A DNA stretch of 64,000 nucleotides. It comes from Escherichia coli O127:H6 str. E2348/69. Lineage in GTDB: Bacteria; Pseudomonadota; Gammaproteobacteria; Enterobacterales; Enterobacteriaceae. The notes under the pieces were generated by a model, which did not search any database, was not told where the DNA came from, and saw only the letters and a program-made list of their open reading frames with translations. Shown piece by piece: positions 1 to 64,000 of this stretch. A program made the translations under genes and the position numbers. Within the stretch, counting starts at the first letter, position 1. Every line of letters begins with the position of its first letter. Where the stretch lies: assembly GCF_000026545.1 (NCBI RefSeq), contig NC_011601.1; one strand, written 5' to 3'.

Positions 1-15598: not shown

Positions 15599-15614
15599 CT
15601 CTTAGAAGGGCGTC

Positions 15615-15932
<318 letters not shown>

Positions 15933-15989
15933 AAAGCGTTGCATCAGGCACTATGAACAAGATGCCGGATCATGCATCCGGCAATTCAC

Positions 15990-16679
15990 TTAAAAACGGT
16001 GACCCGCTTCCAGCGGCACCGCTTCTTCACCAGCCTTAAACACATAAGTGGTGTTCGGGCCACCCAGCGTAGCGTGACCTTTACTTACTGTGATCCAGTT
16101 ACCTTCCGGTAGACCAATAATCGTCAGTTCTGGCGCGACGACCAGCAGTTCGCGAATACGCTGCTCACGGGTTTCACCTTTATGGCCTTCCGGCAGCGCG
16201 TTGGTGAAGTGCGGGTTGATTTGCAGCGGGAACAGATTTAGCGCATCGAAACCTTGCGGATCGACAATCGGCATATCGTTGGTGGTACGAATGGTTGGGC
16301 AAGCAAGGTTAGCGCCTGCGCTCCAGCCAATATACAGCGCGCCACGTTTCACCACGTCAGTAATGGGTGCCAGCAGCCCGCGCTCGCGGCACTGTTTCAG
16401 CAACTGGAAAGTATTACCGCCGCCGACAATCACAATTTCCGCATTTTCAATCGCGGCAACGGGATCGACAACGCTATGAATACCGGTGACAGAAACACCC
16501 AGCGGAGCGAGAACCGCAGCCGTTTTCGCTGTGTAATCATCCCAGGTCTGCGTTACGCCAGCGAAAGGAATAAATACCGCAGAACGGCGCCCCTGCAACT
16601 GTTCAGCAATCAGCGGCAGCGCGTGTTCCAGCCAGGCTTTACCCGGCAGCGTCGAGTTACTCAATAAAAGCAGTTCCAT
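15990..16679 (-). CDS. pepE: Peptidase E (alpha-aspartyl dipeptidase, S51 family)
   Basis: 229-aa minus-strand [17 protein letters not shown]...; Ser-His-Glu S51 fold pattern; expected position. Confidence 0.92.
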
Positions 16680-16802
16680 TACTTCTCCGGTTAGTAAGAA
16701 AAAACGGAAGGAATGCTACCACTGCGAATTTAACCACTTACTGACATGGCTCACGATGTCACATATTGCACAGGCGCTGAGACTGATGACAAACACAGGA
16801 TT

Positions 16803-16895
16803 GCCTGATGCGCTACGCTTACCTGGCCTACCAGATAACTGCAATATATTGAATTTTCAAGATTATGTAGGCGAATAAGGCTTCATTCCGCATCC
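16803..16895. repeat. REP-like palindromic units at the pepE / sor boundary
   Basis: gcctgatgcgctacgcttacctggcctac and gtaggcgaataaggcttcattccgcatccgcc resemble REP consensus. Confidence 0.6.
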
Positions 16896-17059
16896 GCCAT
16901 AAACAATGTGCACTTTGCCACCAATTTGAGCGCCCCTTAAGGCGCTGATGTTTTTTTATCCTTCTCGTGCACATTGTGCCGCTTCTGCAATCAGCCGCAC
17001 ATCAGGTCGCGAAGTTGCCGCGGCGACCAGCCAGCGACATGCAGGGTTAAGTAGCGCGA

Positions 17060-18289
17060 TTAATCATGGGAAATTGCCTCTGCATGGGCGAGCAGGTATT
17101 GCTCCGCCTCACCGGACCAGATCCCCTGATGACGCGCCAGAATCGCCGCCAGTGCTTGATCCTGAATCTGCGTGAGTGACGTCAGCGGCAGGAATTTCCC
17201 GGTATACACCAGCTTTTTGCCGCCGCCGACGGCAGGCAATTCAAGCGTAGTTTCGCCCGCGGCATTCAGCCCAAGAATATGTGTTACCACTTTTGCGGCC
17301 TGCACTTTTTTCTCTTCAATCAATTTGACCGCTGCGCGCATGTCGTCGGTATTGCCGCCTGACGTGCCCACGTAGTGGGTAAATGCATAATGCACATCGT
17401 AGAAATTAATTGGCGCGCTGAAGTGCTTATCCTGCGGTCCGGCGAAGAAATTCAGACAACCATCTGTCGCCAGCAAGGAAGAGGCGAGAGTCACCAGTCC
17501 TTCATTAGGCACAAAGACGAAAATATCATCGAAGCCGTGACCGCCACTCAGTGCCATTAACGTATCAAATGCTGCATCGGCGGCATTGAGATAATGAATC
17601 AGTGTTTGCGGTTCTGATGGATAGTGCTTGCGCGCATAACTCAATTTGTCGTTGTCGGTATCGGTAATGACGAGCAGCGACGGGTTAACGGGTCCATGTA
17701 GCGCATAATCAATCGCCAGCAGCCCCATCGGGCCGGTGCCGCCGAGTATCAGCGTGCGCCCTTGCGGGCGAATCCCCATCGTGTGGTTATAACTACCTTC
17801 CTGAAGATGATAGTTGGCGTTGAACGCGCCAATCACGCAGGAAAGCGGTTCAACCAGCGAGCCTTCAAAATAGGTTTCGCCGTCGTATGCCAGCAGGCAA
17901 TCATGTTCCATGACCTCGTTGGGAATAACCACATGCGTCGCTTCGCCGCCTACCCACGGGAAGGAGTAGCCGGGGCAATCCGGGCGGTCGGGGAGTTGCA
18001 GGTTGGCCTGAATCACATAACGCTGACCCGGCTGGAATTTGTGCTGCCACTTTTTACCCACGGCCAGAATATCGCCGCAAAATTCGTGGCCGATGATGAT
18101 GGGATTGGTCGCCACATCGTCGGGTACTTTTTTATGGTTTTCACCCAGATTGGCCTCTTTCCAGGAAGAGAGGCACAGGCTGTCAGTGACCACCGTTGCG
18201 AGGATTTCATCCTCCTGCATTTCAGGAAGGTCAAAGGTTTCCAGACGCAGGTCACGTTTGCCATAAAGACGCAGAGCTGTTGTTTTCAT
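17060..18289 (-). CDS. sorE: L-sorbose-1-phosphate reductase (zinc-binding dehydrogenase family)
   Basis: Minus ORF 17060..18301; start set at MKTTALRLYG with SD aggtgg; MDR/zinc-ADH-like sequence, about 409 aa, last gene of a sor-type operon. Confidence 0.75.
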   Translation of the reverse strand: MKTTALRLYGKRDLRLETFDLPEMQEDEILATVVTDSLCLSSWKEANLGENHKKVPDDVATNPIIIGHEFCGDILAVGKKWQHKFQPGQRYVIQANLQLPDRPDCPGYSFPWVGGEATHVVIPNEVMEHDCLLAYDGETYFEGSLVEPLSCVIGAFNANYHLQEGSYNHTMGIRPQGRTLILGGTGPMGLLAIDYALHGPVNPSLLVITDTDNDKLSYARKHYPSEPQTLIHYLNAADAAFDTLMALSGGHGFDDIFVFVPNEGLVTLASSLLATDGCLNFFAGPQDKHFSAPINFYDVHYAFTHYVGTSGGNTDDMRAAVKLIEEKKVQAAKVVTHILGLNAAGETTLELPAVGGGKKLVYTGKFLPLTSLTQIQDQALAAILARHQGIWSGEAEQYLLAHAEAISHD

Positions 18290-18340
18290 AAACCACCTCA
18301 TGTTGAGCGATGGCCCCGGCAGTCGTGCCGGGGCGAAGAA

Positions 18341-19195
18341 TCAGGACAGGAAGCCCAGCGCATTGCCGATAATCCCTAAGCCAAACAGGGCGAAAATCAG
18401 CCATACCGGGTTAATTTTTTTGTTGAGCAGACGAACCATCAGTAGCGTCAGACCGAGCGCCAGCAAACCAGGGCAAAGTTGGTCGAGAATGTTCTGCACG
18501 GTCATGGTGACGGTGGAGCCATCGGCGGCATGCGTTTGTGAAACCACCAACGGTACGTTGATTGACGTCCATTTGGTCACCAGCACGCCCATCACAAACA
18601 GTCCGAGAATCGACGCGCCTTCGGTGAGTTTTTGCAGCAAATTACCGCCCATATCGCTGACGATATTCACCCCTTTGCGAAAGCCGAGTTGTAGGCCATA
18701 CCACTTCATCGCCAGACGCACCGCGTTGAAAATAAAGAAAAACAGCAGCGGGCCGAGAATGTTGCCCGAAAGTGCCAGAGATGCGCCGAGCGCGGCGGTA
18801 ATCGGGCGCAGCGTTCCCCAGACCAGTGGATCGCCAACTCCTGCCAATGGTCCCATCAGACCGACTTTGATGCCGTTAATGGTACCGTCATCAATTTCCG
18901 CGCCGTTGGCCCGCGCCTCTTCCATGGCGGCAGTGACGCCGATGACCGGGCCACATACGGCTGGCGTGGTATTGAAGAACACCAGGTGTCGCCTGAGCGC
19001 CGCAACCTGATCCTCTTTTAATGGGTAAAGTCGCTTGATGGCGGGGATCATGTCGTAGCAAAAACCCAGCCCGTGAATACGTTCAAAGTTAAAGGACGCC
19101 TGTTGCAGGTTGGAGCGCAGAAACATGCTCACCAGATCGCTGCGTGTAATTTTTCTCTGTTCCATGATGGCTCCGTTAATCATCAAGTTGGTCAA
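18341..19195 (-). CDS. sorM: PTS mannose/sorbose family EIID component
   Basis: Translation aligns with ManZ-type IID (RSNLQQASFNFERIHGLGFCYDMIPAIKRLYP, GVGDPLVWGTLRP); start may be the internal MEQRK. Confidence 0.85.
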   Translation of the reverse strand: MTNLMINGAIMEQRKITRSDLVSMFLRSNLQQASFNFERIHGLGFCYDMIPAIKRLYPLKEDQVAALRRHLVFFNTTPAVCGPVIGVTAAMEEARANGAEIDDGTINGIKVGLMGPLAGVGDPLVWGTLRPITAALGASLALSGNILGPLLFFFIFNAVRLAMKWYGLQLGFRKGVNIVSDMGGNLLQKLTEGASILGLFVMGVLVTKWTSINVPLVVSQTHAADGSTVTMTVQNILDQLCPGLLALGLTLLMVRLLNKKINPVWLIFALFGLGIIGNALGFLS

Positions 19196-19973
19196 GGGCG
19201 GTGATAGTGGTGGTCTGGGGATGTGGTTCAGCTTTACGCCACTGTGGATTTAACTGGATGTAGAGCAGGGCCATGATCACGCCGACGCCACCGAACGCCA
19301 GCAGACTGAGATCGAGGTAGCCACCTGCGAGGAAACCGAGGAAAAAGAAAGGCATCAAATATTTCACGCCCATCATGCGAAGCACCATGGCGTAACCGAC
19401 CACCACGATAAAACCGCCAGCAATCTGCAGCCCACGGGTCACAAATTCGGGAATGGCGCTCAGCATATTGCTCACCATATCAGCGCTGACGAACAGCGAG
19501 ACAATCAGTGCCGGAATAGCAACGCGCAGTGCCTGCACGCCAAGCGCGGAGACATGCAGAATATCGAGAGTGCGAAACCGTGCTTCTTCCGCTGCTTTAT
19601 CCGCCGCGTGCTGGAACACTACGGTGATGGTACGGGCAAACACCGTCAGCACCTGGCCTGCAGCAGCCACAGGCAACGCGATGGCGATTCCGGTGGCGAT
19701 GCTTTGCTGACCAACGATAACCAGAATGGCGGAGATTATGCTGGCGAGTGCAGAATCCGGAGATTGCGCCGCGCCGACGTTCATCCAGCCGAGAGCTATC
19801 AATTCCAGCGTACCACCGAGCATAATTCCGGTTTTTAAATCACCGAGAATTAAACCAATCACCGTACAGGCAATTAACGGACGATGAGTCTGAAATTCAT
19901 CCAGCACGCTGCCCATTCCGGCAATACAGGAAAAAAGAAATATAGCAATGATTTGTAGGGTACTTATTTCCAT
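19176..19973 (-). CDS. sorA: PTS mannose/sorbose family EIIC component
   Basis: 265-aa polytopic membrane protein MEISTLQIIAIFLF... with ManY-like pattern. Confidence 0.85.
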   Translation of the reverse strand: MEISTLQIIAIFLFSCIAGMGSVLDEFQTHRPLIACTVIGLILGDLKTGIMLGGTLELIALGWMNVGAAQSPDSALASIISAILVIVGQQSIATGIAIALPVAAAGQVLTVFARTITVVFQHAADKAAEEARFRTLDILHVSALGVQALRVAIPALIVSLFVSADMVSNMLSAIPEFVTRGLQIAGGFIVVVGYAMVLRMMGVKYLMPFFFLGFLAGGYLDLSLLAFGGVGVIMALLYIQLNPQWRKAEPHPQTTTITALDQLDD

Positions 19974-20038
19974 AATTTGTCACCTTTTAAGTGTCGTCAT
20001 CCCTGCCTGTTAAAGCATATGTACACAGGCGCTATTAT

Positions 20039-20533
20039 TTAATTTGCGATTAACTGTTCGTTTATTTTGTCGATAATATTGATTGAGGGATCTGACGCTA
20101 CGACGCGTAAATCCAGTATGACGCCAAGATTATTTAACTCATGAAATGCGTTAATATCATCGTCATCTAATGAAACTGCTTTGGTTAACTGTTTCTTACC
20201 AGGACGCCAGGCCATACCGCCAATATTCAGGGTACCTATTTTTACCCCCTGGCGAACCATTGCTAAGGCATCTTGTGGGCGAGTGAAAAGATAAAAAACG
20301 GTTTCGTCCTGATATTGCGGGTTGTGATAAACCGCGACGGCTTTTTCAATATTGACCACGTTAACCTTCATTCCCGGTGGCGCAGCCTGACGCAATAATG
20401 TCCGGCGAACTTCATCGTTATAAACTTCGTCATTGCAGATAATAATGCGTTGGGCGTTAGCCACTTTCGACCAGACGGTAGTGACCTGGCCGTGGATCAG
20501 GCGGTCATCAATGCGGGCGAGCGTAATGTTCAT
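20039..20533 (-). CDS. sorB: PTS mannose/sorbose family EIIB component
   Basis: 164 aa, MNITLARIDDRLIHGQVTT (phospho-His IIB motif). Confidence 0.85.
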   Translation of the reverse strand: MNITLARIDDRLIHGQVTTVWSKVANAQRIIICNDEVYNDEVRRTLLRQAAPPGMKVNVVNIEKAVAVYHNPQYQDETVFYLFTRPQDALAMVRQGVKIGTLNIGGMAWRPGKKQLTKAVSLDDDDINAFHELNNLGVILDLRVVASDPSINIIDKINEQLIAN

Positions 20534-20940
20534 CAGAAATCCTCCTCTGCTGTTGCCACCTGTCTCCAGACGACGCAGGTTTGCTTTGCGATTTGCGTCA
20601 GGTGTTCACACAGTTCATCAACATTCATGCTGTCCTGGTTATCAACCAGTTCGAGCGCCAGCGGCAGAGAAAGGCCGCTGATTACCCGCAGACGAGGATT
20701 GCGCATCGCAAGCATCGCTGCCGCATTCCACGGGCTGCCGCACTGTAAATCCACGGCGATTAGCCACTCGTCATGATTGTGAATGCTCACTAACTTCTCC
20801 AGCTTTGCCACAATGTCTCCGGCGTTCTCGCCGGGCACAAATTCAACGGCCTCGACCCTGGCATCGCCGTACACCATCTGAACCGATTCCAGCATGGCGC
20901 AGGCTAATTTGCCGTGGGCGCAAAAAATGGCATTGACCAT
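20533..20940 (-). CDS. sorF: PTS mannose/sorbose family EIIA component
   Basis: 135 aa, MVNAIFCAHGKLA... (IIA active-site His region); ATGA overlap with sorB. Confidence 0.85.
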   Translation of the reverse strand: MVNAIFCAHGKLACAMLESVQMVYGDARVEAVEFVPGENAGDIVAKLEKLVSIHNHDEWLIAVDLQCGSPWNAAAMLAMRNPRLRVISGLSLPLALELVDNQDSMNVDELCEHLTQIAKQTCVVWRQVATAEEDF

Positions 20941-20949
20941 AAAGCCTCC

Positions 20950-21756
20950 TTAGCCGCGCGTTTTGCCGCCCGCAATGTTAGTGGTTACTCCGGTGATATA
21001 GCTGGCGCGTTCAGACAGCAGATAACAAACAAAATCAGCCACTTCTGCTAATCTTCCGGCGCGCCCAATAGGAATGGCGTTTTTGGTATAGCCTTCACGC
21101 AGCTGCTCGACGGTGATATTGCGCGTCCACGCCAGCGCTTCTTCATATTCCGGCGTGCGCAGTCCTGTTTTTTCCAGAATCCCCGGTGCGATACCGACCA
21201 CACGGATACCGTGCTTACCCAGCTCTTTCGACCAGGAGCGCGTGAAGCTATTGAGCGCGGCTTTGGTCGCGGCGTAACAGCTTTGGCCTTCTGAGCCTTC
21301 CAGCCCACTTTCTGAGGAAACATTCACAATCACGCCATCATGTTGTTTGACCATCTGTCGCGCCACCGCCTGCGACATCAGAAAAACGCCTTTCTGGTTG
21401 ATATTGACCATTTTTTCGAATGCAGCTTCGTTGAGTTCATACTGCCCGGCAGGCGCTTTCTCATCGACCAGCAGACGCGGGAAATTGACCCCGGCGTTGT
21501 TAACCAGACCGTCGATGCGACCAAAACGCTGGATAATTTCTGCTACCGTATGATTTACCTCTTTGGCGCTGGAAATATCGGTCGGCCAGAACTGATAACC
21601 TTTATGGCTTTCATATTGACCATCGCCACCGTGAATATCGACCATCTGTACATTCGCGCCTTGTGCTAATAATTCATCCACAATCGCCAGACCAATACCG
21701 GATGCGCCACCGGTGACAATAATGATTTTATCCTGCAAATTTAACCACGTTTGCAT
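20950..21756 (-). CDS. sorD: Short-chain dehydrogenase/reductase (D-glucitol-6-phosphate dehydrogenase of sor operon)
   Basis: 268 aa; TGGASGIG Rossmann motif and SDR catalytic YxxxK pattern. Confidence 0.8.
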   Translation of the reverse strand: MQTWLNLQDKIIIVTGGASGIGLAIVDELLAQGANVQMVDIHGGDGQYESHKGYQFWPTDISSAKEVNHTVAEIIQRFGRIDGLVNNAGVNFPRLLVDEKAPAGQYELNEAAFEKMVNINQKGVFLMSQAVARQMVKQHDGVIVNVSSESGLEGSEGQSCYAATKAALNSFTRSWSKELGKHGIRVVGIAPGILEKTGLRTPEYEEALAWTRNITVEQLREGYTKNAIPIGRAGRLAEVADFVCYLLSERASYITGVTTNIAGGKTRG

Positions 21757-21825
21757 AACAGACTCCTGATTTTAGATAATAGGTACCCGCCGTAATTTTT
21801 ATTACGGTAAACATCGGGAAGATTT

Positions 21826-22773
21826 TTATTTCAGTAATAGTTCAGCTGTGCTGCTATTCGTTACCAGACAATTAATATATTTTCCACGCAGTGCACCAAC
21901 AATTCCGCTGTATTTTTCTTCGCTCATGGCAATGCCAATGGAATACCGTGCCTGCTTCAATTTATTCATTTCGATAGAGAGTGTTTTTTCGCTCATATTC
22001 GTTTCAACCATTGCGCCGTGAATATCAAAAAAGCGCGAGCAAATATCGCCAGCAACCTGGCGGGCATTCAGGTCGTCACTCTCTTCACCACCATAAAACG
22101 CATGCCAGTTAGCGCCGTCGCGAATGGCCGGTGAGCCAATTCCCACCAGGGCGACATCCAGATTATCCCAGTAGGCAGAGATGGTTTTAAAGTGCTGAGA
22201 CTGCATGATCCCATTACGAATTAATGGGTTATCCAGCAGAGCCGGAAAATCCGCGAGATGAGATTCCCCTTTCAGCTTCGCTGCCGCGCTGTAGGATAAT
22301 GTGTTTACGTGATAGCGGCTTTCGAGTTTACCGGACGGGCCGCCAATAATCGGCACGCAAATTAACTGCCGCGATTGCCCCGCCTGCGGCAAGTTTTCAA
22401 CCAGTGCGCTCACCGCGCGACCCCAGGAAAAACCGACAATATCGCCAGGTTCCAGCAAGCGATCCAGCAGTTGCGCGCCGTGTAACCCCATCATCGCCAG
22501 TTGAGTATCTTCATCCTCATCATTTCCTGACACCACCACAACGTCTTTCAGGCCAAACTTTTGCTTCACTTGCTGCTCCAGCCAGAGATTTCCGTTGTAG
22601 TCATAGTTGATGGCGATGGTGACAATTCCCTGATCGCGGCCTCGTTTAAGCAAGCGGCTGATGGTGGTGCGGTAAATACCCAGTTCGCGCGCAATTTGCG
22701 CCTGCGTCATATCCTGTTCGTAATAGAGTTGGGCAATCTTCACAATCAAACGGATATCGTCACTGTTTTCCAT
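21826..22773 (-). CDS. sorC: SorC-family transcriptional regulator of the sorbose operon
   Basis: ORF 21826..22857; start set at MENSDDIRLIVK with strong SD aggagg; N-terminal HTH (MTQAQIARELGIYRTTISRLL) and sugar-phosphate-binding domain. Confidence 0.8.
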   Translation of the reverse strand: MENSDDIRLIVKIAQLYYEQDMTQAQIARELGIYRTTISRLLKRGRDQGIVTIAINYDYNGNLWLEQQVKQKFGLKDVVVVSGNDEDEDTQLAMMGLHGAQLLDRLLEPGDIVGFSWGRAVSALVENLPQAGQSRQLICVPIIGGPSGKLESRYHVNTLSYSAAAKLKGESHLADFPALLDNPLIRNGIMQSQHFKTISAYWDNLDVALVGIGSPAIRDGANWHAFYGGEESDDLNARQVAGDICSRFFDIHGAMVETNMSEKTLSIEMNKLKQARYSIGIAMSEEKYSGIVGALRGKYINCLVTNSSTAELLLK

Positions 22774-23120
22774 TGCCGCCTCCTGGTTCTGCACATTTGT
22801 GCAAATACGCTTTCTCACCGCTTGATCTGATATAACCCCATCATGATGGCCTTTCAAAGCGATTTTTCACTCTTTGTATGGGGGGAAATAGCGCTTTCTC
22901 TTGCACATTTGTTTCTCTGCGTAGTAGTCATCAGCACAGGTGTGCAGCGATTCGTAATTTGTTGATTATCCTTATTTTGCCAGGCAAATTTGCATCGTAC
23001 TTCCGGAGACACTTTTGTGATAAAAGGCGTGGCAGATCACATTTAATTTCGACGTTGCCGCATAACCCTGTTTTTCCCTGCTAAGAGGTACGGTATATTC
23101 CGCGTTTTACAGGAGAATTT
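22774..23120. promoter_or_regulatory. sorC upstream and rluF promoter region with TGCACA-N2-TGTGCA inverted repeats
   Basis: Inverted repeat tgcacatttgtgca at 22789-22802 and related ttgcacatttgtt near 22900; candidate SorC operators. Confidence 0.35.
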
Positions 23121-23993
23121 ATGCTGCCCGACTCATCAGTCCGTTTAAATAAATACATCAGCGAAAGCGGAATTTGCTCACGCCGCGAAGCGGATCGCTA
23201 TATCGAGCAAGGCAATGTGTTCCTTAATGGCAAGCGAGCCACCATTGGCGATCAGGTGAAACCCGGCGACGTTGTGAAAGTAAACGGTCAGTTGATTGAG
23301 CCTCGGGAATCCGAAGATTTGGTACTTATCGCCCTGAACAAGCCCGTCGGTATTGTCAGCACCACCGAAGATGGCGAGCGCGATAACATTGTCGATTTCG
23401 TTAACCACAGCAAACGCGTGTTCCCGATTGGCCGCCTGGATAAAGATTCCCAGGGGCTGATTTTCCTCACCAATCACGGCGATCTGGTGAATAAGATCCT
23501 CCGTGCGGGTAACGATCATGAGAAAGAGTATCTGGTGACGGTTGATAAACCGATTACCGATGAATTTATTCGTGGTATGGGGGCGGGAGTACCGATCCTC
23601 GGGACGGTAACTAAAAAGTGCAAAGTCAAAAAAGAAGCACCGTTTGTCTTCCGCATTACCCTGGTGCAGGGGCTGAACCGTCAGATTCGTCGCATGTGCG
23701 AGCACTTTGGTTACGAAGTGAAAAAGCTGGAACGTACGCGCATTATGAACGTCAGCTTAAGCGGCATTCCGCTGGGTGAGTGGCGCGATTTAACCGACGA
23801 TGAGTTAATCGATCTCTTTAAGCTCATTGAAAATTCCTCTTCCGAGGCAAAACCTAAAGCGAAGGCCAAACCGAAAACGGTAGGCATCAAACGTCCAGTC
23901 GTTAAGATGGAAAAAACGGCGGAAAAAGGCGGTCGCCCGGCGTCCAACGGTAAGCGTTTTACCTCGCCGGGGCGCAAAAAGAAGGGGCGTTAA
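23121..23993 (+). CDS. rluF: 23S rRNA pseudouridine synthase F (S4 domain plus RluA/RsuA-type catalytic domain)
   Basis: 290 aa; N-terminal S4 RNA-binding region; catalytic Asp region [11 protein letters not shown]; lysine-rich C-terminal tail. Confidence 0.9.
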
Positions 23994-24266
23994 TCAGCGC
24001 CTGCCGCGCGTCGACGTATTTGCTGACCAGCTAAATGACGCCTCAGGATCCGGTTTATAAGCCTGCTTTTTCTTCAATTGGCGGGCTTTTTTCGCTTCAG
24101 CCTCACGCTCGACCATTAATTTATCGATGTACTCTTTCTTAATGTTGTTAGTTTCGGAGTTGGTCAGTACGCGACCATGCGCAATCCGCGCCCGATCCAG
24201 CAGTGTTTTAAGTTCACGCTGCTCGCGTTCAGTCATCTCTTTTTGGGTAATACGGGGGAGTGCCAT
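23994..24266 (-). CDS. yjbD: Small conserved protein YjbD (DUF3811)
   Basis: 90-aa ORF at the position and orientation of yjbD. Confidence 0.7.
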   Translation of the reverse strand: MALPRITQKEMTEREQRELKTLLDRARIAHGRVLTNSETNNIKKEYIDKLMVEREAEAKKARQLKKKQAYKPDPEASFSWSANTSTRGRR

Positions 24267-24469
24267 GATGGTGCCCTCAGTGAGCCAGAGAGTTCAGTGT
24301 ACGGGAATTCGTTTGCGAGCAGAACTGATAATATTCATTTTGCCTTCTCTTAACTATTTATCTCTTTCGATAATTAGTTAGAGATGCGGATAAAAAAATT
24401 AAAGGCAATTATTCTCCGATAAAGACGCTGGTTAACAGGGAATAGACTTGTTTATTTATGGGCATAATG

Positions 24470-24510
24470 ACAAGAAAAACAATACGGCCCGAAATAATGT
24501 CTTCCGGGCC
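24470..24510 (-). terminator. Probable lysC terminator
   Basis: Hairpin ggcccg...cgggcc with adjacent A/T run just downstream of the lysC stop on the minus strand. Confidence 0.45.
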
Positions 24511-24519
24511 ATACTGTGT

Positions 24520-25869
24520 TTACTCAAACAAATTAAAATGCAGTTTTTGCACCACCTGCTCGGCATCTTCGCCGGGCACCAGGAAGCACAGGTTATGGCT
24601 GGATGCGCCGTAACAAATCATGCGAATGTTGAACGGTTCCAGTACGCCGAATACCTCTTTGCCAACGCCGCAGGCTTTTGACAGGTCATTGCCAATCAAC
24701 GCGACCAGCGCCAGACCCTCTTCCACTTCCACCCGGCACAGTGCAGACAGCTCCATCAGCAGAGATTGCGTCAGCAACGTATCGCCAGTGGAGGTTGAAC
24801 CGGTGGTATCAAGGGTTAATGCCACGCTCACTTCTGACGTGGTGATTAAGTCTACCGAAATATTATGCCGCGCGAGGATGCCGAAAACTTCCGCGAGGAA
24901 ACCGCGAGAATGCAGCATATTCAGGCTGTGCAAAGTGAGCAGAGTCTGATTGCGACGAAGCGCCAGCGCGCGGAACAGCGGCGGATTTTCAGTTTTATTG
25001 CACACCAGCGTACCACCTGCGCGTGGGTCTTTGCTGGAGCCGACAAAGACCGGGATATCGCTGCGTACTGCGGGTAGCAACGTTGCCGGATGCAGTACTT
25101 TTGCACCAAAAGTTGCCATCTCTGCCGCTTCGGCAAACGCGATTTCATCAATGCGTTTTGCTGCGGAAACCACGCGTGGATCGGTGGTGTAGATGCCCGG
25201 GACGTCGGTCCAGATATCAACACGAGATGCGTGTAAAGCCTCCGCCAGCAAGGCTGCCGTATAATCGCTGCCTCCACGGCCAAGCGTCGTTGTACGACCT
25301 TTATTTTCGCTGCCGATAAATCCCTGGGTGATCACTAAGCCTTCATTGAGGCGTGGGAGCAGCTGCAGCGCGGCCAGTTCCGCCAGCGCGGCTACATCTG
25401 GCTCTGCACGACCAAATCGGTCGTTGGTACGCATCACTTTACGTACATCAAACCACTGTGCCTGAACATCGCGTTCGCGCAGGATTTCGACAAACAGCAG
25501 GGTCGACATCAGCTCGCCGTGGCTGACCAGTTCATCTGTCAGCGCCGGAGACGTTGCCAGCGCCGCCGCTTCTGCCAGAACAGTAATGTTCTCCAGCAGA
25601 CGTTCAATCTCTTCACGGATAACGTTCGGGTAACGCAGACGTTCCAGAATGGCAAACTGGATATTGCGGATTGCGTCGAGTTTTTCGAATCGCTCGCCAG
25701 GTTCCAGTCCTTCAGCTAAAGCGACCAGCAGATTAGTGATACCAGCAGAAGCCGAGAGGACAACTAAACGCACGTTGGCATCAGAAAGCACAATATCAGC
25801 GCTGCGGTTCATGGCGTCAAAATCAGCTACGCTGGTACCGCCAAATTTGGAGACAACAATTTCAGACAT
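24520..25869 (-). CDS. lysC: Lysine-sensitive aspartokinase III
   Basis: 449-aa ORF MSEIVVSKFGGTSVADFDAMNRSADIV...; amino-acid kinase domain plus two ACT domains. Confidence 0.95.
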   Translation of the reverse strand: MSEIVVSKFGGTSVADFDAMNRSADIVLSDANVRLVVLSASAGITNLLVALAEGLEPGERFEKLDAIRNIQFAILERLRYPNVIREEIERLLENITVLAEAAALATSPALTDELVSHGELMSTLLFVEILRERDVQAQWFDVRKVMRTNDRFGRAEPDVAALAELAALQLLPRLNEGLVITQGFIGSENKGRTTTLGRGGSDYTAALLAEALHASRVDIWTDVPGIYTTDPRVVSAAKRIDEIAFAEAAEMATFGAKVLHPATLLPAVRSDIPVFVGSSKDPRAGGTLVCNKTENPPLFRALALRRNQTLLTLHSLNMLHSRGFLAEVFGILARHNISVDLITTSEVSVALTLDTTGSTSTGDTLLTQSLLMELSALCRVEVEEGLALVALIGNDLSKACGVGKEVFGVLEPFNIRMICYGASSHNLCFLVPGEDAEQVVQKLHFNLFE

Positions 25870-25929
25870 AACTACCTCGTGTCAGGGGATCCATTTTCAG
25901 CCTTGGCACAAGGGAAGAGCGGAAGACGG

Positions 25930-26165
25930 GTGGGCGCAGAGCGATACTTCGCTACTATTTTCACCCAGAAGTGCTCCACCACTTGCGAAACGCCCGACTG
26001 CGAACGCTTCTGGTGACAACCCAGGGGATTCAGCCCCTGTAGCCGATGATGAACGTGGCCAGCCGTTCAATCACCTCGGCGATGCACCCCCTCAGGTGTT
26101 ATCACAGGACTGGCTCCTCCAACACCGTTACTTGGGCAACGCGCCTCTTCTGGCCTGCGCTAGCG
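25930..26165 (-). ncRNA. Lysine riboswitch (L box) in the lysC leader
   Basis: Minus-strand leader contains GAAGAGGCGCGTTGCCCAAGTAACGGTGTTGGAGGAGCCAG, the conserved 5' portion of LYS elements; extent approximate. Confidence 0.65.
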
Positions 26166-26393
26166 CAGGTAGTACATTTATAAATAAAGGGTGAGCGGGG
26201 CGGTTGTCAACGATGGGGTCATGCGGATTTTTCATCCACTCCTGGCGGTCAGTAGTTCAGCTAATAAATGCTTCACTGCGCTAAGGGTTTACACTCAACA
26301 TTACGCTAACGGCACTAAAACCATCACATTTTTCTGTGACTGGCGCTACAATCTTCCAAAGTCACAATTCTCAAAATCAGAAGAGTATTGCTA

Positions 26394-28043
26394 ATGAAAA
26401 ACATCAATCCAACGCAGACCGCTGCCTGGCAGGCACTACAGAAACACTTCGATGAAATGAAAGACGTTACGATCGCCGATCTTTTTGCTAAAGACGGCGA
26501 TCGTTTTTCTAAGTTCTCCGCAACCTTCGACGATCAGATGCTGGTGGATTACTCCAAAAACCGCATCACTGAAGAGACGCTGGCGAAATTACAAGATCTG
26601 GCGAAAGAGTGCGATCTGGCGGGCGCGATTAAGTCGATGTTCTCTGGCGAGAAGATCAACCGCACTGAAAACCGCGCCGTACTGCACGTAGCGCTGCGTA
26701 ACCGTAGCAATACCCCGATTCTGGTTGATGGCAAAGATGTTATGCCGGAAGTCAACGCGGTGCTGGAGAAGATGAAAACCTTCTCGGAAGCGATTATTTC
26801 CGGTGAGTGGAAAGGCTATACCGGCAAAGCAATCACTGACGTAGTGAACATCGGGATCGGCGGTTCTGACCTCGGCCCGTACATGGTGACTGAAGCACTG
26901 CGTCCATACAAAAACCACCTGAACATGCACTTTGTTTCTAACGTCGATGGGACTCACATCGCGGAAGTGCTGAAAAAAGTAAACCCGGAAACCACGCTGT
27001 TCCTGGTAGCATCTAAAACCTTCACCACTCAGGAAACCATGACCAACGCCCACAGCGCGCGTGACTGGTTCCTTAAAGCGGCAGGTGATGAGAAGCACGT
27101 TGCGAAACACTTTGCGGCGCTCTCAACCAACGCCAAAGCCGTTGGCGAGTTTGGTATTGATACTGCCAACATGTTCGAGTTCTGGGACTGGGTCGGCGGT
27201 CGTTACTCTTTGTGGTCAGCGATTGGCCTGTCGATTGTTCTCTCCATCGGCTTTGATAACTTCGTTGAACTGCTTTCTGGCGCACACGCGATGGACAAGC
27301 ATTTCTCCACCACGCCTGCCGAGAAAAACCTGCCTGTACTGCTGGCGCTGATTGGCATCTGGTACAACAATTTCTTTGGCGCGGAAACTGAAGCGATTCT
27401 GCCGTATGACCAGTATATGCACCGTTTCGCGGCGTACTTCCAGCAGGGCAATATGGAATCCAACGGTAAGTATGTTGACCGTAACGGTAAGGTTGTGGAT
27501 TACCAGACTGGCCCGATTATCTGGGGTGAACCTGGCACGAACGGTCAGCACGCGTTCTATCAGCTGATCCACCAGGGAACCAAAATGGTACCGTGCGATT
27601 TCATCGCTCCGGCTATCACCCATAACCCGCTCTCTGATCATCACCAGAAACTGCTGTCTAACTTCTTTGCTCAGACCGAAGCGCTGGCGTTTGGTAAATC
27701 CCGCGAAGTGGTTGAGCAGGAATATCGCGATCAGGGTAAAGATCCGGCAACGCTTGACTACGTGGTGCCGTTCAAAGTGTTCGAAGGTAACCGCCCGACT
27801 AACTCCATCCTGCTGCGTGAAATCACTCCGTTCAGCCTGGGTGCGTTGATTGCGCTGTATGAGCACAAAATCTTTACTCAGGGCGTGATCCTGAACATCT
27901 TCACCTTCGACCAGTGGGGCGTGGAGCTGGGTAAACAACTGGCGAACCGTATTCTGCCAGAGCTGAAAGATGATAAAGAAATCAGCAGCCACGATAGCTC
28001 GACCAATGGTCTGATTAACCGCTATAAAGCGTGGCGCGGTTAA
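26394..28043 (+). CDS. pgi: Glucose-6-phosphate isomerase
   Basis: 549-aa [22 protein letters not shown]...; PGI signature throughout. Confidence 0.95.
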
Positions 28044-28058
28044 TTAAATAACCCTAAT

Positions 28059-28088
28059 AAAAATGCCGACGTTATGTCGGCATTTTTT
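28059..28088 (+). terminator. Rho-independent terminator after pgi
   Basis: Hairpin aaaaatgccgac-gttat-gtcggcatttttt. Confidence 0.7.
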
Positions 28089-28396
28089 ATCAGATAAATC
28101 CCCTTGTCTGTGATTTAACGGAAATCATACTGTGAGGTTAATCCTAAAATAGATTTTTTATCATGGTTGATTTCGAAAAATACGTAGATTAATTATTTAT
28201 GATTTTATTTTAACTATTTGATTTTTAATATTGTTTATATATGATCTGAAGCTTATATTTGATATTCATTCCAATTATCCTAAAACCCCATCGCTAATTC
28301 ACCGCGCCGTAATTCGCATGCTTTAGTTGTGTATACTCGATCCCGCCCGAAATGTTTTTGGGTAAATCTCCATTCATTCAATGAAGGGAAATTGTT

Positions 28397-28639
28397 ATGA
28401 AAAAAGTTCTGTATGGCATTTTTGCCATATCTGCGCTTGCGGCGACTTCTGCGTGGGCTGCACCTGTACAGGTGGGCGAAGCGGCAGGGTCGGCAGCAAC
28501 GTCGGTTTCGGCGGGGAGTTCCTCCGCGACCAGCGTCAGCACCGTAAGCTCGGCGGTGGGTGTCGCGCTCGCGGCAACCGGTGGCGGTGATGGTTCTAAT
28601 ACCGGGACCACCACAACCACGACCACCAGTACCCAGTAA
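28397..28639 (+). CDS. yjbE: Small secreted low-complexity protein YjbE (Ala/Ser/Thr-rich, poly-Thr tail)
   Basis: 80-aa ORF with signal peptide [21 protein letters not shown] and low-complexity mature part ending [11 protein letters not shown]. Confidence 0.75.
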
Positions 28640-28752
28640 TAAAGTATGCATCCCCAAAATAATTCGAGTCATCGCATCTGTGGCTTGAAGTATGAAGGGA
28701 TTTACCATAACCACACTCCGGTGTGGTTATTCTGCCCCTCTGGAGAAGAGTC

Positions 28753-29391
28753 GTGAAGCGACCAGCACTCATTCTTATCTGCCTGCTATTACAGGCCTGT
28801 TCAGCCACGACTAAAGAGCTGGGCAATTCACTGTGGGACAGTCTGTTCGGTACGCCAGGCGTACAGCTGACGGACGATGATATTCAAAATATGCCCTACG
28901 CCAGCCAGTACATGCAGCTTAATGGCGGGCCGCAGTTATTTGTGGTGCTGGCCTTCGCTGAAGACGGACAACAAAAATGGGTCACTCAGGATCAGGCCAC
29001 CCTTGTCACACAACATGGTCGTCTGGTGAAGACTTTGCTTGGCGGCGACAACCTGATTGAAGTGAATAACCTTGCCGCCGACCCGCTGATTAAACCCGCA
29101 CAAATCATTGATGGTGCAACCTGGACGCGCACGATGGGCTGGACCGAGTACCAGCAGGTACGCTACGCCACCGCGCGCTCAGTCTTCAAATGGAATGGCA
29201 CCGATACCGTCAAAGTCGGCAGCGATGAAACCCCGGTTCGCGTGCTGGACGAAGAAGTCTCCACCGACCAGGCGCGCTGGCATAACCGCTATTGGATCGA
29301 CAGCGAAGGGCAAATTCGCCAGTCGGAACAGTATCTCGGCGCGGATTACTTCCCGGTGAAAACCACCCTTATCAAGGCGGCAAAACAATGA
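28753..29391 (+). CDS. yjbF: Lipoprotein YjbF
   Basis: GTG start giving VKRPALILICLLLQACS (lipobox); SD ggagaagag upstream. Confidence 0.75.
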   Translation: MKRPALILICLLLQACSATTKELGNSLWDSLFGTPGVQLTDDDIQNMPYASQYMQLNGGPQLFVVLAFAEDGQQKWVTQDQATLVTQHGRLVKTLLGGDNLIEVNNLAADPLIKPAQIIDGATWTRTMGWTEYQQVRYATARSVFKWNGTDTVKVGSDETPVRVLDEEVSTDQARWHNRYWIDSEGQIRQSEQYLGADYFPVKTTLIKAAKQ

Positions 29392-30125
29392 TTAAACAAA
29401 CTATTGTCGCGTTGCTTTTGAGTGCGGGGGCGTCATCAGTCTTCGCGGCGGGAACCGTCAAGGTGTTCAGCAATGGCAGCAGTGAGGCCAAAACGCTGAC
29501 GGGCGCAGAGCATTTAATCGATCTGGTAGGCCAACCGCGGCTGGCAAACAGCTGGTGGCCTGGTGCGGTAATTAGCGAAGAGCTGGCCACGGCGGCAGCA
29601 TTGCGTCAGCAGCAGGCGTTGCTGACACGGCTGGCAGAACTGGCTGCAGATTCCAGCGCCGACGATGCCGCCGCGATTAACGCCTTACGCCAGCAAATTC
29701 AGGCGTTGAAAGTGACGGGCAGGCAAAAAATCAATCTTGATCCTGATATCGTCCGCGTTGCCGAACGCGGTAACCCGCCGTTGCAGGGCAACTACACGCT
29801 GTGGGTCGGAACGCCGCCGTCCACGGTCACGTTGTTCGGGCTTATCAGTCGTCCTGGCAAGCAGTCATTCACTCCAGGTCGCGACGTGGCGAGCTATCTC
29901 TCTGACCAGAGCCTGCTCAGCGGTGCGGATCGCAGCTACGCGTGGGTGGTTTACCCGGACGGACGCACGCAAAAAGCGCCGGTGGCTTACTGGAACAAGC
30001 GTCACGTAGAGCCGATGCCCGGCAGCATTATTTATGTTGGCCTCGCGGACTCCGTCTGGAGTGAGACACCTGATGCCCTTAACGCCGACATTCTTCAGAC
30101 TCTGACGCAGCGGATACCCCAATAA
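29388..30125 (+). CDS. yjbG: Periplasmic protein YjbG
   Basis: Start [20 protein letters not shown] (signal peptide), ATGA-overlapped with the yjbF stop. Confidence 0.75.
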
Positions 30126-32221
30126 TGAAAAAAAGACATCTGCTTAGCTTACTGGCGCTGGGCATTAGCACAGCTTGCTACGGCGAAACATATCCTGCGC
30201 CCATTGGTCCGTCGCAATCGGATTTCGGTGGCGTAGGATTATTACAAACGCCCACCGCGCGCATGGCGCGGGAAGGGGAGCTGAGCCTGAACTATCGCGA
30301 TAACGATCAGTACCGTTATTACTCAGCGTCAGTGCAACTCTTCCCGTGGCTGGAAACAACGCTGCGCTACACCGACGTGCGCACCCGGCAGTACAGCAGC
30401 GTCGAAGCGTTCTCTGGCGATCAAACGTATAAAGATAAAGCCTTCGATCTCAAACTGCGTTTGTGGGAAGAGAGTTATTGGCTGCCGCAAGTGGCGGTTG
30501 GTGCGCGGGATATCGGCGGTACGGGGCTGTTTGATGCGGAATATCTTGTTGCCAGCAAAGCCTGGGGGCCGTTCGATTTTACACTCGGCCTGGGCTGGGG
30601 ATATCTGGGCACCAGCGGTAACGTGAAAAATCCGCTCTGTTCAGCCAGTGATAAATATTGCTATCGCGATAACAGCTACAAACAGGCGGGATCTATCGAC
30701 GGCAGCCAGATGTTCCACGGCCCGGCCTCACTGTTTGGCGGCGTGGAATACCAGACGCCCTGGCAACCGCTGCGTCTGAAACTGGAGTATGAAGGCAATA
30801 ATTATCAGCAGGATTTTGCCGGAAAGCTGGAGCAAAAAAGTAAGTTTAACGTCGGGGCGATTTATCGCGTTACCGATTGGGCCGACGTTAACCTTAGCTA
30901 TGAACGTGGCAACACTTTTATGTTTGGCGTCACGCTGCGCACCAACTTTAACGATCTGCGCCCGTCTTACAACGATAACGCCCGCCCGCAATATCAACCG
31001 CAGCCGCAGGATGCCATTTTGCAGCATTCGGTGGTGGCGAATCAGTTAACGCTGTTGAAATACAATGCCGGACTTGCCGATCCGCAGATCCAGGCGAAAG
31101 GCGATACGCTGTATGTTACCGGCGAGCAGGTGAAATATCGTGATCCGCGCGAAGGGAGCATCCGTGCTAATCGGATCGTGATGAACGATCTACCGGATGG
31201 GATCAAAACGATCCGCATTACGGAAAATCGCCTTAACATGCCGCAGGTGACGACGGAAACCGATGTCGCCAGCCTGAAAAATCATCTCGCCGGAGAGCCG
31301 TTGGGCCACGAAACGAAGCTGGCGCAAAAACGCGTCGAGCCAGTGGTTCCGAAGTCCACCGAGCAGGGCTGGTATATCGACAAATCGCGCTTTGATTTTC
31401 ATATTGATCCGGTGCTGAACCAGTCGGTCGGTGGCCCGGAAAACTTTTACATGTATCAGCTGGGCGTGATGGGAACGGCGGATTTGTGGCTGACGGACCA
31501 TCTGCTGACCACCGGCAGCCTGTTTGCTAACCTTGCCAACAACTACGACAAGTTTAACTACACCAATCCACCGCAGGACTCGCACTTACCGCGCGTGCGT
31601 ACCCATGTGCGCGAGTATGTGCAGAACGATGTCTATGTGAATAACCTGCAAGCCAACTACTTCCAGCATCTGGGCAACGGCTTCTACGGTCAGGTCTACG
31701 GAGGTTATCTCGAAACCATGTTTGGCGGTGCGGGGGCAGAAGTGTTGTATCGCCCGCTGGACAGCAACTGGGCGTTTGGTGTGGATGCCAACTACGTTAA
31801 ACAGCGCGACTGGCGTAGTGCAAAAGATATGATGAAATTCACCGACTACAGCGTGAAAACCGGACATCTGACCGCCTACTGGACGCCATCTTTCGCTCAG
31901 GATGTGTTAGTGAAAGCGAGCGTCGGGCAGTATCTGGCAGGGGATAAAGGCGGCACGCTGGAGATCGCCAAACGCTTTGATAGCGGCGTGGTGGTGGGTG
32001 GCTATGCCACGATCACGAATGTTTCGAAAGAGGAGTACGGCGAAGGGGACTTCACCAAAGGCGTGTATGTCTCTGTACCGCTGGATCTCTTCTCGTCTGG
32101 CCCGACACGCAGCCGTGCGGCAATTGGCTGGACGCCGCTGACGCGTGACGGTGGTCAGCAACTTGGGCGTAAGTTCCAGTTGTATGATATGACCAGCGAC
32201 CGTAGCGTCAATTTCCGCTAA
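30125..32221 (+). CDS. yjbH: Outer-membrane beta-barrel-like protein YjbH
   Basis: 698-aa ORF with signal peptide, TAATG overlap with yjbG; fourth gene of the yjbEFGH cluster. Confidence 0.8.
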
Positions 32222-32267
32222 GTCATGGGAAAGGTGCCAGTTTTCGCACTCACTGGCACCTTCATTC

Positions 32268-32546
32268 TTAATGGCCTGTCGAGCCATCAGGAACGCAGTT
32301 CACCCCCGGTTTGCGATCTGGTGTGTAAAGGCGAAAACATTCTGTCTTCCTGTCCGTCGATATCGGTTGCAGGTCTGGTTGCCTGAGCGACTGGGCCATC
32401 ATTGGGCTGGAGACATTGCTTTGCGGTAGGTCGGTTTTATCAGCAGTATCGAGCGGACCAGCATAAGCAGGAAGAACAGAGACTGATAACATCAAAGCAG
32501 CAAAATAAGGCTTCATTTTTACCACCTTTATCAGGTTACGTTTCAT
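32268..32546 (-). CDS. yjbT: Small secreted protein (YjbT-like)
   Basis: 92-aa minus-strand ORF with N-terminal signal-like segment; gene name from recalled K-12 position. Confidence 0.5.
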   Translation of the reverse strand: MKRNLIKVVKMKPYFAALMLSVSVLPAYAGPLDTADKTDLPQSNVSSPMMAQSLRQPDLQPISTDRKTECFRLYTPDRKPGVNCVPDGSTGH

Positions 32547-32760
32547 TTGTTCCAGAGGAACATTGTCGATTTTTCGCGCATTGCTGGTGGCTGGGAATCA
32601 CCTGAATGGGTGATTTTTTTGGGCTGTGTGTTTTGCCAGATGCGACGTTGATGGGAGATGCCCACTTAATTGAGCTGAACAAAACATACACAAAAAATAT
32701 AGATCTCCGTCACATTTTTGCGTTATACAGGAAGCTCGCCACTATGAAGGAGGTACTGCT

Positions 32761-33171
32761 ATGACGTCACTCTCTCGTCCGCGCGTGGAGTTTATCTCCA
32801 CCATTTTGCAGACCGTACTCAATCTTGGCCTGTTGTGCCTCGGCCTGATTTTGGTTGTCTTCCTCGGCAAAGAAACGGTGCATCTGGCTGATGTGCTGTT
32901 CGCGCCAGAACAAACCAGTAAATATGAGCTGGTAGAAGGGCTGGTGGTTTATTTTCTCTATTTCGAATTTATCGCGCTGATTGTGAAGTACTTTCAGTCC
33001 GGTTTTCACTTCCCGCTACGTTACTTTGTCTATATTGGGATCACCGCCATTGTGCGCTTGATCATCGTCGATCATAAATCGCCACTGGATGTGTTGATCT
33101 ACTCGGCAGCGATCCTGTTACTGGTGATCACCCTGTGGCTGTGTAATTCGAAACGGCTGAAGCGGGAGTAA
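32761..33171 (+). CDS. psiE: Phosphate-starvation-inducible inner-membrane protein PsiE
   Basis: 136-aa ORF with four hydrophobic segments, [29 protein letters not shown]... Confidence 0.88.
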
Positions 33172-33264
33172 AAAAAGGCGCTCCGTGGAGCGCCGAATAA
33201 CAGTCACAAGTTGGGATAACGTAAGTTGAGGGTGCAGCGGCATAACATTGGCAGAACAACATCT

Positions 33265-34155
33265 TTAACCTTTCACACCACCTGCCGTCAGGCCGTTGAC
33301 CAGCCAGCGTTGAGCCAGCAAGAAGACGATGGTGATCGGTAATGCAGACATCACGGCAGCGGCGGCAAAGTCACCCCACAGGTAGTTTTGCGGGTTGAGG
33401 TATTGCTGCATCCCCACAGCCAGGGTGTAGCTGTTTACGTCACGCAGTAATAGCGACGCGACCGGAACTTCAGTAATGGCAGCGATAAACGACAGGATGA
33501 ACACAACCGCCAGAATCGGTACTGACAGCGGCAACAGGACAAGGCGGAAGGCCTGCCACGGTGTCGCACCATCCAGCGCCGCCGCTTCTTCCAGCGAACT
33601 GTCGATGGTTTCGAAATAACCTTTGATGGTCCAGACATGCAGCGCAATCCCACCCAGATACGCGAAAATTACGCCGCCGTGAGTATTCAGGCCAATGAAT
33701 GGAATGTACTCACCCAGACGATCAAACAACGCATACAACGCGACCAGTGAAAGTACTGCCGGGAACATCTGGAAAATCAGCATTCCTTTCAGCAGCGTCG
33801 CTTTGCCTGGAAAGCGCATACGGGCGAAAGCGTAGGCGCAGGTGGTGGAGAGCGCCACAATGCCAATCGCGGAAATCCCGGCGACCTTTACCGAGTTCCA
33901 CAGCCACAGCAGTACCGGGAATGGCGGTGGCGTAATGCGACCATCAGCCTGTTCCACGCTAAAACCTAACGCCAGTTTCCAGTGATCCCAGGAGATTTGC
34001 TCCGGGATCAGACTACCGGTCGCGAAGTTCCCCTGACGCAGCGAGATGGCGACGACCATCAGCAGCGGGAACATAATTGCCGCGATAAAAAGTAGCAGTA
34101 GCAGGTGAGTAATAAACAAACGTGCTTTTTGCGATTTCGGTTGGACCATTGCCAT
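33265..34155 (-). CDS. malG: Maltose ABC transporter permease MalG
   Basis: 296 aa; EAA permease motif region; downstream of malF. Confidence 0.93.
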
Positions 34156-34169
34156 TTTTGTTATCTCCC

Positions 34170-35714
34170 TTAATCAAACTTCATTCGCGTGGCTTTCAGG
34201 TTCACTATCGCCAGCGCGCCCACCAGCAGGAAGATCAGCGTGGCAATTGCTGCTGCCAGACCGAAGTCCTGACCCCCGCCGCCTTCAAAAGCGATACGGT
34301 AGGTGTAGTTAACAAGCAGGTCGGTATAACCGGCTGGCGTGGTCGTGCCAAGACGATCCGGGCCGCCGTTGGTTAACAGTTGAATCAGCACGAAGTTGTT
34401 AAAGTTAAATGCAAAGCTGGCGATCATCAGCGGCGTCAGCGGTTTAATCAGCAGCGGCAGCGTAATCTTAAAGAAGTTCTGGAATGGACCTGCGCCATCC
34501 ATTGCTGAGGCTTCATACAAATCGTCCGGAATCGCTTTCAGCAAGCCCATGCAGAGGATCATCATGTACGGATAACCCAGCCAGGTGTTGACGATAATCA
34601 GCATCGTGCGGGCGGTGGTCGGATCGCTGAACCAGGCGGGCTTCACGCCAAACAGCGCGCTCAACATCATGTTGATTTCACCGAAACTCTGGTTAAACAA
34701 CCCTTTGAAAATCAAGATTGAAATGAACGATGGCACCGCGTAGGGCAGAATCAGCAGGACGCGATAGACCGCTTTGCCGCGCAACGCTTCCCACTGCACC
34801 AGACACGCCAGAACCATGCCGACCGCCACCGTTAAAAAGACAGTGATCAGCGAGAACACCACGGTCCAGACGAAAATGGCGAGGAACGGTTTCTGAATGC
34901 CTTCGTCGGTAAAGACGCGGGTAAAGTTTTTCCAGCCGGTGGTCACGGTGTAACCGGGGCTTAGCTTTTCATCCCCCCAGTTACCGTCGGCGGTAATGGA
35001 TTGGTAAAAACCAATTTGGTTATTCGGCCGATATTTCACGCCGCTCTGGTTATTCGTCAACGTGCCGTCACCGTCGAGTGTGTAGAGCGGCTGCGTGCCA
35101 GAAAACTGGCGCAGGGAGCTCATCATCACTTTGTTGCCATCCGGCAGAATGGCGGTAATGTCACTCAGTGCCTGACGATTCTGGGTAATTACGCGCAGAT
35201 TCGCGCGTTCGCCTTCGGGCTGGGCGGTCGTTTCTTTCAGTTGCAGTTTTTGCTCGCCGCCAAATTTAAAAGCGTCGGAGAGGTAATTTTTGCCGGTTTC
35301 GCCGTCGCTGAGCGCCAGTTGCCACTCATCGCCCGCCGGATAAAGACCAAAATTATAGATTTTGCCTGCTTGCCAGGAGCGATCTAGCAACACTTCCTGC
35401 GCACGTTCAAAAGTCAGCTGGTTAGTGCTGCTGTAGTTGGTGAAGGCAATGGCGATGGTGCAGACCAGAGGGAAGAGGACGAATAATCCCATTCCAGCCA
35501 TTCCCGGGTAAACATAGCGCCAGGCGTAGGCTTTACGATTGGCGAAAATATACAGCCCCGCTGAGCTCAATATCAGCGTGGTAATGGCGAACAGGTATTC
35601 CCCTTGTGCGTACATTAAAACAACAAGGTAACCCACCAGCAGGCCGAGCAGACCTAACACTGACCATTTCAGCGCGTCGCTTTGCCACCAATGTTTCTTT
35701 TTAATGACATCCAT
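34170..35714 (-). CDS. malF: Maltose ABC transporter permease MalF
   Basis: ORF 34170..35729; start set at [17 protein letters not shown] (514 aa). Confidence 0.93.
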
Positions 35715-35744
35715 GGGGTTCTTCCTCATTCCAGGACGGATAAG

Positions 35745-35858
<114 letters not shown>

Positions 35859-35867
35859 TTCACAGCA

Positions 35868-37422
<1,555 letters not shown>

Positions 37423-38538
37423 ATGGCGAGCGTACAGCTGCAAAATGTAACGAAAGCCTGGGGCGAGGTCGTGGTATCGAAAGATATCAATCTCGATATC
37501 CATGAAGGTGAATTCGTGGTGTTTGTCGGACCGTCTGGCTGCGGTAAATCGACTTTACTGCGCATGATTGCCGGGCTTGAGACGATCACCAGCGGCGACC
37601 TGTTCATCGGTGAGAAGCGGATGAATGACACTCCGCCTGCAGAACGCGGCGTTGGTATGGTGTTTCAGTCTTACGCGCTCTATCCCCACCTGTCAGTAGC
37701 AGAAAACATGTCATTTGGCCTGAAACTGGCGGGCGCGAAAAAAGAAGTGATTAACCAGCGAGTTAACCAGGTTGCGGAAGTGCTGCAACTGGCGCATTTG
37801 CTGGATCGCAAACCGAAAGCGCTCTCCGGTGGTCAGCGTCAGCGTGTGGCGATTGGCCGTACGCTGGTGGCCGAGCCAAGCGTATTTTTGCTCGATGAAC
37901 CGCTCTCCAACCTCGATGCTGCACTGCGTGTGCAAATGCGTATCGAAATCTCCCGTCTGCATAAACGCCTGGGCCGCACAATGATTTACGTCACCCACGA
38001 TCAGGTCGAAGCGATGACGCTGGCCGACAAAATCGTGGTGCTGGACGCTGGTCGCGTGGCGCAGGTTGGGAAACCGCTGGAGCTGTATCACTATCCGGCA
38101 GACCGTTTTGTCGCCGGATTTATCGGTTCGCCAAAGATGAACTTCCTGCCAGTAAAAGTGACCGCCACCGCAATCGATCAAGTGCAGGTGGAGCTGCCGA
38201 TGCCGAATCGTCAGCAAGTCTGGCTACCGGTCGAAAGCCGTGATGTCCAGGTGGGAGCCAATATGTCGCTGGGTATTCGCCCGGAACATCTACTGCCGAG
38301 TGATATCGCTGACGTCATCCTTGAGGGTGAAGTTCAGGTCGTCGAGCAACTCGGCAACGAAACGCAAATCCATATCCAGATCCCTTCCATTCGTCAAAAC
38401 CTGGTGTACCGCCAGAACGACGTGGTGTTGGTAGAAGAAGGTGCCACATTCGCTATCGGCCTGCCGCCAGAGCGTTGCCATCTGTTCCGTGAGGATGGCA
38501 CTGCATGTCGTCGACTGCATAAGGAGCCGGGCGTTTAA
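37423..38538 (+). CDS. malK: Maltose ABC transporter ATP-binding protein MalK
   Basis: Start [14 protein letters not shown]; Walker [13 protein letters not shown] signature LSGGQRQR, Walker B LLDEPLS; C-terminal regulatory domain. Confidence 0.95.
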
Positions 38539-38579
38539 GCACCCCACAAAACACACAAAGCCTGTCACAGGTGATGTGA

Positions 38580-39950
<1,371 letters not shown>

Positions 39951-39961
39951 TAGCAAAACCT

Positions 39962-40087
<126 letters not shown>

Positions 40088-40134
40088 AAAACAGCTTTAA
40101 GGGGCGAAAGCCCCTCTGATTATCTGTCTCTTGA

Positions 40135-41508
40135 TCAGATCTCCTGATCAAGAGACTTCATCACCAGGTAACCCTCAACCATATCCTGAAGTCTGAACCA
40201 GCCATCCCACATGACTACCCAACCGGGGCGACCGGTGCGTTTGCTGTCATGCCATCGCCCCAGTTTCGCCAGTTTCAGACAGGCCCATTTCAGTGTCGGC
40301 ATCTGTGACGGAAGCGGTTTTCCTTCCAGCTTAACCCACAGCAGTTTCCACTCTGTCGGCGTCAGTATTTTCTCACAGCTGTCATTTTGTGTTTCTTCAC
40401 TGATACCGCCCTGCCGCAGGCCCAGCACCCGCACCGCGATAAACGCCTTGATAACCACCATGCGCTCGAGGTTATCCCGGGTCTGCATTCGCAGCGATTC
40501 CACACATGTACCACCACTTTTCCACGCCTTGTGGTATTCCTCTATCAGCCAGCGTCGCTCGTAATGGCTGACGATACGTCGCGCATCGGCGGCACTCGCC
40601 ACTTTTTCTGACGTCAGCAGATGCCAGCAGGCGCCGTCCTCTGCCTGCTCCCGGCAACAGACATACGTGAGCGGGAGCGCCTGGCCGCTGTTGTCGGGAT
40701 TTTTTATGCTGACTTCGCTGTAACTGATGAACATCCGGGCCTGGCGGGCTGCCCGCCCGCCTTTTTGCATCACATTCAGCGTGTGGCTTCCCGCGGTTGC
40801 CAGGACTTCCGGCAGTTCGAAGAGCTTGCCGGGTGCTTCTTCCAGCCGGCGATTCTGTGCTGCACGCACCACGAAGCGCTGCCCGTGGCTGACTTTATAA
40901 TGCAGGTAATGCCAGATATCCGCTTCCCGGTCACAGACAGTGATTACCCGTTTCTGTATCTCCCCCAGCCGTTCGGCCATGCGCTCCGAAGCCTGCTGCC
41001 AGCGGTAACTTTCTTTTTCTTCATAGGGACGTTCTTTTCGCTGGTGCTTAACACCGTAGGTGTCCGTGGCACGACTCCAGCGCTGCTGTTCGATAAGACC
41101 GACTGGCAGGGCGCTGTCGGGGGCGTACATCAGGACAGAGTGAGCCAGCAGCCCGCGCGTCTTCGGGTTAGTGGTGGTATTCCCCAGGTCATCAGATGCC
41201 GTACTGTGACTGAAGTTAATGGTGGTGGTGTCTTCCAGCGCGAGGAGCAGCGGATGAGCCTCACATGCCCTTACAGTGGCGGTAAATCCGGCTTCGGCAA
41301 TGGCTTGCGGGGACACAGACGGGTTACGTATCAGGCGGTACGCACCTTCAACCTGAGCAGTGGACTGGGATGATTTCACAATAGAAAGACCTGCATGCTG
41401 AGCGAGAGAAGAGGCCAGTGACACAAGGCGTCGTGTACGACGCGGATCACCGAGACGGGCATGTCCAAACTGCTCGTTAGCCCATGAATAACAATCAGAA
41501 AGTACCAT
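40135..41508 (-). CDS. IS50-like DDE transposase (Tnp_1 family)
   Basis: 457-aa ORF; N-terminal GDPRRTRRLV...EGAYRLIRNP and VCDREADI, RWLIEEYHKAWKSG motifs parallel Tn5 transposase; stop codon embedded in the terminal repeat as in IS50. Confidence 0.85.
   Translation of the reverse strand: MVLSDCYSWANEQFGHARLGDPRRTRRLVSLASSLAQHAGLSIVKSSQSTAQVEGAYRLIRNPSVSPQAIAEAGFTATVRACEAHPLLLALEDTTTINFSHSTASDDLGNTTTNPKTRGLLAHSVLMYAPDSALPVGLIEQQRWSRATDTYGVKHQRKERPYEEKESYRWQQASERMAERLGEIQKRVITVCDREADIWHYLHYKVSHGQRFVVRAAQNRRLEEAPGKLFELPEVLATAGSHTLNVMQKGGRAARQARMFISYSEVSIKNPDNSGQALPLTYVCCREQAEDGACWHLLTSEKVASAADARRIVSHYERRWLIEEYHKAWKSGGTCVESLRMQTRDNLERMVVIKAFIAVRVLGLRQGGISEETQNDSCEKILTPTEWKLLWVKLEGKPLPSQMPTLKWACLKLAKLGRWHDSKRTGRPGWVVMWDGWFRLQDMVEGYLVMKSLDQEI

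Positions 41509-64000: not shown

Follow-up and report, generated by a model that had tools for sequence, protein, structure and literature searches.

The DNA analysed here, a 64,000-nucleotide stretch of the Escherichia coli O127:H6 str. E2348/69 chromosome (GCF_000026545.1 NC_011601.1; hereafter the window), contains seven intact, adjoining ORFs between pepE (15990-16679, minus strand) and rluF (23121-23993, plus strand). All seven lie on the minus strand, together span positions 17060-22773 and are either separated by gaps of 0-69 bp or overlap. In the direction of transcription they are sorC (21826-22773), encoding a 315-aa SorC-family regulator with an N-terminal HTH and a sugar-binding domain (PF04198, E=9e-80, plus HTH matches); sorD (20950-21756), for a predicted SDR-type D-glucitol(sorbitol)-6-phosphate dehydrogenase of 268 aa (NF004817); sorF (20533-20940), for a 135-aa PTS EIIA of the mannose family (TIGR00824, PF03610); sorB (20039-20533), for a 164-aa EIIB of the sorbose subfamily (TIGR00854, PF03830); sorA (19176-19973), for a 265-aa EIIC (TIGR00822, PF03609); sorM (18341-19165), for an EIID of 274 aa when counted from the annotated ATG (TIGR00828, PF03613); and sorE (17060-18289), so named in RefSeq, for a predicted L-sorbose-1-phosphate reductase of 409 aa with a medium-chain zinc-dependent dehydrogenase fold. 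The RefSeq record of E2348/69, to which the DNA is 100% identical, annotates the identical set of seven sor genes and flags none as a pseudogene; the mechanically called ORFs of sorC, sorM, and sorE start upstream of the annotated start codons. Pfam and NCBIfam searches recovered all domains expected of sor operon products, and the same succession of regulator, SDR dehydrogenase, IIA, IIB, IIC, IID, and reductase is found in at least 30 loci of other genera. An initial annotation of this DNA had proposed seven minus-strand genes in the order sorC-D-F-B-A-M-E, and ORFs, domains, and RefSeq features all agree with it. In gene content, order, integrity, orthology, and chromosomal position, the block at 16680-23120, which is exactly the pepE-rluF intergenic span, is a sor operon, and we hold it to be very probable that it represents sorCDFBAME, the chromosomal operon for L-sorbose catabolism in E. 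coli, in an E2348/69-type genome.

Comparison with characterised Sor proteins, suggested at the outset as a check, places the products close to those of K. pneumoniae. SorC aligns over its full length of 315 aa with the crystallised K. pneumoniae SorC (PDB 2w48) at 85.7% identity (E=4e-181), and the ATG of sorC at 22773 is preceded by AGGAGG and agrees with the start of the RefSeq CDS. SorB shares 86.9% identity over 160 aa with K. pneumoniae IIB-Sor (PDB 1nrz). The sorbose affiliation first proposed for the PTS likewise held up, as SorB is far closer to IIB-Sor (305 bits) than to the mannose IIB (171 bits). The mannose-family EII is encoded as four separate subunits, with IIB grouping with IIB-Sor, and the phospho-histidines of the PTS subunits are present (His9 of SorF in a CAHG context, His15 of SorB within LIHGQV). 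SorF matches TIGR00824 with 145 bits (cut-off 98), SorA matches the EII-Sor model TIGR00822 with 422 bits (cut-off 340), and SorM matches TIGR00828 with 472 bits (cut-off 293), its nearest solved structure being E. coli ManZ (PDB 6k1h, E=4e-111). Since IIC and IID are both also near the mannose transporter ManYZ, their substrate assignment depends on operon context. SorD scores 501 bits against NF004817, ‘sorbitol-6-phosphate dehydrogenase subunit’ (cut-off 304), and contains the SDR motifs TGGASGIG, NNAG, and YAATK; the curated model and the motifs together predict D-glucitol-6-phosphate dehydrogenase activity. In SorE, the zinc-ligand and MDR motifs GHE, Cys39, EPL, and GTGPMG are present, the closest solved relatives are a sorbitol dehydrogenase and a ketose reductase, and orthologues in syntenic sor operons are 84-98% identical. 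Its name relies on orthology and annotation, because the Pfam matches (ADH_N, ADH_zinc_N) are weak and the NCBIfam profile search gave no equivalog; annotation, MDR fold, and orthologues concur in predicting an L-sorbose-1-phosphate reductase.

The control region of sorC (22774-23085) lies within operon-specific DNA. A repeat search located a perfect palindrome, TGCACAAATGTGCA, in a conserved block at 22790-22803, and half-sites related to it are positioned at 22902-22911 and 22934-22946; all three are candidate SorC operators. A putative promoter is formed by TTTGAA as -35 (22853-22858, minus strand) and TTATAT as -10 (22830-22835, minus strand), which predicts a transcription start shortly after TTATAT, at ~22823-22829 on the same strand. 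Palindrome, half-sites, -35, and -10 are invariant or nearly so in 18 sequences from more than ten genera, whereas the intervening sequence varies. The promoter proposal rests on this phylogenetic footprint, because a consensus promoter/terminator scan, in which sites were no commoner than in shuffled sequence, did not call the sor promoter, itself non-consensus. When the palindrome motif was sought across the window with up to three mismatches, 7 sites were found compared with ~10 expected, no more than by chance, and the operator argument is therefore one of three-site clustering and cross-genus conservation. We infer that the conserved blocks correspond to SorC operators and the sor promoter.

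The 3' end of the transcript is associated with a nested stem-loop (16903-16977, minus strand), in which 11-nt outer arms surround a GC hairpin at 16929-16946. This element was found as an inverted repeat, its hairpin is listed by the promoter/terminator scan, its RNA fold reaches -35.6 kcal/mol (z = -4.3), and it is likely to act as a terminator or 3' stabiliser of the sor transcript. An Rfam search of positions 13000-26500 returned the lysC lysine riboswitch as sole match. A BIME-like REP pair occupies 16803-16900 and consists of a good REP unit at 16803-16831 and, in inverted orientation, a degenerate partner at ~16867-16900. The former has two mismatches to the REP consensus, with 0 matches expected by chance, which confirms the REP-like repeats noted earlier on the pepE side; the latter gave no match at up to three mismatches to the consensus and was called degenerate by reading the sequence.

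Downstream of sorE, alignment to an intact gene (270 aa; locus L008, 8755-9567) revealed that of sdhL, which encodes a shikimate-dehydrogenase-like protein, a remnant of 112 nt persists (16956-17067, minus strand). The first 58 nt and the last 54 nt are kept, a 701-bp internal deletion separates them, and a stop occurs at codon 7. The ATG of the remnant overlaps the sorE stop (ATGATTAA), and in most other genera the intact gene also overlaps the stop of sorE. The operon, initially described as complete, is so for the canonical seven genes but not for this eighth one. Intact SdhL protein matches H. influenzae HI0607 (PDB 1npy, E=1e-111) and NF009202. HI0607 is not known to have an established physiological substrate. 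Loci of the Klebsiella oxytoca group and of Raoultella keep sdhL, unlike E2348/69 with its remnant (K. pneumoniae itself is outside the loci fetched). Within E. coli, the gene is intact in only ~6% of sor+ genomes and is kept in ST648-type strains, where it is co-induced by sorbose (PMC12817954). Most E. coli, E2348/69 among them, lost sdhL through a single deletion of 701 bp, and no accompanying loss of sorbose growth has been reported. The overlap with the sorE stop and the co-induction in ST648 suggest that SdhL may act on a sugar or sugar phosphate of the sorbose pathway and not on shikimate; that the ancestral sor operon comprised eight genes, with SdhL, as the orthologue of HI0607, having such a role, is a tentative proposal, which we consider possible but doubtful. 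A role as 5-ketofructose reductase was rejected, the match to PDB 7cok being at family level only (E=7e-17) and weaker than that to ordinary AroE enzymes. A characterised enzyme of the 5-ketofructose reductase type yields D-fructose and not L-sorbose (PMC7954740), which likewise counts against this specific link. The remnant points to a conserved, putative link between an enzyme of unestablished role and sorbose metabolism.

The sor block occupies a chromosomal site at which E. coli genomes differ. In K-12 MG1655, pepE and rluF are adjacent and 211 bp apart, confirming the position and the absence from K-12 that had been claimed for the operon. The metH-iclR region is near the pepE-sor-rluF locus, and E. 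coli sor was reportedly mapped genetically near metH/iclR, in work attributed to Wehmeier et al. 1992 and Woodward & Charles 1982. Homology to the sor-negative strain 504838 and to K-12 stops at 16769 and restarts at 23086, which delimits 6316 bp of operon-specific DNA (16770-23085) absent from sor-negative E. coli. In its place the sor-negative (K-12-type) allele carries 86 unrelated bases and is thus not a clean deletion; as this filler matched none of the sor+ loci fetched, the direction of the presence/absence change is deduced from synteny. A count over 5426 complete E. coli genomes placed the operon between pepE and rluF in 2865 of them (~53%). Sampled sor+ E. coli genomes are 97-99% identical over the 8.4-kb query and have the same pepE and rluF flanks and the same metH-iclR neighbourhood. 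According to a published survey, the operon is carried by 9.6% of genomes in phylogroup A, by 12.1% in B1, and by >86% in each of the other phylogroups (PMC12817954).

Beyond E. coli, the sor operon lies beside rluF/yjbD, and mostly also pepE/yjbB, in Escherichia species, Pseudocitrobacter, Citrobacter, Klebsiella, Raoultella, and isolates labelled Enterobacter. Overall, the operon is syntenic in seven or more enterobacterial genera. Cedecea and a few others showed no pepE in the interval from sorE to yjbB, and the sor loci of Erwinia, Pantoea, Mangrovibacter, and Serratia have no rluF within 10 kb. Nucleotide identity of the operon is about that of its flanks, at ~97% compared with O157:H7 and 90-95% compared with other Escherichia species. 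GC content ranges from 0.41 to 0.58 inside the block and from 0.44 to 0.57 outside, with local dips but no sustained shift, and at the borders there is no tRNA gene, no integrase among the ORFs, and no flanking direct repeat. Hence, none of the hallmarks of a genomic island was observed, be it atypical composition, mobility genes, tRNA genes or repeats, or divergence discordant with the flanks as judged by identity and synteny. The shared position across genera and a divergence equal to that of the flanks argue for a sor locus that was probably already present at pepE-rluF in the ancestor of Escherichia and its relatives, and is absent from K-12 and most A and B1 strains. The earlier term “accessory metabolic island” is apt in that the operon is variable in E. 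coli and missing from K-12, but synteny in at least seven genera and flank-like divergence speak against the recent acquisition that it might suggest. A recent horizontal gain of the operon by part of E. coli, inserted at the pepE-rluF site and with the K-12 arrangement being the ancestral one, would fit the variable presence within the species, the REP repeats at one edge and the nearby IS element, the sor-negative allele with its own 86 bp instead of a simple scar, and the few genera that hold the operon elsewhere. We regard it as improbable, given that the position is common to at least seven genera, that divergence tracks the flanks within and between species, that integrase, tRNA gene, and direct repeats are lacking while GC is ordinary, and that most phylogroups carry the operon in the large majority of genomes (PMC12817954).

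Based on protein families and the literature on the characterised Klebsiella/E. coli system, L-sorbose would be taken up and phosphorylated to L-sorbose-1-phosphate by SorF (IIA), SorB (IIB), SorA (IIC), and SorM (IID). SorE would then reduce L-sorbose-1-phosphate to D-glucitol-6-phosphate, which SorD would convert to D-fructose-6-phosphate for entry into glycolysis. SorC, encoded by the first gene, would govern expression from a promoter located between sorC and rluF, probably via the conserved TGCACA/TGTGCA palindromes. Because closely related operons work in other strains (PMC12817954, PMC2808357), E2348/69 is predicted to be Sor+, as initially proposed; a literature search for the sorbose phenotype of this strain found none. 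EAEC 042 has the sor operon and uses sorbose, whereas K-12 does not (PMC2808357). The seven sor genes are the strongest sorbose-induced genes in ST131 and ST648, deletion of sorE abolishes growth on sorbose, and knock-in of the operon into ST10 confers growth, albeit only after 48 h; in a sorAM deletion mutant, sorbose uptake persists via other PTSs (PMC12817954). Operons of the strains shown to use or respond to sorbose in these studies (PMC12817954, PMC2808357) are 97-99% identical to that of E2348/69.

That E2348/69 carries a cryptic operon and is Sor-negative, owing to strain-specific missense or regulatory changes or to the loss of sdhL, appears very improbable. Its Sor phenotype is indeed a prediction, sdhL is reduced to a remnant, and the delayed growth of the ST10 knock-in indicates that genetic background matters (PMC12817954). 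All seven ORFs are nevertheless full length with their motifs intact, the control region agrees with the conserved footprint, and ST131, also without sdhL, shows both growth on sorbose and induction of the operon (PMC12817954). It is still less probable that PTS and dehydrogenases serve a ketose or hexitol other than L-sorbose (for example mannose, fructose, or sorbitol), for even though the NCBIfam models of IIA-IID are generic (mannose/fructose/sorbose), IID is near ManZ, and sorbose import by the sorAM mutant indicates loose transport specificity, the score of IIB is far better with K. pneumoniae IIB-Sor than with the mannose IIB, SorC is the orthologue of the regulator of K. pneumoniae sor, and near-identical operons are induced by L-sorbose and need sorE for growth on it (PMC12817954).

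As an L-sorbose operon, the locus has the same gene set and order as the characterised prototype, K. pneumoniae sorCDFBAME, to which SorC and SorB are closely similar as described above, and the sor operon likewise adjoins rluF in genomes of related Klebsiella and of Raoultella. The sor PTS shares its transporter family and its IIC/IID architecture with E. coli ManXYZ (PDB 6k1h). Unlike in ManXYZ, however, IIA and IIB are separate proteins, with SorB much nearer to IIB-Sor than to the ManX IIB domain, and the sor transporter is encoded together with SorE, SorD, and SorC. The sor operon is already known from published descriptions of its organisation, distribution, sorbose induction, and mutant phenotypes, and the loci of EAEC 042, ST131, ST648, and CFT073 (PMC2808357, PMC12817954, PMC13410766) are the same as that of E2348/69 without substantive difference. 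Recent studies have drawn attention to it both as a fitness factor and as a marker for which pathogenic and high-risk E. coli lineages are enriched (PMC12817954, PMC13410766). To this question the result for E2348/69, a textbook accessory catabolic operon, adds nothing; its added value lies in a cross-genus synteny arguing that K-12-type strains are without an ancestral locus, in the exact boundaries of the operon-specific DNA, and in the sdhL remnant. Just beyond pepE and outside the variable segment, the E2348/69 locus further contains an IS1397 with a nested ISEc21, unlike other described E. coli sor loci.

Window positions 16680-23120 coincide exactly with the pepE-rluF gap (pepE 15990-16679, minus strand; rluF 23121-23993, plus strand), in which an ORF scan identified seven contiguous minus-strand reading frames, with gene starts being those of RefSeq on the identical record. 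These are sorC (21826-22773, regulator, 315 aa), sorD (20950-21756, SDR dehydrogenase, 268 aa), sorF (20533-20940, PTS IIA, 135 aa), sorB (20039-20533, PTS IIB, 164 aa), sorA (19176-19973, PTS IIC, 265 aa), sorM (18341-19165, PTS IID, 274 aa) and sorE (17060-18289, reductase, 409 aa), separated by 0-69 bp, with a one-base overlap of sorF and sorB. All seven assignments are backed by Pfam and NCBIfam profiles. The initial annotation of a seven-gene minus-strand sor operon between pepE and rluF is confirmed as an observation and supported in its interpretation; the operon itself is already known and ordinary.

SorC combines an HTH with a PF04198 sugar-binding domain (Pfam) and shares 85.7% identity with Klebsiella pneumoniae SorC (2w48) over its full length. 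The SDR protein SorD, harboring TGxxxGxG, NNAG and YxxxK motifs, scores 501 bits against the curated "sorbitol-6-phosphate dehydrogenase subunit" model (cut-off 304). SorF, SorB, SorA and SorM pass the mannose/fructose/sorbose IIA, IIB, IIC and IID models, respectively, and the expected His9 in IIA and His15 in IIB are present. SorB, the sole PTS component with a characterized sorbose reference, shares 86.9% identity with K. pneumoniae IIB-Sor (1nrz) and groups with sorbose (305 bits versus 171 bits against a mannose IIB domain), which answers the refuting condition set in the initial annotation, that PTS components fall into a different substrate family. Among solved structures SorM is close to ManZ. 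Pfam and NCBIfam matches of SorE are confined to weak hits to medium-chain dehydrogenase domains. It contains Cys, GHE and EPL zinc-site motifs and a GxGxxG motif, and its closest solved relatives are sorbitol dehydrogenases and a ketose reductase. Within the operon, sorF has diverged most (92.9% nucleotide identity with O157:H7, compared with 96-98% for neighboring genes; 75-93% protein identity across genera), in agreement with the four sorF clusters described (PMC12817954).

According to the characterized system (summarized in PMC13410766 and PMC12817954), the PTS would import L-sorbose and phosphorylate it to L-sorbose-1-phosphate, which SorE would reduce to D-glucitol-6-phosphate, and SorD would oxidize the latter to D-fructose-6-phosphate. 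For near-identical operons of other strains it has been shown that the seven sor genes are the strongest sorbose-induced genes, deletion of sorE abolishes growth on sorbose and an ST10 strain with a knocked-in operon grows on it; EAEC 042, but not K-12, uses sorbose (PMC12817954, PMC2808357). A literature search for the sorbose phenotype of E2348/69 found no data. The sor region is 100% identical to the E2348/69 record NZ_CP059840.2, in which sorE is named and no sor gene is flagged as a pseudogene.

Counted as present at ≥80% of an 8.4-kb query, the operon occupies the pepE-rluF site in 2865 of 5426 complete E. coli genomes, the remainder matching the flanks only; in K-12 MG1655 pepE and rluF are neighbors, 211 bp apart. 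Its presence has been reported in >86% of the genomes of every phylogroup except A and B1 (PMC12817954). As sequence shared with sor-negative genomes stops at 16769 and restarts at 23086, the strain-variable DNA comprises 16770-23085 (6316 bp). It stands in place of 86 bases, located at L002:2337-2422 in a sor-negative comparison locus and in the K-12 pepE-rluF gap (L003), equivalent to the window junctions 16769/23086.

The initial annotation had termed the operon an accessory metabolic island. It is variable among E. coli. No tRNA gene, integrase, flanking direct repeat or sustained GC shift was seen at the locus. One genome per species was scanned with SorE, followed by tblastn of the seven Sor and flanking proteins. 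In other taxa sorCDFBAME likewise adjoins rluF/yjbD and is flanked at its other end by yjbB and, as a rule, pepE: in Escherichia whittamii and other Escherichia, Pseudocitrobacter, at least eight Citrobacter genomes, the Klebsiella oxytoca group, K. spallanzanii, K. indica, Raoultella, several isolates labelled Enterobacter, and Cedecea. Synteny in E. albertii was confirmed on the pepE/yjbB side only, because the contig ends within sorA, and tblastn did not find pepE between sorE and yjbB in Cedecea, K. indica and two other isolates. At nucleotide level, sor genes and flanking core genes are conserved to an equal degree, both within E. coli (~97% identity versus O157:H7) and between Escherichia species (~90-95%). 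Read most simply, this is an old locus that K-12-type lineages lack. This falls short of proof, since the 86-bp filler has no match in any fetched sor+ locus and the sor-negative allele is therefore more than a deletion scar. Further afield, two Enterococcus species (L034, L036) harbor a collinear set of all seven genes at 30-73% protein identity. In Gilliamella loci (L038-L048) the regulator gene lies downstream of sorFBAME, and a SorD orthologue is not adjacent. The Enterococcus and Gilliamella loci resemble transfers or rearranged variants.

The 290 bp from the left junction to sorE hold three features. REP-like repeats noted earlier on the pepE side were recovered as a good REP match (16803-16831) with a degenerate partner (~16867-16900). 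A nested stem-loop at 16903-16977, identified by inverted repeat and RNA fold, is a plausible transcript end. Just after sorE lies a 112-nt minus-strand remnant (16956-17067) of sdhL, a shikimate-dehydrogenase-like gene, which keeps the first 58 and last 54 nt around a 701-bp deletion and has a stop at codon 7; O157:H7 carries the same remnant. The start codon of intact sdhL (L008:8755-9567, 270 aa) overlaps the stop of sorE (ATGATTAA). This overlap exists in most other enterobacterial genera, including other Escherichia species, Pseudocitrobacter, Citrobacter, Klebsiella, Raoultella, isolates labelled Enterobacter and one Serratia isolate, and full-length sdhL is kept in only 177 of 5426 E. 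coli genomes. Its product matches NF009202 and is an orthologue of Haemophilus influenzae HI0607 (SdhL; PDB 1npy, E=1e-111). The sdhL-sor association is not new, as Swiatek et al. noted sdhL beside sor in ST648 only, co-induced by sorbose (PMC12817954); the remnant in the window and the cross-genus conservation are additions to it.

Alignment of the 230 bp 5' of sorC from 18 sequences of >10 genera revealed invariant blocks amid variable sequence. These comprise a perfect palindrome, TGCACAAATGTGCA (22790-22803), just upstream of the ribosome-binding site, CAAATGTGCA (22902-22911), GCACAnnnGTGC (22934-22946), and GGGTTATATCAGATCA and CTTTG, which fit a putative -10 (TTATAT, 22830-22835) and -35 (TTTGAA, 22853-22858) spaced by 17 nt. 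Judged by conservation, these blocks may represent the sor promoter and SorC operators. A consensus promoter scan missed the proposed sor promoter, and the number of palindrome-motif matches by itself did not exceed chance.

Further features surround the locus. Between yjbB and pepE, an IS3-family IS1397 (13100-15900) is interrupted by a 1374-bp IS110-family ISEc21 (14241-15614; transposase ORF 14522-15598, 358 aa). In the E2348/69 assembly CP059840.2 this IS1397 copy is uninterrupted and ISEc21 resides inside another IS3-family copy; as several other genomes likewise carry ISEc21 within an IS3-type transposase gene, this suggests site-specific nesting. The rluF and yjbD stops abut at 23993/23994, and the 132 bp separating these genes in K-12 (L003:4728-4859) are missing in the window and many other strains. 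A membrane-like ORF of 149 aa lies upstream of yjbB (10843-11292); the metH-yjbB interval, with two annotated hypothetical genes in JNEC-KY178 and only a 220-bp gap in K-12, is another small variable segment. Upstream of lysC, the expected and annotated lysine riboswitch is located at 25961-26157 on the minus strand (99.5 bits).

Follow-up and report, generated by a model that had tools for sequence, protein, structure and literature searches.

Conserved boxes in the sorC leader of Escherichia coli O127:H6 as candidate operators of the SorC regulator

The leader upstream of sorC in Escherichia coli O127:H6 str. E2348/69 contains three related boxes, O1, O2 and O3, and the comparisons reported here indicate that the proximal one, a perfect palindrome situated just ahead of the gene, is very probably the DNA site bound by SorC to control its own operon. 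The leader was analysed as part of a 64 000-nucleotide stretch of contig NC_011601.1, hereafter called the window. SorC, whose crystal structure has been solved, gave its name to a large family of regulators that respond to sugars. A first, sequence-only reading had put the proximal repeat forward as a candidate SorC operator, and this proposal is now strongly supported by comparative evidence, i.e. conservation in orthologous leaders, a link between the box and the recognition helix of the regulator, a likeness to the operator of Bacillus subtilis DeoR and the presence of the boxes in Klebsiella. As to the whole explanation, in which O1, O2 and O3 would all be SorC operators, O1 acting as a roadblock and O2 and O3 as anchors of a loop and/or as sites of activation, we regard it as likely.

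In a recent article (PMC12817954, citing Wohrl et al. 1990), SorC is described as repressing when sorbose is absent and activating when it is present. Three boxes with exact coordinates make this reported dual behaviour directly testable. Recent papers also link the sor operon to high-risk lineages, fitness and virulence, and knowledge of its control region should have some practical value, given these links and the prevalence of the operon. No binding, footprint or transcription-start data for O1–O3 were found in the literature searched; the full-text search, in which the literal boxes were included and which extended neither to the 1990 promoter paper nor to RegPrecise, returned no description of a SorC operator sequence.

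Genomic setting of the leader

The gene sorC (21826–22773, minus strand) is the first of the sorCDFBAME operon and encodes a regulator of 315 amino acids that belongs to the SorC family and presumably binds the boxes. The annotated order on the minus strand is sorC, sorD, sorF, sorB, the genes for EIIC and EIID, and sorE, and the whole is flanked by pepE and by the divergent rluF (23121–23993). The protein is the orthologue of the crystallised SorC of Klebsiella pneumoniae (PDB 2W48; E = 4e-181), from which it differs at only two positions, 47 and 61, within residues 1–62; it also matches B. subtilis DeoR (8R7Y; E = 2.9e-39) and the LsrR structures. PF04198, the sugar-binding domain, was found on its homologues. 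What adjoins the boxes is, in other words, a gene for a SorC-family protein whose N-terminal helix–turn–helix domain is of the DeoR(Bsu)/LsrR type and whose C-terminal domain is PF04198. Since the NCBIfam models for DeoR(Bsu) and LsrR both match it below their cut-offs, SorC should be viewed as a distinct member of the family.

The sor operon and its leader are carried by about half of the complete E. coli genomes (2863 out of 5426). In sor-negative E. coli, the sequence becomes similar to the window only from 23086 onwards, at a distance of 35 bp from the ATG of rluF, and the gene directly facing rluF is pepE; the leader (22774–23085) is thus wholly part of the sor segment, which extends from about 16750 to 23085, with the junction at 23086. 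The sequence upstream of a -10-like hexamer of rluF (23094–23099, recognized by eye) differs between sor-positive and sor-negative strains, and the upstream control of rluF may differ accordingly between them. Because sorC appears to adjoin rluF in most of the other enterobacterial genera sampled, the absence of the operon from K-12-like strains looks like a loss. The suggestion in the sequence-only reading that the boxes could influence the rluF promoter found no support; the box nearest to rluF, O3, lies about 150 bp from the hexamer.

A few other features of the window may be mentioned here. At the other end of the sor segment, between the sorE stop codon and pepE (16901–16984), a hairpin that looks like a terminator (GAGCGCC-CCTTAA-GGCGCTG, then seven T residues) is enclosed by two copies of ACAATGTGCAC in inverted orientation; these copies resemble the box of the sorC leader, but with their GCAC-N3-GTGC core they are one base short. 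RefSeq annotates an IS3-like IS1397 transposase gene with a programmed frameshift at about 14551–15899, between yjbB and pepE, and a lysine riboswitch at about 25961–26157, upstream of lysC.

Boxes of the sorC leader

O1, the proximal box (22789–22804, minus strand), reads TTGCACAAATGTGCAG in the orientation of sorC. It includes a 14-mer at 22790–22803, TGCACATTTGTGCA on the plus strand (in the context ggttcTGCACATTTGTGCAaatacg), which is a perfect 6+2+6 palindrome, its arms TGCACA and TGTGCA being fully complementary and its spacer being TT. The ATG of sorC is the complement of 22771–22773, so that exactly 16 bp (22774–22789) separate it from the 14-mer, and the end of O1 is about 5 bp away from the GGAGG ribosome-binding site. 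The 14-bp inverted repeat that had been placed 16 bp before the sorC start is thereby confirmed in position and in composition.

O2 (22901–22915, minus strand) reads (GAAA)CAAATGTGCAAG in sorC orientation. It was located with a repeat finder as an exact direct repeat of 11 nucleotides, TGCACATTTGT, found at 22790–22800 and again at 22902–22912, i.e. 112 bp upstream of O1; the second copy as a whole is ttgcacatttgtt (22901–22913), and what it repeats is one arm of O1 together with the spacer. The sequence-only reading had described a degenerate copy of the inverted repeat about 110 bp further upstream: the copy does exist, at 112 bp, but it is a conserved half-site and no decayed palindrome. 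That reading counted two boxes and had missed a third one, O3 (22933–22946, minus strand), a distal palindromic box with the sequence AGCACAGGTGTGCA on the plus strand and TGCACACCTGTGCT in sorC orientation. O3 departs from the O1 palindrome by a single mismatch and has a GG spacer; its distance is 143 bp to O1 and 31 bp to O2.

Nor are these repeats the only dyads of the leader, as had been supposed: besides O3, inspection by eye revealed CACTTTTGTG, GCAAATTTGC and TGTGAT-N14-ATCACA. The first of these, at 23010–23019 (no strand assigned), could be a fourth, variant box, in which the GCAC-N4-GTGC core of the boxes is replaced by ACAC-N4-GTGT, a one-base variant that preserves the symmetry. 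It occupies the part of the leader closest to rluF, hardly varies between species, and is contained in a conserved run, CACAAAAGTG, with an information content of 1.83; to call it a SorC site is speculation. The palindrome GCAAATTTGC (22984–22993) is conserved as TGCAAnTTTG. The third dyad (23016–23041) is a nearly invariant block, also at the rluF-proximal end. Its conserved TGTGAT (23036–23041, minus strand) contains a CRP-like TGTGA for which inspection shows a perfect partner at N14 but only a weak one at N6; the centre of this putative CRP site would be some 72 bp away from the point where rluF transcription is inferred to start, and some 210 bp away from the corresponding point for sor. 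The strongly conserved blocks other than the boxes show additional factors to be active in the leader. A reading of the boxes themselves as CRP sites (TGTGA-N6-TCACA) was rejected on geometry, their TGCACA arms being only 2 bp apart.

Other sequence elements were noticed next to the boxes. A direct repeat, AAATA(G)CGCTTTCTC, abuts both O1 and O2 (22803–22817 and 22886–22900); it is present in the leaders of Escherichia and Pseudocitrobacter only, and is found in neither Klebsiella nor Citrobacter. A candidate degenerate half-site, AACAGTGAC, is located 31 bp downstream of O1, within the first sorC codons, where coding constraint confounds any judgement of conservation. GATC (Dam) sites occur at 22823–22826, in the invariant block CAGATCAAG of the predicted start region, and at 23035–23038, in the invariant TGTGATC of the distal block.

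Chance and conservation

One possibility is that the boxes are chance dyads or neutral relics, e.g. of the insertion of sor next to rluF, devoid of any function. When the 347-bp leader was shuffled with its dinucleotides preserved, a lone perfect 6-N2-6 palindrome did turn up in 7.8% of cases, which makes a single palindrome unremarkable by itself, and it also speaks for a relic that the leader up to 23085 is missing from sor-negative E. coli. But a palindrome accompanied by a further copy that differs at no more than one position was never obtained in 20 000 shuffles of the leader. In the 64-kb window, allowing one mismatch at most, only two matches exist, O1 and O3, where the expectation is 0.33 and two or more matches turned up in 4 of 100 shuffles, and in the 264 kb around 31 enterobacterial loci the 41 matches of this quality are all within sorC leaders, with none elsewhere.

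These 31 loci come from a sample of orthologues restricted to one genome per species, in which SorC is 70–99% identical; the genera include Escherichia, Pseudocitrobacter, Citrobacter, Klebsiella, Raoultella and Enterobacter, and furthermore Mangrovibacter, Pantoea, Erwinia, Serratia, Entomohabitans and Kluyvera. Judging from a conserved rluF-proximal block in the alignment, rluF is upstream in the same arrangement in most of them. The leaders have diverged considerably (mean pairwise identity 66%, minimum 45%). The O1 14-mer, which stands at -30 to -34 relative to the start codon, is nonetheless perfect in 30 of the 31 species, and in Serratia it has one mismatch. Its 16 columns, TTGCACAAATGTGCAG in the E. 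coli sequence, carry 1.94–1.97 bits per column, versus a leader mean of 1.12, and form the most conserved block of the leader; by information content O1 ranks in the top 0.6% of 14-column windows. Comparison of sorC leaders between carriers had been named in the sequence-only reading as the way to judge the dyad, and its outcome is favourable, with a dyad that is perfect in 30/31 orthologous leaders and is more conserved than any other stretch of 14 columns in the alignment.

The two upstream boxes are conserved in a different manner. O3 keeps its GCAC-N4-GTGC core in 29/31 species, with a variable spacer and variable outer bases, and the O2 half-site, [AT]TGTGCAA, stands at the same column in 28/31, the other arm varying freely. 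The spacings of 112 and 143 bp are constant among the 31 species except in Kluyvera, whose leader is shorter and has two boxes 101 bp apart. All three boxes are present in K. pneumoniae, the species in which regulation by SorC was described. An O1 that stays invariant across genera whose leaders are 45–66% identical, and a box that recurs in unrelated lineages (see below), are not what chance or neutral decay would leave; on the strength of the conservation we consider chance to be effectively refuted, and give the idea of functionless dyads or relics a negligible probability.

The box follows the recognition helix in distant homologues

A binding protein cannot be named from sequence alone. 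Another transcription factor, global or sugar-specific, could bind them and co-regulate the sor operon, and the leader does hold further conserved blocks, including the CRP-like TGTGA half-site. The distribution of the box outside the enterobacteria bears on this point. A plain homologue search was of little use, the best 120 matches being all enterobacterial, with at least 69% identity, so that independent lineages were not represented. Distant homologues were taken from 1.8 billion representative proteins, chosen by their recognition helix, and their contigs examined.

Three homologues from Bacillales (43–47% identity) have a recognition helix, LGIYRTTISR, identical to that of SorC, and GCACAATTGTGC palindromes are found beside their regulator genes; the neighbouring genes encode an rpiA-like protein and a Gfo/Idh/MocA oxidoreductase, and there is no sorbose PTS. 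Of six distant homologues with a helix of the YRT(T/S)(I/V)(S/T)R type, five are accompanied, in neighbouring intergenic DNA, by boxes that are perfect or have a single mismatch. An example is provided by P0128 (37% identity; locus L056, GCA_900107115.1), which belongs to a glucitol PTS operon and is preceded by perfect TTGCACATATGTGCA boxes in two places, -146 and -34. There is a perfect box at -26 for P0168 (31% identity), a perfect box at -177 with a half-site at -33 for P0123 (49%), and a one-mismatch box before a PTS of the lactose/cellobiose type for P0145 (36%). For P0141 (34%), a perfect box precedes downstream genes for transaldolase/FSA and Fe-ADH, and an additional one-mismatch box precedes an FBPase gene. 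No box was seen in the case of P0164 (L053), which has a YRT-type helix and whose upstream DNA is coding sequence, nor at the locus of P0137, whose helix is HRTTISR. Altogether, the box-bearing homologues (31–49% identity) adjoin five different gene sets, one of which consists of an SDR (adh_short) gene and two transaldolase/FSA genes and is divergently transcribed.

Homologues with other helices gave a different picture: the loci of eleven of them (89.5 kb) contain a single one-mismatch match. In Chloroflexi, where the helix is SRVKVYR, a different palindrome, GTGCAATTGCAC, is found. It is present in one or two copies at -54 to -23 before the regulator gene in three Chloroflexi MAGs (L039, L040 and L045), and its half-site has the letters of the SorC box in the opposite relative orientation.

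The box thus co-varies with the recognition helix across phyla, with 5/6 distant loci and the three Bacillales loci on one side and 1/11 loci with other helices on the other. This is the pattern expected if the helix reads the box, and it is hard to square with binding by another enterobacterial factor, since the box recurs beside same-helix SorC homologues in Firmicute-like lineages and in unrelated operons. A global factor in particular should have left boxes at other places, whereas none occurs elsewhere in the window (64 kb) or in the 264 kb that flank the enterobacterial genes, and the box furthermore resembles the operator of a DeoR protein of the same subfamily as SorC. Action of a different factor therefore appears improbable to us, and binding of the boxes by SorC is the reading we retain. 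The link between box and helix also has a practical side, as it supplies a rule for predicting the regulons of related, uncharacterised regulators of Firmicutes.

Predicted promoter and position of O1

The most consistent prediction of a scan with a position weight matrix (PWM) is a promoter of the form TTGAnA-17-TATATC, seen at the same place in 25/31 species. In the window this putative sor promoter, P1, is at 22829–22857 on the minus strand, with TTGAAA as -35 element (22852–22857), a 17-bp spacer and TATATC as -10 element (22829–22834). The latter is within an invariant block, GGTTATATCAGATCA, but is weak, having a C at the last position. A scan of 22600–23300 for strict sigma-70 consensus promoters and for terminators found neither; because the strict scan gave nothing in the E. 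coli leader, P1 rests on the relaxed matrix and on conservation. From its position, we infer that transcription of sor would start near 22822, which would place O1 at about +20 to +33, the centre of O2 at about -86 and that of O3 at about -117. In some Citrobacter species a further promoter-like site, near -189, also scores well, the conserved block AGAATCA/GATAATC (22960–22970) scoring as its possible -10 element; if this second promoter is real, O3 would sit at its start site.

A box at +16 to +40 from the inferred start is also a feature of three independent homologue loci that have near-consensus promoters. At L055 the promoter is TTGAAA-17-TATAAT and the box lies at about +16 to +29. At L056 (TTGACG-18-TACTAT) the proximal box is at about +27 to +40 and the distal one at about -80; the two boxes (2355–2480 of that locus) are exactly 112 bp apart, with the promoter between them, which is the O1–O2 spacing of E. 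coli in an unrelated leader. At L057 a divergent TTGACA-17-TATACT is followed by a box at about +27 to +40, and the boxes of this locus are 144 bp apart, as compared to 143 bp for O1–O3.

If transcription starts near 22822, O1 would be transcribed, and the palindrome might then work as RNA rather than as DNA, by forming a 7-bp hairpin in the 5' UTR, immediately ahead of the ribosome-binding site, and so tuning the translation of sorC or the stability of its mRNA. Folding does produce a UUGCACA/UGUGCAG hairpin. However, the fold is no better than that of shuffled sequences (z = -0.5; 50 of 200 were equal), the ribosome-binding site stays free, there is no Rfam match at E ≤ 1, and the stem is invariant and so shows no covariation. 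The bases of the spacer, i.e. of the would-be loop, are conserved as well (AAAT or ATAT), which is typical of a protein–DNA site. The motif moreover recurs upstream of the promoter, as O2 and O3, and in other genomes before divergent or downstream operons, and O2, a half-site, is unable to form a hairpin at all. A structured cis-regulatory RNA was hence rejected on fold stability, covariation and family match alike, and a hairpin role for O1 is in our view very improbable, even more so than the binding of a foreign factor.

A model for SorC control of the operon

At this point a mechanism may be sketched, which goes beyond the comparisons themselves. Each 16-bp palindrome (TTGCACA-AW-TGTGCAA) would take one dimer of the N-terminal helix–turn–helix domains. 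O1 would lie between the weak sigma-70 promoter (TTGAAA-17-TATATC) and the ribosome-binding site, where bound SorC could block transcription of sorC and of the rest of sorCDFBAME, resulting in autorepression without sorbose. O3 or O2 may provide the second anchor of the tetramer, closing a loop of 143 or 112 bp, respectively, around the repressed promoter. Without inducer, then, a tetramer would occupy O1 and one of the upstream boxes, blocking and perhaps looping out the promoter, while SorC with its effector bound would activate the weak promoter from O3 and O2. The upstream boxes and the weak -10 element fit a role as both repressor and activator, because a poor -10 is what suits a promoter in need of activation. 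The spacings between boxes in the various loci (84, 101, 112 and 143–144 bp) have no common helical phase, either at 10.5 or at about 11.1 bp per turn, and for this reason we treat looping as conjectural.

One may speculate further that TTGCACA-WW-TGTGCAA is the operator of a whole class of regulators with the YRTTISR helix, spread over Proteobacteria and Firmicutes and attached to ketose and polyol operons, that these work through a tetramer loop, and that sorbose operates an AraC-like switch. We offer this only tentatively. The layout of such a class, with a distal box near -80 and a proximal one at +20 to +40, would reflect a tetramer loop enclosing the promoter, and the enterobacterial O3–O2 pair would let sorbose-bound SorC leave the loop and activate the weak promoter. 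If this were true, an AraC-like switch built on the SorC scaffold would explain the 35-year-old phenotype of a ‘positive and negative regulator’.

Comparison with known regulators

Among the closest known parallels is B. subtilis DeoR, which controls dra-nupC-pdp and belongs to the same subfamily, with a helix–turn–helix domain, a sugar-phosphate-binding domain and a tetrameric state. Structures of B. subtilis DeoR and CggR published in 2024 revealed that proteins of the SorC family bind as tetramers that are dimers of dimers, with one palindromic half-operator per dimer of DNA-binding domains (PMC11229326). The left half-operator of DeoR is TTGAACAAAATTTCAA, and the bases of its TTGAACA are contacted by R34 and R39, among others (PMC11229326). 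It can be set beside the SorC box, TTGCACAAATGTGCAA: both are palindromes of 16 bp, and a comparison by hand of TTGCACAAATGTGCA(A/G) with TTGAACAAAATTTCAA gives 11–12 identical positions out of 16. The contacted arm, TTGAACA in DeoR and TTGCACA in SorC, differs by a single base, and R34 and R39 of DeoR align with R35 and R40 of SorC (ISRPTVSR versus IYRTTISR). The layout of the DeoR operator, in which a complete palindrome is joined by a second copy of one of its arms, is met with again in O3 + O2.

The arrangement differs in other respects. The two half-operators of DeoR are 22 bp apart and overlap the -35 element, whereas O3 and O2 are separated by 31 bp and both precede the predicted promoter, and the sorC leader has, unlike the DeoR operator, a third and perfect box downstream of the predicted start. 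A pair at about 22 bp does not occur in E. coli, the distances being 31 bp (O3–O2), 112 bp (O1–O2) and 143 bp (O1–O3), and in the enterobacterial leaders no partner box is found about 21 bp (two helical turns) from O1; Firmicute homologues have box pairs 19–20 bp apart. Given the absence of such a pair, the enterobacterial layout is best described as a variant, and with O1 partnerless and O3–O2 at 31 bp, the geometry of the solved tetramer may not apply directly. In addition, DeoR is a pure repressor whose gene is outside the operon, while SorC is autoregulated and is reported to be an activator too, and its binding to the boxes is deduced from comparison.

CggR resembles SorC in that its gene stands first in the operon under its control. 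Its operator in the gapA operon, at +32 to +77 (PMC11229326), is downstream of the transcription start and bound by a tetramer, and O1 is predicted to lie in a similar position, which is also the one seen for boxes of L055–L057. CggR has, however, a winged-helix DNA-binding domain and an unrelated operator (CGGGACN6TGTC repeats), with half-sites that are adjacent rather than 112–143 bp apart as in the SorC boxes. Another candidate for comparison is E. coli LsrR, a protein of the SorC/DeoR subfamily from the same organism, autoregulated and with two boxes in the divergent lsrR–lsrA region. These boxes are short and AT-rich (AAAACT, AACAAT), and the recognition helix is TRLKVSR instead of YRTTISR; we rejected them as comparable operators, their sequences being unlike the SorC palindrome.

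In terms of architecture, a likeness is found among regulators of other families. AraC (with araO2, I1 and I2), GalR and E. coli DeoR are oligomeric proteins that form repression loops enclosing the promoter, and in the case of AraC the same protein represses by looping and, with the sugar, activates from upstream sites close to the promoter. These proteins belong to families unrelated to SorC, and the SorC loop is hypothetical, with no single helical phase, but the disposition of sites is alike, with an operator at or downstream of the promoter and auxiliary operators 100–150 bp upstream. Seen next to these systems, the probable operator of the sorC leader is of the ordinary bacterial kind and leaves the general view of bacterial operators unchanged.

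Follow-up and report, generated by a model that had tools for sequence, protein, structure and literature searches.

The yjbEFGH operon of Escherichia coli K-12 (Ferrieres et al. 2007; Ionescu & Belkin 2009) and the group 4 capsule operon gfcABCD are four-gene paralogues, and modules of this type are assigned a role in exopolysaccharide or capsule production (PMC5461412, PMC8117528, PMC8592465). The yjbEFGH operon, which RcsA-RcsB activates, has been tied to an exopolysaccharide other than colanic acid (PMC5461412, PMC5651002, PMC8117528). Both modules encode a small threonine-rich protein with a signal peptide, followed by a hairpin, a lipoprotein, a GfcC-type protein and a two-barrel outer-membrane protein; the gfc module then continues with wza/wzb/wzc homologues, which the yjb module lacks. 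The two-barrel architecture has been described for YjbH (PMC8346858, PMC11494523), and a two-barrel export model exists for YjbH/GfcD (PMC11494523). Recent papers describe the first-gene products of the Gfc/Yjb modules as entirely uncharacterised.

The window analyzed here is a stretch of 64,000 nucleotides from E. coli O127:H6 str. E2348/69. Its segment 28397-32221 matches the E2348/69 chromosome at 100%, where yjbE-yjbF-yjbG-yjbH are annotated in RefSeq (Table 1). The gene order of a GfcB-type lipoprotein, a GfcC-type protein and a YjbH/GfcD-type outer-membrane protein is borne out by Pfam and PDB: YjbF matches PF11102 (E=1e-63) and the structure 2IN5 of YmcC/GfcB (E=4e-43), YjbG carries the N- and C-terminal GfcC domains PF20616 and PF06251 and is related to GfcC in 3P42 (E=2e-54), and YjbH matches PF06082 (E=7e-270), with zero relatives in a PDB sequence search. 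Glycosyltransferase genes are absent from the operon. The yjbF/yjbG overlap is 4 nt (29388-29391) and the yjbG/yjbH overlap is the single base 30125; in such modules, the second gene shortly overlaps the third, and the third the fourth, at their stop and start codons, which is regarded as translational coupling (PMC8592465). Thus, the assignment of the cluster to yjbEFGH by an earlier sequence-only reading is upheld by the annotation, the full match and Pfam, and the link to exopolysaccharide that it gave is in the literature cited above. As a whole, the locus is very probably best explained as the annotated yjbEFGH operon of E2348/69, an envelope module under Rcs activation and a paralogue of gfcABCD. 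This operon is already known at textbook level and finding it adds nothing new; the by-products of the analysis may help the few groups that work on Gfc/Yjb export.

Compared with K-12, locus, YjbE protein, gene order and overlaps are the same. The pgi-yjbE spacer, however, measures 498 nt in K-12 and 353 nt in E2348/69, as K-12 has an extra block of ~145 nt after pgi that by inspection is REP-like. The AT-rich core of the spacer also carries many substitutions, and xylE is missing downstream in E2348/69.

Table 1. Features in and around the yjbEFGH operon, with positions in the window.
Feature	Position	Strand	Description and basis
pgi, glucose-6-phosphate isomerase, 5' neighbour	26394..28043	+	ORF list; RefSeq record of E2348/69
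Predicted STnc430-family sRNA gene	28052-28200	-	divergent from yjbE; Rfam RF02053
Bidirectional intrinsic terminator	28058..28088		A-run, stem ATGCCGAC / GTCGGCAT, loop GTTAT, T-run; read from sequence
Conserved block GTGAGGTTAATCCTAAAAT within STnc430 gene	28132..28150		71-species footprint
Candidate RcsB site TGAGGTTAATCCTA	28133-28146		one mismatch from TNRGAN4TCYNA
AT-rich core	28150..28260		GC 17-22%; composition, strain alignment, 71-species footprint
Second conserved block TTATCCTAAAA	28272..28286	+	moderate conservation; 71-species footprint
Invariant GTTGTGTATACTCG with -10-like TATACT (28332-28337)	28326..28339	+	71-species footprint, strain alignment
Conserved 5' UTR	28363..28396	+	strain alignment, 71-species footprint
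yjbE	28397-28639	+	80-aa precursor; protein identical to WP_000757333.1
Thr7 tract, ACC ACC ACA ACC ACG ACC ACC	28607-28627	+	imperfect ACCACA/ACCACG hexamer repeat
Stem-loop AUAACCACAC-UCCG-GUGUGGUUAU	28707..28730	+	between yjbE and yjbF
yjbF, lipoprotein, GfcB paralogue	28753-29391	+	GTG start, lipobox LLQAC; RefSeq annotation
yjbG, periplasmic GfcC paralogue	29388-30125	+	Pfam and PDB relatives
yjbH, outer-membrane protein, two beta-barrels, GfcD paralogue	30125-32221	+	PF06082; two-barrel architecture from literature
yjbT, small periplasmic protein, convergent 3' neighbour	32268..32546	-	PF17089, E=5e-64

YjbE matches the family PF11106 over residues 1-79 of 79 (E=5e-33, 113.6 bits at a curated cut-off of 27.9), and NCBIfam has a model for neither YjbE nor GfcA. 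Positions 28397-28459 encode a signal peptide with MKK, a hydrophobic core and, by inspection, a predicted cleavage at AWA|AP. A Sec-type signal peptide and the place as first gene 5' of yjbF are the same in 72/72 loci. The mature part of 59 aa contains T13, S12, A11, G9 and V7, so that 88% of it is A/S/T/G/V, as the sequence-only reading had described it; Lys, Arg, His and aromatic residues are absent, and the peptide is acidic. A word-indexed protein search with YjbE returned mostly frameshifted or truncated matches and missed the main cluster; the homologue set therefore comes from an exhaustive phmmer search together with loci reached via YjbH. The extreme composition, and a long antisense ORF of 82 aa (28378-28626) that overlaps yjbE, might suggest that yjbE is a non-coding, GC-rich chance ORF in front of yjbF. 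We regard this as practically negligible, as the family match, the orthologue at 72/72 loci, the conserved ribosome-binding site and signal peptide and a transcript that has been measured repeatedly (PMC8208086) all speak against it, and a substitution pattern biased to synonymous changes rules it out.

The seven threonine codons near the end of yjbE read exactly as the sequence-only reading had given them, and it had proposed that this repetitive tract could vary in length. Tandem Repeats Finder describes the tract with period 3, 7.3 copies, 78% matches and a score of 30, the lowest in its list. The longest pure ACC run has two units, and the interrupted repeat amounts to only ~2 hexamer units. 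Seven threonines are present in about 5,317 of 5,420 complete E. coli genomes (98.1%). An allele with nine (+6 nt, a further ACCACA) was found in 85 of these genomes and one with five (-6 nt) in 18, both checked by sequence; alleles of +/-3 nt number zero among the 5,420. Hence yjbE is not invariant across strains, which carry 5-, 7- or 9-Thr alleles, and the proposed length variation holds in a weak form, in 103 genomes (1.9%). The hypervariability that had been implied does not hold: WP_000757333.1, the standard YjbE, is the same protein in K-12, BL21, O157, one B2 strain and E2348/69. These allele counts were obtained with short probes in blastn mode and are consistent among themselves. A megablast query with a 249-nt allele gave 462 genomes at >=99% identity, an inflated number that clashes with the short probes, perhaps through partial alignments, and was discarded.

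All common tract variants differ by 6 nt and stay in frame, and frameshifts of 1-2 nt in yjbE are isolated events in two genomes only. As the 5-Thr and 9-Thr variants occupy at least three flanking haplotypes, the rare hexanucleotide slippage recurs; it infrequently adds one ACCACA unit to the tract DNA or removes one, and thereby yields the in-frame alleles. Because these changes are in frame, slippage of the tract cannot turn yjbE on or off.

The between-species comparison shows the reverse of hypervariability. Exactly seven threonines are found in 68/72 Enterobacteriaceae orthologues, spelled by 48 different codon strings, and YjbE homologues at 41-60% identity retain the C-terminal motif with Thr7-ST. 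Since the number is kept despite so many spellings, selection acts on the protein. Within the run, the fraction of sequence pairs whose codon differs synonymously is 0.475 and non-synonymously 0.015. The corresponding pair fractions are 0.373 and 0.030 for the segment GGGDGSNTG and 0.473 and 0.036 for the hydrophobic segment, and about 0.40 and 0.20 for the N-terminal mature part, which places the strongest constraint in the C-terminal third. To judge from these alignments, the threonine run is a length-constrained protein motif whose codons turn over freely, and not a contingency tract. The exact length is not strictly indispensable, however, as natural lineages maintain alleles with five and with nine threonines.

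It might still be argued that the run is a hypermutable contingency repeat, whose frequent length change tunes or switches YjbE between strains. Like the contingency loci of pathogens, yjbE has a short tandem repeat in a surface-related gene with recurrent gain and loss of a unit, seen in both directions and on several haplotypes. In addition, a 52-nt probe spanning the tract shows 1-2 base differences in 1,667 genomes, and in BL21, the one example read, an ACG to ACA change turns the ACCACA unit into a perfect two-copy repeat. Contingency repeats, however, are long and uninterrupted, shift a frame or promoter spacing and are highly polymorphic among close isolates. The yjbE tract is interrupted and in frame, offers no switch, has one length in nearly all genomes without any +/-3 nt alleles, and keeps this length between genera and in distant homologues, with non-synonymous change in the run near zero. 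We therefore consider a contingency function of the tract very improbable.

The tail finds its counterpart in GfcA (YmcD), which ends in ...SGDGGSHNTSTTTSTTR; the C-terminal tail type GDG(G)S-(H)NT...TTT-ST-[QR] is common to both proteins. GfcA differs from YjbE in its length of 101 aa, in a long T/G-rich N-terminal part and in a far more hydrophobic core, and the Pfam YjbE model does not recognise it. The hairpin 3' of gfcA is analogous to that of yjbE. The latter has a dG of -14.8 kcal/mol (z = -3.5), and its core AACCACAC-N4-GTGTGGTT is present in 72/72 orthologous loci, with the loops UUCG (66), UGCG (3), UCCG (2) and CUCG (1). In E. coli, a clear U-tract is absent. The hairpin, which parts yjbE from yjbFGH, is probably a transcript-end or stability element. 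The yjbE mRNA is reported to exceed the yjbFGH mRNA in abundance (Ferrieres 2007, cited in PMC8208086), and the hairpin may have a part in setting this ratio.

The region upstream of yjbE had been read as a long AT-rich leader that suggests heavy regulation. It is indeed AT-rich, with a GC content of 17-29% over about 28100-28299, but it is shorter than claimed, as GC rises to about 43% over 28300-28399. Part of it is, moreover, the predicted divergent STnc430-family gene: RF02053 matches over its full model 1-162 with 81.3 bits (gathering score 47, E=1e-13), and STnc430 lies upstream of yjbE in the same position and orientation in 9/14 loci of other genera or species. This enterobacterial sRNA was first listed in Salmonella, and the E. 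coli match is full-length, with terminator, and syntenic beside yjbE; its score of 81 bits stays below the values reached in Citrobacter, of which the highest is 117, and one segment counts 8 nt in E. coli but 20 in the model. The PGAP annotation misses this gene, and a literature search for STnc430 or a pgi-yjbE sRNA found nothing relevant. The terminator coincides with the 3' hairpin in the STnc430 covariance-model alignment and would serve pgi on the plus strand and the sRNA gene on the minus strand. On the minus strand, inspection shows a -10-like TAAAAT at 28212-28207, and the AT-rich core presumably houses the sRNA promoter. Across E. coli strains, this core stands out as a polymorphism hotspot, and other genera do not conserve it; no part of the intergenic region is less conserved, and conserved elements flank it on both sides. 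Only 4 of 5,422 genomes match a 671-nt probe at 99% identity or more, whereas 5,071 do so for the CDS. The supposed leader is thus better viewed as a composite, apparently common to the yjbE upstream region and the divergent STnc430-type gene.

Among the flanking elements, GTTGTGTATACTCG is conserved to >=95% over 71 species and invariant among E. coli strains. From this conservation, it is likely the yjbE core promoter, which would make the 5' UTR some 50 nt long. The 5' UTR contains the ribosome-binding site GAAGGGA (28383-28389) and the palindrome TTCATTCAATGAA (28373-28385). A consensus promoter scan chose TTGATT-16-TATGAT at 28218-28245 instead; neither the sigma-70 scan, this choice included, nor the terminator scan did better than on shuffled sequence, and the simple terminator scan missed the evident pgi terminator. 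With the RcsB box consensus TNRGAN4TCYNA (PMC7913699), one-mismatch matches occur at 28090 and 28133, one of them conserved, and the window as a whole is not enriched in such matches (31 as compared to 54 expected). The RcsAB box TAAGAATATTCCTA has zero matches in the pgi-yjbE spacer at up to 3 mismatches. The block TTATCCTAAAA, ~45-60 nt 5' of the conserved -10, repeats TCCTA, the right half of the upstream box, and may be an Rcs half-site.

With regard to function, we propose that YjbE is produced in excess over YjbFGH, with the hairpin setting the ratio, that it is exported to the periplasm and that, being unstructured, it would serve there as partner or cargo to an outer-membrane machine of YjbF, YjbG and YjbH, which in turn would export or anchor polysaccharide. 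The Thr7 tail could then be a docking or spacer element of fixed length. Taken jointly, excess, periplasmic partner or cargo role and tail function come near an even chance, and rather below it than above. AlphaFold predictions leave mature YjbE disordered: in AF2 models of both fusions, its segment has a pLDDT of 25-32. GfcA, too, has been called natively unstructured (PMC8346858). In YjbF-YjbG-YjbE, YjbF and YjbG are well folded (pTM 0.69) and YjbE is unstructured; YjbH(21-698)-linker-YjbE is a poor model with a mean pLDDT of 57. Neither of them, both built on shallow alignments and with a tool that reports no inter-domain error or contact output, has a confident YjbE contact.

A bolder version makes YjbE/GfcA-type peptides the exported cargo or carrier of YjbH/GfcD, perhaps via the N-terminal barrel, which has been placed in the FapF family (PMC8346858). 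The invariant UNCG hairpin would provide the excess of YjbE/GfcA, the seven-threonine tail would serve for docking or as a spacer of fixed length, capsule or exopolysaccharide anchoring would change with the rare alleles of five or nine threonines, and one Rcs signal would act on both sRNA and operon through the conserved RcsB-box-like block that lies within the divergent STnc430 gene. A parallel is Fap amyloid secretion, in which the FapF barrel exports the unfolded FapC: YjbE is likewise small, unfolded, A/S/T/G/V-rich, exported and encoded in the same operon as a barrel. This likeness is only an analogy; Fap subunits have no sequence relation to YjbE. We think that the joint reading is quite unlikely to hold in full. 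Authors who used this very strain speculated for GfcA that such a peptide is a covalent carrier (PMC8592465). Ser/Thr residues of YjbE/GfcA, notably those of the tail, would receive O-linked polysaccharide in the periplasm, and this conjugate would leave through YjbH. That YjbE is Ser/Thr-rich, exported and disordered agrees with this, as does the conserved tail, and an operon without glycosyltransferases would handle a polymer made elsewhere. On the other hand, exactly seven threonines are not obviously needed by an acceptor. E. coli K-12 is also not known to possess a protein O-oligosaccharyltransferase. The carrier idea appears unlikely to us.

Just as unlikely seems a location in the inner membrane, in which the G/A/V-rich segment of these small proteins would form a transmembrane helix with a cytoplasmic Thr tail, and YjbE/GfcA would belong to the inner-membrane side of the pathway. 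RefSeq names GfcA a 'threonine-rich inner membrane protein', and AF2 draws a low-confidence helix in YjbE. Over 19 residues, Kyte-Doolittle hydropathy peaks at 2.16 in GfcA and at 1.9-2.1 in distant YjbE homologues, so their central segment has the hydrophobicity that a membrane helix needs and would fit such a location; E. coli YjbE, however, reaches just 1.24, below the usual threshold of 1.6. Positive charges are also missing from the tail, which conflicts with the positive-inside rule, and YjbE has a cleavable AxA signal peptide. We favor the periplasmic partner or cargo role. The C-terminal Thr7-S-T motif of the first-gene products is strongly constrained in length, and for this motif the natural 5-, 7- and 9-Thr alleles are usable as test material.

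The chromosome of E2348/69 (EPEC O127:H6) matches a 671-nt probe (28050-28720) at 100%, and the RefSeq gene order, pgi, yjbE, yjbF, yjbG, yjbH, a gene for a small periplasmic protein, psiE and malG, has the same relative positions as in the window. According to the ORF calls, the cluster at 28397-32221 extends exactly from the first base of the yjbE start through the yjbH stop. Its identification as yjbEFGH agrees with both the RefSeq annotation and four Pfam family matches, in which YjbE, YjbF, YjbG and YjbH each score far over the family threshold; the PDB holds the paralogues GfcB for YjbF (2IN5) and GfcC for YjbG (3P42). Since the locus was known and annotated before, interest in it is low. 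What the sequence-only reading had observed here stands, but its interpretation stands only in part, given that tract variation is rare and that the supposed leader contains a putative sRNA gene. In K-12, xylE lies between psiE and malG; it is missing from E2348/69, where malG directly follows psiE (33172-33264).

Features of the yjbE region (window positions)
Feature	Position	Strand	Remarks
STnc430-family sRNA gene (putative)	28052-28200	-	Rfam full-length match, 81.3 bits (threshold 47)
Conserved block	28132-28150		within putative STnc430 gene; contains TGAGGTTAATCCTA; candidate element; 71-species footprint
AT-rich core	28150-28260		polymorphism hotspot in E. coli strain alignment
Conserved block	28272-28286		TTATCCTAAAA; candidate element; 71-species footprint
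Conserved block	28326-28339		GTTGTGTATACTCG, includes -10-like TATACT; candidate element; 71-species footprint
Conserved 5' UTR and ribosome-binding site (candidate)	28363-28396		71-species footprint
Conserved palindrome	28373-28389		TTCATTCAATGAA; overlaps yjbE Shine-Dalgarno GAAGGGA
yjbE	28397-28639		80-aa product
Thr codon tract	28607-28627		ACC ACC ACA ACC ACG ACC ACC
Hairpin	28707-28730	+	10-bp stem, UCCG loop

Mature YjbE comprises 59 residues past the predicted cleavage site between AWA and AP, and Ala, Ser, Thr, Gly and Val make up 88% of them, with one Glu, one Asp and no basic or aromatic residue, which bears out the low complexity described earlier. The poly-Thr codons were likewise confirmed letter for letter. 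They form an interrupted and not a pure repeat, which Tandem Repeats Finder barely reports (period 3, 78% matches, score 30). With YjbH, 80 loci from different Enterobacteriaceae species were fetched, and the 71 yjbE orthologues recovered from them gave, together with the window yjbE, a set of 72 sequences. Exactly seven Thr are found in 68 of these, the exceptions being four Kluyvera sequences with T5-S-T3, and the run is encoded by 48 distinct codon strings. In a pairwise codon comparison, the synonymous and non-synonymous difference fractions are 0.475 and 0.015 for the Thr run, 0.373 and 0.030 for GGGDGSNTG, 0.473 and 0.036 for AVGVALAAT, and ~0.40 and 0.20 for the N-terminal mature part. 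The codons could also be read as a contingency tract, that is, a hypermutable simple-sequence repeat, but we reject this reading on the constant number of Thr, the diversity of codon strings and the near-zero non-synonymous change, which argue for the opposite, a motif that is constrained in length at the protein level. The strict conservation of this Thr tail is a modest new point. Searched exhaustively with phmmer, 1.84 billion representatives yielded only 29 relatives, of which the full-length ones (41-60% identity) keep a C-terminal tail with GGG(D/N) and the seven Thr. GfcA, the paralogue from the group 4 capsule operon, ends in SGDGGSHNTSTTTSTTR and is not detected by the Pfam YjbE model.

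Within E. coli, yjbE is present in 5,420 of 5,426 complete genomes, and its CDS is at least 99% identical in 5,071 of the carriers. Depending on the probe, a match is missing from 4-6 of the 5,426 genomes; in PCN061 the match is confined to the first 90 nt of the probe, suggesting a deletion, and one match sits on a record classed as plasmid. Tract length was read with three short probes, for which single-base changes, 3-nt indels and 6-nt indels fall into separate identity bands. The wild-type 52-mer is exact in 3,650 genomes, differs by 1-2 bases in 1,667 and falls into the 6-nt indel band in 103, with none of the 5,420 genomes in the band of +/-3 nt alleles; the +6 and -6 probes identified 85 and 18 carriers, respectively. 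Reading of the sequences confirmed three alleles, all in frame, with 7 Thr (~5,317 genomes), 9 Thr (ACCACA duplicated in tandem) and 5 Thr (one ACCACA unit lost). The suggestion that the tract could vary in length is therefore correct and yjbE is not completely invariant among strains, but the variation concerns only 1.9% of genomes and always preserves the frame. BL21, which is among the genomes that deviate from the 52-mer by a base change, has ACG>ACA at 28621, and ACCACA thereby becomes a perfect two-copy repeat. As the +6 allele occurs on K-12-like, B2-like and BL21-like flanking haplotypes, and the -6 allele on ACG and on ACA backgrounds, ACCACA slippage has either recurred or the alleles have moved via very short recombination tracts. 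These rare recurrent 5-Thr and 9-Thr alleles are a modest new point. Rare lesions comprise a 1-nt frameshift in yjbE (strain E2863), a 2-nt deletion inside the Thr tract (FCI56) and an IS1A that splits the gene (EC25, fetched locus 1665-2684). Strain 317, with the 9-Thr allele, has 72 nt inserted in the yjbE-yjbF spacer at the equivalent of 28667, possibly an ERIC-type element.

The UNCG-loop hairpin between yjbE and yjbF (dG -14.8 kcal/mol, z = -3.5) has a core, AACCACAC-N4-GTGTGGTT, that occurs without covariation in each of the 72 Enterobacteriaceae loci; 66 of them have a UUCG loop. This invariance is another modest new point. In Escherichia, ~50 extra nt separate the yjbE stop from the hairpin. 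The gfcA-gfcB spacer likewise carries a strong hairpin, and yjbE mRNA reportedly exceeds yjbFGH mRNA in abundance (Ferrieres 2007, as cited in PMC8208086); together with the invariance, this suggests an excess of YjbE that the hairpin would set.

GfcA and its relatives are described in the literature as uncharacterised (PMC11494523), with a predicted lack of structure (PMC8346858), and one group speculated that GfcA is modified with O-antigen and exported via GfcD (PMC8592465). Published models of YjbH/GfcD show two barrels, of which the N-terminal barrel belongs to the FapF family and the C-terminal barrel has a lateral gate (PMC8346858, PMC11494523). Two AlphaFold fusions served as docking test. 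YjbH-linker-YjbE folded poorly (mean pLDDT 57), and in YjbF-YjbG-YjbE only YjbF and YjbG were well folded (pTM 0.69); YjbE was unstructured in both (pLDDT 25-32), which supports its disorder, and neither fusion gave evidence for YjbH, YjbF or YjbG as a YjbE partner. The confident YjbF and YjbG, with a whole-chain pTM of 0.69 despite 30-residue linkers, hint at a defined arrangement of the two in the model, as has been proposed for GfcB/GfcC (PMC8592465). A location of YjbE at the membrane stays conceivable because the central segment reaches a hydropathy of 1.9-2.2 in GfcA and in distant homologues, although only 1.24 in E. coli YjbE. With a little less than even confidence, we regard YjbE as disordered, with a Thr tail of fixed length, and as exported to serve a YjbFGH outer-membrane machine as partner or cargo.

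Upstream of yjbE, the AT-rich stretch noted earlier is real over ~28100-28299 (GC 17-29%) but does not reach the gene, as the last 100 nt ahead of the start codon have ~43% GC. The putative STnc430 gene, divergent from yjbE, is missing from the RefSeq (PGAP) annotation; its 3' end is the hairpin that also terminates pgi, and the match keeps position and orientation in 9 of 14 loci of other genera or species. Such an sRNA gene hidden in the 'leader' would be a further modest new point. Only 4 of 5,422 genomes are at least 99% identical to E2348/69 over the 671-nt probe, because the probe spans the polymorphic AT-rich core, which is also unconserved in the 71-species footprint; 28262-28396 is near-invariant among the aligned E. 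coli strains. The pgi-yjbE spacer haplotype of E2348/69 is rare, whereas the yjbE CDS is almost invariant. The conserved palindrome may be bound by a protein, or else may fold into a small structure masking the ribosome-binding site. It is established that yjbEFGH is under RcsA-RcsB control and is regulated by envelope damage as well as osmotic stress (PMC5461412, PMC5651002, PMC8117528, PMC8208086), and TGAGGTTAATCCTA, a candidate site, is one mismatch off the RcsB box TNRGAN4TCYNA (PMC7913699); matches to this box are not enriched across the 64-kb window. The sole exact match in the window, TTAGAAAAATCTTA (11412-11425), lies 38 nt upstream of a yjbB-like 543-aa ORF with Na/Pi-cotransporter and PhoU domains (11463-13094). 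In the K-12-type strain 6FA, the spacer measures 498 nt versus 353 nt here, with ~145 nt extra between pgi and the STnc430 region that by inspection resemble REP elements, and E. whittamii has an Rfam match to the REP-derived naRNA4 at the equivalent place (fetched locus 1791-1861).

Follow-up and report, generated by a model that had tools for sequence, protein, structure and literature searches.

Between psiE and malG, the chromosome of Escherichia coli K-12 carries xylE, which encodes the XylE proton symporter; in E. coli O127:H6 str. E2348/69, psiE is followed directly by malG. This locus raises the question of whether E2348/69 lost xylE or K-12 gained it, and of what the short sequence left between psiE and malG represents. 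We analyzed a 64-kb stretch of the E2348/69 chromosome (64,000 nucleotides; hereafter, the window) that contains the locus.

The psiE–malG junction in the window and in K-12

The features at the junction are as follows.

32761-33171, plus strand: psiE, phosphate-starvation-inducible protein, 136 aa (open reading frame list; NCBIfam NF002767, 288.9 bits, full length)
33170-33174, no strand: point at which K-12 and other xylE-positive E. coli have the 1,797-bp cassette (blastn breakpoints; ambiguous within a shared 5-nt A-run)
33170-33194, minus strand: Rho-independent terminator of malEFG/MalH, GGCGCTC, loop CACG, GAGCGCC (33194 to 33177) and U7 (33176 to 33170)
33170-33272, minus strand: MalH small RNA, counterpart of K-12 malH b4807 (4242531-4242633) by annotation and identity
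33172-33264, no strand: psiE–malG spacer, 93 bp from stop codon to stop codon
33265-34155, minus strand: malG, maltose ABC transporter permease, 296 aa (open reading frame list; NCBIfam equivalog NF008231, 609.9 bits, full length)

The psiE and malG genes are convergent, with stop codons at 33169-33171 (TAA, psiE) and 33265-33267 on the minus strand (malG). malG is the last gene of malEFG, and malF and malE lie next on the minus strand. The psiE stop codon runs straight into A7, the complement of the U-tract of the malG/MalH terminator. The spacer is wholly malG 3'UTR, and it corresponds base for base to the K-12 sequence from the malG stop codon to the 3' end of MalH. PsiE of the window showed 100% amino acid identity to K-12 PsiE.

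The preliminary description of this DNA had given a 93-bp spacer containing the string aaaaaaggcgctccgtggagcgcc and had pointed out that xylE was missing from it. Spacer and string were found as described, and the absence of xylE was confirmed by alignment with K-12 and by tblastn of the window. In detail, the alignment with K-12 revealed no remnant of xylE or of its promoter in the 93-bp spacer, and tblastn of the full 64 kb yielded no XylE-like coding sequence (best E = 3.9). The RefSeq annotation of E2348/69 likewise places psiE and malG next to each other, and its junction region was 100% identical to the window.

That description had also placed xylE between psiE and malG in K-12, which proved right. 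The annotation of MG1655 (NC_000913.3) runs psiE (b4030), xylE (b4031, minus strand), malH (b4807, minus strand) and malG (b4032), and neither annotation nor alignment showed a direct psiE–malG junction in K-12. When the psiE–malG intervals were aligned, K-12 carried 1,797 bp more than the window (4240739-4242535). By blastn, 32676-33174 of the window corresponded to K-12 4240240-4240738, and the window from 33170 onward to K-12 from 4242531 onward. At the left breakpoint, K-12 reads GAGTAAAAA and then GTCAGC; at the right breakpoint, it reads GAAAG and then AAAAAAAGGCGC; the window reads GAGTAAAAAAAGGCGC. The additional 1,797 bp consist of the hairpin terminator of xylE, xylE itself and a 276-bp AT-rich region upstream of xylE (promoter region), and this cassette is bounded by A5 and A7 direct repeats. 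Around it, psiE, MalH and malG are collinear and 98-100% identical between K-12 and the window, and the MalH region with its terminator is identical base for base. In K-12, it is the terminator of xylE that abuts the psiE stop codon, whereas in the window it is the terminator of MalH. The GC content at third codon positions (GC3) of K-12 xylE was 0.54, versus 0.63-0.67 for malG, malF and psiE, a difference that speaks for a gain of xylE.

About 10 insertion/deletion differences, including xylE, separate the window from K-12, so the xylE difference is locally unexceptional. Outside the junction, the window was 99.94-100% identical to the E2348/69 assembly, except for one extra IS element. The other differences from K-12 and related records are listed here in order of position.

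5683-5706: no arpA (RefSeq espL4; 2.5 kb in K-12) between aceK and iclR
10410-11427: two hypothetical open reading frames in about 1 kb after metH, versus 195 bp in K-12
13126-15934: IS3-family IS1397 between yjbB and pepE, interrupted by a 1,374-bp IS110-family element
14241-15614: this nested IS110-family element (transposase open reading frame 14522-15598), absent from E2348/69 assembly CP059840.2, so that the window stems from an isolate or assembly that differs slightly
16769-23086: a 6.3-kb L-sorbose PTS operon (sorE, IIA-IID, SDR oxidoreductase and regulator) between pepE and rluF, absent in K-12 and present in two other direct-junction genomes examined
32618-32676: upstream of psiE, 57 bp unrelated to the 112 bp with REP-like palindromes in K-12; the difference is located 85-143 bp ahead of the psiE start codon, where it could extend into the promoter region
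40124-41674: IS4-like ISEc13 between lamB and malM, inside malK-lamB-malM, which may be polar on malM
42734-42748: yjbI is absent; it is a pseudogene in K-12, and its equivalent is annotated as an intact SopA-family protein in other direct-junction genomes examined
50419-50553: yjbL-yjbM are absent
about 52043-53031: qorA, annotated as frameshifted in the matching E2348/69 record
55662-57246: pnuC and an AAA ATPase gene between alr and tyrB
58515-64000: after tyrB, a second 2-oxoglutarate dehydrogenase cluster (E1 component, odhB, lpdA), which K-12 does not have at this position

The malG terminator and MalH

On the plus strand, the junction reads A7 (33170-33176) followed by the stem-loop GGCGCTC/CGTG/GAGCGCC (33177-33194). 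On the minus strand, this amounts to a 7-bp stem (6 GC pairs), a 4-nt loop and T7, which the terminator scan recognized as an intrinsic terminator. The scan found no terminator on the plus strand, where the hairpin is followed by GAATAACAG with no T-run. The hairpin had been described as bidirectional. The hairpin itself was borne out, but the U-tract exists on the minus strand only, and without a T-run on the plus strand the word "bidirectional" is unsupported by the sequence. K-12 psiE likewise lacks a U-tract after its own hairpin.

The terminator pattern by itself was no better than chance, with one found versus 1.2 expected in shuffled sequences. We nevertheless judged the terminator to be real because of its conservation, its covariation and the annotation of malH in K-12. 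A hairpin with a T-run was present downstream of malG in 66 of the 80 species loci listed in the scan for MalG relatives (see below). In a stem alignment of 36 sequences, all 203 cells were paired (100%), although the outer four pairs were fixed by the extraction pattern and carry no weight as evidence. Double-sided compensatory changes, spread over several genera, occurred in two of the seven pairs and in 11 of 29 distinct sequences, where CG/UA became GC/CG or AU; the two switching pairs are among the three unconstrained inner pairs of the stem. The hairpin was also present in the minimum-free-energy fold.

Escherichia albertii, Citrobacter koseri, Enterobacter, Leclercia and others have, as does the window, a conserved MalH-like 3'UTR and a GGCG..CGCC hairpin whose T-run extends to the psiE stop codon. 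Differences from the window in this group concern the 5' UTR portion, which is of variable length and in some species contains REP-like or other inserts, and the middle stem pairs, which are swapped from CT/AG to GC/GC.

MalH of the window comprises the last malG codons, the stop codon, the 3'UTR and the terminator, and is identical to K-12 MalH over the full 103 nt, seed region included. The blocks GCC(A/G)CTGCA(A)CCCTCAACTT and ACTTGTGACTGT were conserved across genera. A scan of 32000-34500 (E <= 1) matched no Rfam family, and the identity of MalH therefore rests on the K-12 annotation and on sequence identity. Folding z-scores for the whole RNAs were unremarkable (-0.93 for MalH and -0.90 for the psiE 3' end), and the terminator hairpin is the only robust structure predicted in the folded MalH and psiE 3' end.

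Distribution of the two gene orders and direction of change

We searched 5,426 complete E. coli genomes, and the locus was matched in 5,425. The contiguous psiE–malG junction was found in 1,786 of the 5,426 genomes, and the K-12 xylE segment in 3,639 (3,641 places, nearly always as one copy). This is a presence/absence polymorphism of an accessory gene at a fixed chromosomal site, with both states common in E. coli. The xylE difference is ordinary and already reported; the observation itself is confirmed.

arpA sequence was present in 4,105 of the 5,426 genomes versus 3,639 for xylE, so the absence of xylE is not limited to one phylogroup. The window represents an arpA-negative lineage with the direct junction, and we take the absence of arpA to be a B2-type marker. 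ECSC054, like more than 60 further genomes that match it without a difference over 3 kb, has the direct junction, retains arpA intact and lacks yjaA. These phylogroup placements were based on the states of arpA and yjaA near the locus alone, in place of formal typing. The order in O157:H7, which we assume to be phylogroup E, is psiE-xylE-malG, with the cassette at the K-12 site.

To see the locus in other species, we scanned for MalG relatives using one genome per species. The scan listed 80 loci, with only two non-coli Escherichia species among them; E. fergusonii, Salmonella, Shigella and the remaining named Escherichia species did not appear in the list. The loci listed fell into the following classes.

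52 of 80: direct convergent malG-psiE junction, about 75-345 bp
6 of 80: xylE between malG and psiE
4 of 80: another insert between malG and psiE
1 of 80: xylE present, beyond psiE
17 of 80: no psiE within the locus

The 52 direct junctions among the 80 loci span Citrobacter to Yersinia, Hafnia and Edwardsiella. The 93-bp spacer of the window recurs, with 1-3 substitutions, in E. albertii and Escherichia sp. MOD1-EC7003, and in both the terminator T-run enters the psiE stop codon as in the window (TTTTTTTA-CTCCCGC). The same overlap of T-run and psiE stop codon was seen in Citrobacter koseri, Enterobacter, Leclercia, Phytobacter and others. Because E. albertii, MOD1-EC7003 and most of the Enterobacterales listed show the direct junction, we read K-12 as carrying an insertion. 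The signs that would mark a deletion (the gene at the outgroup site, or remnants or scars) were not found for the xylE-free junction. For the family, the direct junction is most likely the ancestral state, and at the root of Escherichia it is the most parsimonious one. We conclude with good confidence that the window holds the xylE-free allele of a common polymorphism, probably in the ancestral gene order, and that K-12 gained xylE.

A published reconstruction leads to the same polarity. In PMC6896753 (Gonzalez-Alba et al., BMC Genomics 2019), xylE is a sugar-uptake/transport gene acquired within the E/B1/A lineage; the gain is placed in the A/B1 sublineage, and genomes of the phylogroup B2 type are without xylE.

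Five species of the Citrobacter freundii complex and Klebsiella oxytoca also have xylE between malG and psiE. In each, the psiE stop codon is adjoined by the same xylE terminator as in K-12. The xylE genes of K-12 and Citrobacter were 83% identical at the nucleotide level versus 82-83% for malG, and third-position identity was 0.56-0.61 for both. Since xylE is as diverged as malG, the cassette is old. A recent transfer of xylE between genera was considered and rejected on the same grounds.

The malG-side junctions are unlike one another. In Citrobacter, the cassette follows directly after the terminator; in E. coli, there are about 60 additional nt; and in K. oxytoca, a psiE remnant and about 190 nt precede the xylE upstream region. 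These unlike junctions argue for at least two independent insertion events. In K. oxytoca (locus L040, about 9180-9600 and 11069-11123), a duplication of the last 15 nt of psiE borders the xylE insert (TTATTCGCGTTTCAG / TTACTCGCGTTTCAG), and the junction beside the duplication is otherwise identical over 22 nt to the direct junction of Raoultella. The 15-nt duplication is an insertion scar. A test for a psiE 3' remnant was significant in K. oxytoca. Applied to K-12, where a decayed remnant was sought in the segment of about 60 nt that separates the MalH terminator from the Citrobacter-like part of the xylE upstream region, the same test was not significant (p = 0.33).

The foremost alternative is that the Escherichia ancestor had xylE and that repeated precise losses regenerated an ancestral-looking junction. 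Lineages B2, D-like lineages, E. albertii and others would each have lost the gene separately, either by recombination between the flanking A/T runs or by receiving a deleted allele through homologous recombination. The A5 and A7 repeats flanking the K-12 cassette could give an excision indistinguishable from the ancestral state, and we therefore kept this explanation in consideration. It also gains from the same-site xylE of the Citrobacter freundii complex and K. oxytoca, whose divergence agrees equally well with old residence and later repeated loss and with old transfer. In addition, K-12 shows no imported sequence beside the cassette, its MalH region being identical to that of the window; both observations count against a gain. 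However, at least four independent base-perfect events would be needed (in E. albertii, in MOD1-EC7003 and in the arpA-negative and arpA-positive lineages), with many more losses across genera, versus one gain. The K. oxytoca scar shows that the cassette can insert into a pre-existing direct junction, and the published reconstruction cited above (PMC6896753) calls xylE a gain. Furthermore, the sole clear deletion at the locus, in E. coli PCN061 (L092, 2296-3282), was IS1-mediated and untidy. There, an IS1-associated deletion between pgi and malG removed yjbE through xylE, including psiE, and left 282 bp of the xylE upstream region adjoining MalH and malG; the junction of the window is clean by contrast. 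Taken together, repeated precise loss seems unlikely.

It is less probable still that xylE was relocated elsewhere in the genome or replaced by a divergent copy. The 1,786 genomes with the direct junction and the 3,639 with xylE add up to the 5,425 in which the locus was matched, so the two states seem to exclude each other and xylE is essentially confined to this location (3,641 places in 3,639 genomes). The window itself held no XylE-like open reading frame, and from the genome counts xylE is most likely absent elsewhere in E2348/69 as well. An assembly artefact or a laboratory deletion specific to the isolate is effectively refuted, because 1,786 independent complete genomes share the junction and other Escherichia species have it too, even though the IS110-family element that the window has in addition to CP059840.2 indicates some variation among assemblies or isolates of this strain.

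Consequences and comparison with known systems

A gain of xylE by K-12 from the ancestral direct junction, which we favor, would have proceeded as follows. In the ancestor, psiE and malG would have been convergent, with the U-tract of the malG/MalH terminator abutting the psiE stop codon. A cassette of 1.8 kb, made up of xylE with its promoter region and its own terminator and bordered by short A/T runs, would then have inserted between the psiE stop codon and the U-tract in K-12, O157:H7 and other xylE-positive genomes. Strains with the allele of the window would have no XylE proton symporter. Gene order, breakpoints, allele frequencies, outgroup states and the identity and conservation of MalH with its terminator are established by the data; the direction of change, the mechanism of insertion and the physiological consequence are what we infer from the comparisons above. 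The genes xylFGH were found in 5,419 of the 5,426 genomes (nearly full length in 5,405); being nearly universal in E. coli, the ABC transporter XylFGH, besides XylE the other uptake system known for D-xylose, is almost certainly kept by xylE-free strains.

The K-12 gene order is accordingly no default for E. coli: about one-third of complete genomes, including EPEC E2348/69, probably never had xylE at this position. The point deserves attention whenever xylose phenotypes or metabolic models of K-12 are carried over to B2 or D strains. The spacer should not be treated as empty intergenic sequence but annotated as the MalH small RNA and the terminator of malG. Beyond correct annotation, the importance of the difference is small.

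Two further readings are speculative, and we give the pair only a slim chance. In xylE-free lineages, the transcript of PhoB-regulated psiE might read through, antisense to MalH and malG, given that the psiE 3' hairpin is without a U-tract. If so, phosphate starvation would modulate the expression of MalH and of the maltose transporter by convergent transcription. In K-12, the only strain in which MalH has been studied, this coupling of psiE and MalH would have been removed when xylE inserted. The related reading is that the malG-psiE terminator junction might be a recurrent integration site for sugar-utilization cassettes in Enterobacteriaceae. The inserts observed at the junction were xylE, whose junction structures are of at least two kinds, then a LacI/PTS cassette and an HAD + LysR pair, and this varied cargo suggests that the convergent terminator junction tolerates insertions. 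It should be mentioned that the second of these inserts, in Citrobacter sp. 18056 (L018, 8891-13624), encodes a LacI-family regulator, asparaginase_2, a glucosamine-6-P isomerase-like protein and PTS EIICB, and that the third, in Enterobacteriaceae bacterium RIT691 (L010, 8891-10666), encodes an HAD hydrolase and a LysR regulator.

A literature search found no paper treating xylE, psiE and malG together. With regard to the lineage-specific gains reported in PMC6896753 (xylE, mng and bgl), the polarity agrees with our reading. The junction, the overlap with the MalH terminator and the same-site xylE of Citrobacter and Klebsiella are not described there. That report gives a gain in A/B1, whereas we found xylE also in O157:H7; if the latter belongs to phylogroup E, the gain predates the A/B1 sublineage or xylE spread there later.

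According to PMC8081044 (Iosub et al., RNA Biol 2020/21), the malEFG transcript gives rise, at the end of malG, to MalH, a stable 3' fragment of 104 nt. MalH base-pairs with the ompC and ompA mRNAs and lowers MicA, and thereby favors the expression of LamB. The stability of the processed fragment, the binding of Hfq and the repression of ompC, ompA and MicA were determined experimentally, in K-12 only. The predicted MalH of the window agrees with K-12 MalH in position, composition and sequence. The two differ in their surroundings: K-12 MalH has xylE downstream, whereas the 3' end of MalH in the window abuts the convergent psiE.
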